Shown one piece after another: positions 1 through 64,000 of a stretch of 64,000 nucleotides of DNA; the first letter of the stretch is position 1, and the number at the start of each line of letters is the position of its first letter. Under the pieces are notes generated by a model. It did not search any database and was not told the DNA's origin. It was given only the letters and a program-made list of their open reading frames with translations. The stretch comes from Gloeobacterales cyanobacterium. GTDB taxonomy: Bacteria; Cyanobacteriota; Cyanobacteriia; Gloeobacterales; PMM-0068. The DNA lies in NCBI GenBank assembly GCA_038245785.1, contig JBBRSB010000009.1:67397-131396 (forward strand), written 5' to 3'. A program made the translations under genes and the position numbers.

Positions 1-1
1 T

Positions 2-1003
2 CTAGACCAATTAAGGAGCGGAGCCAGTACGCGCGTCGAAGAACAGCAGACAGCCCAAAAAGAAGACCCTTTAGATTTTGCGCTCTGGAAAGATGCCAAG
101 CCTGGAGAACCAAGTTTTGAATCCCCTTTTGGCTCCGGTCGCCCTGGATGGCACATTGAATGCTCCGCCATGGTCCAAAAGTGCTTAGGCGATACGGTTG
201 ATATTCATGCAGGGGGCGAAGATCTACAGTTCCCGCACCACGAAAACGAAATTGCTCAATCAGAAGCGATGACGGGTAAGCCTTTAGCTAAGTACTGGAT
301 GCACAACGGCTTCATCCGCATTAATAGCGAAAAGATGTCTAAGTCTTTGGGCAATTTCACAACGATTCGGGAACTGGTCAAAAACTATGACCCGATGGCG
401 TTAAGACTGTTTTTTCTCCAGACCCATTATCGAGCACCGATTGATTTTACAGATACGGCTTTAGATGCTGCGGTCAGAGGCTGGGAAACCATTAGAGATG
501 CATTGCTCTTTGGTGAACAAGAATTCTCTAATGCTATTACCGAAAGCTTCTTAGAATCCCCTCAAAAACGTTTTCAAGAAGCCATGGATAATGACTTCAA
601 TACTTCAGAAGCAATAGCTCTACTGTTTGAATTAGCAAAACCCTTAGTCACCGCCCGAAATAAAAAAATGCACGGGGATACTGTTGAGAATAAAGAAACT
701 CTGATGCTGGAATGGCAAACATTGAAGCAATTGTCTGAAGTTTTGGGTCTTACTATTTCGCGTCCGGGTTATCTTTACCTACAGCCTGGGATTACAAGAG
801 CTTCTGATAGTCTCAAATTTTCTGACAAGCCTGCAGACTCTAGCATCGAAGAACAAATAGTCTTACGAACTAAAGCTAAAGCGGCTAAAGATTTTTCTGA
901 AGCTGACCGTATTCGCAATGAGTTAAAAGCTCAGGGGATTGTGCTCATTGATAAAAAAGCAGCAGATGGAACTTTAGAAACAATATGGCATCGAGAAGAG
1001 TAG
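2..1003 (+). CDS. cysS: cysteine--tRNA ligase (5' part lies outside the window)
   Basis: Frame is open from base 2: DFALWK, GRPGWHIECSAM, DIHAGGEDLQFPHHENE and KMSKS motifs, C-terminal ADRIR anticodon-binding helix. Confidence 0.98.
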   Translation, partial: LDQLRSGASTRVEEQQTAQKEDPLDFALWKDAKPGEPSFESPFGSGRPGWHIECSAMVQKCLGDTVDIHAGGEDLQFPHHENEIAQSEAMTGKPLAKYWMHNGFIRINSEKMSKSLGNFTTIRELVKNYDPMALRLFFLQTHYRAPIDFTDTALDAAVRGWETIRDALLFGEQEFSNAITESFLESPQKRFQEAMDNDFNTSEAIALLFELAKPLVTARNKKMHGDTVENKETLMLEWQTLKQLSEVLGLTISRPGYLYLQPGITRASDSLKFSDKPADSSIEEQIVLRTKAKAAKDFSEADRIRNELKAQGIVLIDKKAADGTLETIWHREE

Positions 1004-1025
1004 AACTCTTGAGATCCCCCGTTCC

Positions 1026-1103
1026 TCGCCCCCCTGCCCCCCAATTCTGGGGGGTTCTGTGCTCAAAGTCCCCCAGTATTGGGGGATTTAGGGGGCGGTT
1101 CAG
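1026..1103 (+). repeat. dispersed GC-rich double-hairpin repeat (MITE-like core), copy 1
   Basis: CGCCCCCCTGCCCCCCAATTCTGGGGGG...CAAAGTCCCCCAG.ATTGGGGGATTTAGGGGGCGGTTCAG, near-identical to 12286-12361 and to the reverse complement of 40811-40911. Confidence 0.9.
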
Positions 1104-1161
1104 CTAAAGATTTGAATTAGCCTAAGCATTTCATCTTGATCTCATTTTTTCGCACTAGCAT

Positions 1162-1668
1162 GTGAAAACAAATCAACGAACTCTTACACAGGCATCTAAC
1201 GTTATGGCAATCAATCTGCTTGCATTGGGTCATCCTTTGATTGGTCTGGCAACTGTAGCAACTGCAGGAACTGCGGCATTTTATGGTTGGCGTTATCGTC
1301 AAGCAAGATTGGGTAAAGGAGCCGATAGGCCAAGACCTCCCCAGATCCTAGCTATTCAGATACGGCATCAGCAAATTGGCTATGTCTTGATTGGCTTAAG
1401 TATTGTTTCTTTGATAGGAGGTACCATCATTACAGGAATCTTAGAGAAGCAAATCCCCAAGCTAGAAGACATTCTAGATGGCACCCCTCATGAAACCGCT
1501 GCTAGACTGCTGGTAGTCCTTGTCATTGCCAGTGCGGCTGTAATTCTTGGTTTCCGGCGTAAACCCTGGGCACGGCCTGTTCACCTTGCCCTCAATGGCG
1601 CAATAGTGCTGCTGCTTAGCCTGCAATTGCTTTCAGGACTTGGCATTGTAGGCAAGATACTGCAGTAA
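1162..1668 (+). CDS. DUF4079-like membrane protein
   Basis: Four hydrophobic segments with His residues (GHP, RH, PH, WARPVH.ALN) as in cyanobacterial DUF4079; start may be ATG 1204. Confidence 0.65.
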   Translation: MKTNQRTLTQASNVMAINLLALGHPLIGLATVATAGTAAFYGWRYRQARLGKGADRPRPPQILAIQIRHQQIGYVLIGLSIVSLIGGTIITGILEKQIPKLEDILDGTPHETAARLLVVLVIASAAVILGFRRKPWARPVHLALNGAIVLLLSLQLLSGLGIVGKILQ

Positions 1669-1670
1669 GT

Positions 1671-1883
1671 TCACGACCAGCGATGGTCTATCATCAGTCC
1701 TCTGGATTCCCAGCGTGCCTCTAGAGATTTCTGGAGGGAGAGTGCCTTGCGCAAGGAACGAATAATTTCCTGCACTTGTGCCAAGCTCTCAGGGTCTCGT
1801 TTAGAGACAGCATCGACGGTCACTCTTTCCAATAAAGTGAGCAGCGTTTTGTAGAGGATGTGCGCTGGCGTAGGAACGAACAT
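1671..1883 (-). CDS. DUF5340-like small cyanobacterial protein
   Basis: MFVPTPAHILYKTLLTLLER...LRKALSLQKSLE...DHRWS; ATG at 1883 directly downstream of trpC. Confidence 0.7.
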   Translation of the reverse strand: MFVPTPAHILYKTLLTLLERVTVDAVSKRDPESLAQVQEIIRSLRKALSLQKSLEARWESRGLMIDHRWS

Positions 1884-1887
1884 ACAG

Positions 1888-2781
1888 TTATGAATTCCTG
1901 AGGAGGAGGTTGAGAACGGCTTGTTTGGGGTCTGCTTGGGTGACGAGCGATTCTCCGACAAGGACAGCCCGTACACCCTGTTGAGCAAGGAACACGAGGT
2001 CTTCAGGATGGTGAATCCCTGACTCGGAGACTATGAGAATATCTCTTTTTTGGAGAATTGCCCTCCGTTGATCCAACAGTTCCTTGGTGGTGTGGAGGTC
2101 CACGGTGAAATCTTCCAGGTTACGGTTATTAATACCCAGTAAATCCAGGTCCTCTAACTTTAAAGCTCGGTCTAGTTCCTCTAAGTCATGAACTTCTACG
2201 AGGACTGCCATACCTAGGTTACGAGCAATTTTATTCAGATGCTTAAGGTCTTGGTCCGAGAGTACCGCCACAATCAGCAAAATGGCGTCAGCTCCATGGC
2301 AGCGAGCTTTATAAATCTGATAGGGGCTGAGGATGAAGTCTTTGCAAAGCGTAGGCCGCGCCACGGCTTCTCGGACACGCGCTAAGTTTTCAAAACTGCC
2401 CTGAAAAAATTTTTGGTCAGTGAGAACTGAAAGTGCATCTGCTCCTCCTTTGTCATAGGCCTGTGCGATTTCCACAGCATCAAAGTCTTCGCGCAAAAGC
2501 CCTTTACTTGGTGAAGCTTTTTTCACTTCAGCAATCAAAGCTACGGGATGAGGACTCTGCGCTAGAGCACCTCTGAAATCTCTGACAGGGGGAGCTAACT
2601 GGAGCTTCTTCTGCAGGCGCTGGAGCGGGAGAGACTCTCGCTCTTGCTGGATTTCTCCATCCTTATGCCAGACGATCTCTTCCAAAATATTCTGGGGCTG
2701 GTCTTCTGGGGGGATGTTGAGATGGAAAGTCAAACGCTCAACGGAAATAGATGAATGGAAAGGGCGACGACGAATCTTCAT
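1888..2781 (-). CDS. trpC: indole-3-glycerol phosphate synthase
   Basis: [35 protein letters not shown] and VSESGI motifs. Confidence 0.98.
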
Positions 2782-2830
2782 GGACTAATTATCACCCGCA
2801 ACCTAAGTAAACGGACGTACACTACTACAC

Positions 2831-3520
2831 ATGCTGAAAGCTATTCTCTTAGATGCTGTTGGGACCCTTATCCATCCCATAGAGCCTGTAGGGAAGACCT
2901 ATGCGCGTATAGCCCGCTCCTATGGCATCGAACGCAACGCTGTTACCCTAGGGCATCAATTTGCTACCGTCTTTCCCGCGCTTCCCCGAGTAATTTATAG
3001 CGCCTCCAGTCCAGACCAGTGGGAATCTATGGAAAAGGAATGGTGGAGCTCATTGGTCCAGGCTGTTTTCCAAGAAGAGTTTGCTGATTTCAATATCTTT
3101 TTTGAAGAAGTCTGGCAATACTATGACACTGCGCAAGCTTGGGGAATTTACCCAGAAGTCTCGGAAGTTCTTGAAAAATGGCAAAAGCAAGGCGTACAAC
3201 TGGCCATAGTTTCCAATTTCGATAAACGCTTAATCCATGTTTTGGAAGGGCTGAATTTGGAACATTTCTTTAGTCCCGTTATCCATTCTTCCCTAGCAGG
3301 TGCTGCCAAGCCCGATGCCAAAATATTTACAGCCTGCTTAGACGTACTTGGAGTGAAAGCCGATGAAGCTTTGCATGTTGGGGATTCCTGGCAGGATGAT
3401 GTAATCGGTGCCCTGAGCGCAGGTCTCCCGGCCGCCTGGGTTAAGCGTAGCGGAGAAAAACCTAAAGAACTCCCCTCGGGGGTCCAATGTGTGACCGAAT
3501 TAACAGGATTATTGCGATAA
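2831..3520 (+). CDS. HAD-superfamily hydrolase (subfamily IA, REG-2-like)
   Basis: LLDAVGTL motif I, VSNFD, KPD, HVGDS...DD. Confidence 0.9.
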   Translation: MLKAILLDAVGTLIHPIEPVGKTYARIARSYGIERNAVTLGHQFATVFPALPRVIYSASSPDQWESMEKEWWSSLVQAVFQEEFADFNIFFEEVWQYYDTAQAWGIYPEVSEVLEKWQKQGVQLAIVSNFDKRLIHVLEGLNLEHFFSPVIHSSLAGAAKPDAKIFTACLDVLGVKADEALHVGDSWQDDVIGALSAGLPAAWVKRSGEKPKELPSGVQCVTELTGLLR

Positions 3521-3626
3521 ATATTTCAATCAAAAGAGGCAGATTTTTAGATAGTTCAAAAAGATATTTTATAAAGCAGAAACTTTGGCTATAATTCGTA
3601 CCTGATTCAGTGATGGAGTTTAGGCA

Positions 3627-3833
3627 ATGAGTTCTGAAGCGGTGACTAAGAATATTGTGTCGTGGACTGTTCAAGATGTGGCCCAGTTAGCTTCTCGTTT
3701 GGAAGCTGATGAGTACGCAACTATTTTTGATTCTCTCCAAGACTGGGAGAAGCTAAAGCGGCTTCAGTATATCCGCCCAGACCTTGTGAAACCCTATCTA
3801 CATCTGCTGGAGCTGGAGGAAGACGAAGACTAA
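3627..3833 (+). CDS. DUF2555-like cyanobacterial protein
   Basis: DVAQLASRLEADEY...LQDW..L.....RPDLVKPYLHLL pattern. Confidence 0.75.
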   Translation: MSSEAVTKNIVSWTVQDVAQLASRLEADEYATIFDSLQDWEKLKRLQYIRPDLVKPYLHLLELEEDED

Positions 3834-4039
3834 ACAACTTCTAGATATTGTTCTTCTACAAGGTAGGCACCTCGTTCGAATCGGACTGCCCAGTAACCTC
3901 CAGGTTTGCGGTCCAGAACTACGCCGACCGAACCAACGGGAACTATAGTGGCAGGCTTCATCATCGGCATCGGCTCTGCTGTCATGAAATAGGATGGACT
4001 CTGAATTAGACGAACTGATTCGCCAACCTGAAAAACCAT
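3830..4039 (-). CDS. sipA: SipA, NblS/Hik33-interacting protein (DUF3148)
   Basis: TAEPMPMMKP...G.VLDRKPGGYWAVRFERGAYL signature. Confidence 0.85.
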   Translation of the reverse strand: MVFQVGESVRLIQSPSYFMTAEPMPMMKPATIVPVGSVGVVLDRKPGGYWAVRFERGAYLVEEQYLEVV

Positions 4040-4099
4040 TAGAAATCTCCCTTTTAAAAATTAGGACATCATACACACTCGATTCACCAACCAGGCCCT

Positions 4100-4306
4100 A
4101 TGGAACAGCCTATTTCGCCACAGACCAGCCAAAACAAGCTGGAACGCCATCTTCTTGATACCAACACCGTTACAAAGGAACAGCTTTTGCTAGCTCATAA
4201 GTTTCAGAAACGAGAGCGTGGACCGCTCCTGATGATTCTATGGAAATTGAACTTTATCTCATCTGCTCAGTTTGATGCCCTCATCGATTGGGGCGTGAGC
4301 GCTTAA
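4100..4306 (+). CDS. DUF2949-like protein
   Basis: GPLLMILWKLNFIS..QFD.LIDW pattern. Confidence 0.7.
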   Translation: MEQPISPQTSQNKLERHLLDTNTVTKEQLLLAHKFQKRERGPLLMILWKLNFISSAQFDALIDWGVSA

Positions 4307-4314
4307 GTGTTGAG

Positions 4315-4803
4315 CTAGCGTTTTTCTGCCCTCTTTTCTAACCAGGTGCGCAACTGGGCTTTCCCTGAGACATAGGGAGCAAAGTGATAATGCTCTGCCA
4401 AAAGCCACAGTACTAAAGTGGTGTGGAATAAGAGGGTCACGGTGAACCAGATGGAGGACACCAGTGAGGAAAAAGGTGGACGTATGGACTGACAGATTAC
4501 ATTGACCAGTAAAGGTGGAAAGACGACCAGCACGGCACCAATAATCCAGAGCACTAAAGTCAGGTCTAGATCATCTCGATGAATGGCTTGCCAGGAGCGA
4601 CCATTCCAGCGCCAGTTTAAAGGCTGGGAGCTATCTTCAACGCGGACGGTATTCTCTTCGATATTGGCCGTAAAAATATGCCGACAGAAATTGCAGGAAA
4701 ATGCTTCCGTCATCAGTAGCGCTGAGAGGTCTCCATGCCTGCAAATAGGGCAAGGATAAACATCTCGGTAGTCAATGGTAGATTTTGAGATGGGAATGCT
4801 CAC
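4315..4803 (-). CDS. conserved cyanobacterial zinc-ribbon membrane protein
   Basis: CPIC...CNFC followed by two TM helices. Confidence 0.7.
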   Translation of the reverse strand: MSIPISKSTIDYRDVYPCPICRHGDLSALLMTEAFSCNFCRHIFTANIEENTVRVEDSSQPLNWRWNGRSWQAIHRDDLDLTLVLWIIGAVLVVFPPLLVNVICQSIRPPFSSLVSSIWFTVTLLFHTTLVLWLLAEHYHFAPYVSGKAQLRTWLEKRAEKR

Positions 4804-4900
4804 AGAATTTATGCTTGTGTTTTATATGGCTCCTTCAAGATTCCCTAATTTTTCTACGGAGCGTTCGTTTTTTCACGATTCTTTAAGCCTATTTTATAGT

Positions 4901-5473
4901 TTAGAAAGGACGCCATCCCAAGGGTTGCAGTAAATTCCATACCACGGGCAGAGAAAGGCCCACTACATTGGTGTAGCATCCTTCTATGGCATCGACCAAA
5001 AGGGCTCCATAGCCTTGAATTGCATAGGCCCCTGCTTTGTCCATCGGTTCTTGCGTGGCGATGTAATCGGTAATCTCTTGAGGACTGAGGGAGCGCAGGT
5101 GCACTTTAGTCGTCTGAACATGAGTTTTTTGCGTACTGCCCTGAACCAGAGCTATGCCTGTATAGACTTCATGCCACTGCCCCTGGATGGCTGTCAGCAT
5201 GGCGTGGGCCTCTTCGGCATCTCTGGGTTTGCCCAGGATTTTCTGGTCTAGAACCACAATCGTGTCAGCACCAAGTACGGTCCTTTCGGGATAGCGACCA
5301 GCAACTTCTAAAGCTTTGCCCAATGCCTGTTCTTCTACCAGTTGGTTTGGAGGGATGCCTGGGTGATTATGTTCTTCATAGAGGCTGGAAATCACTTCAA
5401 AAGGGATTCCTGCTTGCGTAAGCAGTTCTTTGCGTCGCGGAGAGTTGGAAGCAAGGATCAGAGGTAAGAGCAT
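4901..5473 (-). CDS. maf: Maf-family nucleoside triphosphate pyrophosphatase
   Basis: LILASNSPRR, GADTIV, GKP, DKAGAYAIQG, NVVGL. Confidence 0.95.
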   Translation of the reverse strand: MLLPLILASNSPRRKELLTQAGIPFEVISSLYEEHNHPGIPPNQLVEEQALGKALEVAGRYPERTVLGADTIVVLDQKILGKPRDAEEAHAMLTAIQGQWHEVYTGIALVQGSTQKTHVQTTKVHLRSLSPQEITDYIATQEPMDKAGAYAIQGYGALLVDAIEGCYTNVVGLSLPVVWNLLQPLGWRPF

Positions 5474-5546
5474 AGGAACGATAAATATTTGGTTCTAAGG
5501 GACTGCGTAGTTAAGATACAGTCAGAAGGTCCAAGGGAAGAACGTC

Positions 5547-6263
5547 ATAGTACAGTACAACCCGTTGCAGTATCTGCCAGCTTCAGCAGAATTGCCTGAT
5601 TCTGACGATACCCATGTAGATAATGAATTTCAAAACCTAATCCCCAACCTATTGTTAGCGATTTTGGCTTGGGCTTGGCAAGACCGTACAGATTGGTTTT
5701 TTGGCGTAGACATGGGGGTTTACCACACGACGGGTCAGAATCCTCGTACTCCCGTCGTGCCCGATGGTTTTCTCAGCCTAGGCGTGGAACGGCGTAAAAG
5801 TGAAAAGGGGCGGTTGAGCTATGTTTTATGGGAAGAAAATTACGTTGTTCCCGCTCTAGTTTTAGAGGTCGTTTCTCAATCCTATGGAGGAGAATACGGC
5901 AAGAAGAAGGCCCTATATGCAACTTTGGGCGTGCTGTATTACGTGGTCTACAACCCTGATTATTCGGCACGGGATAAACATGATTCGCTAGAGGTTTATC
6001 GCCTCATTAAAGGTGAATATGTCCGTCAAGTAGGTGAGCCTATATGGATGCCTGAGATTGGGTTGGGAATTGGGCGAGAACAGGGGACTCACGAAGGCTG
6101 GGAACGTGAGTGGCTCTACTGGTACGACCAAGAAGGTAACCGTTTGCCAACTTCTGAAGAAAGAGCCAATCAAGCAGAAGAACGAGCAAATCAGGCACAA
6201 CAAGAACTTGAATTTTTGGTTGCGAAGTTGCGTGAAAAAGGGATTAATCCTGATACGCTTTAG
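5547..6263 (+). CDS. Uma2 (DUF820) family endonuclease-like protein; expected start codon reads ATA
   Basis: LPDSDDT.VDNE.Q, VPDGFLS, LEVVS, GVLYYVVYNP and C-terminal EERANQA heptads; in-frame ATA-GTA-CAG-TAC-AAC-CCG precedes the TTG at 5565. Confidence 0.85.
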   Translation: MVQYNPLQYLPASAELPDSDDTHVDNEFQNLIPNLLLAILAWAWQDRTDWFFGVDMGVYHTTGQNPRTPVVPDGFLSLGVERRKSEKGRLSYVLWEENYVVPALVLEVVSQSYGGEYGKKKALYATLGVLYYVVYNPDYSARDKHDSLEVYRLIKGEYVRQVGEPIWMPEIGLGIGREQGTHEGWEREWLYWYDQEGNRLPTSEERANQAEERANQAQQELEFLVAKLREKGINPDTL

Positions 6264-6320
6264 CCTGAAGATATACGCGATCATTGAAAGGATGAGAATT
6301 AAGAATAAGCTGCAATCAGT

Positions 6321-6650
6321 CTATACCATAACAACATGAGTTTGAGCTTGGATATTGGGTTGCTCGTTAGCGATGATGCGAATCTCTACGTTGTTGCCAA
6401 GGGCGTTGAGAAACCGAAAAAGGCGTTCTATCGAAAAGCCTGATAACTTGCCACGCATCAATGCCGATACTTTGGGTTGATCAACTCCTAAAAGTTCTGC
6501 TGCCTCAGTTTGAGTAAGTTTGCGTGCCGAGATCAACTCACTGATTTGATGAGCGAGTTCTGCCTTAATCAAAAGTTCATCAGGATTCGGTAGCCCTAAG
6601 TCAGCAAAAACGTTACCACTACTTGAATGTACTTCCATTTCTTCAGTCAT
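6321..6650 (-). CDS. XRE-family HTH antitoxin (HigA-like)
   Basis: SSGNVFADLG, LTQTEAAELLGVDQPKVSALMRGKL.GFSIERL; overlaps the upstream toxin. Confidence 0.9.
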   Translation of the reverse strand: MTEEMEVHSSSGNVFADLGLPNPDELLIKAELAHQISELISARKLTQTEAAELLGVDQPKVSALMRGKLSGFSIERLFRFLNALGNNVEIRIIANEQPNIQAQTHVVMV

Positions 6651-7032
6651 TTTGTTCCTCCTGATTTTTCTGCTTTAAATATACTTCGTAGTGCTCTTTA
6701 GCTCGTTTTAACCGAGTTTCAATCAAGTCTATGTCTTGCTTGGGAGTGGCAATGCCGCACTTTGATTTTTTTTGAAAAGCATGAAGGACATAGATCATTC
6801 CTTCAAATTTCACTGTATAGACTGCTCGGTACGTGTATCCATCAAAATTCTCAACAATTTCGAGAACACTGGAACCCTTAAATCCTTTGAGCGGTTTAGC
6901 ATCAGGATGCTTGCTGCCCAACTGAGCGCGGTACAAAGCGAAACCCATCATTTGCTGAACATCTTCGGGGAATTCCCGTAAGTCGTCACGAGAACTGCTA
7001 ATCCATTCAACGGGTTTCAACAAAAGGCCCAC
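6643..7032 (-). CDS. RelE/ParE-superfamily (Gp49/HigB-like) toxin
   Basis: SS.DDLREFP..VQ..MGFALY.AQ.G, YRAVY, YVLHAFQKKS...TPK.DIDLI; GTG at 7032 is the plausible start. Confidence 0.88.
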   Translation of the reverse strand: MGLLLKPVEWISSSRDDLREFPEDVQQMMGFALYRAQLGSKHPDAKPLKGFKGSSVLEIVENFDGYTYRAVYTVKFEGMIYVLHAFQKKSKCGIATPKQDIDLIETRLKRAKEHYEVYLKQKNQEEQND

Positions 7033-7039
7033 ATTTCTA

Positions 7040-7068
7040 ATTATGCCAATTTTGGCATATTGCGTCAA
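7040..7068 (-). promoter_or_regulatory. sigma70-type promoter with overlapping palindromic operator for the higBA-like operon
   Basis: Minus strand TTGACG-N17-CATAAT; palindrome TATGCCAA-TT-TTGGCATA at 7042-7059. Confidence 0.7.
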
Positions 7069-7182
7069 GTTGGCAGGCCTGAGACTAAAAGCAAAGCTTA
7101 TCTCCCTTCGTGCAGGCTATGAGGCCTCGCCTCAACGAGACCCTGGCGATTAGCCATTAGATGTACAGAGAATCACAAAGCT

Positions 7183-8538
7183 CTAAACGCTATCGGTCAC
7201 ACTGCTGAAATTAAACGCTTTCACCCGCACTCCAGGCACGATGCTGTTACCGTAGCGCTCGACCGTACTGAGCGCATCCACATCTCTGAGCATATCGGGC
7301 AAGCTCTGATTGAAGCGTAAGTTCTTAATCGGGTAGGCAGCTTTGCCATTCTCAATCCAAAATGTTCCATCGCGGGTCATGCCTGTGAGCACAAGCGTTT
7401 TCGGATTCACGTAGCGTACATACCAGGCCCGACTCACCAAAATTCCCCGCTCAGTCTGGGCAATCAGGTCTGTTAAGTTTTGTTCTGTTCCGGTCATCAC
7501 CACAGGACTGAGCGAACCCGTCGGTTCTTTACCCTGCTTCTGCGCCCAATAGCGTGAATAGGAGAGCGTTTTAGGAATTCCATCCTGAACAATAGCTAAC
7601 GTGCAGTTAGGCAGGCCATCCCCGAAAAAAGTGCTTCCTTGCAACAGCGGATGGGCCGGGTTTCGCTGGACCTGAAGCAAAGGGCTAAACATCGCTTCAC
7701 CCAATCGATTCCCTACTGATTTACCAGACTTATCTGTGCGGGACATAAAAGAGCGACCTTCATCTGCTGCTCGTGCGTCCAAATTCCAACTCAACCAACT
7801 GAGCAGGTCGGCAAAAGCAGCTCCATCAAAGACCACAGGATAGCTGCCAGGACTGATTTCGCGGGGTTTGCGGGATTGGAGTGAACGTTCAATGATTTGT
7901 CCTGTTAATTCCTCTATCGGTAACTGGTCCAAAGCCCAGGCGGTGCGCTGACTCCAACTAGATCCATCGTCGATACGCGCGGTGAAGCCAAAATCTGCTT
8001 CTGTAAGTCGGTTATAGGCCCTCAGTCCCTGTGAATTACCGATAGCCCTTACGTAGGCTTCGGTACTTAGCGTCCCTGAACCATCTACGCCAACTGACTT
8101 ACTTAGGGCACACACCTGTTGAATGATTCCCCCTCGCTCCAAGGGCGAAAGATTCGCCGTTCGTTCATCGAAGGCAGGCGTGCGTTCTTCATAGGTTTGT
8201 GGTTCCAGCAGAGGGACCCATTCTGGATCTTCTGGAGCAATCCGGGCTAGAGCTTCAGAACTACGGACGACCGCTTTGATCGCTTGCGGGCTGGAATCGG
8301 TTGTCGAAGCAGAAGCGCGACGACTGCCAAAGTAGCTGGTGGCGGTCAGCGTAAAACGAGTCCGACTGAGATTTTGGGTGATTTGATTGCTGGAATAGCG
8401 GGCCAGCGATTCTTCTCCGGCACTGATACTGACAAAAGCACCTTCCGCTTCAGAGTGCTTCAGGGCCTCTTCGACCAAGGAGAGCGCTTGGTCTTGACTC
8501 AAGATTGATTCGGCGACAGGCAAATTTGCTAAGGTCAC
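7183..8538 (-). CDS. TldE/PmbA family protein
   Basis: AR.ADEGRSF, LTGMTRDGTFWIENG, IKNLRFN; no HExxH; GTGA overlap with the tldD stop. Confidence 0.88.
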   Translation of the reverse strand: MTLANLPVAESILSQDQALSLVEEALKHSEAEGAFVSISAGEESLARYSSNQITQNLSRTRFTLTATSYFGSRRASASTTDSSPQAIKAVVRSSEALARIAPEDPEWVPLLEPQTYEERTPAFDERTANLSPLERGGIIQQVCALSKSVGVDGSGTLSTEAYVRAIGNSQGLRAYNRLTEADFGFTARIDDGSSWSQRTAWALDQLPIEELTGQIIERSLQSRKPREISPGSYPVVFDGAAFADLLSWLSWNLDARAADEGRSFMSRTDKSGKSVGNRLGEAMFSPLLQVQRNPAHPLLQGSTFFGDGLPNCTLAIVQDGIPKTLSYSRYWAQKQGKEPTGSLSPVVMTGTEQNLTDLIAQTERGILVSRAWYVRYVNPKTLVLTGMTRDGTFWIENGKAAYPIKNLRFNQSLPDMLRDVDALSTVERYGNSIVPGVRVKAFNFSSVTDSV

Positions 8539-10022
8539 TGCGGTCCCCCAATCTGGATATTGCGCACCCTCACAGGCACACAGGCATGGGTCATTTGAGC
8601 GATTTGCATCGGCTCTCCCTTGCCGCACATATTCGTTCCACACTGCTCTCGCTCAGAAGCGGGACCGAGCGCATCCACACTGTTCCAGAAATCTGTGGTC
8701 ATCGCCTGGTAGGTAACGTCTTTGAGCATCCCGACCACCTTGCCCTTTTCCACTTTCCAGAAAGCATCTCCACCAAACTGGAAATTGCGCCGCTGTTGGT
8801 CAATCGAAAAGCTGCCAATGCCGTCGATCAGGATACCGTCTTCGGTATCGGCAATCATTTCATCCAACGTAGCAGTGTGAGAACCGCCTTCTACTCCCGG
8901 ATCTAAACCCAAATTCGGAATCCGGACCATCGGCACGCTGGCCCAACTATCGGCATAGGCGCAGCCATTACTCGTGGCCCTTCCCAGGCGATGAGCCGTC
9001 TCTCGGTCTGTCAGATAGTCCACCAAAACACCATCCTTCACCACATGCCAATCCTGAGCAGGTACGCCCTCATCGTCATAGCCGAGGGTGCTGCGGCCTC
9101 CTGCTTGTGTACGGTCAGCCCGGAAGTTAATACAAGGCGCTCCATACTGCAGCGTCCCCTGCTTCTCCGTCGTCGCAAAACTTGTGCCTGCAAAATTGGC
9201 CTCATAGCCATAAACCCGGTCCAATTCTGTCGGATGACCCACCGATTCATGAATGGTCAGAAAGAGATTGGTCGGCTTAAGAATTAAAGTTGTCCGGATA
9301 TCCTGAGGGCCTTTGGGCGCATGCACTTTTTCAATCGCTTCTTCAGCGACGCGGTCCACTTGACTCAAGAGATCTGCTGCCTGGATGTGTTCATAGCCCA
9401 GATTCAGGGGTGCCCGTTCATAGCCACGACTTTGAGCATCTCCGTTAACCACCGCCGTGCAGCCAAATCCTGGATAGCTGCGATAAATGGTCTGCTGAAT
9501 CTCAGACCCTTCCGTAGAGGCAAAGGTTTTCTCTTCGCGGGTGAAATTGAGGAAGGAATGGGCTTTTTTAATGCCCTGTTCTCCATAACTCAGAAGTCTT
9601 TCGTTGAGTTCCATTAGTAAAGCTGCTTTTTCTTCAATCAGAATCGTGAAGGGATCGATCTCAATTGGCGTAACGTAGGTATCGCGGTAAGCCTTAACGG
9701 GCGCTAGCGAAACCCGTGTCTGTTGAGAAAGCCGACTGCCTTTGGCAATCTCTATGGCTAGAGCAACCATCCGTTCTACTTCGGTGGTCGTCGTCCGATG
9801 ACTGGCCGCAAAACCCCAGGCTCCGTCTAGGAGAACCCGCACGCCAAAGCCAGAACTGACGTTGTCTGCCAGATTGCTTAAAGAACGGTCACGGGCGTAA
9901 AGATTCTGGGTGCGGTAGATGCAAAAACGCGCCTCGCCATAGGCACAACCCGCTTTGTGGATCAGGTCAATCGCCAGATTTGCTAGAGATGCCGCAGTAG
10001 TGAGAGCAGGAGCTTGTACCAT
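8535..10022 (-). CDS. tldD: TldD family metalloprotease
   Basis: HESVGHPTELD zinc motif, YDDEG, C-terminal CGKG. Confidence 0.9.
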   Translation of the reverse strand: MVQAPALTTAASLANLAIDLIHKAGCAYGEARFCIYRTQNLYARDRSLSNLADNVSSGFGVRVLLDGAWGFAASHRTTTTEVERMVALAIEIAKGSRLSQQTRVSLAPVKAYRDTYVTPIEIDPFTILIEEKAALLMELNERLLSYGEQGIKKAHSFLNFTREEKTFASTEGSEIQQTIYRSYPGFGCTAVVNGDAQSRGYERAPLNLGYEHIQAADLLSQVDRVAEEAIEKVHAPKGPQDIRTTLILKPTNLFLTIHESVGHPTELDRVYGYEANFAGTSFATTEKQGTLQYGAPCINFRADRTQAGGRSTLGYDDEGVPAQDWHVVKDGVLVDYLTDRETAHRLGRATSNGCAYADSWASVPMVRIPNLGLDPGVEGGSHTATLDEMIADTEDGILIDGIGSFSIDQQRRNFQFGGDAFWKVEKGKVVGMLKDVTYQAMTTDFWNSVDALGPASEREQCGTNMCGKGEPMQIAQMTHACVPVRVRNIQIGGPQ

Positions 10023-10132
10023 GTCAGAGTTAAATGAAGTTGGAAGCCCATTCTAGCGCCTGGCTTAGGGATAAAGATTCTCTCCGTCCCGCTTCCGTTT
10101 TCCATGCTCTATTGACCGATACCTGAAACACC

Positions 10133-11083
10133 GTGGCTTCATCATTCACCAACATTCTTGAGAAGACCTCTGTAACGAACAGAGCGACGCTGGCCCTGGC
10201 CCTTGCTTCCGTGGCTTGGGGACTCTGGTGGCTACCGCTCCACTGGCTCAGCGATAGGGGATTATCCGGTTATTGGCAAGGAGTCATACTCTATGGCAGT
10301 GGGGTGCTCATACTCGCTCTTCCCCTGTGGCAGCGACGCCAAAAGGTAGATCTCATAGCTCCTTCGCTATGGGTGATTAGCCTATTTACGGGTACAGCCC
10401 TCGCTATGTACAACGCAGCGCTACTCACCGATGAAGTGGTACGCGTAACCCTGTTGTTCTACCTAAATCCGATTTGGTCAACTGTCCTTGCTTTGATAGT
10501 GCTGAAAGAGCCCATTCGGTTAATCCGGATTGCCTCCGTTGCTGTTGGCTTACTAGGGGCAGCCGTCGTATTAGGAAGCAATGGTGGAATTCCGATGCCC
10601 CATTCCTTAGGAGAATGGATGGGCCTCTTTGCAGGCATAGGCACCGCTATCGGTTCGACCTATGTCCGCAAGGCAGAATTAACTGAAGGGACAGTATCCC
10701 TCGGCGGTCTTGAACTAACCTGGACTACCTTTCTAGTGGCGAGTGCGGTGGGTATTTTATTTGCCTTGACGCTGCCTTCAACCAGTTTGGGCGGACTTCC
10801 TTCCAGTAATATTTTTTGGAGTATATTGCCGTGGGCGGTAGCAATTACGATGGGCTGGTTACTTCCTCAAACCTGGTTCTATTTTTGGGGTGCTAAGCAC
10901 CTTGATCCAGGACGAGTATCCCTCTTAATGCTGCTGGAAGTACCTGTTGCTGCCATTAGTGCAGCGATTGTCCTGCATACACCGATTGGTTGGAACGAAG
11001 TTATTGGTTGCGCTTTGGTAATTCTGGCAGGTTCGGCTGAATCCCTATCTCATAGATCCTCTCAGCTCTCAGTCAAAGATTAA
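10133..11083 (+). CDS. EamA/DMT family transporter
   Basis: About 10 TM helices, two-repeat architecture, LLFYLNPIW, LLEVPVA. Confidence 0.85.
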   Translation: MASSFTNILEKTSVTNRATLALALASVAWGLWWLPLHWLSDRGLSGYWQGVILYGSGVLILALPLWQRRQKVDLIAPSLWVISLFTGTALAMYNAALLTDEVVRVTLLFYLNPIWSTVLALIVLKEPIRLIRIASVAVGLLGAAVVLGSNGGIPMPHSLGEWMGLFAGIGTAIGSTYVRKAELTEGTVSLGGLELTWTTFLVASAVGILFALTLPSTSLGGLPSSNIFWSILPWAVAITMGWLLPQTWFYFWGAKHLDPGRVSLLMLLEVPVAAISAAIVLHTPIGWNEVIGCALVILAGSAESLSHRSSQLSVKD

Positions 11084-11148
11084 TCGCCAAGGTGTGCGCA
11101 CTCCTGAGAGAGAATATAGCGGTACAAAATCTTTGTTTGCGGTAACCG

Positions 11149-11499
11149 ATGGCTCAAGTACTCCAGGTTGACACTGCCCAAAAGACACTCCATTTCGGAG
11201 AACAAACTGCACCGTTAACCAGTCCAATGGCGGACCTCCTGATTGAAGCGCTATTAACAATGCTCCCCGCCGAGAAAATGCCGATGATGGCTCCAACTAC
11301 GACCCGAGGCTATACGCTGGCGAGTATTTCCCAAGAGGACTATGACCAATTGGTTACCCTGGTAGCTGAAGTCAATCAAACTTTTAACGGGGAAGAAGTC
11401 CTACGCCTGAATTTTCGAGCCCGAGGAGCAGGAGAGCCCCTACAAGCCAAAATTCTCTTGGGCGAGAAAAGTGTGGTGAAGAGCGTGGCTAGTCTATAG
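11149..11499 (+). CDS. hypothetical protein
   Basis: 116-aa ATG ORF with ordinary composition filling the gap before the tRNA; no family recognised. Confidence 0.6.
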   Translation: MAQVLQVDTAQKTLHFGEQTAPLTSPMADLLIEALLTMLPAEKMPMMAPTTTRGYTLASISQEDYDQLVTLVAEVNQTFNGEEVLRLNFRARGAGEPLQAKILLGEKSVVKSVASL

Positions 11500-11555
11500 T
11501 TGATGAAGCGAAAAGCCCCCTGTCATACTAGGCTTCTCGCATTCCAGTGCATCGT

Positions 11556-11630
11556 GGGCGATTGGCTCAGTGGTAGAGCACTCCCTTCACACGGGAGGGG
11601 TCACGTGTTCGAATCACGTATCGCCCACCA
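11556..11630 (+). tRNA. trnV: tRNA-Val(CAC)
   Basis: GGGCGAT/ATCGCCC acceptor stem, GCTCAGTGGTAGAGC D arm, CTCCC-TTCACAC-GGGAG anticodon arm, GTTCGAATC T loop, encoded CCA. Confidence 0.96.
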
Positions 11631-11635
11631 TTTTT

Positions 11636-11661
11636 AAACCCGCATTGGTTGCGGGTTTTTT
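11636..11661 (+). terminator. intrinsic terminator after the tRNA
   Basis: AAACCCGCA-ttggt-TGCGGGTTT followed by a T run. Confidence 0.8.
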
Positions 11662-11693
11662 GATTTCATAACGGATCGTAGCTAGTATTAAAG

Positions 11694-11921
11694 TCATGGG
11701 TGATAGGCCATGATGACAGTTTTCTTACCAGCACTGTAGATGGATTCAACTCTGCGGAAGGTGTCATGAGTCCACCAGATTTTTATTCGATTCCCTTGGG
11801 CTGGAGCACTGCCCATTTGGGAATAACCTGCGGTGGTCATTAGTTGTTCAAATGCTGTAGCTGTTAATGTCTTGGATTTAATCTGTGGAACACCATCAAG
11901 CGTGTGCCTGTCGAGGGTCAC
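11694..11921 (-). CDS. small hypothetical protein (second gene of a coupled pair)
   Basis: 75 aa; GTG start overlaps the upstream TGA (GTGA). Confidence 0.6.
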   Translation of the reverse strand: MTLDRHTLDGVPQIKSKTLTATAFEQLMTTAGYSQMGSAPAQGNRIKIWWTHDTFRRVESIYSAGKKTVIMAYHP

Positions 11922-12175
11922 AAAGGATCGTAGCTCCCTTGATAGGTTGTGAAAATGCGATATCCGGGGAGAACTAACGCCACACCAACGGGGCTATGGA
12001 TAATTCCCGAATAGCCTTCTTCGGCTTTACATCCCCCTAACCTAAGTTTTATCGGACCAAGCCAGAGGTAAAGGCCAGGAACCAAAGCATCCATACTGTA
12101 CGTGATCGCCTTCATCGCAGCATCAGAGGCAGTTTCGAGTGGTTTACTTTGGTTGGAAGAAGTACGGGAAGTCAT
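11918..12175 (-). CDS. small hypothetical protein (first gene of a coupled pair)
   Basis: 85 aa, ATG start, 4-bp overlap with the downstream ORF. Confidence 0.6.
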   Translation of the reverse strand: MTSRTSSNQSKPLETASDAAMKAITYSMDALVPGLYLWLGPIKLRLGGCKAEEGYSGIIHSPVGVALVLPGYRIFTTYQGSYDPL

Positions 12176-12258
12176 GAGCTGAGTAGCTGTGCTTTATTTA
12201 ATTATCGTACACACAGTAAAACCCGCCAAGAATATTCAACTGCATTGTCACTTCATAC

Positions 12259-12405
12259 GGGCTACCGTGTACATTCATCTTGGAATCGCCCCCCTGCCCC
12301 CAATTCTGGGGGGTTCTGACTCAAAGTCCCCCAGAATTGGGGGATTTAGGGGGCGGTTCAGATGAAGATTGGAGTTATTTACGACTTGTATGTACACTAA
12401 AGCCC
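12259..12405 (+). mobile_element. MITE-like element, copy 2, with imperfect terminal inverted repeats
   Basis: Ends GGGCTACCGTGTACA ... TGTACACTAAAGCCC enclose the same double-hairpin core as 1026-1103. Confidence 0.75.
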
Positions 12406-12461
12406 CTTGCCACTAGGCGCAGCCTTCCCGGATGGTGGGGTAGTGCAATCATTTCAAACTT

Positions 12462-12860
12462 TTAATGTGATTTACCATCGCTACCAAAGTATTCCCGATA
12501 ACCACAAATTTTGTCTCCACGCACATCAAAGGACAGAGCTATCCGATTTTTGTAGGTTTCGCTTCGCATCATTCCCTCATCTCGAAACTCAAATACAACC
12601 GTTGTTTCATTGCTCGTAACACGCTCTAAACTGGTCATTTTAATTGTTTGCCCAAACACTTCAGAAACATAATGAAAAAAAGCTTTCGCCCTTTCTTTCC
12701 CAACATTTAACCCGTGGTATGGCCCCATCGGAAACCAAAAAGTAAAGTCTTCTGTGAGCATATCTAACATAGGGTTCCATTCCCCAGTTGCCAAACCATG
12801 ATGTAAGCTTTCAAATGCCTGATGAGCAACTTTTAAAGTGTTTTCTGAACTTTCTGTCAT
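12462..12860 (-). CDS. NTF2/SnoaL-like family protein
   Basis: LTEDFTFWFP, VVFEF, FDVRGDKI..YREYF. Confidence 0.85.
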   Translation of the reverse strand: MTESSENTLKVAHQAFESLHHGLATGEWNPMLDMLTEDFTFWFPMGPYHGLNVGKERAKAFFHYVSEVFGQTIKMTSLERVTSNETTVVFEFRDEGMMRSETYKNRIALSFDVRGDKICGYREYFGSDGKSH

Positions 12861-12878
12861 TGCTATCTCCTGAAATGA

Positions 12879-13892
12879 CTAGAATTTGACCACTACTTTG
12901 CCACAATTTTGCCCACTCAGTAGGTATTCAACAGCGTTAGGAATGGATTCTATGCCCTTAAACTGAGTTGGGTCGATAGCCACTTTGAGTTTGCCAGAGT
13001 AGAAGAGTTCTAATAGGCGAGTACGTGCTTCAGCAGCGTATTCTTGATAAAGAGGCATAAGAAAGCCACGGACAGAAGCAGCTTTCCAAAACAGTTTGTG
13101 ATAAATGCGAGGTTGTACGATTTCCTCTGTACTTTTGCCATATTCAGAAATAAAGCCAACTACGATTAAACGTCCCCTAATTGCCAAATTTTCTACGCAT
13201 GTATCAAAAACTTGTTTCCCGACACAATCAAAAACTAAATTAATGCCCTTGGGATATTCGCTTTTGAGGACTTGATCGAGGTTTTCCCTACGGTAGTTAA
13301 TAATACGATCACATCCCAACTTTTTAAGCAACGCTACTTTTTGTTCAGATCCACAGGTACCAATTACATGATTACCCGCTAACTTTGCTAATTGCACTGC
13401 GATATGCCCCGTTCCTCCTGCTGCCGCCGTCACCAAAATTACTTCATTGCTTTTCATCTCTCCAACTTGTTCTAAAGCTACGAGCGCTGATATTCCTGTA
13501 GGCATGAGGGTTAATACTTCTGAAGTTGCTTGACGAACTTTAACAGCAAGGTTGGCATCGATAGTCTGGTATTCCCGATAACCTCCCCCCCGCACGGTGG
13601 TGACTACAGCATCACCAACTTGAAAAGCTTGGACCTCATCCCCCACCGCTATCACTTCGCCAACAGCTTCTACACCCAAATCAAAAGGAGGAGTTAAGTT
13701 AATGTAAGGAACTTTTCCCTGACAAAGCAAAGTATCAAAACCACTATTAATGCCAGCAAATTTATTCTGAATTAAAAGTTGACCAGTCGAAGGTTTAGGG
13801 ATAGGAATTTCGACAATTTTAACGGCAGATTTAAAGTCTTGGTTAACTTGATTTGCTATTAATTTTCTGTAGGTTTTTGCGTTCGTTTCCAA
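12879..13892 (-). CDS. MDR-superfamily NADPH oxidoreductase (zinc-free, prostaglandin/enone reductase-like)
   Basis: AGIN, PPFDLGVEAVG, LVTAAAGGTG, GFISEY, GKVVV. Confidence 0.88.
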   Translation of the reverse strand: METNAKTYRKLIANQVNQDFKSAVKIVEIPIPKPSTGQLLIQNKFAGINSGFDTLLCQGKVPYINLTPPFDLGVEAVGEVIAVGDEVQAFQVGDAVVTTVRGGGYREYQTIDANLAVKVRQATSEVLTLMPTGISALVALEQVGEMKSNEVILVTAAAGGTGHIAVQLAKLAGNHVIGTCGSEQKVALLKKLGCDRIINYRRENLDQVLKSEYPKGINLVFDCVGKQVFDTCVENLAIRGRLIVVGFISEYGKSTEEIVQPRIYHKLFWKAASVRGFLMPLYQEYAAEARTRLLELFYSGKLKVAIDPTQFKGIESIPNAVEYLLSGQNCGKVVVKF

Positions 13893-13925
13893 ATCTTACA
13901 CTCACCTTACTGTTTAATTTTACCG

Positions 13926-14723
13926 TTAACCTAAAGCTTTATCCCACTCTAACTGATGTGCTAAACCATACTTGATAAAATCTTCTTCTTGAGCTTGATC
14001 GCTTTTACCAAAAACACCTAAGCTGTAAGGATTATCTTGCATACGTTGTGTAACCTGTTCTTTCTCAAATCGGCTCGCTTCCTCTCTAGGCATATCCGGT
14101 TTAAAAAAGTCCACGACCAAAACAGTTCTTTCATAATCGGTGTAATTGTGTGGACAGTGGGGATAGCTGTGATCTAAGACCATGAATTTCCCCTCATGCC
14201 AATAAAGCTTATCGTGGCATATTTGCATAGCTACATCCCCTTCTGGCACGATCAATCCTAAATAGCCACGATTCATGTAAGAGTTATAGTTTACATGAAG
14301 CTTGATATCTAACCCTGGATGAAATGTACCAAAATAAACATTTCTGATGATCTTATCTTCAACCAAATTCACCTGTGCAATTGCTTCAGCTAAATTAGAG
14401 AAATATTTTTTTCTTAAAGTTAGTGCTTTCTCTGAAGCCTCATTTGTTCCATAATCTGGATAGTGTATTTGATGTACTTGAATATATTCTTCAATCAAAA
14501 GGCCTTGAAATAAAATACCAAAAGCGCTGTATTTTGAAGTGCCTTTAGTCTTAATTGTTTTGCTTTTAGGTCCTAAAACGTCATAGGCAAATTGCAGCTC
14601 CTTGTCAGATGCCTGCTTCATAAAGCCTGTAAACTCATCTCTAATCACTTGCCAGCTATCTTGAAAACTTTTGAGAAAGGGGAACTGATCTGGATTCAGA
14701 TGATATTCATTAGATCTTTCCAT
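13926..14723 (-). CDS. aspartyl/asparaginyl beta-hydroxylase-like Fe(II)/2OG oxygenase
   Basis: W.VIRDE, PG.DIKLH, R.YLGLIVP, W.EGK..VLDHSYPH, R.VLVVD. Confidence 0.8.
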   Translation of the reverse strand: MERSNEYHLNPDQFPFLKSFQDSWQVIRDEFTGFMKQASDKELQFAYDVLGPKSKTIKTKGTSKYSAFGILFQGLLIEEYIQVHQIHYPDYGTNEASEKALTLRKKYFSNLAEAIAQVNLVEDKIIRNVYFGTFHPGLDIKLHVNYNSYMNRGYLGLIVPEGDVAMQICHDKLYWHEGKFMVLDHSYPHCPHNYTDYERTVLVVDFFKPDMPREEASRFEKEQVTQRMQDNPYSLGVFGKSDQAQEEDFIKYGLAHQLEWDKALG

Positions 14724-14860
14724 TGGCTTTTATCCTGAAGGTGGCTGCATAAAAAACTGTTACATAGAGAGGGGACTTGGTTAACGTTCCGGTACGATGT
14801 TGAGATTGTTGACTTAACCAGAACTTTGGCTTCTGTACTCATTTTAGCGTGAGGTTTACT

Positions 14861-16329
14861 GTGTCTGAAGCTCCTGTATTAGATCAAATTATCAAAAATG
14901 TGCAGGTAGTTCGTCCCCATCAGAATGCAGTCGAAATCCTTGATTTAGGGATTAAAGATGGCAAATTTGCCCAGATTGCTCCGAATATAAGCTCAGATGC
15001 ATGTAGAGAAATATTTGATGCCAAAAATTTGCTGGGCTTCCCTGGGGTAGTAGATGGGCATATGCACATCGGTATCTATCAACCCCTCGATCAAGATGCT
15101 GTGACTGAAAGCAAAGCCGCTGCCATGGGAGGAGTAACTACCAGCCTAAATTACATCCGCACAGGCCAGTATTATCTCAATAAAGGTGGTTCTTACAAAG
15201 ATTTTTTCCCTGAAGTTTTGGCCCTATCACAAGGGAATTTTTTTGTTGATTATGGCTACCATATTGCCCCCCTTAGTTCGACTCATATCGATGAGATGCA
15301 AATGCTATTTGAAGATTATGGGATTGGGTCCTTTAAAATCTTTATGTTCTACGGCGGCTATGGTTTGCATGGCCTTTCCGGTCGACAAAATCTCTTTTTG
15401 ATGATTAACAAAGAGGAAAGCTATGACTTTGCTCATTTTGAATTCATTATGCGCGGTCTGACCAAGCTTAAAGCATTGTATCCAGAAGCAAGCGATCGAC
15501 TTAGTCTCAGCCTCCATTGTGAAGTTGCAGAAATCCTTAACGCCTACACCAAAATAGTCCAACAAGACTCCACCCTCACAGGTTTGAAAGCTTACAGTGC
15601 AGCGCGTCCACCCCACTCTGAAGGGCTAGCGATCTGCATTGCTTCTTACCTGGCACACGAAACTAATTGCCTCAATATAAATTTATTACACCTCAGTTCT
15701 CGCAAAGCTATAGAAGCGGCTTTGATGATGCAAACCACTTTTCCGCATATCAATTTCCGAAAAGAAGTAACCGTTGGACATCTTTTGCTAGATGTAGATA
15801 CCCCCACAGGCAAATGGGCAAAAGTGAACCCCCCAATCCGTTCCCGTGTAGACGTAGAATACTTGTGGCAAGCCGTACTCAATCGCCAAGTTGATTGGAT
15901 TGTCAGCGATCACGCCTGTTGTTCAGCCGAAAAGAAAGCTAGTCGGAAAGACCCCAATAATATATGGCTGGCTAAATCAGGTTTTGGGGGACAGAATACC
16001 TACTTTCTGGAGTGTTTAGTGAAGGCTGTAAGCGAGGGATGTCCTACAGTCACATGGCTGAGTTACTAAGCTGGAATCCGGCCCAAAGGTTTGGCTTAAA
16101 TTCAAAAGGGGATATCGCAGTCGGTTACGATGCCGATTTAGTACTGTTAGACCCCGATGAAACCTTTGTTGTTCGCGCCGCTGAGTCGGAGTCGCAACAG
16201 GGTTACACCCCGTTTGAGGGAATGGAGTTAATGGGACGTGTCAAAACAACCTTTTTGCGGGGAATGAAAATTTACGATCAAGGTCAGATAATGGGTGTGC
16301 CTAGGGGACGCTATTTAAACCGTAGATGA
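14861..16329 (+). pseudogene. allantoinase/dihydroorotase-like cyclic amidohydrolase, split by a 1-bp frameshift
   Basis: PGVVDGHMH, GGVTT, LHCE, KVNPP.R and SDHA in ORF 14849-16069; C-terminal NPA.RFGL..KG.IAVG.DADL in ORF 16012-16329; one extra G in the run at 15986-15990 restores SGFGGTEYLLSGVFSEG. Confidence 0.85.
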
Positions 16330-16381
16330 AATTCATGACTACAATAATTATAAATTTCTCTTCTTAGTTAGGAGGAAAACC

Positions 16382-17314
16382 ATGAATAGTCCACTGCCAC
16401 TTATTATTGAGTGTCGCTGTAATGATTCAGATTACCGTAAGGATAATCCTAATTGCCCCTACGGTCCCCAGGAAATCGTTCGGGAAGCTGTTCGTGCTTG
16501 GGAAGGGGGAGCGTCGATCTTTCACTGGCATGGGCGCAATCCAGCCAGTGGTGAATGGATTAGTGACGTCGAAGTTTACCTTGAAGCTATTCAAGGAATT
16601 CGCGAAAAGACAGATCTGATTATTAATCCGACACTGAACTACGTTACTAAACAAAGCCAGGTCAGTGATCGGGTAAAGCACATCTTGGCGGCGAAAAACG
16701 CTCCAGAGTTAGGAGTTGATATGGTTCCTTTAGAGTTTGGCTCGCTGAATATAGACTACTGGAATCCAGAGACAAAGCAGTTTCAAACATACGATCAAGT
16801 ACATATTAGTTCTCGCGCTTACATGCAAGAAGTCTTGAAAATACTCAAAGAGAACAACATTTTTGTGAGTACAGTCTGTTGGGATGTGGGACAAATTCGT
16901 ACAGCACGTTGCTTTCAAGAAATGGGACTTCTGTCACAGAATACTTTTTGGGAGTTTGTCTTCACAGGAGAAATTATGCCCAGTGGCATTCTGCCAACCC
17001 TCCCCAATTTACAGGCGGTAGTAGATTCTATTCCTGCAGACGATCCTTGGTTGGTGATGTGCTGGAATGGAGACGTAATGCAGTTGGCAGCCTGGGCCAT
17101 TACCATGGGAGGCCACGTCGGCATTGGATTAGGAGACGATCCCTATATCCGCTTTGGCAAGCCCCATAATGGCGAGTTAGTGGAAAAGGTTGCACAGATG
17201 GCGCATACACTCGGTCGCGGAGTGGCGACGCCAGCCCAAGCCCGCGAGATTCTAAAGATGCCGCCACGAGCTTCTCTTCAGGAAAAGTTATACACAACTG
17301 CTAACCATGCATAG
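16382..17314 (+). CDS. beta-keto acid cleavage enzyme family (BKACE/DUF849, Kce-like)
   Basis: NPNCP..PQEI...A..AWEGGASIFHWH.R, GSLN, GGHV.IGLGD, N.ELV, ATPAQAREIL. Confidence 0.88.
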   Translation: MNSPLPLIIECRCNDSDYRKDNPNCPYGPQEIVREAVRAWEGGASIFHWHGRNPASGEWISDVEVYLEAIQGIREKTDLIINPTLNYVTKQSQVSDRVKHILAAKNAPELGVDMVPLEFGSLNIDYWNPETKQFQTYDQVHISSRAYMQEVLKILKENNIFVSTVCWDVGQIRTARCFQEMGLLSQNTFWEFVFTGEIMPSGILPTLPNLQAVVDSIPADDPWLVMCWNGDVMQLAAWAITMGGHVGIGLGDDPYIRFGKPHNGELVEKVAQMAHTLGRGVATPAQAREILKMPPRASLQEKLYTTANHA

Positions 17315-17329
17315 AGACCTAGAATGCTG

Positions 17330-17346
17330 GGTGGGCAATGCCCACC
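17330..17346. repeat. REP-like palindrome
   Basis: GGTGGGC-AAT-GCCCACC intergenic palindrome of a type common in filamentous cyanobacteria; single copy in this window. Confidence 0.5.
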
Positions 17347-17380
17347 TGAAGGGAAATGTAACTGTGATTGCTGAAGAAGA

Positions 17381-18202
17381 ATGAATCAAAAGATTAAACG
17401 AGCTTTTTTAGACACAGAAGATGGACAGATTCTTTATCGCATTGGCGGCGAGGGTGAACCTCTGCTTTTGCTGCACATGAACCCTCGCAGTAGCGATGAA
17501 TATCGTGAGTTGATGCCCATCTTTGCTAAGAATAGACGGATTATAGCCATGGATTTGATGGGCTTTGGCGATTCTGACAAGCCAGCCAGAATGTATGCCA
17601 TTGCTGACTACGCCAAAACGGTGATCGCACTTTTAGATGAATTAGGCATAAAAAAGACGAGCATTTTTGGAAATCATACGGGTGCTTTTGTAGCGGGGGA
17701 GGTAGCAGTTGCCTATCCCGATCGCGTTGATAAACTGATCTTGGGTAATGTAGCTGGTTTTGGTGAAGGAGGACAGGCAGAGCTATTCAGAAGATTCGGG
17801 GAAGGTTTTAAAATCAAAGAAGATGGCTCTCACCTGATGGAAAGATGGTTAGCCCGTTCTCGATACATAGGCTCTGCTGAATTAAATCACCGTTGGGTTT
17901 TAGATGATTTAAAGTGTTTTGGTCATCCTTTATATGCAGTTTGGGCTGTAGGCCATTACTGTCTAGACGCACCGGAAAGATTTCGTTCCATCGAGTGTCC
18001 AACCCTGATTATCTGGGGAATTGATGACATGAAGGAATTCGAAAGACAGAGTTTAGCGAAAGTCAACGATCGCTATTTTCTTTCTCAATCAATTCCTCAT
18101 GGCAAAGTAGTTGAATTTGAAAAAGGAACCATTTGCATGATGAATCAGATGCCTGAGGAAGTGTCGAAGGTAGTAATTGACTTTTTGAACGACTCAGAAT
18201 AG
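17381..18202 (+). CDS. alpha/beta-fold hydrolase with non-canonical catalytic motifs
   Basis: PLLLLH, D.MGFGDSD, A..YPDRV..LIL, CPTLIIWG; nucleophile elbow reads GNHTG. Confidence 0.85.
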   Translation: MNQKIKRAFLDTEDGQILYRIGGEGEPLLLLHMNPRSSDEYRELMPIFAKNRRIIAMDLMGFGDSDKPARMYAIADYAKTVIALLDELGIKKTSIFGNHTGAFVAGEVAVAYPDRVDKLILGNVAGFGEGGQAELFRRFGEGFKIKEDGSHLMERWLARSRYIGSAELNHRWVLDDLKCFGHPLYAVWAVGHYCLDAPERFRSIECPTLIIWGIDDMKEFERQSLAKVNDRYFLSQSIPHGKVVEFEKGTICMMNQMPEEVSKVVIDFLNDSE

Positions 18203-18210
18203 TTCAACTT

Positions 18211-18666
18211 CTAATTCTCCAAAACCGCTGTACATTTAATCTCAACAATTAGGCCCGGTGTCGATAATGCCGTTATACCCACTCCTGTCCACGTGGGGAA
18301 ATTATTCACGAAATAACGATCTTTTACTTCGATAAACAGGGGCAGATGCGGAATAGTGAATTGTTGTTCTGCAACATCAGATAGCTGGGCTTGCATATTG
18401 CCGAGATTTACCCCTGTCACATGATAAGTGACCATCTCTACCACATCGTCAAAAGTAGCTCCTGCCGCTAAAAGCACCTTTTTCACATTCTCAAACGTCT
18501 GGACAAATTGGGCTTCTGTTCCCTCCACTACCTGTAAATTTTCATCGCGTCCCACCTGTCCTGAGATATATAGTGTGCTCCCTACCTTAATGCCAGGGCA
18601 GTAGTGAAACTTTTCGTATAAGACTTCCATCCCTTTGGGAATAATGACTTCGCGTGTATTGCCCAT
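18211..18666 (-). CDS. RidA/YjgF family protein
   Basis: LYISGQVG, FENV..VL.AAGATFDDVV, PTWTGVG...L..PG..VEI. Confidence 0.88.
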   Translation of the reverse strand: MGNTREVIIPKGMEVLYEKFHYCPGIKVGSTLYISGQVGRDENLQVVEGTEAQFVQTFENVKKVLLAAGATFDDVVEMVTYHVTGVNLGNMQAQLSDVAEQQFTIPHLPLFIEVKDRYFVNNFPTWTGVGITALSTPGLIVEIKCTAVLEN

Positions 18667-18751
18667 CGCTTATCTTCTCTGATTGATGATTGTAATCAGT
18701 GCTTGCACTTCAAAACCTTGCTTATTTAACCAGATTATCAATATACTTACT

Positions 18752-19198
18752 TTATCGCTTTCGCTCTTCTTGAATAAGGGTGCGTTGATAGATCCTATTC
18801 CCCTTAAACCAATGCCAGGTGCGAGCGCGATAATTATTGCAGGGACTAATTTGAATCATTTCGTACAGGTAGCTTCCTGGCATCCCTTTATAGGAAAAAT
18901 GCAAAATAACCGTGGAATCATCGACTTCCCAGGCTTTGCCATCAATGCGTTCTGTATCAAACCATAAAGCTTTATCCTGATAAGTTCCAGGAAACTTGTG
19001 CTCTTCTTTCTTGCCATCAGACCAAGTGTAGCGATTGGTTTGATAATAGGAAATAGAACTCTTTTTAGGAAACTCACAGGTCAAGTGAGATTCATGCTTA
19101 TCAAGAATATTTCCTGCTAGATCGACGAGTATATATGTACCTATCCAATCTCCTTCATGGCGGGCAAGGACAGGCATTTCTTCTCGGATGGAAGTCAC
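18752..19198 (-). CDS. DUF3598-like, calycin-type beta-barrel protein
   Basis: N-terminal EG.W.G.Y motif, beta-rich pattern, C-terminal R.RTW.WF.....RT.I.E.R. Confidence 0.6.
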   Translation of the reverse strand: MTSIREEMPVLARHEGDWIGTYILVDLAGNILDKHESHLTCEFPKKSSISYYQTNRYTWSDGKKEEHKFPGTYQDKALWFDTERIDGKAWEVDDSTVILHFSYKGMPGSYLYEMIQISPCNNYRARTWHWFKGNRIYQRTLIQEERKR

Positions 19199-19266
19199 GA
19201 TCGCACTCCTTCTATTTACAGTATTTCGTCAATAACTATCTCAGCATCATGAGACCTGTCAATAAT

Positions 19267-20700
19267 TTATCGCTCATTAAACCACCAAGGATCGGCAACG
19301 GAATTTGTTTTCACCAAGAAAGCTTTTTTTCGAAGAAATCGCATCAAAGCCGCTGAGCCCATGCGTGAACTCCCTAAACCAGAGTATTTGAAAGAATTTT
19401 TTTCTCCCTCATAGATGAGGGCAGTAAGTCCTGCATCATTAATAGAGATAGCACCTGCATTGAGCTGTCTGGCAACTGCTAGCGCTTCTTGTTCTTCTCC
19501 GGCAAAGACTGCTGCACTCAGTCCATATGTGGTGTCATTGGCTAAGTTAATAGCTTCTTCTACTGTTGAAAAAGGCATTATGGGCATAATCGGGCCAAAG
19601 GTCTCCTCCGTCATCACTTTCATGGAGTGATCTACTTGAGTAAGTACCGTTGGACGACACCACCATCCTCCATCCCTCTCTTCTACTTTGCCGCCGCAGC
19701 GTACAACCGCCCCTTTTTCTCTAGCATCTAATAGATGTTCGCTAATAATGGCTGCTTGTCTCTCGGCGATAATTGGGCCGATTTCACCACTTTCAAGGGT
19801 CGGGTAGGCTAATTGTAAGCGTTCGGCTTTAGTAACCAGCTTATCTACGAACTTTTCAAAAATAGATTCTGCAACGTAAATGCGTTCAATCGAAAGACAC
19901 GACTGCCCTGTGTTAACTACAGAGCCCCACAAAATTGCTGATGTTGCTAATTCCAAATTAGCTGAAGACAGAACAATTGCGGGGTCTTTCCCTCCTAATT
20001 CCAGAAAAGCAGGAATAAAGCGCTTTGCTGCTGCGGCTGCAACTTTTTGCCCTGTTGCCACACTACCTGTAAAGCAGACTAAATCCACATATTCGATTAA
20101 AGCAGCACCCGTATCTCCTCCTCCCTCAATAAAGGTTAATACGTCTCTTAGAGCGGGAACACCATCGATTGCTGTCATCAGCGGTGCAACGAAACGAGAA
20201 GCAATCTCACTAGGCTTAACAATAACGGCACAACCTGCCAGCAATGCTGGAACGGTATCAAGAGTAGATAGTAATAGCGGAAAATTCCATGGGCTAATCA
20301 CCCCAACCAGGGGATAAGGAACGGAGGTTTGCTGTAGGTGAATAAAGGGAATAGCTGTATCTTTTTCAGATTCTTGCAACAGCTCTGGAGCTAACGCACA
20401 CCAGCGATCGATACTAGAGAGAAACGAATCAATTTCCAGGATCGAAATGGGCAATCTTCCCGTATCCTTTACTAACGCTTCAGTCAGGAGAGCACGCTGA
20501 GATAATACGGTTTGCTTCCACTGCTGTAACGCTACGATCCGACCTTCAACACCAATTTGCTGCCAGTGCATTTGTGCTTTACGCAAGCGGCCACATTGTT
20601 GTTCCAAGAGATTCAAAGACGGTGGAACAATGACGTAATCAAACTTTCCCGTTCGGGGGTTGCGGACTTCGATTGGTTCAGTGATTAGTTTCAGAGGCAT
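19267..20700 (-). CDS. aldehyde dehydrogenase family protein
   Basis: ISPWNFP, KPSE, FTGS, LELGGKDP, catalytic GQSC, EETFGP. Confidence 0.95.
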   Translation of the reverse strand: MPLKLITEPIEVRNPRTGKFDYVIVPPSLNLLEQQCGRLRKAQMHWQQIGVEGRIVALQQWKQTVLSQRALLTEALVKDTGRLPISILEIDSFLSSIDRWCALAPELLQESEKDTAIPFIHLQQTSVPYPLVGVISPWNFPLLLSTLDTVPALLAGCAVIVKPSEIASRFVAPLMTAIDGVPALRDVLTFIEGGGDTGAALIEYVDLVCFTGSVATGQKVAAAAAKRFIPAFLELGGKDPAIVLSSANLELATSAILWGSVVNTGQSCLSIERIYVAESIFEKFVDKLVTKAERLQLAYPTLESGEIGPIIAERQAAIISEHLLDAREKGAVVRCGGKVEERDGGWWCRPTVLTQVDHSMKVMTEETFGPIMPIMPFSTVEEAINLANDTTYGLSAAVFAGEEQEALAVARQLNAGAISINDAGLTALIYEGEKNSFKYSGLGSSRMGSAALMRFLRKKAFLVKTNSVADPWWFNER

Positions 20701-20725
20701 TAAGTCCCCATTTTTCAGTTGTTGG

Positions 20726-21772
20726 TCAAATGAGCCCCAGATTAGATAAACGATCGATAGTTGCTTGCTGTGTTTGGAGGAAGTGTTTGCGGTCTACTTC
20801 TTTGTCCAGCATAGTGTTGGCTGGATAAAAATGCGACTGGCTGTAGCTTTCTGCATAGAGCTCAAAACGCTGGCGAGCAAGTAAATTATTCAACCCTGGT
20901 CGACGGCGGTAGCGGCGTAGAGCAGCCAAGTCAATTTCTGCAAATGCTGCCATACTCTCGCCTGTAGCGGTCTCTGCTAAAACGAGTCCGCGATAGTCAA
21001 TAATTTTAGAGCCACCATCGGCAGAAGCAATGGGGATGGGGATATTGGTAATGCCTGCTGTATTTGCTGAAACTAGGTATCCCATATTTTCCGCTGCACG
21101 GGCAATCTTGGCCGCTTCTTTAGGCGAGCGCTCTTTGCCATACACTTCTGAGGTGGAGTGCAAGAAAATTTCTGCACCGCGCATGGCCAGACAGCGTGCG
21201 ACTTCTGGATACAAAATCTCTTCTGAGGCTAGAGCTGCCAAATTTCCGATTGCCGTCTTGGCAACGGGGAAAACACCCTCTAAGCCGTAGCAGTCCAAAT
21301 ACTGAGCCCAGACATCATGAGGGGTTGGGGCAAACATAGAATTTAATCGTCGATAGCGCAACACAACCGAGCCACTAGGGTCGATGACGAAGCAGGTTTG
21401 AAAGTACAATCCTGGAAAGTTAGGGTCGAGTTCGTAGGCGTTGCCGGCTAGAAAGATACTGTGTTTTTGGGCAATTTTGCCGAGTGATTCATACTCAGTA
21501 CCCGCCATTTCCAAACAAGCTTTTTCCGCCCAGCCAGTTAGTGATTCGCCTAGGGGAAAGCCCGTAAGGAAATATTCTGGCAGTACGATTAAGCGGCAGT
21601 CAGAGCCAATAAAAGCAATACTGGCAGCAATTTGTTGGGCCAAGCGGTCGATCGTTTTTTGCATCCAAGAACGGGCTTCGGCGCGATCGCGGGCCTGATT
21701 TACGGCATTACAGGTTACCTGGAGTGCTAAGGCCCGGAATGAGTCGATGGTATTAGCTTCCATAGCGTTCAC
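20726..21772 (-). CDS. nitrilase-related carbon-nitrogen hydrolase (non-canonical triad)
   Basis: LIVLPEY, IDP.G....RYRR, PVAKT.IGNL, PE.ARCLA.RGAE, GGSKIID..G. Confidence 0.85.
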   Translation of the reverse strand: MNAMEANTIDSFRALALQVTCNAVNQARDRAEARSWMQKTIDRLAQQIAASIAFIGSDCRLIVLPEYFLTGFPLGESLTGWAEKACLEMAGTEYESLGKIAQKHSIFLAGNAYELDPNFPGLYFQTCFVIDPSGSVVLRYRRLNSMFAPTPHDVWAQYLDCYGLEGVFPVAKTAIGNLAALASEEILYPEVARCLAMRGAEIFLHSTSEVYGKERSPKEAAKIARAAENMGYLVSANTAGITNIPIPIASADGGSKIIDYRGLVLAETATGESMAAFAEIDLAALRRYRRRPGLNNLLARQRFELYAESYSQSHFYPANTMLDKEVDRKHFLQTQQATIDRLSNLGLI

Positions 21773-21847
21773 GGGGAGAACTCAGTATGCTTACCTTATG
21801 ATAAATCTGATTACCGAACGAGAAAGCACTTTTTACCCATTTATCTT

Positions 21848-22873
21848 ATGACCCAGCAACGATTGACTTCGATTGAAGGTATCTACGAGGTATGTATTGG
21901 CGTTCAAGAACCAATCTCTGCCATTCAATATTGGGAGCAATTTGGCTATCGCATTGATCGCGTGGGTGAATTATCATCCTCCTCAGCCAAGCAATTATAT
22001 GGGGTAAATTCTTCTTTACGCTCGATTCGCCTCGCTCACCAAAATGCAGATCATGGTTTGATCCGTTTGATGGTTTGGCAAAACCCGACAAATGAGGGTT
22101 TGGGGATGGGATCGATGAAAGTTAAGGGCAATCGCTGGGCAACAACCCTAACTGCAGATATGTTGAATATTTTAAATCATGTTGAAGAGGCTGCTAAAGC
22201 GGGATTGTCTATTAAATATACAAATCCACACTGGGAAATTATCTACAACAAGGAGCGGAAAAGCCGTCCTTTCATCGAGCCAGCTATTGGGGTCCGAGAA
22301 ATGTTGGTACTGCAACCCTTGGCGAGACAAGTTCTATTTCAACGGTTTGGCTATACACTGCCCTATTATGGACAAATCGACGAAAACGCATCTTTTAAAA
22401 CTAGCCAATTTACGCACATGGGCCTGGTAATTCAGGATGATAGTAAAGAAATGCTCAAGTTTTATGAAGAAGTTTTGGGCTTACTGCGGGTGCGAGACGA
22501 TGTTGAAACTAGCTATGAATCCTCACTAGCAGGTCGAGAAATTTTCGATCTAAAACCTGGTGAAAAGTTTTTCGTTACTGCCTTTGATAATCCGCAATCA
22601 TCACAAACAGAACTGTTTTCAGCACGTTCTGGCAGACTCTACATCATCAAATTTCCCGATTCTCTAAAGCTAGAATCGCAGTTTGAACAGGCGCAACCTG
22701 GCTGCTTAGGAATGTGTTTGTATACCTACCGCGTGCAAGGACTTGAAGTATATTGTAAGCGCATTAAAGCAACTCAGGCGAAAAATATTACTGATATAGT
22801 CAGCAATGAGTTTGGGGAAAAGAGTTTTTCCTTTATTGCACCAGATGGTTATTTTTGGACTTTAGTCGCATAA
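21848..22873 (+). CDS. VOC/glyoxalase superfamily protein
   Basis: Repeated beta-alpha-beta-beta-beta pattern: H.GLVI, FYEEVLGL, C-terminal F.APDG.FW. Confidence 0.75.
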   Translation: MTQQRLTSIEGIYEVCIGVQEPISAIQYWEQFGYRIDRVGELSSSSAKQLYGVNSSLRSIRLAHQNADHGLIRLMVWQNPTNEGLGMGSMKVKGNRWATTLTADMLNILNHVEEAAKAGLSIKYTNPHWEIIYNKERKSRPFIEPAIGVREMLVLQPLARQVLFQRFGYTLPYYGQIDENASFKTSQFTHMGLVIQDDSKEMLKFYEEVLGLLRVRDDVETSYESSLAGREIFDLKPGEKFFVTAFDNPQSSQTELFSARSGRLYIIKFPDSLKLESQFEQAQPGCLGMCLYTYRVQGLEVYCKRIKATQAKNITDIVSNEFGEKSFSFIAPDGYFWTLVA

Positions 22874-22920
22874 AGTCAAAAGCGTAGATTGAACGCACTA
22901 TCTTGCAAACTCTTGATCTC

Positions 22921-23751
22921 TTATCTTCCGAAAGACGCATCTTCTTCTGCTATGGGAAGGGGGAAAGTCTCCCCAGCTAAATAAGCATCAAAGTGCTTTT
23001 GAAAATACACCCATGAGGTAATATCTTCTCCCTCTAATAAAGCTAGGGGAGCATTTTTATATAGAGGCACGCGAGTATTAATTTCATCCTGAAGCAGCTG
23101 TGGTAATTCAGTAACCCCGCTGACTTTAGATCCATAGGCGCTGTAAATTAGTTGACCAGGGCGATCGCCCATTTTCATCCAAGGAACCCAGGGACCAATC
23201 CGATCCCAGCAAAGCTTTAATTTAGAAACCGAGATAATTTCAGGATTCAACAGTTCTTCAGTCGGAACTGTTATTTTAAACAACTCAGCTGCCTGATAAT
23301 TTGGATTTGAACTGTACTCAGCAAATTTTGGCTCTGTGGCAAGAGGATTAGGGTAATTAGAAAATATATCGAACACAAAAGTTGTATTGTCTTCATCCAC
23401 ATATGCGGGAAACTTGCCCTTAAAGCAGCCCTGCACGGGATTATTAGCAATGTGCATCACCGTTAGTGACTCTCCCGTCCATGGATTCTCCCACTTCCGC
23501 AAAATTTCCCCCGTTTCTGGGTGAAGGTAGTAAGTCAATTCTCTAGAGGTAAAATCCCAACTACCTTCTTCTGTGGGAATACACCGGCTAACACTCACAC
23601 CTACCATCTTAAAAAGGCGATTTCTCTTTTCACCTGGGACAAAAGCATAAATTGAACCTGTCCAGGTCAGGAAGCTGGATTGGTTTTGATCGAGGGATGA
23701 GCGTGTTTTTACCCATTGTTGTGCATCCAAGTCTTGAATTTTGGCAACCAT
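22921..23751 (-). CDS. DUF1838 family protein
   Basis: W.G.IYA.VPGE...LF...G, SREL.YYL.P.TGE.L..W.NP.TGE...V.H.ANNPV, W.R..PW.PWMKMG. Confidence 0.8.
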   Translation of the reverse strand: MVAKIQDLDAQQWVKTRSSLDQNQSSFLTWTGSIYAFVPGEKRNRLFKMVGVSVSRCIPTEEGSWDFTSRELTYYLHPETGEILRKWENPWTGESLTVMHIANNPVQGCFKGKFPAYVDEDNTTFVFDIFSNYPNPLATEPKFAEYSSNPNYQAAELFKITVPTEELLNPEIISVSKLKLCWDRIGPWVPWMKMGDRPGQLIYSAYGSKVSGVTELPQLLQDEINTRVPLYKNAPLALLEGEDITSWVYFQKHFDAYLAGETFPLPIAEEDASFGR

Positions 23752-23883
23752 TGATAGATAAATTCCTTAGTATCTAAATAACTTTATCGGTTAGCCCGAC
23801 GGGGTGACAAGTCAGGTCAAAAAGTTTATGCAATTATCGGACGCAACAAAACCCACGCAGAATCTCTAGAGCACAGAACTACC

Positions 23884-23933
23884 CCTCAGTCCTTCGAGAT
23901 AGCCTCCAAGGGAGCTATCTCGAAGGACTGAGG
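23884..23933. terminator. 20-bp perfect stem-loop at the 3' end of the di-heme cytochrome gene
   Basis: CCTCAGTCCTTCGAGATAGC / GCTATCTCGAAGGACTGAGG, starting 7 bp past the stop codon; no clear U tail. Confidence 0.6.
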
Positions 23934-23940
23934 AGTTGAG

Positions 23941-26073
23941 CTAAGGGGCTTCTAGGAAGTTAGGCAAGGGAGCCCCACCTTTCTTACCTACCACAGGAAT
24001 CTCGATCAGCTGATCAGTTGCTTGGCCCGTTCCATCATTGGTCACCGAGGATGGATCTCCAGGATGTCCAGCAGGAATGAATAACTGTGGGTGATCGAAG
24101 GGTTCTCTTTGATAGCGAACGCGCTCATCGGTCAAACTTACAAGGAATGCAACTAGCGCATCTTTGTCGTCTTCGGTGAGTTCTAGGTTTTTGATATCCG
24201 CATCTAGATTGTTGATGTTTTGCTCGTGGAAATCGCCCCCGCGATTATAGAATTCAACCACCTGGCGCAAAGTAAGTTTGCCTCCATTGTGAAAATAGGG
24301 GGCCGTCAGCTCGATATTGCGCAGACCAGGGACCTTGAAAGCGCCATCCACAGACACTCTTTCCGAGGAGCTAAAGGGCCCTGAAGGGATATTCTCACCC
24401 GAACGAGCCTTGATAATCGGAGGTGAAAAGGTACCTTCAGCAATTTTCTTTTGCCAGTATCTGGAGAAAGACAGCGGATTGCCAAAGGGGTCCTGGCCGC
24501 CTACGCCAAGGTCATCTTCCGTTGGCCTGACCCCGATGTTATAGAAGCCGTTATCGTAAACGGCAATGCCACGGTCACCCATAATCATGCGTTCGATTTT
24601 CTCGTTTTCCACGTTTTTAACCGAAGCATTCGTAAACTCTCCACCCCCGTGGCAATTGAGACATTTGGCTTTCCCGGCAAAGAGGTCTTTGCCTTTGAGT
24701 TGCTGGGCCGTCAGAGCATTACTATTTCCCTTCTTCCCTTTACCCTCCTGACTGTCCATGTACTGGTCGAAAGGCGAATCATCGGAAACTAAGGTCGCCT
24801 CATAGGCCTGAATAGCCAGTCCCATGAAGAGAGAGAAGTTATAGTCCATCAGGGTGAACTGGTCTCCAGTTAACTGACCAGCATCGGTTACCCCATCGAT
24901 GTCTTTCTTCTTTCCTACACTACTGACAAAGGTCTTGTTTCCACTAGCATCGACATTGATCAAGGTGTCAGATTTCCACCACTCATCTTTGAAGGCTTTC
25001 TTAACCAGATCCGCATAGTTTGCTTTGAGGCCTGGAGTAGGATACTGACTGGTGGAGCCCAAAACACTGTCATCTTTAGCAACCAGCTGTTTTCCGAGAG
25101 GCACCAATAAACGCAGCTTTTTAGCTTTCTTTTTAGGGGTTCCTGCTCCTCCAGGATTCACCTTTTGACCTACATCGGGGAAAGTACGCCCCGTTCCTGA
25201 TTCTTCAACAGCACTAAGGGGTGGCCCTACGGCTTGTGAAGCCAGAGATGAATTGTTGATGCGAACTCTGACCGCTTCTAATTGTCCCTTCTTCGCTTCT
25301 TTGAGAACCATAGCGTTAGGGTCTCGATCGCCAAAGGGATTTACGCCATTAAATTCGTTTTGAGCGCGCCCATCCCAGAAGTTTCGATAGTTAAACACGG
25401 CATTGATTACATTCGGTGCCTGACGTCCCGTTACTTGGCGAACATTCGTACCATTGATGTTGAAAATGGGATCCTGGACGACAGTGGTGTCATCCTTGGC
25501 ACTTCCAGGGATAATATCATTGAATTTAGTAGTAAAAACTCCATGGGAACCTGTTACATCGTTACTATCCGCTAGAACCGCAGAAGAGCGATTATTGGGG
25601 TCTGATAGTTTGTGAAAGGGATAGTCGGCCTCTGTTAACTGATAGTTGAGCCCTTTGTCTACGGTATCATCAGGGCCTGGATGTAGCTGGTGCTTGGAAC
25701 GACTATCGGTTCCAGCATGGAAGTGACAGGAAGCACAGGACATAGTTCCATCACTGCCAACCTGCATATCCCAAAATAAGGCCTTTCCCAAAGCAATTGC
25801 ATTCTTCTCATCTTTTATGAAATCCTTGAGGTTTTCAGGCTGAGGGATTGAGACTGTTTTGAGGGAAGCTAGCGGCTGAGAAGGAGCGGCGGCTCCTGGG
25901 TCTATCTGCGCCGAAACATAGCGTCCGATGAACGTTGCTCCTGCCAATATGGTGACAATAATCGCGCCCCGTCTTACTGCTTTTGAAAACTCGGCGTTCT
26001 CCTGAATTTCTCCCGACGAACTATCTACAAATCGATTTTGGAATTGCCAATTTTTCGGCCACTTGAATGCCAT
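23941..26073 (-). CDS. di-heme cytochrome c peroxidase/MauG superfamily protein, exported
   Basis: Two CxxCH motifs (CASCH, CLNCH), LGKALFWD, FWDGRA, FKVPGLRN, TAPYFHNG; N-terminal hydrophobic anchor. Confidence 0.92.
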   Translation of the reverse strand: MAFKWPKNWQFQNRFVDSSSGEIQENAEFSKAVRRGAIIVTILAGATFIGRYVSAQIDPGAAAPSQPLASLKTVSIPQPENLKDFIKDEKNAIALGKALFWDMQVGSDGTMSCASCHFHAGTDSRSKHQLHPGPDDTVDKGLNYQLTEADYPFHKLSDPNNRSSAVLADSNDVTGSHGVFTTKFNDIIPGSAKDDTTVVQDPIFNINGTNVRQVTGRQAPNVINAVFNYRNFWDGRAQNEFNGVNPFGDRDPNAMVLKEAKKGQLEAVRVRINNSSLASQAVGPPLSAVEESGTGRTFPDVGQKVNPGGAGTPKKKAKKLRLLVPLGKQLVAKDDSVLGSTSQYPTPGLKANYADLVKKAFKDEWWKSDTLINVDASGNKTFVSSVGKKKDIDGVTDAGQLTGDQFTLMDYNFSLFMGLAIQAYEATLVSDDSPFDQYMDSQEGKGKKGNSNALTAQQLKGKDLFAGKAKCLNCHGGGEFTNASVKNVENEKIERMIMGDRGIAVYDNGFYNIGVRPTEDDLGVGGQDPFGNPLSFSRYWQKKIAEGTFSPPIIKARSGENIPSGPFSSSERVSVDGAFKVPGLRNIELTAPYFHNGGKLTLRQVVEFYNRGGDFHEQNINNLDADIKNLELTEDDKDALVAFLVSLTDERVRYQREPFDHPQLFIPAGHPGDPSSVTNDGTGQATDQLIEIPVVGKKGGAPLPNFLEAP

Positions 26074-26539
26074 CTAATAATTCTCCAAACTATTTCTATG
26101 AATGAGAATCTTGTTCCCTATGTTTATGCCCTAGGAAACAGTTAATTGCACAAATTAATTGCTAAGCCTGAATACTTCTGATTTTGAGATTTATCTGTTC
26201 AAATTTATAAAGTGCGCTCCTAATGCTTAGATTTTGAGCGTAATATACTACGGATATAATCTGTGCATCTATCAGTATTTGCACGCAAAGCTAGTGTACC
26301 TTTTTTGTCTTTTTCTCATCATTCTTAATGATGTTTGGCAGCTTAGATACGCATGAAGGAGTAAATGGTATCAAGGTTAACAGAACAACAGCTCAAGCCC
26401 CCCTAGGTGCAATATTTTCATTAAGTCAATGATGGGAAATCGCTAAATATCTTAACTACTTCTCTGGAGGTTACATAGACTTTTTGAGAAGATTAAAGGT
26501 ACTAACTAGGACTCTTTTCATAACCAGAATTTAACCTGT

Positions 26540-27226
26540 TTATCTATGAGTCAACTGCGCAACAGCCATAGAAGAATTCGAGCTGCGAGAAACAGAATGG
26601 GCATAGATAGCTAACTGGGACCGATTCCGGAAATTTAGGCGGCTCAGAAGATGGGTGACATGGGTTTTAACGGTTCCTTCTGAAATATAGAGCTGCTGGG
26701 CGATATCTCGATTAGTAGAACCATCAGCAATGAGATGCAGTACATCGTGTTCTCGTGGAGTCAGTTGCACTAAGTTTTTCGAAATGTTCCCTGGGCTACT
26801 GGTATGAGAGTCTTGGACATTGGCGATCAATTTTTCCATCAGCCCTGGGCCTAACTGCGTGTAGCCACTGTGAACCAATCGAATCGCCTGGGCCAACTCT
26901 TCCGAGGGCATGTCTTTGAGCAAATAGCCTTTGGCTCCTGCGCGCATAACTTTGGTGAGGGATTGGTCATCATCAAAGGTGCTCAAGATCAATACCTTAG
27001 TCTCTGGAAACTGTTGGCAAATGAACTGAGTGGCTACGCTACCGTCCATCACGGGCATTCGCATATCCATCAACACTACATCGGGTTGTAAAATTGCTAC
27101 TTGCTCAAGGGCTACTTCGCCGTTAGGGGCACTCCCTACTACTGTTAAATCGGCTTCTAGCTCTAGCAGGGCCTTTAGTCCATGTAGAATCAGACTTTGG
27201 TCGTCTACTAAGAGAAGACGAATCAT
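26540..27226 (-). CDS. NarL/FixJ-family response regulator (REC + LuxR HTH); no adjacent kinase
   Basis: LLVDD, DVVLMD.RMP, GYLLK, LTPRE..VL, TVKTHV. Confidence 0.95.
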   Translation of the reverse strand: MIRLLLVDDQSLILHGLKALLELEADLTVVGSAPNGEVALEQVAILQPDVVLMDMRMPVMDGSVATQFICQQFPETKVLILSTFDDDQSLTKVMRAGAKGYLLKDMPSEELAQAIRLVHSGYTQLGPGLMEKLIANVQDSHTSSPGNISKNLVQLTPREHDVLHLIADGSTNRDIAQQLYISEGTVKTHVTHLLSRLNFRNRSQLAIYAHSVSRSSNSSMAVAQLTHR

Positions 27227-27432
27227 GAGAGAACCTCCTATATGGGCATTTCAACATTTCATTTCCTCAAAATAGATAGCCAAATCTAAGATTGAGGTCA
27301 GGCAATCGCGAGTTGTGTTCTAGATACGCTGCAGGAGACTACATCGATCACTCCAAGAAATAAGCGCTTTATCCGAAATATCTAGCCAAGCAATGTGTTG
27401 CTGGCTTAGAGCTTCATAGGACAGAAAAAAAG

Positions 27433-28719
27433 ATGACGAAACAGCTTTGGACGCGACGGAATTTTGGACGTGTAGCCATGGGCGCTTCCTTAGGTCCTTA
27501 TATTTGGGCACAGGGAGCTTTGGCCCAAAACAAACTGGAGAAACAAGACTTAACCATCGGATTTATTCCGATGACAGACTGTGCCCCTCTGGTCATTGCC
27601 TCTCTCAAAGGCTTTTTTAAAAACAACGGCCTCAATGTTCAGTTATCGAAGGAACCCGGCTGGGCGGCCACGCGCGATGGGGTTATTCAAGGCCGTTTAG
27701 ATGCTACCCATGCTTTAGCCGGAATGCCGCTTAGTGTTCAACTGGGTTTGGAAGGAACGGCCCCTGCCCCTATGGTGACAGCGGTTTGCCTCAGTCTCAA
27801 TGGCAATGCCATCACCTTTTCCAAGCGATTGAGTCAGGCAGGCGTTACAACCGGCCCCGCTCTTAAGCAATATCTGAAGACAGGCAAGACCCTAACCGGT
27901 TCTATGGTCTTTGCCTCTTCTATGTACAACTACACGCTCCGCTATTGGCTGGCCCATCACGGCATCAATCCAGATAAAGATCTGCGTCTAATTACGCTAC
28001 TCCCAGCGCAGCAGTTTACGAACTTACAAGCGGGCAACTTAGATTTCTTCTGTGTCACAGAGCCCTGGAATCAGCGAGCCGTTTACGAAAAGATTGGTTT
28101 TACCGTGATCGCAGACCGGGATATTTGGACAGGGCATAGTGAAAAAGTGCTTGCGGTAATGGAACCTTGGGCTAAGGCCTACCCTAATACCCATAGGGCT
28201 TTGGTTCAGTCACTCATCCAAGCCTGCCAGTACTGTGATGACCCCAAAAACCGTCTGGAGGTGGCCGAGCTGATTGCTGCCAAGCCCTATCTCAATGCCA
28301 AGCCAGAGTACGTGGGTCCTGCCTTGCTGGGGAAATATGACTATGGCGGCTTCGATAGCAGCGGCAACCTCACTAAGAACGTTAAAACGATGGAAGATTT
28401 TTTTGTTTTCTACCGCAACGCAGCCACGCCCTATCTAACGGGAAACAATACGGCGACCTATCCTTGGAAATCTCATGGCATGTGGATTTTGACCCAGATG
28501 GCTCGTTGGGGTCAAATTCCTGAGATCCCCAAAGATGCCGAACAATTGCTCCAACGGGTTTACCGCACCGATGTTTATCGCTCAGCCGCCACAGAGATGG
28601 GGATCAATTCTCCTAAGGAAGAGTACAAAATCGAACGCGGATTCATAGACAAACGCCCTTTTGATCCGAGTAATCCCTTGGCCTACCTCAGGAGTTTTGA
28701 CATCGCCACGAAGGGTTAA
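27433..28719 (+). CDS. CmpA/NrtA-family ABC substrate-binding protein with Tat signal
   Basis: TRRNF twin-arginine motif, GFIPMTDCAPL, LRYWLA..GI.P, EPWN.RA, W.GH.EK, QMARWG. Confidence 0.9.
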   Translation: MTKQLWTRRNFGRVAMGASLGPYIWAQGALAQNKLEKQDLTIGFIPMTDCAPLVIASLKGFFKNNGLNVQLSKEPGWAATRDGVIQGRLDATHALAGMPLSVQLGLEGTAPAPMVTAVCLSLNGNAITFSKRLSQAGVTTGPALKQYLKTGKTLTGSMVFASSMYNYTLRYWLAHHGINPDKDLRLITLLPAQQFTNLQAGNLDFFCVTEPWNQRAVYEKIGFTVIADRDIWTGHSEKVLAVMEPWAKAYPNTHRALVQSLIQACQYCDDPKNRLEVAELIAAKPYLNAKPEYVGPALLGKYDYGGFDSSGNLTKNVKTMEDFFVFYRNAATPYLTGNNTATYPWKSHGMWILTQMARWGQIPEIPKDAEQLLQRVYRTDVYRSAATEMGINSPKEEYKIERGFIDKRPFDPSNPLAYLRSFDIATKG

Positions 28720-28722
28720 AGT

Positions 28723-29187
28723 TTAGCTTTCTGGGGCTTCTGCTTCTGCCTCTTCTGGAGTAACTGGAGCTTCTTCTGCCGCGACTTCAGTCTCTTCAAC
28801 TTTCTCAGCTTCTTCAGTTTTCTCGACCTCAAGCTCTGGCTGAACGGTGACTTCAGCTTTAGGCGCTTCAGCCGCAGGACCAGACCCTGGTGTTCCAGGA
28901 TTCAAAGGACTCAAGCCAAGTTCAGTCATCAAACTGCGAACCGTATTGCTCGCTTCTAATCCCTGCGCTTTGTAGAGCGTAAAGCAGCGCTGCAAAAACA
29001 TTATGGCTTCGCGTTTATTAGACCAGCGCTCATCTCCCTCTTTCTTGGAGTAAAAGCTCTTGTATTCTTCTAACACAGCATCAGAACGAGTATCTCGGGC
29101 CACCAGCTTATACTCGCCTTTACCCTTTTGCTTAGAGACGCTGACAGGCACCAGAGAAATTTGATAGCGGGGGATGATAACTGTCAT
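28723..29187 (-). CDS. hypothetical protein with acidic disordered tail
   Basis: 154-aa ORF with a basic N-domain and an E/A/P-rich C-terminus. Confidence 0.7.
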   Translation of the reverse strand: MTVIIPRYQISLVPVSVSKQKGKGEYKLVARDTRSDAVLEEYKSFYSKKEGDERWSNKREAIMFLQRCFTLYKAQGLEASNTVRSLMTELGLSPLNPGTPGSGPAAEAPKAEVTVQPELEVEKTEEAEKVEETEVAAEEAPVTPEEAEAEAPES

Positions 29188-29269
29188 GATTCAACCTAAA
29201 TGAGTACACGGTTTACCAAAGAACACAGGGCACCTCAAAAACTGAACTCAAATCTAGTTCTCAAAGGGG

Positions 29270-30784
29270 CTATAGACTCTTCTCCATCAATGTTAGGGCA
29301 TTGAGCGCAGAATAACTAACGCCTGCAGTCCCTTCGCCAGGATAAGTACTATCTCCCACCAGCCAAAGGTTGGGGTAGGGCGTTCGATTCGAAAAGGAGA
29401 ACGGTCCAAATTGAGCGGGTCGCTGGCCCAAACCGCCTACTCCACCTAGAGGCCGCGCTGTAAATTGATGAAAAGTGCGGGGAGTTGCCGACTCCACATG
29501 GAGGATATATTCGCGCAAATTGGGGAAGAAACCAGCCAAACGGTCTATCGCTCCTTCGGTATAGCGTTTCTTCATTCCTTCATACTCTTCCTTCTGCATT
29601 TGCCACCAGGCTTTGGTGTCGGTGAAAGAAGAAGCAATAATCGTGGCTTTACCCTCTGGAGCCCTTCCATCGCCTGGTTTAGAGACAGAAACGAACAGAG
29701 AATTGTTTTCGCCAATCGGGCCATCAAAGTCATACAAGAACTGAAGATGGGGAGGACAATCTTCAGGAATCGCCGCTCGGTCAACGCCTAGATAAAGGAC
29801 AAAAGCACCGGAAGGATCGGGCAGTTTATCTAAGCGGGCTAGCTGGCGGAAGGGTCTCTCGTCACCTTCTCCATCCAGCATTTGGCTCAGGGCATCAGGG
29901 GTGACATTGGCAAAAATTTGGTCAGCCCGCACCTGCCAAACTTGTTCTTTGCGCTTGTCAAACACCTGAACGCCAACGATCTTCCCATTCTCTCGAAGAA
30001 TGAGCTGAACCTGTTGCTGAACCAATAACCTGCCACCGTACTTAGTCAGCCCTTCCAGCAAACGGTCGGACAATATCTGCATACTGCCTTGCAGGTGATA
30101 AAGACCTTGGGGTTCTGTAGAAAGTCCTAACGCCACTGCCGCATAGAGCACAGCGGTTTCGTCTGCTCCTACTTGGGAGTAAAGCTTGAGCTGCATATCC
30201 AGAAAGCGACGCAGCTTCTTATTGTTCTGGAGGTCGTAGTCTTTAAGCACATCTTCTACGGTTCGCCAGGTATAAGGAATCGTACTCAAAGTTTCTGGAC
30301 GAAGCTTGGTACCCAGCGTCAGCAAGTCTTTAAAATCTGTAGGCGGCAAAATTGGGTCACGACTGTTGAAACGCCAACTGATTTCAAAAAGTTCATCCAT
30401 CTTTTCCCAGAAGGGTTCACTTCCAGGAAATTGTTGACTCCGCTCCTGTTTCCACTGAGCAGGATTTCGCCATACGGAGATTGGTTCCGATTCGTTCGGT
30501 AAATAAACGGCACAGGCAGGATCACAGGGTGTACTTTCGGGTACGCTAACGCCCAATTCTTCAAAAATCTTGTAATGAACCCCGCCCGGTTCCAAACCAG
30601 CTACCTGGGTTGCGCCCACATCAAAAGTAAAACCTCGGCGTCTAAAGGTCGAGGCACAGCCGCCCGCAATCGTGGCCTGTTCTAGGACAAAAACATCAAA
30701 TCCCCGCTTGGCCAGCAAAGCCCCTGCCGTTAAACCACCGATGCCCGCTCCAATGACCACCGCTTGTTGATTGCGTATTCCCAT
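29270..30784 (-). CDS. crtD: carotenoid C-3',4' desaturase (myxoxanthophyll pathway)
   Basis: GAGIGG FAD motif, FDVGATQVAGLEPGG.H, QLKLYSQ, HLQFLY, GDS..PGEGTAGVSYSA. Confidence 0.88.
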   Translation of the reverse strand: MGIRNQQAVVIGAGIGGLTAGALLAKRGFDVFVLEQATIAGGCASTFRRRGFTFDVGATQVAGLEPGGVHYKIFEELGVSVPESTPCDPACAVYLPNESEPISVWRNPAQWKQERSQQFPGSEPFWEKMDELFEISWRFNSRDPILPPTDFKDLLTLGTKLRPETLSTIPYTWRTVEDVLKDYDLQNNKKLRRFLDMQLKLYSQVGADETAVLYAAVALGLSTEPQGLYHLQGSMQILSDRLLEGLTKYGGRLLVQQQVQLILRENGKIVGVQVFDKRKEQVWQVRADQIFANVTPDALSQMLDGEGDERPFRQLARLDKLPDPSGAFVLYLGVDRAAIPEDCPPHLQFLYDFDGPIGENNSLFVSVSKPGDGRAPEGKATIIASSFTDTKAWWQMQKEEYEGMKKRYTEGAIDRLAGFFPNLREYILHVESATPRTFHQFTARPLGGVGGLGQRPAQFGPFSFSNRTPYPNLWLVGDSTYPGEGTAGVSYSALNALTLMEKSL

Positions 30785-30903
30785 ACGTCTATCGTGCCGT
30801 AAGTTGGCACAGAGTGTACTTATACCTGCGTTTTATCTTGCTGCTAACGACCTGGTTTCTAAATCTCTGGGATACTGCCAGGAAGTATCTATTAGATTGT
30901 GGT

Positions 30904-31103
30904 TCAGTGCAGTGATGGATGAGACGGATCAGCTTTTAAAAGCTGATAACATTGGTCTGCTGTCTCCTGAACGTTCTTGGGCAAGTCGTCATAGCACTTC
31001 CAAAATCTTCGGGTTGTGTAGTGCATCAGATTTCTCGACAATGCCCCGCTTTGAACTCAGCGATCGCTTCTTCCGCCAAAGCATCCAGTTTGCCGTCTGC
31101 AAC
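30904..31103 (-). pseudogene. remnant of a ParE-like toxin-antitoxin pair (antitoxin 3' end, toxin 5' half)
   Basis: Own translation of the minus strand: VADGKLDALAEEAIAEFKAGHCREI*, TGATG overlap, then MHYTTRRFWKCYDDLPKNVQETADQCYQLLKADPSHPSLH* (31026-30904); same family as 59237-59506. Confidence 0.8.
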
Positions 31104-31116
31104 GACTTGTTACATT
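31097..31116 (-). other. truncated attC (R'' and L'' half) ending the DUF6602 cassette
   Basis: Minus strand AATGTAAC-AAGTC-GTTGCAG right after the stop codon; AATGTAAC is the exact complement of GTTACATT at 31944-31937. Confidence 0.7.
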
Positions 31117-31118
31117 TT

Positions 31119-31919
31119 TTATACTTCTCGCCCCCAAATCAGCTCCTGCGGAACATAGTTATTTAGTGCAGCCCTGCGCTCACCAGCCGCATGAAGCCAT
31201 GAGGAAAACCAGACCAACCACGCTAAAAGAGTATTGCTACCAAATTCATTAACTTGATAACCCGAGCCAAGGATTGCGTTAATATTCCCTCCTACTGAGG
31301 CCAACAATTCTGCACGATGTGCGCTATCCACCTGCCCTAATTTGCTTAGTTCATAATAGTGACCTGATCGCACCAATGTCGATCCAGGGACTATTATAAA
31401 ATCCGGTTGATATTCACGAGGAATATTTGCAAGTTCAGATTCAATGTGTGTTTTTATTATTTCAGGCTTTGGCCCCTCAAATGACCAAAGCACAAACAAT
31501 GACTCTTTGATATTTTGGCGCCCAAAATCCGAGGCATACTCTCGTGCTAAAGATTTAAATTTAATACACTTTTCCAGAGAGTCACGAAGAGTTGTTGGTG
31601 TAAGCTGAGTTTTTACTTCTATAAGAGAATATACGGATTCTACTAACCATATTTTTTCACTGTCGCTCCCAAAAAGCGGGGCGTTTGACATTTTGTCAGC
31701 AATAATAATATCTGCCTGATTAGAAAATTCTCCGCTTTTTGAAAGTATAAGCCCAGAACTTACTTCGTATTTACTTGGTAAATATGTTGATAAAGATGAA
31801 GCTACCATTCCTTCTCGGTTAGCACCAGCGGATGGCTTGTGTGTTGCGAAATAGTCACGAATGCTTTGAGATTTACGCTCAAGCTCACTACTAATATCTT
31901 CAAAATATTTGTTGAGCAT
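31119..31919 (-). CDS. DUF6602-like protein (PD-(D/E)xK nuclease-like fold)
   Basis: H....G..RE, YLP..Y.V.SG.I, S.QADIII.D, ESVYS.IEVKT.L. Confidence 0.75.
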   Translation of the reverse strand: MLNKYFEDISSELERKSQSIRDYFATHKPSAGANREGMVASSLSTYLPSKYEVSSGLILSKSGEFSNQADIIIADKMSNAPLFGSDSEKIWLVESVYSLIEVKTQLTPTTLRDSLEKCIKFKSLAREYASDFGRQNIKESLFVLWSFEGPKPEIIKTHIESELANIPREYQPDFIIVPGSTLVRSGHYYELSKLGQVDSAHRAELLASVGGNINAILGSGYQVNEFGSNTLLAWLVWFSSWLHAAGERRAALNNYVPQELIWGREV

Positions 31920-31936
31920 TTATTCTTACTCGATTT

Positions 31937-32115
31937 AATGTAACTTGTTATTGTACAGAAACTTTCCGTATATTCCCTGGGAATCAGGATGTTATCCAGA
32001 AAAATATCGGCTGAAATCCTGATCTGACGTTGAATATTTCTGGATATCACACTGATTTAGAATGATATCCAGAAATATTCTGAATATCGCCCCATATCGG
32101 GGCATTATCTGGAAA
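31937..32115. repeat. cluster of alternating 10-bp motifs (TATCCAGAAA-like), resembling a recombinase binding site
   Basis: TGTACAGAAA 31952, TTTCCGTATA 31963, TATCCAGAAA 31993, 18-bp perfect inverted repeat 32032-32049/32063-32080, TTATCTGGAAA 32105. Confidence 0.7.
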
Positions 32116-32334
32116 TGAAACTATGACTATAGAATAAAGCTTCCCCGTAAGAAGCTGCTAGATCAAGGAAGACATGTAACCCGAGTCAAGTACTACTCCT
32201 AAAAGACCGACAAAGAGCTACGTGAATTGGATATTGCTCAGGCCTCATTGAATTACGGTAAGACTTATAATTCGCTAAATATTAACTTGGTTAGCCACGG
32301 GCTTTACAAATTTTTATTATGGCTAGAATCACAC

Positions 32335-32392
32335 TCTATAGACTAACTAAAGTGTCATAGGCAATCTTATGACACTTTAGTTAGTCTATAGA
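32335..32392. repeat. 25-bp perfect inverted repeat with 8-nt spacer
   Basis: TCTATAGACTAACTAAAGTGTCATA-ggcaatct-TATGACACTTTAGTTAGTCTATAGA. Confidence 0.9.
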
Positions 32393-32429
32393 TAATCTAA
32401 AATTGCTGTCCCAAATGAAGAATCGAGCA

Positions 32430-32506
32430 AGCTGACAGCCTGGATTTGAGCGGACATAGGGCAAATATAGCGTTTTTCGTCGTTTCGATCCAACGATTGG
32501 TTATGT
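32430..32506 (-). other. degenerate attC-like site
   Basis: Minus strand ACATAAC-CAATC-GTTGGATCG...CGCTCAA...GTCAGCT; good R'', one mismatch in the L pair, R' reads GTC instead of GTT. Confidence 0.45.
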
Positions 32507-32566
32507 CGCCGCGCTCACCTGCTAATCCAGACTCTATTGAGCAACGATATCGCCATAGGTTACTCT

Positions 32567-32947
32567 CTAAATTGCACCGATTGCCTGAATTGCAAGTGCC
32601 AGAAATTGCTCCGCACGGTCAATCTGTTCTGCGGCTTGGTCGGTTGTTATGGCATTCAGTTGTCCGTAGTCGCTAGTGGTTCGGAGTTCCTGTGCCTCAA
32701 TCAGGAATCGGTGAAAGTCTGGGGGGACTCGTTGAGGCTTGGCAAATTCTCGCCCGAAGGCAGCGATGACGGCTGAATGTTTGGAAAATGAGAGCTCTTC
32801 GCCTTCTAGAAATGCTTCTGCAATGTAGAACATGGTGTAGTAGGCGCGAGATGTGGCGTAGTCTGGATAGCTGTTGGTGAGCAGGAGTTTCGCGGCGGCT
32901 AAACTTTGTTGGGCTTTGAGGAGAAGTTCCCTTTGTTCAGAAGTTAT
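32567..32947 (-). CDS. HEPN-domain toxin of an MNT-HEPN pair; start codon reads ATA (possible pseudogene)
   Basis: Frame extends upstream of the listed ORF as (I)TSEQRELLLKAQQSLAAAKLLL...ATSRAYYTMFY; SKHSAVI and LR..SDY motifs; ATAA overlaps the MNT stop where ATGA is expected. Confidence 0.8.
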   Translation of the reverse strand: MTSEQRELLLKAQQSLAAAKLLLTNSYPDYATSRAYYTMFYIAEAFLEGEELSFSKHSAVIAAFGREFAKPQRVPPDFHRFLIEAQELRTTSDYGQLNAITTDQAAEQIDRAEQFLALAIQAIGAI

Positions 32948-33264
32948 AGGAGGACTCCTTCTTTGCGGATGTTGCGCATCAGGGAGCCAGCGCGAGTTTG
33001 GTAGTGGGTTTCGTCCATGAATAGACAGCTAATGACCACATCATAGTGAAGGGAGAGCGCAGCGATCGCTTTGCCTGTCCGTTTTATTTCTTCACCGGGA
33101 TTGACGGGAGACCTCAGTACCACCAGCACATCAATGTCTGACCCCGGTTCAGCATCACCACGGGCTTGGGAACCAAAGAGGGTGAGGTGAAGGAGGCGAT
33201 CGCCGTAGAGTTCGGTAAGGTTTTGTTTTAAACGGGTCAGGATAGATTTGAGTGTGACGTTCAT
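32944..33264 (-). CDS. minimal nucleotidyltransferase (MNT) antitoxin
   Basis: LFGSQARG....SDIDVLVV, C-terminal NI..EGV. Confidence 0.9.
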   Translation of the reverse strand: MNVTLKSILTRLKQNLTELYGDRLLHLTLFGSQARGDAEPGSDIDVLVVLRSPVNPGEEIKRTGKAIAALSLHYDVVISCLFMDETHYQTRAGSLMRNIRKEGVLL

Positions 33265-33409
33265 GGCCGGGAGAGATCGCAAATCCTGTGTCTATAATAT
33301 CCAAACCGCTTGCCTCCTTTCCAGGCTTAGCGGTTCTACCCGGCCACGGGTAGCGGTTTGCTAACAAATTTAGAGTAGCTCCAAGTACTATCCCAACCAA
33401 AGAATCGCA

Positions 33410-33437
33410 GCAAAACGGCTCAAATCAGCGGCGTCCG
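33410..33437 (-). other. attC-like right half (L' and R')
   Basis: Minus strand GACGCCGCTGAT-TTGAGCC-GTT; the matching left arm is missing. Confidence 0.4.
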
Positions 33438-33505
33438 TAACCTTAGTAACCTAACATTCCGAATCTCCCAGGCGTTAGGCTAGAGATATCGTGTGGTTTA
33501 CTCCT

Positions 33506-34876
33506 ATGACCCTAGACCTGCAAAGCCTTATTCAAAAACACCGTCATCAAGCGGATTTCATCCAGATTCGCTTAGAACAGTCGGAAGGGACCGATATTGT
33601 TCTGCGTGGAGAAATCCTCGATACCCTCAGCCAGTCTTTGTCCGTGGGCGGAAATGTGCGGGTTTGCCACAAAGGAGCTTGGGGATTTGCCAGCTTTAAT
33701 CGTCTGGACAAGCTAGAGGAACTTCTGCTGGAAGCGATTAGCAGCGCTCGGTTAACGGGAACGGATCTGACAGAACTGGCTGAAGTAGATCCGATTGTAG
33801 ACCGGGTGGCCTTGGCTCTGAAGGGGGCTGATCCTCGCAGCATTCCTCTGGCGCGCAAGAAATCTTTGGTCCATCGCTACAATGAACTTCTGCGGCACCA
33901 TGACCCCCGCATTACTTCAACGGTGGTGCGCTATGGCGATACCTATCAACAGGTGACCATCGCCACTTCTGAGGGAACGTTTATTGAGCAGGAATGGGTA
34001 GATTTGGAAATGCGGTTTTCGGCCACGGCCCGCGATGGAGAAACGGTGCAGACAGGCCGAGAAACCCATGGTTCTCGTCAAGGCTATGAAGACCTGGAAG
34101 GATTGGATGAACGGGTGAAAGGTGCCGCCGAACGGGCGGTGACGGCGCTATCACTATCCCCTGCAGTAGGGGGAGATTACACGATCGTGATTGACCCGAT
34201 TCTCTCCGGCCTATTTGTCCATGAAGCTTTTGGCCATCTTTCTGAGGCGGATATCGCCTATGAAAATCCTGACCTGCTGGAAGTGATGACTCTGGGCCGC
34301 CGATTTGGACCCAAAGAGCTGAACATTAAAGATGGAGCTTTACCCACTGGACATCGGGGCTCCTATGTCTACGATGACGAGGGCGTTCCTGCCACAACGA
34401 CGACCTTGATCCATGAGGGCGAACTGGTAGGCAGACTGCACTCCCGTGAGACAGCGGGTAAGCTCGGCGAAAAACCGACGGGCAATGCTCGAGCTCTGGA
34501 TTATCACCACACCCCGATTGTGCGGATGACCAATACCTGGATTGAACGAGGCGATAGTTCTGTAGATTCCCTGTTAAGTGATCTGAAAGAGGGGCTTTAC
34601 TGCCGCAATTGGCTCGGTGGTATGACCAATGGCGAGATGTTTACCTTCGCCGCTGGAGAAGCCTGGATGGTCCGCAACGGGAAACTTTGTGAACAGGTGC
34701 GGGATGTAAATCTATCGGGCAACGTCTTCCAAACTCTGTCAGACATCGAAGGTATCGGCAACGATTTCTACTGGGATGAATCGGGCGGTTGCGGTAAAGG
34801 TGGACAAAATGGACTTGCCGTAGGCTGTGCTGGTCCGAGTCTACGTATCCGCAATGTCTTGGTGGGCGGCAGTTAG
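33506..34876 (+). CDS. tldD: TldD family metalloprotease (second paralogue)
   Basis: HEAFGHLSEAD, YDDEG, PIVRMTNT, GGCGKGGQ. Confidence 0.88.
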   Translation: MTLDLQSLIQKHRHQADFIQIRLEQSEGTDIVLRGEILDTLSQSLSVGGNVRVCHKGAWGFASFNRLDKLEELLLEAISSARLTGTDLTELAEVDPIVDRVALALKGADPRSIPLARKKSLVHRYNELLRHHDPRITSTVVRYGDTYQQVTIATSEGTFIEQEWVDLEMRFSATARDGETVQTGRETHGSRQGYEDLEGLDERVKGAAERAVTALSLSPAVGGDYTIVIDPILSGLFVHEAFGHLSEADIAYENPDLLEVMTLGRRFGPKELNIKDGALPTGHRGSYVYDDEGVPATTTTLIHEGELVGRLHSRETAGKLGEKPTGNARALDYHHTPIVRMTNTWIERGDSSVDSLLSDLKEGLYCRNWLGGMTNGEMFTFAAGEAWMVRNGKLCEQVRDVNLSGNVFQTLSDIEGIGNDFYWDESGGCGKGGQNGLAVGCAGPSLRIRNVLVGGS

Positions 34877-34928
34877 CTCCGTAAGTGCTTAACTTATATT
34901 CGTAGCAATTCAACGAAAGCGACGGACT

Positions 34929-35399
34929 ATGACGCTCTATCTCCAAACTAATCATCTAGAAGCTATCCGTAAGCACGGAGAACAGACCTATCCCAGAGAA
35001 TGCTGTGGGCTGCTTCTAGGGACATTCAAGGGTGACGATAAAACGGTTCATGAGCTGTGGCGGGTGGACAACAGCTGGGATGGAGGGCTAGAGGTTGCCG
35101 TTAAAGAAAGTATTGGTGCCGATGCTCAGGGCTCAGAGCGAAGATTTTTAATTAGCCCCCAGGACTATCTAGACGGCCAGAAGTACGCGCGCGATAAGAA
35201 TCTCGATATCATTGGCAACTATCATTCCCATCCAGACCATCCGGCCCGTCCTTCTCAATTTGATGTGGATACGGCTACTTTTTCTGGATATTCCCACATC
35301 ATTGTAGCTATTGAAAAAGGAGCATCTAAAGACCTGACCTGCTGGCTTTTCAATGATGACCGGGCTTTTGAACCTGAAACCCTGCAAACGCTTACCTAG
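34929..35399 (+). CDS. JAB/MPN+ (M67 family) metallopeptidase
   Basis: YPRECCGLLLG and YHSHP..PA.PS.FD JAMM motif. Confidence 0.92.
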   Translation: MTLYLQTNHLEAIRKHGEQTYPRECCGLLLGTFKGDDKTVHELWRVDNSWDGGLEVAVKESIGADAQGSERRFLISPQDYLDGQKYARDKNLDIIGNYHSHPDHPARPSQFDVDTATFSGYSHIIVAIEKGASKDLTCWLFNDDRAFEPETLQTLT

Positions 35400-35833
35400 A
35401 TCCGAAAGCCTTTTTGCAGTGGATTGATAAAACGTACGCCTTCAATTACGGCCCCAATGTTGAAGTCTTCGCTGTATATTTCTGAGATTTGGTTTAGCCG
35501 AGCCGTAGCCCATATCTGAGCATCCCAAAATCCAAAGCTATGGATTTCAACGCCTCGCAGTGCTTCGAGGGTAATGAGTCGGGTCACATCGAGCACTTCA
35601 CAGACTGCCAAATAATTGCGTATGGAGGCTATAGCCTCGGCAGGACTGAGGATAGGACGCCGAGAGCGAGTCGTGGCTGCAAAGAACTCGCCGAGCACTT
35701 GCGTACTAATCACCGCGCGGGTGGTGCGAACCAGCTTATTCACCGTCTCAATGGCTCGGTCCTGTTTTGCCGTATCTAAGGGGTCATATAAGTAAACGAG
35801 TATATTCGTGTCGAGCAGAACCCTACCACTCAT
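35396..35833 (-). CDS. PIN-domain (VapC-like) toxin
   Basis: LDTNILVY, STQVLGE, FWDA.IWA.A, YSEDF, NP. Confidence 0.9.
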   Translation of the reverse strand: MSGRVLLDTNILVYLYDPLDTAKQDRAIETVNKLVRTTRAVISTQVLGEFFAATTRSRRPILSPAEAIASIRNYLAVCEVLDVTRLITLEALRGVEIHSFGFWDAQIWATARLNQISEIYSEDFNIGAVIEGVRFINPLQKGFRI

Positions 35834-36077
35834 AGAGATCTTCCCTCTTCCAATCCCGTCCTCCGGGCAGGGCTACCCGCTTTTTAGTCCGCTCAATGAA
35901 TGCTTTTTCTTCTTCCCAGGCGTCGAGGCTGGTTTTGGGAGACACCGTGTAGGCGATGTGTTGGTCAATCGCTTGGCGAATGATTTCAGCCTCGCTAATC
36001 CCTGTTTTCTGGGCTATTTCTTTGAGTAGTAGCTCTTGACGAGGCTCGATATAAACTTGCTTGCGGACTTTACTCAC
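35823..36077 (-). CDS. RHH/CopG-type antitoxin
   Basis: RKQVYI...Q..LLK..A...G.SEAEIIRQAI, C-terminal W.REDLYE; overlaps the PIN gene. Confidence 0.85.
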   Translation of the reverse strand: MSKVRKQVYIEPRQELLLKEIAQKTGISEAEIIRQAIDQHIAYTVSPKTSLDAWEEEKAFIERTKKRVALPGGRDWKREDLYEW

Positions 36078-36097
36078 GATGGATTTTGCTGAAAAGC

Positions 36098-36121
36098 GAT
36101 GTATACATTATGTCATACATC
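36098..36121 (-). promoter_or_regulatory. putative antitoxin operator
   Basis: GATGTAT-N10-ATACATC inverted repeat 20 bp upstream of the antitoxin start. Confidence 0.45.
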
Positions 36122-36181
36122 ATCTTGAAAGCTTTATGCTGGAACGAAACTAGAACCAAAAGAAATCATCGGAGATTGGGT

Positions 36182-36673
36182 GTGGACAACATACCGATTA
36201 AGCGTCTAAACCAAGAGTTATTGGACACGACTTCCCAGAAAGCCCTGAACAGTCCTCGCTTGCGCCAGAACTATGACTTCCACGCACTGTCAGAAAGAGT
36301 CCAGCGATTTATCAATGCATTGCAGCCGGGCACCTATGTTCGTCCTCATCGCCATCTACGGGTTCCAGGCGTAAATGGTTTTGAGTTCTTTTTGGTACTG
36401 CAGGGTGCTTTAGGTATGCTCATCCTCGATGAACAAGGACAGGTGATCCATACCGAACGTATTGAAGCCCAAGGCCCGACCCGTGGCGTTGAATTGGCAG
36501 AGGGCAATTTTCACACGTTGGTCGCTCTGGAGCCCAACACTGTGATGCTGGAACTCAAAGAAGGTCCGTACGAACCAATGACCGACAAAGAATTTATGCA
36601 GTCTTTCCCTAAAGAAGGAACGGCCGAAGCCCAGCAGTGGGTATCGAAATGGGAAAGTCATTTTGAGTCTTAA
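36182..36673 (+). CDS. WbuC-like cupin-fold metalloprotein
   Basis: SPRLR.N..FH, QRF.NA.QPGTYVRPHRH, FH.LVAL, E.KEGPY.P; GTG 36182 is the probable start. Confidence 0.8.
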   Translation: MDNIPIKRLNQELLDTTSQKALNSPRLRQNYDFHALSERVQRFINALQPGTYVRPHRHLRVPGVNGFEFFLVLQGALGMLILDEQGQVIHTERIEAQGPTRGVELAEGNFHTLVALEPNTVMLELKEGPYEPMTDKEFMQSFPKEGTAEAQQWVSKWESHFES

Positions 36674-36790
36674 CTGTATAAGTTAGGCAGTATTGATAAC
36701 TTTTGAATATCGCCTTGCACTTCTATCGGAACTAGTTGAAATTGCAGGTAATATATAGTGGAACCCCTGCTTTTGTTATAAAGGCATTCT

Positions 36791-38320
36791 ATGTTGACCC
36801 GGCTGAAAGTTTCTGGTTTTAAGAATCTTGTTGATGTAGATGTTCGCTTTGGACCATTCACCTGTATTGCTGGTGTTAATGGTGTAGGTAAATCCAATCT
36901 GTTTGATGCAATAAGATTCTTGAGTGCACTGGCTGATCTGCCCCTAATTGAAGCTGCTCTGTCTGTTAGAAATGAGGGAGGAAAGACAGGAGATGTGCGT
37001 AGTCTATTTCATCGTGTTGGTGCAGAATATTCAAATGAAATGTCTTTTGAAGCAGAAATGATTGTGCCAATTCAGGGTGTGGATGACTTAGGCCAGACGG
37101 CGAAAGCGAGCATTACTTTTCTGCGTTATTCTGTTACATTGGCTTACCGATCTGATGACAGCCTTCGTTCTCTTGGCTCACTAGAGATTATCAAAGAAGA
37201 GTTGCTCCATATTAACCGAAGAGATGCGAATGAACATTTACTGTTTCCTCATATAGCGAAAACTTGGCGCAACTCTGTGCTGAAGGGGAAACGGACATCA
37301 GAGTTTATTTCAACTGAAATTGATGGTACGTCTCGTATTATCAAATTGCACCAAGATGGTGGCAGCAGTGGCAGACCATTATCCCGCTCAGCAGTTAATC
37401 TTCCCCGAACTGTTTTGTCTGTAACGAATGCGGCTGAAAGTCCAACAGCCCTGTTAGCAAGGCGAGAGATGCAATCTTGGCGTCTACTTCAGTTAGAGCC
37501 TTCAGCATTACGTCAGCCAGATGAATTTACTGCTCCTACCAAATTAGAACCAGATGGATCTCATTTAGCTTCAACACTTTATCATCTTGCACGATCTAGT
37601 CAACATAAAAATCAGCAATCTAAAGATGACGTAGATGAACAAGTTTATGCTCAAGTTGCTAATCGTCTAGCAGACTTGATTGATGATGTAGATAAGGTAT
37701 GGATTGACCGTGATGACCGACGTGAACTTCTAACGTTAATGGTTACTGGTCGCGATGGTACATCTCATCCAGCACGAGCCCTTTCGGATGGAACAATGCG
37801 TTTTTTGGCATTGGCTGTACTTGAACTTGATCCTGAAGCTCAGGGACTTATATGCTTAGAGGAACCAGAAAATGGAATTCATCCAGAACGTATCCCTAAG
37901 ATCCTTCAGCTGCTTCAAGATATAGCTACTGATACTGATGAAGAGATTAGTTCAGAGAATCCACTTCGTCAAGTAATTATCAATACTCACTCTCCAGCGG
38001 TTGTACAGCAAGTTCCCGAAGATAGTCTACTAGTGGCTGAATCAAGAGAAACAATACGCTCTAATCAACGATTTAAGCGAGTGTGCTTTAGTAGCTTGCC
38101 CAATACTTGGCGTAGTAATAAAAGTCCAGGAACTGAAAAGGTGAATATTATTTCTAAAGGTCAACTTCTTGCTTATTTAAATCCAGTTCCTTCAGAAAAG
38201 ATGGATTTTGTCACTAATGGACATCATAAACATACGCGCTATACACAGCATAAAAAACGTCGCGTGAGAGATAGGGAAGATCTACAACCTCTTATCCCAG
38301 GGTTTCCTGGCGAATTATGA
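36791..38320 (+). CDS. ABC-type (AAA_21/AbiEii-like) ATPase
   Basis: Walker A GVNGVGKS, signature LSDG, Walker B/D-loop LEEPENGIHP, H-loop INTHS. Confidence 0.9.
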   Translation: MLTRLKVSGFKNLVDVDVRFGPFTCIAGVNGVGKSNLFDAIRFLSALADLPLIEAALSVRNEGGKTGDVRSLFHRVGAEYSNEMSFEAEMIVPIQGVDDLGQTAKASITFLRYSVTLAYRSDDSLRSLGSLEIIKEELLHINRRDANEHLLFPHIAKTWRNSVLKGKRTSEFISTEIDGTSRIIKLHQDGGSSGRPLSRSAVNLPRTVLSVTNAAESPTALLARREMQSWRLLQLEPSALRQPDEFTAPTKLEPDGSHLASTLYHLARSSQHKNQQSKDDVDEQVYAQVANRLADLIDDVDKVWIDRDDRRELLTLMVTGRDGTSHPARALSDGTMRFLALAVLELDPEAQGLICLEEPENGIHPERIPKILQLLQDIATDTDEEISSENPLRQVIINTHSPAVVQQVPEDSLLVAESRETIRSNQRFKRVCFSSLPNTWRSNKSPGTEKVNIISKGQLLAYLNPVPSEKMDFVTNGHHKHTRYTQHKKRRVRDREDLQPLIPGFPGEL

Positions 38321-38961
38321 TAGAAGAACTGCGCTATACATTGCTCGCTGACGGTAGTTCGGACCAAGCTCTTCTCCCAATCCTAACGTGGCTCTTGGAA
38401 TTTCATCTTCCTGACTGCGCAATCCAGCCACAATGGGCAGATCTTCAACGGTTACCCAGATCACTTAAGGATACGTTCCCAAAGCGAATTGAACAGAGTA
38501 TAGACCTATATCCATGTGAGCTTTTATTTGTACATCGTGATGCAGAGAGAGAACCATACCAAAAACGTGTGGAAGAAATCTATAGTGCGATACTGGGAGT
38601 GAATAAACTAGTTCTTGCTCCATTTATCTGTGTTATACCAATTCGCATGACGGAGGTATGGTTGCTGTTTGATGAAGTAGCAATACGTAAAGCAGCCTCA
38701 AATCCAAGTGGGCGAAAACCACTACAGTTTCCTGATATAAAACGACTCGAAGATGAACCTGACCCCAAAGAACTTCTCTATAAATTTTTGCGTGAGGCCA
38801 GTGACCTCTCCCAGAGAAGGTTGAAACAATTTTCTGCTAGTGGACGGGTGTACCGGGTCGCAGAACTCATTGACGATTTTTCTCCTCTTCGTATGTTGTC
38901 TGCATTTAAAGCATTAGAAGGTGAAGTCAAGCAAGTTATTCAGAAACAGAATTGGAGTTAG
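38317..38961 (+). CDS. DUF4276-like (TOPRIM-like) partner of the ATPase
   Basis: DG.SD, FVHRDAE, IP.RMTE.WLL.D..AI, E...DPKE.L; ATGA overlap with the ATPase. Confidence 0.65.
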   Translation: MIEELRYTLLADGSSDQALLPILTWLLEFHLPDCAIQPQWADLQRLPRSLKDTFPKRIEQSIDLYPCELLFVHRDAEREPYQKRVEEIYSAILGVNKLVLAPFICVIPIRMTEVWLLFDEVAIRKAASNPSGRKPLQFPDIKRLEDEPDPKELLYKFLREASDLSQRRLKQFSASGRVYRVAELIDDFSPLRMLSAFKALEGEVKQVIQKQNWS

Positions 38962-39090
38962 AAATAGGCTTTTCCTCAGCATCTGCTCAGCTCAAGATTT
39001 TCGAGCGTAACTTCTACAGCCTATTTCGGAGAATTGCTGTACTAAATTCGAGTGAATGCTCAATTTATGGGAATGCTGTAATGCACTCAT

Positions 39091-39600
39091 CTAGGCCGAG
39101 GCCCTCATCCAGGTCAAGGTTGTGGTGAAGTGAATCATCAACATGGCTACAACCTGAGTGCTGTCTACGTTCCTGAAACCACGCTCAGGGGGCATGAACA
39201 TTTGGATGTTCTCTCCGACGCCTCCCTGACTGGTGAGGAGTGTTTTACGGCCTTCTAAGTCGCCATTGTCGAAATAGAGCGTGAAGAGCTTATCGGTTTT
39301 GCCTAAGTCCCAGCAAACGGTCAGCGCGTCGTCTTTAAAAGTGAACTGGGCGTCCGTCACCCCCTGAGCGGTCATACGCTCGGTTAGCATCGGGATAATT
39401 TCTTTCTGTACTCGTTCTCCCAGAGGCAAAACGGGAGGGGCTTCTTTAGGTTTTGCCGCAGCGGGGGCTGCTGTTTCTCCTGTAGCTGCGGCACCTGCAT
39501 CTGCACTGGGTGCAGGCTTAGCAGGACGAGGAGGCTTGGCAGGGGGCTCAGAAGCCTCTGCGGGGATGATATCAGGGTCAGCCACGAACTGCGTCCTCAA
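39091..39600 (-). CDS. ndhV: DUF2996 family protein (NdhV-like)
   Basis: P/A-rich N-terminus, K.KE.PP, IIP.L......G..D, F.LYF...DL.G.K; divergent; start may be GTG 39585. Confidence 0.5.
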   Translation of the reverse strand: MRTQFVADPDIIPAEASEPPAKPPRPAKPAPSADAGAAATGETAAPAAAKPKEAPPVLPLGERVQKEIIPMLTERMTAQGVTDAQFTFKDDALTVCWDLGKTDKLFTLYFDNGDLEGRKTLLTSQGGVGENIQMFMPPERGFRNVDSTQVVAMLMIHFTTTLTWMRASA

Positions 39601-39618
39601 TAGGGGTTCTGGAAGAGA

Positions 39619-39999
39619 TTAGGCACCAATCTGGTCGCGATATTCTTCACTGGTGAGGGTCTCATCCAGTTCTTCAAGATCGCTCAGCTCTATTTTAACC
39701 AGCCAACCATCGCCATAGGGGTCATCCCCGATAGCCGCAGGCTCATCCACAACAGCGGTGTTTATAGAACTTACCCGCCCGCTGACAGGCGCAATCAGGT
39801 CTTCCACTGCTTTTACCGACTCTACAGTGCCAAATTTGTCGCCCTGTTTGAACTCGGTACCTTCTTCTGGGAGTTCGACAAAGACGATATCCCCCAGCTG
39901 ATCTACCGCATAGGCAGTAATCCCGATAGTTACACTGCTGCTTTTGACCCGTAGGTACTCGTGGGAGTCCACGTATTTCAAATCTTCAGGAAATTCCAT
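39619..39999 (-). CDS. gcvH: glycine cleavage system H protein
   Basis: SHEY, GIT.YA..QLGDIVFV, lipoyl-Lys VESVKA, DPYG.GW. Confidence 0.96.
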   Translation of the reverse strand: MEFPEDLKYVDSHEYLRVKSSSVTIGITAYAVDQLGDIVFVELPEEGTEFKQGDKFGTVESVKAVEDLIAPVSGRVSSINTAVVDEPAAIGDDPYGDGWLVKIELSDLEELDETLTSEEYRDQIGA

Positions 40000-40094
40000 A
40001 GCTTCCGTTGTCTGGGTGTATTGGTGACACTCGGCGCACGCTCTGCATCAATCAAGAATTCTAGCGGTCTTTTATCCTTTGGGTAAGCGTTAGG

Positions 40095-40709
40095 TTATGA
40101 ATTGTTCAGAATCTTTGCGGTGCGCGATAGTACAGTTTCTATCCAGGCAAGGTCTTCCGGCGAATAAATGCGCGGAGTATCCGAGGCAAAAATAAAGATT
40201 CCCTTCTCCCCACAGGGCTGACAGACCAGTGCTTGTAGAGGCTGGGGCAGGTAGGAAAATTCTACTCTTCCTGGAAATAATTTCAGGGAAACCAGATAAA
40301 CAGGCTTCTTCTGGGCGAGAACCCGCTCAAAAATAGGACCAGGTACCACAGGGTCTTGGCTAAGGACGCCTGCTCTTAGTAGAACCTTGCCTTCCCACCA
40401 GAGTAGCAGCGTCCGAGTTCTGGTCCGCTGTAAAACTGTGTTCGCTAGCCAGATAAGTTCTTCTTTGATTTCTGGGTCCATCGGGGGCGTTTCAATCCCC
40501 TCTGGGCCCTCTAAGAGAACCGTCTCAGGGTCTTTCGGTTGAGCTTGCTGTTGAAGGATAGCCACCAGAATCAACACGGCACTCATGCCCAGTCCCAGAG
40601 CATCGGACCGTGCCTGCTCTGGACTCACACTAGCGGTGAGGATCCGATTGAGCATCAATAGCGAACCGCCCAAAAGACCAACAATAAGCGGTAGATAACG
40701 TAAGAGCAT
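40095..40709 (-). CDS. cofactor assembly of complex C subunit B (CCB2/CCB4 family)
   Basis: LP..VG..GG.LL..NR, Q.RSDALG, VYLV.L.LFPGR.EF.YLP...Q...CQP. Confidence 0.8.
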   Translation of the reverse strand: MLLRYLPLIVGLLGGSLLMLNRILTASVSPEQARSDALGLGMSAVLILVAILQQQAQPKDPETVLLEGPEGIETPPMDPEIKEELIWLANTVLQRTRTRTLLLWWEGKVLLRAGVLSQDPVVPGPIFERVLAQKKPVYLVSLKLFPGRVEFSYLPQPLQALVCQPCGEKGIFIFASDTPRIYSPEDLAWIETVLSRTAKILNNS

Positions 40710-40770
40710 CTATTCAGCTTAGGGCTTAGAGGATGTCATCCCATGAAGTCCCTACCGTATCAAGAACCCG

Positions 40771-40911
40771 TACGGTGTATACAGATCTCAAAACCAACTC
40801 AACTCTTCACCTGAACCGCCCCCTAAATCCCCCAATTCTGGGGGACTTTGAGGTCAGAACCCCCCAAAATACCCTACGGAAAGCTGCGCTAAGGGGGGCA
40901 GGGGGGCGATT
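40771..40911 (-). repeat. MITE-like repeat, copy 3 (inverted), carrying a 21-nt insertion
   Basis: Reverse complement of the 12259-12405 element from the TACGGTGTATAC end; extra ACCCTACGGAAAGCTGCGCTA at 40871-40891. Confidence 0.85.
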
Positions 40912-40919
40912 ACAGTAGA

Positions 40920-41660
40920 TCAAGAGCCCTGAGGCTGATTAATGTTGTGCAAACCACACTCTTTCTTGCCCGCATCTTCCCACCACCAACGTCCTTCTCG
41001 CTCATGCTGATTCGGCAAAGTCGGTCGCGTACAGGGTTCACAGCCAATGCTGACAAAACCTTTCTCATGCAAAGCGTTATAGGGGACTTCGTAGGTGCGG
41101 ATATACGTCCACACGTCTGATGAGGTCCAGTTGGCCAGCGGGTTGAACTTAATCAACTGGTTCTCGCCCGTGGAGAAGGCGCTGTCAACCTGAACTATAG
41201 GGACACTGGCCCGCGTCGATGGATTTTGGTCCTTGCGTTGGCCTGTAATCCAAGCATCCAAGCTAGACAGTTTGCGGCGCAGCGGGGCTACCTTGCGAAT
41301 ATCGCAGCATTCCTTGTGTCCATCCTCATAGAAGCTGAAAAGCCCCTTGGCCTTCACCAGCGCTTCCAATTCGGCACTATCTGGATACATGACATCAATC
41401 GTGATGCCATAGCGTTTTCTAACCTGATCGATGAACTGATAGGTTTCGGGATGAAGACGGCCCGTATCCAGGCTAAAAACTTTGACATCTTTATTGATTT
41501 TGTGCGCCATGTCGATCAGGACCACATCCTCAGCACCGCTAAAAGAGATGGAAATATTGTCAAATAGACTGAAGGCTCGTTCAAGAATTTTTTGTGGGCT
41601 TTGACGGGTAAGCTCTGCGTCAAGGCTGGGAATGTCGGATTTAGCAGTGGTCTGCACCAT
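40920..41660 (-). CDS. cysH: adenylyl-sulfate/PAPS reductase (Fe-S type)
   Basis: [40 protein letters not shown]. Confidence 0.93.
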
Positions 41661-41733
41661 GATCTGTTTTCCTCTACAGGTCGCGTCTTTTTGCGTCTTC
41701 ATATTCTATCAATCTGGCTATCAATCAGGCGGC

Positions 41734-42447
41734 TTACTCTCTCGTCGGTAAGACCAGAGGCTCACGCATCTCTTGCTTTTCGGGCAATTCCACCAGCTCT
41801 CTTTCAATTTCTTTGACCTTTGTAGGCAGGAGCAAGGCTTGGCGTTCTTCCAAGAGACAAGCTGCAATCGGTAAGGTCTGTTCCAGGTCATCCAAGGGAC
41901 GAGGAATCACAAAGACAGCGTTCAGTTCACCAACCCGTTCAGCCTCTAGCATCCCGGCTTCAATGGCATAGACCACATCAGAGACGCGGCCCTGGATAAT
42001 CGCTGTGCACAGTCCTGAACCAATGCGTTCGTAGCCGATTAGGAAAACCTCAGCCGATTTGAGCATCATGTCGGTAGCGGCCACCAAAGAAGGAAAGCCA
42101 CGGGTTTCCAAAAGGCCGATTGCTTGATTGCTCAGATGCTCATAGCCCTTCTTGAGGATCAGGGGCAAACGGCTACCAATCGGCAAAATTACTTCCAAAT
42201 TGGAAGAAGGACGAGGAATAACCAAAGATAATGCCACTTGACCAAATACTATATCTGCCGCCTCTACCCCTGCTGCAACGGCAATACGTACATCGGCTGT
42301 ATTCCCACGTACAACGGCAGTGCAGTTGGCATCCCCAATTTTTTCATAGCCAACCAACTTCACCCCAGCTGCCTTGATCATGGCATCGGCAACACCGACT
42401 ATTGCGGGGAAACTTTGAGTAGAAACTAAACCTAGAGCACTTTCCAT
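41734..42447 (-). CDS. ccmO: carboxysome tandem-BMC shell protein
   Basis: Two BMC domains, each ending VIPRP..L...LPI; follows ccmN. Confidence 0.92.
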   Translation of the reverse strand: MESALGLVSTQSFPAIVGVADAMIKAAGVKLVGYEKIGDANCTAVVRGNTADVRIAVAAGVEAADIVFGQVALSLVIPRPSSNLEVILPIGSRLPLILKKGYEHLSNQAIGLLETRGFPSLVAATDMMLKSAEVFLIGYERIGSGLCTAIIQGRVSDVVYAIEAGMLEAERVGELNAVFVIPRPLDDLEQTLPIAACLLEERQALLLPTKVKEIERELVELPEKQEMREPLVLPTRE

Positions 42448-42530
42448 GAAGACCCACGCGTAGGGTAGATAAAACGAAACGTCTAGACCCTCTTCATAGT
42501 AGCTTTTCTCCCAAGGACCTCATGCCTTAA

Positions 42531-43091
42531 TTATGGAAGGGTTTGTTTTAAAGATTGTTCGTGGGGAAACAAAGTCGAGCGCAATCGATTCAAATAAGCC
42601 GCTCCGGAGACGTTTTCCCTAGAATTAGGACTGCCTGCTACGGGCGGACCTGAAACCAAAGCTTGGGGCTGGTTCGGCGTAGCAACCTGCTCAGCCTGCG
42701 TCCCTTGAGTGACCGAACTACCGTTGCCTGTTTCTCCTAATTCTTTCTCTCCTATCTCTCCCAGTAGAGAACCCGGTGCAATCACCTGCTCTGAAGCAAC
42801 CGATGGATTGAGCAGGGTCGAGGTGGTGCCAATACAGGCATTAGATCCAATTTTTCCCGCTCCAACCACCAATACCCCTGCGCCCAAACTGGCTCCTGAA
42901 TGGATTTCCAGCGTACCTTCATGCACTTGGAGAATGACGCCCATCCCCAGACAAACCCCAGCCGCGATGACAATGCGGCTATTTGGACCTGCCTGGAGGA
43001 GAACTCCAGGTGCAATCACCGCCCCAGGATCAATAGTTACATCACCCTGGATGTAACTGTTGGAATCCAGGGGTGGTCGCAGTAATTGCAT
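42531..43091 (-). CDS. ccmN: carboxysome assembly protein
   Basis: Hexapeptide repeats, linker and C-terminal VSG..YLNRL..TLFPH encapsulation peptide; ATG 43091. Confidence 0.92.
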   Translation of the reverse strand: MQLLRPPLDSNSYIQGDVTIDPGAVIAPGVLLQAGPNSRIVIAAGVCLGMGVILQVHEGTLEIHSGASLGAGVLVVGAGKIGSNACIGTTSTLLNPSVASEQVIAPGSLLGEIGEKELGETGNGSSVTQGTQAEQVATPNQPQALVSGPPVAGSPNSRENVSGAAYLNRLRSTLFPHEQSLKQTLP

Positions 43092-43092
43092 G

Positions 43093-45048
43093 TTAGGGCT
43101 TCTGGATGAGGGTTTCTGCCACACGACGCTTAGCTTTGGGATCAACACCAATCAGGCGAACATATTCACCAGCGTATTCACGCAATTGAGCTTCCAGAGC
43201 TGCTAGCACTTCCGGCTCCCGTGAGGCCTGAATCAAGCTGCCGCTCTCCCAGGCATTTGCCCGGTAGCGCCGCTTATCAGAGTGCTCTAGGCCGACTTGA
43301 TGACCTTGAGCTAGCAATTGGCGTACTTGGTTCAAGACCTGAGTGTCCAGAGAAGAGCTTGCAGGTTGATTGTACACAGGCGTGGGGGACGCAGTTGAAG
43401 CATAGCTGGAAGAAGCGCTAGGCGCTGAAGCTTCACTGTTGTTTTGTCCAGGGCGTTGAATAATTACTTCTAAAACGCGTCGCTTAGCCTTCGGGTCAAT
43501 GCCAATCAGACGAACGTATTCGCCCCCATGATCACCGACACACGCTTCCAGCGCAGCCAGCACCTCCGACTCACGGGTCGACTGAACCACAGGATAGCTC
43601 TGCCAAGCATTCACCTTGAACTGTCGTTCGTTGGCGTGTTCTGCCCCAATCTTGTTACCCTGAGCCAGAAGCTGACGCACCTTCTCTACCGTATCGGAAG
43701 CAAAAGAAGAGGAGCCGCCAGCGCTGCGGGGTGAAGAAGCAGAAGAATTCCCGCTTACCGTCCCACGCGCTCCTGCGACAAGCCCGTCTGGCTTTTGAAT
43801 TAAGAGTTCCAAGACACGACGCTTAGCCGCAGGGTCAACGCCAATTAAGCGGACATAGGCACCCTCATTTTCTCGCAGAGCAGCTTCTATGGCTGCAATC
43901 ACGTCTGTTTCACGGTTAGATTGAATCAGCGTGCCGCTATCCCAAGCATTCGCTTTGTAACGTCGTGCATTGGCATATTCCGTGCCCACCCGATAGCCTT
44001 GCGCCAAGAGTTGACGCACTTGGCTGATGGTTTCTGGAGCCAAGAGAGCGCTGCCAGCACTACTGCCCATAGAGCTACTAGAAGAACCCGTGGCAACAGA
44101 TTTGATAGGCCTAGACACTTGCTGTCCTGGTCTCTGAATCAGGGTTTCGAGTACGCGGCGTTTAGCGTTGGGGTCAATGCCGATTAGGCGGACATATTGA
44201 CCTTCATGGTCCATTAAGCAGGTTTCAAGAGCGGCTACCACTTCCGACTCGCGACTCGATTGAATCGGAGCACAGCTTTCCCAAGCGTTCACCTTGTAGC
44301 GGCGCTCATCGGCGTGTTCTGTTCCGACACGATAGCCTTGAATCAAGAGCTGACGCACCTGTTCTACGGTTTCTGAATTTAAAAACATAGGCTTGCCCCG
44401 TTCATAAGTAGGACTAAGTTGATCGCGCTCGTTACGGATAGGAATAATGCACTCATCATCCTCTGCGCAACGGTATCCTTCCCGCAAAGCATCGTTGATA
44501 CCGACCACATGGCGGGCAAAATCAGCATCCATTTTCTGTACACTTGGCAGACGGTCTGCCTGCTGCTGATTGGTAATGATCGAACCAGAAGCGATATAGC
44601 GGCCCGCAGGGATTTCTACATCCTGGATCAAAACATGCATCATTACGATGCAGCCCTCGCCCACTTTGGCGTTGAAGACAGTAGAACGAAAACCGATAAA
44701 TGAATTGTCACCCACATAGGCAGGCCCATGAATGAGTGCCATATGGGTGATTGAAGCATTCTGGCCAATCCACACGGAGTAGGAGTTTTGGTCATCTCCA
44801 GTCACCCGCCCCTGTTCTAAGCCATGAATGACTACACCATCTTGGAGGTTGCTCTTTGCACCGATATGAAAAGGCGTTCCTTCATCAGCACGGATCGAAA
44901 CCCCTGGTGCAACCATCACGTTGGCTCCGATACGCACATCCCCAATCACCTGGGAAAAAGGATGGATGTACGCCGTCGAGTCAATCCTGGCCTTGGTCAA
45001 TTCACGGGACCAAGGAGTAGGAGGGGCTGGGGCTGCAATACTAACCAT
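43093..45048 (-). CDS. ccmM: carboxysome protein: gamma-carbonic anhydrase domain + 4 RbcS-like repeats
   Basis: [29 protein letters not shown]; four VRQLL.QG...EH.D.RR....W...YVRLIG.D..AKRRV.E..IQ.P repeats. Confidence 0.98.
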
Positions 45049-45078
45049 TAGCGAATTCCTCTGCGCTAAACAAAATAA

Positions 45079-45381
45079 CTATCGGTCCTGATCTTTCTTG
45101 CTGTAGAGGGAGCGATTATCCACACTGACCGTGTCGATAATGCCCACTACTACGGCATCTAAGGGACGTTTTTCACTACCAGGGACCTGCCGAGCAGCAC
45201 TGCCACGGCTGACCAACACCCACTCCCCCACTCCAGCACCAACGCTATCGGCAGCAACCTCATACTTAGATGTGGGCTGTCCCGCCTCATCGATGAACTG
45301 GAGAAAGAGGAACTTAACCCCCATCAGGCTAGGTTCTTTCTGGGTGCTGACAACGGTCCCCCGGACCCTGGCAATCTGCAT
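45079..45381 (-). CDS. ccmL: carboxysome vertex pentamer
   Basis: MQIA.V.GTVVSTQK, VAAD.VGAG..EWVLVSRGSAAR. Confidence 0.97.
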   Translation of the reverse strand: MQIARVRGTVVSTQKEPSLMGVKFLFLQFIDEAGQPTSKYEVAADSVGAGVGEWVLVSRGSAARQVPGSEKRPLDAVVVGIIDTVSVDNRSLYSKKDQDR

Positions 45382-45722
45382 TAAGGTCTGCCGTAAGGAC
45401 GAATGTTGCTTACGCCTTCACGGAAGGGCTCAACCGCTTCGGTATAGCGAATCGGCAGGACATATTCCAGGTTCTCGTGAGGACGGGCAATGATGTGGTG
45501 AGAGAGCAGTTGGCCACCGCTTACCCGCTTGACTGAATCAATGCCTGCGGAAACAGAAGCCTGTACTTCAGACACATCGCCTCGAACGATAACCGTGACC
45601 CGACCGCTGCTGATTTTTTCGTAGCCGACCAAGGTGACACGGGCTGCTTTTACCATTGCATCTGCTGCTTCTACGACGGCGGGGAAACCCAAGGTCTCAA
45701 CCATGCCTACTGCAATTGCCAT
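45381..45722 (-). CDS. ccmK: carboxysome shell hexamer, CcmK1-like (long C-tail)
   Basis: [25 protein letters not shown]...[12 protein letters not shown]; 113 aa; pore motif KISS. Confidence 0.96.
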
Positions 45723-45760
45723 AACGTTTTCTCTCCTAATTGTTTGTGGGTTTTGATCTA

Positions 45761-46093
45761 CTACGGACGGCGGATAGAACTGGTTTCTTCACGGAACTGC
45801 TCAACTTCTTCGGTGTAGCGAATCGGCAAGACATATTCCAAGTTCTCGTGAGGACGAGCAATGATGTGATGGGATAGCATTTGACCGCCATTGACCCGCT
45901 TTACAGACTCAATGCCTGCGGCTACAGAAGCCTGTACTTCAGACACATCGCCCCGGACAATGACGGTGACCCGACCACTGCCGATTTTTTCGTAGCCGAC
46001 CAAGGTGACACGGGCTGCTTTCACCATCGCGTCAGCGCATTCTACAACGGCCGGAAATCCCAAGGTCTCAACCATACCAACTGCAACTGCCAT
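45761..46093 (-). CDS. ccmK: carboxysome shell hexamer, CcmK1/2-like
   Basis: Same BMC signature, pore motif KIGS, 110 aa. Confidence 0.96.
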
Positions 46094-46125
46094 AAGGGCT
46101 CCTTTTCAAGTGAGTGATGAAATGA

Positions 46126-46437
46126 TTAACCTTCGCGGAATTGCTCCACCGCTTCGGTATATCGGATCGGTAAGACATACTCTAGATTTTCAGAAGGACG
46201 GGCAATAATGTGATGAGACAAAACTTCACCTCCATAGACACGCTTGACGGCTTCAATCCCCGCAGCAACGGAAGCCTGCACCTCAGACACATCGCCCCGG
46301 ACAATGACCGTTACACGGGCACTCCCGATTTTTTCATAGCCAGTAAGGGTGACACGAGCAGCTTTGACCATCGCATCCGCAGCTTCCACCACGGCCGGAA
46401 AGCCTTTAGTTTCGATCATCCCAACAGCAATAGGCAT
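46126..46437 (-). CDS. ccmK: carboxysome shell hexamer, CcmK2-like
   Basis: [21 protein letters not shown]...; ATG 46437; 103 aa. Confidence 0.96.
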
Positions 46438-46589
46438 AGCAAAACTCCTGTGCAACTAGCACACTAAACGCAAAAATCTGGCGAAAGCCAATAGATCGCT
46501 ATTAACAGAGACACTCAATTACTTTGTTCTTAAGAAAAGCAATGATGATCATAGACTTTAGAATAAGGTCGCTGTGCGACGAACGCAAT

Positions 46590-46635
46590 ATTAGACATTT
46601 TTATATTTCCGATAAAACCTATCAGAAATACTTAT
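46590..46635 (-). promoter_or_regulatory. paired LysR-type (RbcR/CcmR/CmpR-like) boxes upstream of the ccm operon
   Basis: ATTAG-N5-TTTAT (46590) and ATCAG-N5-CTTAT (46621), T-N11-A geometry, 31 bp apart; mirrored at 48781/48812. Confidence 0.65.
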
Positions 46636-46831
46636 CAGTGATTATAAAAAGGGCTTGAGCATGGACTCTTCCTCTGTCATGCAGCGACTATGGCCTAAAT
46701 TCGACTGAGAAAGACACGAATCTATGAAACGATTCATCCCAGCCTCTAGATAGGCCCGATTCGCCCGCTTTTCACCAGGATTCTGGTCTAGATAGATTTT
46801 GATGTGGAGCTAGCCTCCACTGAACTAAGTT

Positions 46832-47143
46832 CTATCTAGAAGCCACACAGTTTACCGTCTGAACTTCCATCACATCAGATACGTAGCAAGAGCCACCAAA
46901 CTTATTCAAGATGGGGCGAATAATTTCCACCACAGGGCTGACTTGCTCGGGGTTACAAAAAGCAATGACGTAGTCATTCTCCAACAGCATATCGATATCA
47001 TCGCCAATAGTGCCCCGAACCCCGCTGCCGGAGACATGGCGAATCACGGTGCAGTTCGATACACCTGCCTTTTTCAGGCCTTTAAGAATCTTGCTTAACT
47101 CAACGGAGTCAGAAAAAATTTCGATGCGTTTGATGGGTTGCAT
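46832..47143 (-). CDS. sbtB: PII-like regulator, SbtB-like
   Basis: KRIEI, GVS..TVIR.V.G.G.RG, IRPIL..FGG.CYVSD; directly follows the SbtA-family gene. Confidence 0.75.
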   Translation of the reverse strand: MQPIKRIEIFSDSVELSKILKGLKKAGVSNCTVIRHVSGSGVRGTIGDDIDMLLENDYVIAFCNPEQVSPVVEIIRPILNKFGGSCYVSDVMEVQTVNCVASR

Positions 47144-47179
47144 AGGGATGGGGTGAAATGTTCAGTTACATACATTACA

Positions 47180-48154
47180 TTATCGCCACAATAGGCTAAT
47201 ACCGTATTGGTAAAGTGGAATCCCAATCAGGATATTGAAGGGAAACGTGACGGCAAGCGCAGAGGAGATATATAGGCTTGGATTGGCTTCGGGAACCGTC
47301 ATGCGCATGGCAGCGGGAACGGCAATGTAAGAAGCGCTGGCGCAAAGGACGGTAAATAGGAGTGCATTCCCTGGCGGTAAGTTGATCGCCCGTGCAATCA
47401 AAATCCCAATCGCTGCATTGAGTAATGGAACCAAGATCGCAAAGGAAATCAAGAAAGCTCCGGTTTTCTGTAAATCTTTAATCCGTCGGGCTGCGACCAA
47501 TCCCATGTCCAGCAGGAAAAAAGTGAGAACTCCGTAGAAGATGTCCTGTGTGAATGGCTTGAGCACCTGCCCTCCATGCTCTCCAGTAACAAGACCAATC
47601 AACACACTGCCCACCAAGAGAAAGACCGAGCTATTGAGAAAAGCTTCTTGCAGAACTTCAGACCAGTTGGTTTCTGAAGATTCGCCCTTCTTGTAGGCGA
47701 ATAAATTTACGAGGACCAAACCCACAATGATGGCGGGAGATTCCATCAAGGCAAGAGCTGCAACCATATAGCCATCAAACGGAATTTTCAGTTGGCTAAG
47801 GAAGGAGCTAGCGGTAATGAACGTAACGGCGCTAATAGAACCGTAGGTGGCAGCAATCGCCGCCGAATTGTAGGGATCGAGTTTTAGCCGCAGGATAAAG
47901 AAGGTATAGACCGGGACAAGCACAGACATCAAAATAGCCAAAGCAAGCGTAAGAATCACGGCTTGACTCACACCGCTTTTCGCTAGTTCGACACCGCCCT
48001 TAAACCCAATGGCTAGCAACAGGTATAGAGAGAACAATTTGGGGATGGGCGCGGGAATTTCTAAATCAGATTTGACGAAGACGGCCGTCATCCCCAAAAA
48101 GAAAAACAAAATTGGAGGATTCAGGAAATTAGAAATGACAAGGCTTAGATCCAT
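47180..48154 (-). CDS. sbtA: SbtA-family (DUF897) sodium-dependent bicarbonate transporter, short type
   Basis: PILFFFLG, KSDLEIP, YLL.AIGFKGG, YGSISAVTF, MESPAI, ASASYIAVPA, TFPFN..IGIP. Confidence 0.85.
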   Translation of the reverse strand: MDLSLVISNFLNPPILFFFLGMTAVFVKSDLEIPAPIPKLFSLYLLLAIGFKGGVELAKSGVSQAVILTLALAILMSVLVPVYTFFILRLKLDPYNSAAIAATYGSISAVTFITASSFLSQLKIPFDGYMVAALALMESPAIIVGLVLVNLFAYKKGESSETNWSEVLQEAFLNSSVFLLVGSVLIGLVTGEHGGQVLKPFTQDIFYGVLTFFLLDMGLVAARRIKDLQKTGAFLISFAILVPLLNAAIGILIARAINLPPGNALLFTVLCASASYIAVPAAMRMTVPEANPSLYISSALAVTFPFNILIGIPLYQYGISLLWR

Positions 48155-48314
48155 GGGCTCATGTAGATAGAGGGGTTATATGCTGAAGCTGACCACTGGG
48201 CAAGAGTCAGGTCTCTAGACATATTACATGGATGGGGACAATACAGAGGATTCTCTATGCGTAAGCGGAAAAGAATTTGACTCACGCATAGAAATGGCTG
48301 CTTGCTTTCCTATA

Positions 48315-48629
48315 CTAGTAGCCTTCGCGGAATTGCTCTACGGCTTCGGTGTAGCGGATCGGCAGCACATACTCCAGATTTTCAGAAGGCCGGGCAATGA
48401 TGTGATGAGACAAAACCTCACCTCCATAGACGCGTTTGACGGCTTCAATCCCCGCAGCAACGGAAGCCTGCACCTCGGAAACATCGCCCCGGACTATGAC
48501 TGTTACACGGGCACTCCCGATTTTTTCATAGCCAGTGAGGGTGACACGAGCAGCTTTGACCATCGCATCCGCAGCTTCAACCACGGCCGGAAAGCCTTGG
48601 GTTTCAATCATTCCAACAGCAATAGGCAT
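48315..48629 (-). CDS. ccmK: carboxysome shell hexamer, near-identical duplicate of 46126-46437
   Basis: Protein differs from 46126-46437 only at K11Q and one extra C-terminal Tyr. Confidence 0.96.
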
Positions 48630-48780
48630 GAAATTTCCCTGTGCGATTAGCACAATAGATACAAAAAGATTCGCTAAAACTGGTTAGCGGCAGGGCTAAA
48701 GAAAAACCATCTTCTTCTTAGACAGAAAAATATTGATGTCTCTCCGTTTAACAGTAATGGATAGGGTGAACGATTACAAC

Positions 48781-48826
48781 ATTAGCTATTTTTATATTTC
48801 AGATTAAACTCATAAGAAAAACTAAT
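48781..48826 (-). promoter_or_regulatory. paired LysR-type boxes upstream of the duplicate ccmK-sbtAB
   Basis: ATTAG-N5-TTTAT (48781) and ATAAG-N5-CTAAT (48812), 31 bp apart. Confidence 0.65.
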
Positions 48827-48846
48827 CTCTGGAGCGGCCCACAAGC

Positions 48847-49599
48847 TCATTTTTTAACTTCTGCTGCATATCCTCGTTGACGCAATTGTCCTGCTAAGAC
48901 CTGGGCACGGCGATCGGTGTCATATGCGGCCATCTGCATATACGTCCGGCCATCGATCACCCGGGGATAAGATCCTGGAGCGATCGCTTTAAGCTTGTCC
49001 AGGTCCTTAGCGCCAGAGACAGGCACAAATACGTAGTAGTAGCCATAGCCTTTAAATGTCGAAAAAGCATCTGATTTAGTAGCCGTTGTTGTCTGAACTG
49101 CTACAGGCTTGGTTGGCTTAGGGGCCAGTGGAATCGTTGCAGGCCGAGTCTGCTTCGTGGTCAATCTTTTATCAGTCTTAGAAGATGGAACTGCAGGCAA
49201 TGGCTTGGCCGTTGAGACTTTGGGAAGTGAAGATTCAGACTTAATACTATTGGCTGATGGCGCTTCAGGTTTTCCACTATTGGTAAAGCGATACAGAATA
49301 CTACCCGCAGCTAGTAAAATCACAGCTCCTACGCCAACCGCGAGCGGAGAGACGCTGGGCATTTTGAAACCTGTTTTTCGCTGCGCAGTTTTTCCATACG
49401 GACGCGAGGTTTCTGCTAGCACACTGACCAACCTCGGTGTTGGTGCATTTGCACTTGATGGTTTTTGGGTTTGCTGCCGCCATTTGCGAAAGCCTTCTAG
49501 TTCTGTATCGAGGTCGTAGTTTAGACCTCTGAGGACCAGTCTAAGGTCTCGGGCAGTCTGTGGTACCTTTCCTGGTTCAGGAGTAGAAGACTGTGTCAT
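48847..49599 (-). CDS. single-pass membrane protein with C-terminal SPOR-like domain
   Basis: Cytoplasmic L..L..DLD.EL..FR motif, one TM helix, P/S/T/K linker, QMAAY....RAQ.LA.QL...GY.A.V. Confidence 0.6.
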   Translation of the reverse strand: MTQSSTPEPGKVPQTARDLRLVLRGLNYDLDTELEGFRKWRQQTQKPSSANAPTPRLVSVLAETSRPYGKTAQRKTGFKMPSVSPLAVGVGAVILLAAGSILYRFTNSGKPEAPSANSIKSESSLPKVSTAKPLPAVPSSKTDKRLTTKQTRPATIPLAPKPTKPVAVQTTTATKSDAFSTFKGYGYYYVFVPVSGAKDLDKLKAIAPGSYPRVIDGRTYMQMAAYDTDRRAQVLAGQLRQRGYAAEVKK

Positions 49600-50234
49600 G
49601 GCGTTACCTCAAAGTAAATCGAGTAGATATCTTGGGGAAGGGCTTCCAAAACTTGACGACGAGCCTGCTTAAGTTGCTCCAGTAAATCTTCTGCCGTCAG
49701 AATATACCCTTCCCGACTCAAAGTTTGCAGTGCTTCAGCTGCTGGGACTTCCAGCACGTCACAAAGGACTATGAGCAAGCGCTTGGGTTGGGGCAGCTCA
49801 TCTAAGGCGGTGCGCAAAAAAGGGACGAGCGGGATGGGAACTTCTCCAGAGCGTAAATAGGGAGGGAGTTCATTTGGAACTTTCACTAAGGTCCGAGCAA
49901 TACGCGTCACGAGCCAGGCAATGAATCGTTCTTTGCGGTTATCAAACTGGTTAAGCTCTTTATAGACTTGACTCCACAACGTGGCTTGCAGCCCCATCAA
50001 CTCAAGGGGCATGGTTACAGGTCCATATTTCAATAGCGACTGTACCAAGTCTTTATGGCGGCAGTAAAGCGCTAGGAAGTAACGGCCTTCATCGGGTTTC
50101 ACAACCGCTAAAGTCACGAGTTCAGCATCCTCTTTGCTAGATAAAGTGCGGACCCATGTGGTTTGACATTCTCCGGTCACGAACGGTCTGACTACGCCGT
50201 CCATGGCACTCCAAGATGTTTTGGTAGAATCCAT
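49596..50234 (-). CDS. divergent ECF-sigma-like protein, paralogue A
   Basis: D.ELV..., W.QVY..L..FD....F.AWL...A (region 2-like), L..ALDELP...R..IVL, L..ARR (region 4-like); ATGA-coupled to the SPOR-like gene. Confidence 0.55.
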   Translation of the reverse strand: MDSTKTSWSAMDGVVRPFVTGECQTTWVRTLSSKEDAELVTLAVVKPDEGRYFLALYCRHKDLVQSLLKYGPVTMPLELMGLQATLWSQVYKELNQFDNRKERFIAWLVTRIARTLVKVPNELPPYLRSGEVPIPLVPFLRTALDELPQPKRLLIVLCDVLEVPAAEALQTLSREGYILTAEDLLEQLKQARRQVLEALPQDIYSIYFEVTP

Positions 50235-50424
50235 ATGCCCAAAAGGTTAGCGAAAAAAGTAAATGTGGTCATACATCGGCAGTGTAATCATAGGTTGATT
50301 TGTCTCCCTGTTAGTCTACCCGTGGTTTGTCGTTATACAAAACCTAGATTTTAACCGACATCACGGGCTTTGTGCAGGATACAGATCCTTGCACCGCAGG
50401 AAATTAAAGGTTGCCACACTGGTT

Positions 50425-51090
50425 TTACGGGGTGTAATGTTCAGTATTTGAGCTTGAGTCTGACTTTTTCTCAAAATAAAGCGTGTAAATATCCTGCGGA
50501 AGAGCTCCTAGGATATTGTTGTGCGCCCGTTGGAGCTGGGCTAGGAGTTCCTCCTCTGTGAGGGTATACCCTTCCTTGTCCAGTAGCTGCAGTACTTCAG
50601 GGAGGGAAAAATCCATAGTTTCCCGGAGAATCAGAAGGAGCCTTTGGGGTTGGGGGAGCTCGTCTAGGGCACGGCGGAGAAAAGGAACTAAAGGCACCGG
50701 AATCGCCCCTGAGCGGGTATACAGGAGCGATTCATTGGCAATCCGAGTTAAGGTCTGAGCGACATGGGTGACCAGCCAGGAAACAAAACGATCCTGGCGT
50801 ATGTCAAATTCACGGAGATCATCATAGACCTGGCTCCATACAGTGGCTTCTAAAGCAATTACCTCTGCAGCAGTCTTCTCTGGCTTCAAAAGGGATTGCA
50901 CCAATCCTCGATGGCGACAGTGGAGCGCTAAAAAATATTGGCCTTCTTTGGGCCTAGCAAGTACTAAAGCGACTAGTTCTGTGTCATCTTTCCCTGATAA
51001 AGCACAAACAGACTCCGCTTGGCACGCATCCGTAAAAAATAGCTGCAGTAAGCTATCTGCGGGATTCGAGGATGCTCTGGCAGGATTCAT
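50425..51090 (-). CDS. divergent ECF-sigma-like protein, paralogue B
   Basis: Colinear with 49596-50234 (YFLAL.CRH..LVQSLLK, WSQVY, LVPFLR.ALDELPQP.RLL, ALPQDIY..YFE). Confidence 0.55.
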   Translation of the reverse strand: MNPARASSNPADSLLQLFFTDACQAESVCALSGKDDTELVALVLARPKEGQYFLALHCRHRGLVQSLLKPEKTAAEVIALEATVWSQVYDDLREFDIRQDRFVSWLVTHVAQTLTRIANESLLYTRSGAIPVPLVPFLRRALDELPQPQRLLLILRETMDFSLPEVLQLLDKEGYTLTEEELLAQLQRAHNNILGALPQDIYTLYFEKKSDSSSNTEHYTP

Positions 51091-51190
51091 AGTCCCAGGA
51101 CTTTATCGAGGAGATTGGTGTAGTAAGACATAGGCTCGATAGTTCCTTCCTTTTTTATAATGTATATCTGAACCAACGGCTTTTAGCCGT

Positions 51191-51904
51191 TCACAGAAAA
51201 ATATGAGATTCCGGCTGAATGACGAGCTCTGTAGGAATTGCAGGGCTTTCTAGACTCAGAGCGTAGGCAATGGCACTGGCTACCTGTTCAGGACGGAGCA
51301 TCTTATCTCGTTGAACTTTCATACCAGCCTCATCCCAAAAGGGAGAGTCAATGCCTCCTAGATAGAGCAAGGTGAAATGGACATTGGACCGTTTCAAATC
51401 TAGGGCCATGCTTTTGGTTAATCCTACCACTCCGTACTTAGATGCGCAGTAGCCTGCGGCGGTAGCCATCGGGTGTTTTCCTAAGATGCCAGGAATATTG
51501 AAAATATGACCACCCCCTGTTCCAAAGCATAAAGCGGCTGCCTGGGAAACAAGGAACGTTCCTTTTAGGTTTAAGGTGACCATCTGGTCAAATTCTTCTT
51601 CAGTCAGGGTCTGAATTGGTTTGAGTCGCCCCATCCCTGCGCTGTTGATTACGACATCGACCTGTCCATAGTGGCCCTTCGCTTTGGCAAAGAGGGCCTC
51701 CACTTGAGATTTGACCGTGATATCTACAGGAATAGTCAGAACGCCATCGGCTCCGAGTTCCTTACAGCTTTGCGCCAAGACTTCTAAATCAGCTTGACTG
51801 CGGGCTGCCAATACCAGCGGATAGCCAGATTTAGCCAGGGTTTGGGCTGTGGCACGGCCAATTCCACCCGTGGCTCCCACGATCACAACTACTTTTTCAG
51901 ACAT
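51191..51904 (-). CDS. SDR family oxidoreductase
   Basis: GATGGIG, NSAG, YCASK. Confidence 0.93.
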   Translation of the reverse strand: MSEKVVVIVGATGGIGRATAQTLAKSGYPLVLAARSQADLEVLAQSCKELGADGVLTIPVDITVKSQVEALFAKAKGHYGQVDVVINSAGMGRLKPIQTLTEEEFDQMVTLNLKGTFLVSQAAALCFGTGGGHIFNIPGILGKHPMATAAGYCASKYGVVGLTKSMALDLKRSNVHFTLLYLGGIDSPFWDEAGMKVQRDKMLRPEQVASAIAYALSLESPAIPTELVIQPESHIFL

Positions 51905-51955
51905 GGTATCGACTCTATAGTTCTTCCTATTCTATGAAGAAATGTAAATTAATTC

Positions 51956-52390
51956 TCAGAGTCGGCCAATGTCTTCATTCCAGAGCGCTGGATTATGGGC
52001 AATAAATTCTTTCATCAGGTTCTTGCATTCATCCAGGTCCAAATTAATAACTTCTACCCCGTGCGATTCCATAAATTCTGTAGCGCCAGGGAAGGTCTCA
52101 GACTCTCCAACTATCACTTTCTTGATCCCGAATTGGACCACTGCTCCAGCACAGAGGTAGCAAGGGCACAGCGTTGAATAGAGCGTAGTTCCTCTATAGG
52201 TTCCAATTCTTCCGGCATTGCGCAAACAATCTATCTCTGCATGGAGGATTGGGTCTTTTTTTTGTACTCGCTGATTGTGCCCGCGACCAATAATTTCATG
52301 CTTTTTTACTAAGACAGAACCAATCGGAATACCGCCACTATCAAGCCCTTTTCTTGCTTCTTCGATAGCAGCTTCCATAAAGTTATCCAT
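51956..52390 (-). CDS. nucleoside/cytosine deaminase (yeast-type zinc deaminase)
   Basis: GGIPIGSVL, GHN.RVQ, HAE, PCYLC, WNEDIG. Confidence 0.9.
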   Translation of the reverse strand: MDNFMEAAIEEARKGLDSGGIPIGSVLVKKHEIIGRGHNQRVQKKDPILHAEIDCLRNAGRIGTYRGTTLYSTLCPCYLCAGAVVQFGIKKVIVGESETFPGATEFMESHGVEVINLDLDECKNLMKEFIAHNPALWNEDIGRL

Positions 52391-52534
52391 AAATTTCCAC
52401 TCTATACTTCTGTTGAGAATTCTATACGGTTGCACCTCTGAGCAGACATGTCGCTTTCCGCAACATTCGGATCAAAGCGCTTTGATAAGGTGAAAAATTG
52501 ATCAGCTCCCGTAGCCATAAAGTTGAGGATCGCT

Positions 52535-53614
52535 TTAAGGAATCAAAACAGCCTGAGCCATTCGAATCACTTGAGCCATCATTGCTACATCATGCACTCG
52601 AAAAATATGAGCCCCTTGGGCCAGAGCCAGCGCTGTAGTGGCAGCGGTTCCCCAAACCCGATGTTTGGGTTCATTCTGTCCCAAGACTTTACCAATAAAG
52701 CTCTTACGAGAAGTGCCAATCAGAATCGGACAGCCTAAACTGCGAAACTCACCCAAGCGACGTAATAATTCCAAATTGTGGGTAACGGTCTTACCAAAGC
52801 CAATCCCAGGGTCTATGCTGATACGCTCACGGGCAATTCCCGCCGCTTGCGCCTTTTCGATACGTTGGGCCAGAAATTCATACACTTCATCCACCACATA
52901 ATCGTAGTCAGGTTCCTGCTGCATCGTGTCCGGCGTGCCCTGCATGTGCATCAAAATCACAGGGCAACGGTGTTCGGCAAGTACTGGGAACATCTTTGGG
53001 TCAGCCCCTGCCGAAATGTCATTGATAATATTGGCCCCAGCTTTAAGCGCTTCTTGAGCTACTTCTGCCTTGTGAGTATCAACGGAAATAGGTGCATCGG
53101 TGAACTCGCGCAATTCTTCAATAACTGGAGTGACTCGGCGCACCTCTTCTTCTATGGAAATAGGTTTTGCCCCCGGACGAGTGGATTCTCCGCCAATATC
53201 GATAATGTCTGCTCCACACTTAATCATTTCCAGGGCGCGCTCTACGGCTTTTGGCAATTCATCAAACATGCCACCGTCGGAGAAACTGTCGGGAGTGACA
53301 TTGAGTACGCCCATAACGTAGGGCCGTTGCCAATCCAGGATGACTTTTCCTAAGCTCCAAGGGCTTAACTTGTTTTGAGTTCGTTCCCACACGGCCAATA
53401 ACGCTGTATCTTGAGCGAGTTCTGGAGTCCACAGGACTATGCCTTGGTCTTTAGCTTGAGCATGGAGCTGGGATTCCCTTCCTTGTAGGCTATCTCCCCA
53501 TACATAAAATTGCGCTCCACCTGGGGGTTTAGCAAACGATTCAAGAAGACGGATAGGCATTAGCTTGAGGTCAGCAAAGATACTTCCAAGATAGTCTGAG
53601 GAGCATAGCTCCAA
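52535..53614 (-). CDS. folP: dihydropteroate synthase with N-terminal extension
   Basis: MGVLNVTPDSFSDGG, GGESTRPG, DPGIGFGK, GTSRK, FRVHDV. Confidence 0.96.
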   Translation of the reverse strand: MELCSSDYLGSIFADLKLMPIRLLESFAKPPGGAQFYVWGDSLQGRESQLHAQAKDQGIVLWTPELAQDTALLAVWERTQNKLSPWSLGKVILDWQRPYVMGVLNVTPDSFSDGGMFDELPKAVERALEMIKCGADIIDIGGESTRPGAKPISIEEEVRRVTPVIEELREFTDAPISVDTHKAEVAQEALKAGANIINDISAGADPKMFPVLAEHRCPVILMHMQGTPDTMQQEPDYDYVVDEVYEFLAQRIEKAQAAGIARERISIDPGIGFGKTVTHNLELLRRLGEFRSLGCPILIGTSRKSFIGKVLGQNEPKHRVWGTAATTALALAQGAHIFRVHDVAMMAQVIRMAQAVLIP

Positions 53615-53624
53615 CTGGATAGCC

Positions 53625-54704
53625 TTAAGGGCTAACCAAATTTCTAAGTAATTCAGCGGTATCCTGAGCCGCCCTTGGCTTTGCTAAGGCATGGGCCTTT
53701 TGCCCCATCGCACTTAAGGTTTGGGGGCTATCAAAAAGCTCTAGAACCAAACGGGTAAATTGAGTGCGCTCTATCTGACGTTCCTGGAACATCAAAGCAG
53801 CCCCCCGACTGACTAGGGTTTGCGCATTAAACGTCTGATGATCTTCTGCCGCAAAAGGATAGGGCACCAGGATAGAAGGACGGCCCGTAGCCATCAATTC
53901 TGTGATCGTTCCGGCTCCTGCTCTCGAAATAACCAAATCTGCTCGGTAGTAGAGAGGACCCATCTGATTCCAAAAAGGGAGGGGCACATAATAGGGAGAC
54001 TTCGGTGCTGTAGCCACCACTCGGTCGTACTCGCCCTGCCCGGTCAGATGAACGATATAAATCCCACGGGCTATCCAATCAGGCAGGCTATCCACAATCA
54101 CCTGATTCAAGCCTCTTGCTCCTTGGGAGCCTCCAAGCACAACGATCACCGGAGCCTCCGCTGGAATTTCTGCGTCTTCAGAAAGATTGACCAAAGGGCT
54201 TGGAGCTAGACAATCTTCTCGAAAGGGGGTTCCTACCCAGATTCCTTTGCCCTTGAGATGCTCCCGTGCTTCATCAAAGCCCAGCGCCAAACAATCGACT
54301 AAGGGGGCTAGAAAACGGGTCACTTTACCGGGAAGCGCATTAGACTCATGGAGCAAAACGGGTAAGCCCAAACTCCGAGCCGCCAGGATACTCGGCCCTG
54401 CAATATAGCCGCCAGTGGAGAAAACGGCTTTTGCCTGGAGGTTTTGCAAGAGGCTACGCACTTGAAACGTGGACCGGACCAGCTTGCTCCCTGCCCCCAA
54501 CCATTGACTAGGACGGATCAATCCTTCAACAGATACCTTCGTCAAAGGATAGTCTTTCATCACCAACTGTTCTTCTAAACGTCCCGGAACCCCTAACCAG
54601 TGAATATCAAATTTCTGGAGTTCCTTTGCCACTGCTAGGGCCGGAAAAATGTGCCCTCCTGTACCGCTGGCAGCAATGAGAATAGATTTTTTCTGAGGAT
54701 TCAT
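53625..54704 (-). CDS. murG: undecaprenyl-PP-MurNAc-pentapeptide GlcNAc transferase
   Basis: GTGGHIFP, TGGY, HESN, GGSQGA, SRAGA, DHQ..NA. Confidence 0.96.
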   Translation of the reverse strand: MNPQKKSILIAASGTGGHIFPALAVAKELQKFDIHWLGVPGRLEEQLVMKDYPLTKVSVEGLIRPSQWLGAGSKLVRSTFQVRSLLQNLQAKAVFSTGGYIAGPSILAARSLGLPVLLHESNALPGKVTRFLAPLVDCLALGFDEAREHLKGKGIWVGTPFREDCLAPSPLVNLSEDAEIPAEAPVIVVLGGSQGARGLNQVIVDSLPDWIARGIYIVHLTGQGEYDRVVATAPKSPYYVPLPFWNQMGPLYYRADLVISRAGAGTITELMATGRPSILVPYPFAAEDHQTFNAQTLVSRGAALMFQERQIERTQFTRLVLELFDSPQTLSAMGQKAHALAKPRAAQDTAELLRNLVSP

Positions 54705-54828
54705 AGCTATCTTGAGCACAGCGGGAATATTAGCACGTCGTAAAATCCAATTTTGCATCTATAAAATTCTCCACGGCAAGAGAAGCTGAAAAAAGGTAAT
54801 ATGAGGAGCTGCCTATCTATAGACAACC

Positions 54829-55041
54829 ATGCGCAATCCCATGTTGAGAGAGGAGCCCCGTTTCGAGAAGGCTCCTGTGCTTCCCTCCAATAACCGTGAA
54901 GGCATCTTGGAATGGCTTCAAAGAAGCGGAAAAATTGTCGCTCGTCAAAGCACTATCGCCTCATCTGAAGATGAAGAAGAAGACATTGATGACCTTTTTG
55001 ATGACGATGACGACGACGCTGCCGTTGTAGAAGAAGACTAG
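54829..55041 (+). CDS. DUF3134-like small acidic protein
   Basis: NP.LREEPR...A.V.P......IL.WL...G....R plus acidic tail. Confidence 0.7.
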   Translation: MRNPMLREEPRFEKAPVLPSNNREGILEWLQRSGKIVARQSTIASSEDEEEDIDDLFDDDDDDAAVVEED

Positions 55042-55044
55042 ACC

Positions 55045-55665
55045 TTGCGCCCTATCATTCTGGCGGTCTGTGGGGCCTCTGGCATGATTTATGCAGAGCG
55101 GACCCTAAAATTCTTACTCTATGCGGACTATCCGGTAGAGCTGGTCTTGAGTAAAGCGGCGTACATTGTCTGGCGCGATGAGTTTGGAGTAACCATTCCC
55201 CAGACTTCGGTCGAACAGGAGCAGTTTTGGCGCGAACGTACGGGAGAAGAGCAGGGAAAACTCACCTGCCATTCCTTTAGCAATGTGGGAGCAACCATCG
55301 CCAGCGGCTCCTATCCAGTCCAGGGTATGCTGGTCATTCCTTGTAGCATGTCCACCGTGGCCCGCATCGCCCACGGCCTCAGTTCAGACTTGGTAGAACG
55401 GGCGGCAGACGTACAGATTAAGGAAGGACGCAAGGTTATCGTCGTTCCTAGAGAAACTCCTTTTAGTCTGATTCACTTGCGCAATCTAACCCTTTTAGCA
55501 GAAGCAGGTGTCCGCGTTGTTCCTGCAATTCCTGCTTGGTATCATCAACCTAAAACCATTGAAGATTTAGTTGATTTTGTAATTGGTCGAGCCCTAGACC
55601 AATTGGGCGTTGATAATGATTTGTTTAATCGCTGGCAAGGATTGGGAAAGAAAAAATCAGAATGA
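55045..55665 (+). CDS. ubiX: flavin prenyltransferase
   Basis: GASG, IASGS, PCSM.T, RAADV..KE.R, PRETP, PAWY..P. Confidence 0.95.
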   Translation: MRPIILAVCGASGMIYAERTLKFLLYADYPVELVLSKAAYIVWRDEFGVTIPQTSVEQEQFWRERTGEEQGKLTCHSFSNVGATIASGSYPVQGMLVIPCSMSTVARIAHGLSSDLVERAADVQIKEGRKVIVVPRETPFSLIHLRNLTLLAEAGVRVVPAIPAWYHQPKTIEDLVDFVIGRALDQLGVDNDLFNRWQGLGKKKSE

Positions 55666-55670
55666 GAAGA

Positions 55671-55889
55671 TTACTTCATCGCCTCTACCATACGCTTAAT
55701 TTTAAGAGCCTTTTCAAAGTAGTCTAGTTTATTTGTCATGATCCACCATTCAGCGGCTTCCATTAGAAGCTCTGGATTGTCATTTTTGTTAGCAAAAAAT
55801 GCATAAAATGACAGTCCCACATCTGGACCCTTACTACCTATTTTTTGTTTGCATACTTGGATTATTTTGTTCTTTAAGTCTTCGTTTAT
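55671..55889 (-). CDS. DUF6500-like small protein missing from the ORF track (start reads ATA)
   Basis: Own translation: (I)NEDLKNKIIQVCKQKIGSKGPDVGLSFYAFFANKNDNPELLMEAAEWWIMTNKLDYFEKALKIKRMVEAMK*, 72 codons open. Confidence 0.7.
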   Translation of the reverse strand: MNEDLKNKIIQVCKQKIGSKGPDVGLSFYAFFANKNDNPELLMEAAEWWIMTNKLDYFEKALKIKRMVEAMK

Positions 55890-56089
55890 AGCTATCGAAA
55901 CTTTTTGAGTTGACTGTTAATATTTCTTCCTTAGTCGGTTGGCTCACGACAATAATAAATGGCAACAGAAGATGTCAATCGCATGATTAATTTGCAATTT
56001 TTTAAACGCAAGGAAAGCAGAGAAGGAGCATAGGACTCTAAAGTTTGTTTGTGCTATACTATATTAGCATTTCGTTCATCGCTACTGTT

Positions 56090-58405
56090 ATGTTAGATAT
56101 CCGCGCTCAGATTGCTAGCGAATTAGATTTGAATCCTAGTTTGGTTCAGAATGTTTTAAATCTATTCTCTGAGGGAGCGACGATTCCGTTTATTGCGCGG
56201 TATCGGAAAGAGCGTACGGGAGAGATGAATGAAATCGTCTTGCGCGAGTTGGAAGAAAGATTTACTTATTTAACAGAATTAGCGGCGAGAAAGGAGACCA
56301 TTATTAGTTCGATCGAGTCTCAAAATAAACTGACTCCAGAACTAAAAACCGAGATTGAAAATTGTTTACTCAAAACTGAGTTAGAAGATCTGTATCTACC
56401 GTACAAGCCCAAGCGAAGAACTAGAGCGACTATTGCCAGGGAAAGAGGACTAGATCCTTTGGCTGAGGTCATTCGCTCGCTCAATAATCTCACCGCACAA
56501 CCAATAGATTTAGCATTAGAAGCGGCAAACTATATCAATGAACAACTAGGCGTGGAAACAGCCTCCGATGCGCTGGCTGGAGCTGCAGATATTTTGGCAG
56601 AATCAACTGCTGACAAAGCTAATTTACGTGCTTACATTCGCGAGTATATTCAATCAGAAGGTCAATTTACTTCTAGCATCAAAGATGATCTGGAAGAGGG
56701 CTCAACTAAATATGAGATGTATCGGAAATATTCAGTACCTGTGAGCAAGGTTGCTTCCCATAATCTCTTAGCCCTATTTCGCGGTGAAACTGAGAAAATT
56801 CTCAATTTGGAACTGGTGTTCAATGAAGATGATATTTTCGATTATTTAGCCATACAAGAAATTAAGACTAAAGAACCTGCAATCCGTCAATTTTATCAGA
56901 GCATGCTCAAAGATGCCTTCAATCGGTTAATGAAGACATCGCTCATTAATGAAGTTCGCGCTGAAGCTAAATTGCAGGCAGATATCGGTTCGATTTCCAA
57001 CTTTGAAACCAATTTGCGGCAGTTACTATTATCGGCACCTGCAGGTATGAAACCGACACTCGCGATCGATCCTGGTTTTCGTTCTGGGTGTAAAGTTGCG
57101 GTGCTATCGGAAACGGGTAAATTCCTAGCCTATGAAGCAGTTTTCCCCCATCAATCAGCGAGCCAACGCCAACAAGCGGCAAATACAGTTAGGCAGTTCA
57201 TCAAAAAATATAACATCCAACTCGTCGCGATCGGCAATGGTACCGCAGGACGTGAAACCGATCAGTTTGTAATCGAGTTGCTCACAGATATCGAACCGAA
57301 ACCGATTAAAGTAATGGTAAATGAATCGGGCGCATCGATTTATTCTGCAAGTGAAGTAGCTATCTCCGAATTTCCCGATCTCGATATTACTGTACGCGGG
57401 GCAATTAGTATCGGGCGCAGGTTACAAGATCCCTTGGCTGAATTAGTAAAAATCGATCCAAAATCGATCGGGGTCGGACAGTATCAGCATGACGTAGATC
57501 AAAAACTCCTTAGAAAGAAACTTGATGATACCGTCGAAAGTTGCGTTAACTATGTCGGCGTAGATCTCAATACTGCATCTAAAGAATTACTCACCTTCGT
57601 CTCTGGATTAACTCCCATAGTTGCTAACAACATCGTCGCCTATCGGAATGAGAACGGAGCTTTTAAAAATCGCAAACAACTGCTAAAAGTAGCTAAGCTC
57701 GGCCCCAAAGCCTTCGAGCAAGCGGCGGGATTCCTCCGCATTCGGGATGGCGAGAATCCCCTTGATAATACAGCAGTCCATCCAGAGAGTTATGGTGTTC
57801 TGGCATTGATCGTCAAAGAGGCAAACATTCCCCTCGCCGAACCGACTAAGCTCGCTGCAGAACTCAAAAAGACCAATCTTCAGAAATATACTACGGATTC
57901 AATCGGCGAACCCACTCTTCGCGACATGATTAGCGAACTCGAAAAACCTGGACGCGACCCCCGCGCCGAGTTCAAATATGCCACCTTTAAGGAAGGCATT
58001 CAAGAAATTAAAGATTTAGAAGTCGGGATGGAGTTGGAAGGCACAGTGACTAACGTAGCTAACTTTGGTGCCTTTGTCGATATTGGGGTGCATCAGGATG
58101 GATTGGTGCATATTTCTCAACTAGCTGATACTTTCGTCCGTGACCCCAATCAGGTTGTCAAAGTTGGTCAAGTGGTAAAGGTTCGGGTGTTGGAAGTTAA
58201 TGCTCAGTTGAAGCGGGTGAGTTTATCGATGAAGGTGAATGCTGGCGATGGTCAGGTGGGGGAGAAGCCAGCGGGACGTACGACTCAACCTCAACAAGGT
58301 TTGGTTAAGCCGCAACCAAGATCGGTCACAACTCAACCAGCTTCAACCTCGAACCAGCCAGCTACGCTTGCAGATTTACAGCGTAAGTTTGGTAAGAAGA
58401 AGTAA
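56090..58405 (+). CDS. tex: Tex family RNA-binding transcriptional accessory protein
   Basis: GATIPFIARYRKE.TG, DPGFRSG.K, GNGTA, IGVGQYQHD, C-terminal S1 domain FGAFVDIGVHQDGLVHIS. Confidence 0.96.
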   Translation: MLDIRAQIASELDLNPSLVQNVLNLFSEGATIPFIARYRKERTGEMNEIVLRELEERFTYLTELAARKETIISSIESQNKLTPELKTEIENCLLKTELEDLYLPYKPKRRTRATIARERGLDPLAEVIRSLNNLTAQPIDLALEAANYINEQLGVETASDALAGAADILAESTADKANLRAYIREYIQSEGQFTSSIKDDLEEGSTKYEMYRKYSVPVSKVASHNLLALFRGETEKILNLELVFNEDDIFDYLAIQEIKTKEPAIRQFYQSMLKDAFNRLMKTSLINEVRAEAKLQADIGSISNFETNLRQLLLSAPAGMKPTLAIDPGFRSGCKVAVLSETGKFLAYEAVFPHQSASQRQQAANTVRQFIKKYNIQLVAIGNGTAGRETDQFVIELLTDIEPKPIKVMVNESGASIYSASEVAISEFPDLDITVRGAISIGRRLQDPLAELVKIDPKSIGVGQYQHDVDQKLLRKKLDDTVESCVNYVGVDLNTASKELLTFVSGLTPIVANNIVAYRNENGAFKNRKQLLKVAKLGPKAFEQAAGFLRIRDGENPLDNTAVHPESYGVLALIVKEANIPLAEPTKLAAELKKTNLQKYTTDSIGEPTLRDMISELEKPGRDPRAEFKYATFKEGIQEIKDLEVGMELEGTVTNVANFGAFVDIGVHQDGLVHISQLADTFVRDPNQVVKVGQVVKVRVLEVNAQLKRVSLSMKVNAGDGQVGEKPAGRTTQPQQGLVKPQPRSVTTQPASTSNQPATLADLQRKFGKKK

Positions 58406-58429
58406 GTTAGGACAACCGAATATTTGTAA

Positions 58430-59005
58430 TTAGGGCGGAGAACGAAAACAAGACACTACGTGATCATTGACCATGCCGACGGCCTGCATGTAGGCATAGA
58501 TGATAGTCGAGCCGACAAAACTCATGCCGCGCTTTTTTAAGTCCTTCGACAAGTCATCCGATTCAGCGGTCTGCGCCGGGACATCGTCCCTGGTTTTGGG
58601 GCGATTGATTTTGGGGTTCCCACCGATAAACGGCCAGACGTAGGCATCGAACGAACTGAATTCTTTTTGAATCGCAAGAAACACAAGGGCATTTTTGCGA
58701 GCCGAAAAAACTTTGAGCCGATTGCGAACAATGCTCGGCTCCAACAGTAGCGCTTCGAGTTCGCTATCGCTCATGGCTGCGACTTCTTTCGGATCAAACT
58801 GTTTGAATGTCCGACGATAGCCTTCACGTAATTTCAAGATGGTTTCCCAACTCAAGCCAGCTTGCGCACCTTCTAAAATCAGCATCTCAAAGTGTTTGCG
58901 GTCGTCATGAACGGGCACCCCCCACTCTGTGTCATGGTAGTGCTGCTCATGAGGCTGCTTACTTTTTTCAGCCCACGCACAACGAATTCTTTGCTTGGAT
59001 TTCAT
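58430..59005 (-). CDS. tag: DNA-3-methyladenine glycosylase I
   Basis: RC.W, YHD.EWG.P, LEGAQAGLSW, IVRNRLK, FVG.TI.YA.MQA.GMVNDH...C. Confidence 0.95.
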   Translation of the reverse strand: MKSKQRIRCAWAEKSKQPHEQHYHDTEWGVPVHDDRKHFEMLILEGAQAGLSWETILKLREGYRRTFKQFDPKEVAAMSDSELEALLLEPSIVRNRLKVFSARKNALVFLAIQKEFSSFDAYVWPFIGGNPKINRPKTRDDVPAQTAESDDLSKDLKKRGMSFVGSTIIYAYMQAVGMVNDHVVSCFRSPP

Positions 59006-59236
59006 GGTTGGGTTATGCCTCTATCGCGGAATGCAGCGCGATGCCCTTGCCCTTGAGTCAAGCACTTCCGCGCAGAAGCCATACTATCTGATGGCGAGGA
59101 TATCCTACAGTCCAGTGCTCAATATTGGATATGCATCTGCTAAACAATCAGGTCCAAGCCCTCTAGGCCAGAAACTTATTTCATTAGATCTCAAACTCTA
59201 ACCTTATTGAGCGGCTTCTACTGTCATCGCCCCAAA

Positions 59237-59506
59237 CTACATCCGTTTCAGTAACTCGTCATACTCATCATGGGTGCCAATCCAATACCAGTAAATATGA
59301 TCAGATTCCAAGAAACCCAGAACACGATAATTGAGACTGACACGAGCGGAGTAAATTGGTTGTCTCTGACTAACTCGTTTGAATTGAAGGCTAGGATGAT
59401 AGGGATCCGCTTGCCAAAACGTATAAGCTTTCGCAGCTTGCTCCTAAACTGATGCAGGAAGACCTCCAAGCTGTTTACGATATGCTTTAGTTACGCTTGA
59501 TTTCAT
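59237..59506 (-). pseudogene. ParE-like toxin with an in-frame nonsense codon
   Basis: MKSSVTKAYRKQLGGLPASV*EQAAKAYTFWQADPYHPSLQFKRV...YR.LG......YWYWIGTHDEYDELLKRM; TAG at 59446-59444; ATGA overlap with the antitoxin. Confidence 0.85.
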
Positions 59507-59733
59507 GTCTGAGATGGAAAAACAGTATCCAATGGAACTGTTTCACCACTTGCGATCTCTTGTCGTACCATTGCGGCCATCTGATCCCACTGATCATCGG
59601 TCGTTACGGCAAAACGAGCTTCCCATTTTTGCTCATCTTGCAATTCAGCCAGAAACCTAGATGCAATCGCATCTTGCTGATCGGGCGGCAGTTTTTGGAT
59701 TTGGGCGATCGCCTGTTGAAGCAGTTCAGTCAT
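59503..59733 (-). CDS. antitoxin-like protein
   Basis: MTELLQQAIAQ...LP..QQDAIA...LAEL.DEQ.W...F...; coupled to the downstream toxin. Confidence 0.75.
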   Translation of the reverse strand: MTELLQQAIAQIQKLPPDQQDAIASRFLAELQDEQKWEARFAVTTDDQWDQMAAMVRQEIASGETVPLDTVFPSQT

Positions 59734-59952
59734 TTCTCAGCAGTGGTGAATACCACAATGTTATACAGCCCCTTAATTCTACCCGATGCTTTAAATAATT
59801 GTTTTCAGTAAATTTATTCGACTCAGAGACTTGTTAGGTTAAATTTGAGTTATAACCTTATCCCATTTAACGGTTGTCAAATAAACCTAAATTTCGCCAC
59901 TAAAGTTGTTAATAAGGTTAGCGTTGATATTAATGAGATATGGTAAAAGTCA

Positions 59953-60243
59953 AAGACAAGTTGCCTCAATGCAACGAGAATGTACTCACTAGACATAGGT
60001 TACAGGCTGGATGCCGAGGGTTTCCATGAGTTGTGCGAGGGAAACTTGGCGCAGTTGGGCGAGGTTGGCGAGGGCTTCAAGGCGTTGGGCACCCAATTGT
60101 TCGATTTGATTGCTGAGTTGGATGAGGGTGTTGTATTCAATGTCGTTGAGGGTTTCGGCTTCGCGTTTAGCGCGGAGTACTTGGTATTGGGCACGGAGTT
60201 CTGAGGGAATGCCTTGGTTGATTTTTTCGAGGAGTTGGGCTTC
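59953..60243 (-). pseudogene. 291-bp partial duplicate of 61488-61778 (5'-truncated antitoxin-like gene plus first codons of the HNH gene)
   Basis: Colinear, highly similar DNA encoding EAQLL.KINQGIPSELRAQYQVLRAKREAETL...PVTYV* and MSSEYI. Confidence 0.85.
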
Positions 60244-60259
60244 GACTCTATAAAACGCA

Positions 60260-60655
60260 TTACGGAATAAAAATTCGCCTTGCACCTTGATAATCCTCGA
60301 TATCTACTACGATATCAACCAAACGATTAACACAACGCTCCCGATAATTTGGTTCAATCAATAGTCGATCAATATTGCCTATCGTAAGGACAGGTAATGA
60401 GTTGGGAGCATTTTCCTCGCGCATCACTTGTTCTAATGAATCTTTTCCCTTCATACTTCGATTAGCAGTGATCAAAATCATCTGATTGACTTGAGCATAC
60501 CGCCAAACGGCGCGGTCGTTGCTGGTGACGGCTAATCCTACTTCTTCAAATAAGACAAAGCGGATAGAAATTAGATCCAGCCATCCACTTGCCGCAAGAC
60601 TACCTGCTAGGACAACAGAATGTCCTCGTAAATTATGGTCTACCAGAAAGTTCAT
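60260..60655 (-). CDS. DUF5615-like PIN-related toxin
   Basis: FLVDHNL, GL....ND..VW..AQ...MILIT.NR, C-terminal G..RIFIP; ATGA-coupled to DUF433. Confidence 0.7.
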   Translation of the reverse strand: MNFLVDHNLRGHSVVLAGSLAASGWLDLISIRFVLFEEVGLAVTSNDRAVWRYAQVNQMILITANRSMKGKDSLEQVMREENAPNSLPVLTIGNIDRLLIEPNYRERCVNRLVDIVVDIEDYQGARRIFIP

Positions 60656-61026
60656 GCTTGAGCTTCAAGCTTGGCTCGTTCTACTTGAAGTTTCGCCCGA
60701 ATCGCTTCTGTACCTGGTTTTGGTGGCTTTGCCGCTATACGAGCGATGCGCTCGCGATTTTGTTCTTCATAATACTGCCGCAATTCTTCGGCGTCCTTGA
60801 GAACAAGTTGGTATTCTGTTTCAACTTCTGCATAGTGACTATCAATGTAGGCCAGAGCAGCATTCACTTGCTCCTCCGTCAGATTGAGCATGGCCCGTAT
60901 AAATTTTGATGGATAGTGTTCTGTCACGTAATCCATCACATCGTAAAGCGTGATGCGCGTACCTTCGATGGTTAGTCCACGTTCCGTACGAATAATTAAG
61001 GTCTGTCCAGTCGGTTCTGGAGTCAT
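60652..61026 (-). CDS. DUF433 family antitoxin
   Basis: I.GTRIT.YDV, L.LT.EQV.AAL.Y. Confidence 0.85.
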   Translation of the reverse strand: MTPEPTGQTLIIRTERGLTIEGTRITLYDVMDYVTEHYPSKFIRAMLNLTEEQVNAALAYIDSHYAEVETEYQLVLKDAEELRQYYEEQNRERIARIAAKPPKPGTEAIRAKLQVERAKLEAQA

Positions 61027-61178
61027 ACCTATAGCCCTTAGGAATCTAGCTTTATGCTACTCCAGATATAGGTGAAGCGTTGCTGGACTTTTCGGAACCC
61101 GCAGACTTGGTGAAGTGGCAAGGCAAATATTCTGCATAGCAGTTGCCACAGATTATCTCTTACCCGCCTGAAATTTGC

Positions 61179-61531
61179 CTAGTCAGGTGGATGTTCATTC
61201 ATGATTGTGAGAACTCGACGCATATTAACTATGCCATCACGGTTGGTTTGCAGGAGGTTGATCGTAGCGCGTCCAATTGGCGTAATCCCCAGCATTTTTG
61301 TCGCATCTGTGTTCCAAATAAAATGCTCGTCCCAGTTCATTTGTCGGGGATGAAAGAGTGGGACGATTTGGTCTGTCACTGGGTCGAGGGCTTCGGTTTT
61401 GGTGTATTTGTAGTTGTTGCAGGTTTGGCAGGAGAGGGCAAGATTTTCTGACTGCGGCAATATTCACACATTCCACGGCCACGCTCGAAGACAAGTTGCT
61501 TCAAGGCAATAGGAATGTACTCACTAGACAT
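61179..61531 (-). pseudogene. HNH endonuclease with internal deletion and frameshift
   Basis: MSSEYIPIALKQLVFERGRGMCEYCRSQ in one frame, ENLALSCQTCNNYK...LFHPR...W.EHF.W in another; the usual DHI.P...GG segment is missing. Confidence 0.8.
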
Positions 61532-61898
61532 AGGTTATAGGCTGGATGCCGAGGGTTTCCATGAGTTGATCGAGGGAAACTTGGCGCAGTTGAGCGAGAT
61601 TGGCGAGGGCTTCGAGGCGTTGGGCACCAAGCTGTTCGATTTGATTGCTGAGTTGGATGAGGGTGTTGTATTCAGTTTCGCTTAGGGTTTCGGCTTCGCG
61701 TTTGGCGCGGAGAACTTGATATTGGGCACGGAGTTCTGAGGGAATGCCTTGGTTGATTTTGTCAAGGAGTTGGGCTTCTTCGGCAGGCAGAACATGGGCT
61801 TTGCGTTGGGTACGCAGGATGACGACCTGTTGGAGCAGCCGATTGAGATCGGTTTCGTCGAGTTGATTAGCGGCCTTGATGAGTTCGTCGAGGCTCAT
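61524..61898 (-). CDS. helical antitoxin-like protein, partner of the HNH gene
   Basis: LS..EY..LI.L....E.L.A.RLEAL..LA.LR.VSL..LM..LGI; overlaps the HNH start by 8 bp. Confidence 0.7.
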   Translation of the reverse strand: MSLDELIKAANQLDETDLNRLLQQVVILRTQRKAHVLPAEEAQLLDKINQGIPSELRAQYQVLRAKREAETLSETEYNTLIQLSNQIEQLGAQRLEALANLAQLRQVSLDQLMETLGIQPITYV

Positions 61899-61982
61899 GA
61901 GTACTTGGGGAGTTGCGATAGCTTTCTTATTATAAACACTCTTATCGGGCTTCCCTCATGACGCTTAAATTCCCAATTTGCG

Positions 61983-62099
61983 GTATAACGCTGCTATCAC
62001 GCGCCCGCAATGTGGAGCGATTTTTGTGTTAATCGCTGCGCTCTACCTAACACAAAAATCGCGTAGCAATGTAGTTCGGAGTGCATAGCTTTGTTAAAT
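61983..62099 (-). other. integron attC recombination site (117 bp)
   Basis: Minus strand R'' ATTTAAC, AAAGC, L'' TATGCAC (extra G versus L' GTGATA), central 15-bp stem GCGATTTTTGTGTTA/TAACACAAAAATCGC, GCAGC, R' GTTATAC; begins 18 bp after the HEPN stop. Confidence 0.85.
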
Positions 62100-62117
62100 C
62101 GTATATTTTCAAAACGC

Positions 62118-62663
62118 TCACTCCAACTTCAAAGCTAGCATTTCTGTAATTTTGCTAAGTTGTCTAAGCTGTTCTTCTAACTGTTTCCTTGTTATTTCAA
62201 CACCAATATCTCCATGAGCTATGGAATCTCTGGTTGACGCCATACTATCCAAAACTGTCAATAAAGTGTGTTCGTCTTCTATGAAAAAAATTCCCATGCT
62301 GTTAAATAGCTTTTCGACTGCTTGAGACTTATATTTAGGGACTCTGTCTTGAGTGAAGTTACGATAATTTATTTCTTTCGGGTTTTTCTTATAGCAAGAC
62401 ACAACTTTATTTAGAGTCAACTCCTCCTCTGAGTTACCGTAAAAATTTCTAGTCAACAAGCATATGTGTATATCAGCGATATCTCTTTTTTTGATTTTAT
62501 CAATATAATTTTCGGCTTTTTGCTTAACGCTTGCTTCAAATTCTGAAAGCATCATTAACCACATTGCCTTTAGTGTATAAGATTCGCTCTCATTTTTCGG
62601 CTCTCCTTCTCTCCCAGTAAAAGTACTAAGAACGTCTAAAATTCTGGACTTACCTTCATCCAT
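62118..62663 (-). CDS. HEPN-domain protein (RiboL-PSP/MAE_28990-like)
   Basis: Rx4H motif RDSIAHG and upstream SEFE helix; 1 bp downstream of DUF262. Confidence 0.75.
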   Translation of the reverse strand: MDEGKSRILDVLSTFTGREGEPKNESESYTLKAMWLMMLSEFEASVKQKAENYIDKIKKRDIADIHICLLTRNFYGNSEEELTLNKVVSCYKKNPKEINYRNFTQDRVPKYKSQAVEKLFNSMGIFFIEDEHTLLTVLDSMASTRDSIAHGDIGVEITRKQLEEQLRQLSKITEMLALKLE

Positions 62664-62664
62664 A

Positions 62665-63717
62665 TTAAAGTTCCGAATTAGAAATAATATTTTTAATTTC
62701 AGAAACTCTTTTTTCGATCATTTTTCCGCCAGCCTGGGAATGCAAGCTTTTTCTAAAATCTGGGTCAACCATTAGTTTTTCGAGATTCGTTACAAACTCT
62801 TCACTCGTAATTGTAATTTCTTTTCCGATGAAATCGGAAAATGCCAACATTTCAGCATCATATAAAGATCGATTTGTCAAACTCGCCCATTTTCCCGTTT
62901 TTTCACCAAAATTCGAAAATGCCTTGTCTCCAAGATATCTATTGACTAATTCGATAGTGTCGAGAAATAGGTTTTTAAGCTTGGCTATCGTCTCTTTAGT
63001 CGGGTTTTGATTTTTTTTCATATAGCTGGTAAGAAAATATGACAGGTTTTTAACGCGCTTGTACTCACTATCGTGGTAAGCAAAAAATCGAAGAACCAAC
63101 TCTTCATGTGCCATGTTTTTATCATCGCTCTTTAATCGTAAATTCAACATCTTTTTAAACAATTTGTCATTTGCTAAGTCTTTGAGTAAATCATTAAACT
63201 CTCCTCTTAACGTGTTATTTCTTATTTCTTGAGGAGTTAACTGAATGCTTCCTAGATTTAGTCGTTCGAACACTTCATATTTCACTTCTTCATCTGACTC
63301 ATTCAAGATGACAATTGCCCTGATAGACCTTTTCCTTATTTCATCACGGTCTCTCTGGGAAAGTTCTGAATACTTTTTATCGTTGACATCGTCTCGCAAT
63401 TGCAGATTCTTTAATGCAAAATCATCCTTAAGAAATCTTTGGAAAGTGTATAGCCGTTGCTGACCATCAATGACCTCATACTTCAAGGTTTCGGCCTGCT
63501 CGGCAAAATAAATAACAGGAATTGGAATATTTAGTAAGAGTGATTCTATTAATCTAGAACATTTATTTTGTACTTCATCATTTGATGCCCAGACATAGTT
63601 TCTCTGATAGTCTGGATTCAAATCAATATCGCCAGAGTCAATCTTATCTACTATATCCTGGACTGAATAATCATATGGTTGAGCCAAAATACGGCGGGGA
63701 GTTTTATTTGAAGTCAT
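62665..63717 (-). CDS. DUF262 (ParB/Srx-like, GmrS-type) domain protein
   Basis: P.YQRNYVW, S.LIES.L..IPIP, IDGQQRL, FERLN.G...L..QEIRN; ATG 63717 follows AGGGA. Confidence 0.92.
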   Translation of the reverse strand: MTSNKTPRRILAQPYDYSVQDIVDKIDSGDIDLNPDYQRNYVWASNDEVQNKCSRLIESLLLNIPIPVIYFAEQAETLKYEVIDGQQRLYTFQRFLKDDFALKNLQLRDDVNDKKYSELSQRDRDEIRKRSIRAIVILNESDEEVKYEVFERLNLGSIQLTPQEIRNNTLRGEFNDLLKDLANDKLFKKMLNLRLKSDDKNMAHEELVLRFFAYHDSEYKRVKNLSYFLTSYMKKNQNPTKETIAKLKNLFLDTIELVNRYLGDKAFSNFGEKTGKWASLTNRSLYDAEMLAFSDFIGKEITITSEEFVTNLEKLMVDPDFRKSLHSQAGGKMIEKRVSEIKNIISNSEL

Positions 63718-63831
63718 GAAATTTTCCCTAAGTATATTTTCAAATACCATACTGATCGATCCATGCCGTAAAAATATTTTTCTTTTCTTTTGTAAAACAT
63801 TAAACGTCACCAACTCAACTATCTGGAAGGG

Positions 63832-63851
63832 GATTTAACTATTTATTAGAC
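63832..63851 (-). other. attI-like simple site
   Basis: Minus strand GTCTAAT-AAATA-GTTAAATC: degenerate L box, 5-bp spacer, GTTRRRY R box; no attC-type long palindrome upstream. Confidence 0.55.
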
Positions 63852-64000
63852 TGACTTTCTCTGTCTTGTATCTTGAGAGTTAACTGGGTAACTAGGTAAT
63901 ACTGGTTCCAGGTCTACTTCCTATAGAGGAAGTGGGAGGCAGAAGTGAGGCTGTTTGTCTGTCTAGGTGATGAGCCTGTTGATTAGATAAGTCCCTTCTG

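Follow-up and report, generated by a model that had tools for sequence, protein, structure and literature searches.

The 64,000-nt stretch of DNA analysed here (the window), from a Gloeobacterales cyanobacterium, carries near its end an intact integron cassette inserted at a genuine attI site, and the intact integrase gene, intI, lies elsewhere in the genome. We consider it likely that this locus is an orphan platform: a true attI holds one intact defence cassette, a stub of intI lies beyond it, an IS110-family element splits an accessory box, and mobilisation is possible only in trans, through the sole intact IntI. About 26 attI platforms occur in this genome. The following elements make up the end of the window.

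63832..63864, minus strand: attI, with the G/TT crossover at 63839/63838, a 5-nt spacer and the L box at 63845-63851.
62665..63717, minus strand: gene for a DUF262/GmrSD_N protein (ParB-like NTPase) of 350 aa from the ATG at 63717 (Pfam, E 1.5e-29).
62118..62663, minus strand: gene for a RiboL-PSP-type HEPN protein of 181 aa (PF18735, E 1.9e-10).
61983..62099, minus strand: attC of 117 nt, whose recombining bottom strand is the plus strand.
63865..64000, plus strand: left end of an IS110-family element, truncated where the contig ends, with the core CT at 63865-63866.
63957..63986, plus strand: predicted bridge-RNA target guides, left 63957-63964 and right 63980-63986.

The first-pass annotation had proposed that a simple site upstream of the cassette was attI, and this GTCTAAT-N5-GTT site is a genuine cyanobacterial-type attI. 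Ten other copies in the genome, without the window site, gave a profile that scores it at E 6.6e-5. A second profile, which also left it out, matches 39 of 64 foreign intI-upstream regions (of 90 loci, those with 300 nt or more of upstream sequence); reversed, none of the 64 is matched. The crossover-proximal 30 nt are identical to those of the intI-linked attI on contig C52, and the conservation shared with sites beside intI stops at the GTT. The fallback reading of the annotation, a solitary cassette dropped at a secondary genomic site (attG, giving a SALIN), is scarcely credible. The window does hold a single full attC, and SALINs are described as common and as arising by attG insertion (bioRxiv 2022.09.11.507474), but the cassette sits in a conserved attI that is homologous to intI-side sites here and in other genomes, and attG sites are described in the same source as unlike attI. 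With a single detectable attC plus an attI, the locus thus falls outside the CALIN/SALIN definition; a program blind to attI would label it a SALIN.

The attC has the anatomy first described for it, with an extrahelical base in the L pair and a long central stem. The R boxes (R' 61983-61989, R'' 62093-62099) form four pairs, and the L boxes (L' 61993-62000, L'' 62081-62089) form eight, with a single extrahelical C at 62084 on the plus strand. The central stem is a perfect 15-bp helix (62017-62031 with 62048-62062), and the whole site begins 18 nt past the HEPN stop codon. When folded, the plus (bottom) strand gives -21.1 kcal/mol (z -2.45), with two of 200 shuffles equally good. The form with fully paired R and L boxes has a probability of 0.13, and the minimum-energy fold adopts a different register in the inner L box. 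At the other end of the cassette, the 5' core (63832-63839) is the exact complement of R'' (62093-62100) over 8/8 nt. As had been predicted, an excised circle would re-form an attC: the computed circle is 1850 bp, equal to the earlier estimate, and its attC closes with nine terminal pairs, compared with four to five in the chromosome.

Scoring of the attC by covariance models bore out the annotation only in part. Model R1, trained on 27 attCs that are mostly 85-90 nt long with strong covariation, leaves the window attC unscored at E<=5 and finds 39 matches elsewhere in the genome. The broader model R2, whose training set comprised 24 attCs of greater variety and excluded the window site, places its top match in the 64 kb at exactly 61983-62099 on the plus strand, at a weak 21.9 bits (E 0.0055). 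In a filtered genome-wide run of R2, which scored 150 of 547 candidates, the window attC was not among the listed matches. A strict attC grammar, drawn up after the window site had been seen, yields four matches in the 5-Mb genome, namely this site and three model-positive attCs. The same grammar gives 0-3 matches in each of ten shuffled genomes (mean 0.6), and none in the ten once an energy filter is added. An Rfam scan of 58000-64000 returned nothing at E<=1.

Several observations bear on the origin of the cassette. Its GC content is 35%, compared with 47.8% for the genome. Most homologous gene pairs have no attC, and an attC or an attC remnant is carried by 5/33 homologous loci. Two of these, metagenome loci 87-89% identical, have a truncated copy of the window attC; one combines the same genes with a full attC that is different but shares the R'', another has a truncated copy of that attC, and the fifth has yet another attC. 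No viral contig searched matched the attC stem pattern, and blastn against plasmids gave two 36-nt matches, at chance level. Neither the 1850-bp circle nor the empty-site joint was present in the contigs of four runs (X1 included); since contigs drop rare forms, this absence weighs neither for nor against excision. The cassette in the window attI is intact and was probably acquired recently.

The cassette holds two ORFs only, and the description of a foreign, defence-type first cassette at attI is supported. The DUF262 protein retains an intact DGQQR motif and matches the PADLOC profiles NsnA (5.6e-78) and PD-T4-2_A (1.4e-44) over nearly its whole length. Its homologues are about 350 aa long and up to 91% identical, and those of the cargo that carry names include Nitrosomonas (85%), Desulfobacterales, Sulfurovum and Leptospira. 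The HEPN protein has an intact RxxxxH motif and accompanies DUF262 in 25/33 homologous loci; it has no plasmid match and none in 400 cyanobacterial genomes (E<=1e-15). The cassette combines a DUF262 gene with a PF18735 HEPN gene, as listed for PD-T4-2, and none of ten HEPN proteins matched any PD-T4-2 profile at E<=10. The Menshen ATPase NsnB and NsnC are absent. Judged from its domains, the pair is likely an anti-phage system resembling PD-T4-2, in which the DUF262 NTPase would sense phage DNA and the HEPN RNase would kill or stall the cell. No promoter was predicted in a scan of 63600-64000; the leader of the cassette has a conserved motif of the -35/-10 type that might, as a guess, serve as promoter.

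The annotation had placed intI just outside the window, divergent beyond attI. This position does not hold for the intact gene. The window ends where contig C9 ends, inside the IS110 element, whose left end at 63865-64000 had been overlooked. The sole intI above the TIGR02249 cut-off (265) is intact and lies at C2:301-1266 (480 bits). It carries the R, HxxR, H and Y motifs together with the IntI insertion. Contig ends cut four IS110 ends, two left (C9, C52) and two right (C2, C53), and the depth of the IS110 interior in run X1, which may be the source sample, is about twice that of a single copy (131 versus 52-66). In the congener G001, one contig carries the genes that flank the C52 array next to those flanking the C2 intI, without an intervening integron, and G002, also a congener, has the same junction. 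This synteny pairs C2 with C52, and hence C9 with C53, so that the intact intI belongs to the C52 array. Joined in this way, C9 and C53 give a full-length platform, identical to C52+C2 in 196/251 columns (78%) and ending in the start of intI. A stub of about 30 nt is what C53 retains of the gene, and tblastn of C53 found no further intI beyond it. On this join, what the window locus has beside its attI is a stub; the gene was once there, as the annotation had supposed, and its intact form is gone. We infer the C9-C53 join by elimination and from the fit of the flanks, with no spanning read and no synteny in relatives.

A complete integron at the window locus would arise if the window ran through the IS110 into C2, the contig with intI at its start. 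The C2 gene lies 300 nt from a contig end bearing the same IS, two identical IS left ends cannot be phased by the assembly, a short platform on C30 resembles a C9-C2 join, and one IS copy in run X2 seems to have such flanks, as loose ends only. This arrangement is very improbable: the synteny in G001 and G002 ties C2 to C52, and it would need a 41-column gap in the platform (210/251 columns) as well as a tandem duplication at the other locus.

A complete integron is present in the assembly as C52:1-3990 plus C2:1-1306, with four model-detected attCs, IS110 and intI. It is missing from the orthologous site in G001 and G002, and no transposon ends were seen. At C8:134271-134864 lies a broken intI belonging to another allele (about 72% identical). 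It has frameshifts and an internal deletion, a palindrome precedes it, and it is not linked to the window locus.

The IS110 left end of the window is 93% identical to that of a full copy on C7 and 100% identical to the left end on C52. The C7 ORF matches DEDD_Tnp_IS110 (E 1.8e-20) and Transposase_20 (E 1.2e-23). The corresponding ORF of the window copy lies outside the assembled contig C9, and the IS interior is visible in run X1 contigs. The element entered the first accessory box of attI, splitting it 25 bp from the crossover; between the L box and the insertion, 13 bp of the site remain. With a guide architecture taken from PMC11208160, the predicted guides match the flanks at three insertion sites over 7-8/8 positions on the left and 5-7/7 on the right, and the C7 copy has a 9-nt left donor match. 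In addition, the left guide covaries with its target: the window and C52 copies have T facing a target T, and the C7 copy has C facing a target C. All three insertions lie in repeats of the core-like box within platforms. In the minimum-energy RNA fold of the left end, the guides are not in open loops. The element is thus predicted, from these matches, to be guided by RNA to the attI accessory box.

Other copies of this element were also seen. Just before the transposase start, the full element at C7:27263 contains a sequence that nearly repeats its own target. At C12:107140-107175, a fourth left end lies in a platform box. It runs for about 14 nt, up to a hexamer of its own that contains GTT, and there the leader of a cassette with a 124-aa ORF and an HNH-like ORF starts. 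This looks like use by IntI of a secondary site in the IS end, or a GTT-to-GTT deletion. Run X3, which comes from a separate study, has a related IS110 in the same attI box with a different sequence past the GTT, as a loose end, which suggests repeated targeting of the attI box by IS110.

Behind the first cassette, the tract continues with modules of the toxin-antitoxin (TA) type.

61179..61989, minus strand: probable second cassette with no recognisable attC (124-aa ORF 61524-61898 and HNH-like ORF 61179-61531).
60260..61026, minus strand: DUF433 and DUF5615 (PIN-like) TA-type pair, no attC found (Pfam).
59237..59733, minus strand: 76-aa ORF and a ParE-like toxin pseudogene with an internal stop (ParE_like E 4.3e-10, with X at the stop).
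58408..59005, minus strand: 3-methyladenine glycosylase gene (Pfam), then a lone R''-like heptamer (from the sequence) at the boundary with tex.

The tail of TA modules that had been postulated stands in so far as the first module begins at a GTT junction, and neither R1 nor R2 detects a further attC in it. The leader of the 124-aa/HNH module starts at GTT in three genomic copies, in the window and twice on C12; therefore, this module is probably a second cassette that has lost its attC. Its HNH-like ORF is frameshifted (HNH at E 0.028 only), and some TA-type modules are broken. The segment at about 59196-59215 is possibly a decayed R'-like end (model R1, 10.1 bits, E 2.9). The heptamer at the tex boundary likely marks the end of the foreign tract, and the glycosylase is only a candidate cassette. 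Neither the tract 58400-63860 nor tex turned up in a search of congeners (94-97% complete, no positive control), which left the empty site out of view.

Further features of this region were recorded. A short dispersed repeat at 61071-61166, between TA-type modules, also occurs on C2, C24 and C25; it is joined to other modules in run X2 and is not an attC by R1 or R2. Positions 59950-60243 partly duplicate, at 92%, the 124-aa ORF and the beginning of the HNH gene. The gene tex (56045-58405) was not found at E<=1e-50 in the four relatives searched, so the foreign tract may begin to the left of the array.

Three profiles detect 29 platform loci in the genome at E<=0.05, many of which had served as profile seeds, and 26 once IS-split halves are merged; the reversed genome gives none at E<1. 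The number of accessory boxes differs among attI copies. Among 15 attI sites examined, five have a first core whose complement is the R'' of an attC-like hairpin lying downstream. A model-detected attC lies within 4 kb of just 7/26 platforms, hence many of them look decayed. Five platforms (C3, C17, C47, C52b and C53) keep intI 5' stubs of differing length, with 70-91% identity. The closed cyanobacterial genome G028 has one intI and three further orphan attI copies of the same family, so the multi-attI pattern is not an assembly artefact. A single extra, weak attI match was found in G019, and repeats of the intI-upstream region in G003, taken as attI candidates, proved to be attC copies; orphan attI sites are clear in one of these three other genomes.

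The platforms also allow for an inert relic: the window site, like most platforms, would have been filled while its own intI was present, and the remaining IntI would no longer act on it. The five stubs look like separately decayed integrons, 19/26 platforms have no nearby model-detected attC, tail modules are broken, and the accessory box is split by the IS. On the other hand, the 30 nt next to the crossover do not differ from those of the intI-linked attI. No decay is visible in the cassette, in its attC or in the 8-bp complement, and CALINs can be mobilised in trans, according to bioRxiv 2025.06.18.660453. Weighing these points, we regard an inert relic as unlikely. A wider model, which we put forward tentatively and hold to be somewhat doubtful, is a distributed integron. 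In some cyanobacteria, one IntI would serve dozens of attI docks spread over the chromosome, whose own intI genes had been shed, so that cassettes would be captured and shuffled genome-wide. An IS110 with a bridge RNA directed at the IntI accessory boxes would parasitise the docks, freezing the first cassette, here the defence pair.

Two sets of attCs stand apart from the platforms. The small contigs C81 and C213 carry arrays of at least eight near-identical 90-nt attCs, unlike the other attCs of the genome and with no linkage to a platform. In the closed same-order genome G003 (C1:2671000-2680000), an attC cluster lies about 8 kb downstream of ubiX in the same orientation; the window array likewise lies about 8 kb downstream of ubiX. 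A shared hotspot or a coincidence is possible.

The host was rightly supposed to be an early-branching cyanobacterium. kaiA is found in 0/14 genomes of its order and in 17/17 other cyanobacteria; Gloeobacteria are described as lacking kaiABC, and the absence of kaiA throughout the order fits Gloeobacterales. Horizontal gain is indicated by the distribution of intI, which occurs in one of 13 relatives within the order, and by the closest IntIs, which come from other cyanobacteria (75-78%).

In the orphan-platform reading that we favour, a complete integron would have arrived at the locus, and its IntI would have inserted the cassette circle by recombining the attC bottom strand with attI at G/TT. 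The intI gene would then have been deleted beyond about 30 nt, and the IS110 would have landed in the accessory box, 25 bp from the crossover, these two events having occurred in either order. The insertion would place 1.3 kb between the array and any Pc upstream. It would also likely lower the capture of new cassettes by attC x attI recombination, since the direct repeats of class 1 integrons are described as favouring attI x attC reactions (PMC8946536). With an intact attC and intact L and R boxes, the cassette can likely still be excised by the C2 IntI. Activity of the cassette in trans is therefore plausible, as far as its sites can be judged.

Integron surveys rely on attC and intI and are blind to attI, and an apparently solitary cassette can occupy a true attI. 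The cyanobacterial attI profile to which this locus led works across genera. If one integrase serves many docks, the origin and live status of CALINs and SALINs become directly testable. A predicted IS110 guide aimed at attI accessory boxes would be a natural probe of the bases that IntI needs. In the open-access literature, we found no description of multi-attI genomes, of attI sites at integrase-less arrays in such number, or of an IS110 that targets attI boxes. The cassette itself and cyanobacterial integrons are ordinary: integrons and attCs have already been described in cyanobacteria, as has defence cargo in cassettes in general (bioRxiv 2024.07.02.601686).

The locus shares with sedentary chromosomal integrons and CALIN/SALIN arrays (PMC4889954; bioRxiv 2022.09.11.507474, as described there) the R/L-box attC with an extrahelical base and an array with no neighbouring intI in a genome whose IntI lies elsewhere. 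Unlike them, it retains a recognisable attI and an intI stub, in a genome with about 26 platforms. In the account given by Cury 2016 (PMC4889954), 95% of CALINs have no intI pseudogene and attI could not be searched. Like class 1 attI1, described as a simple site with DR1 and DR2 (PMC8946536), the window attI combines an L box, a 5-nt spacer, a GTT crossover and upstream repeats of a core-like box. However, it belongs to a different sequence family, common to cyanobacterial integrons, in which the box number varies and the boxes are putative binding sites. The IS110 has in common with the IS621 bridge recombinase (PMC11208160) a DEDD transposase, a CT core and a non-coding left end with guide-like target and donor matches. 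Members of the IS1111-attC group, ISKpn4 and ISPst6, are likewise reported to target integron sites (PMC11187229), but their target is attC, whereas that of the window IS110 is the attI accessory box, neither attC nor the G/TT crossover. Finally, the cassette has the domain pair with which PD-T4-2 is listed (PMC9519451, PMC10952713, PMC12065111), although its HEPN matches none of the PD-T4-2 partner profiles. Its DUF262 protein matches the NsnA profile of Menshen, described in the same three sources, whose other two components are missing here. The gene pairing is also comparable to the "RiboL-PSP-HEPN in operon with ParB" described previously (PMC3710099).
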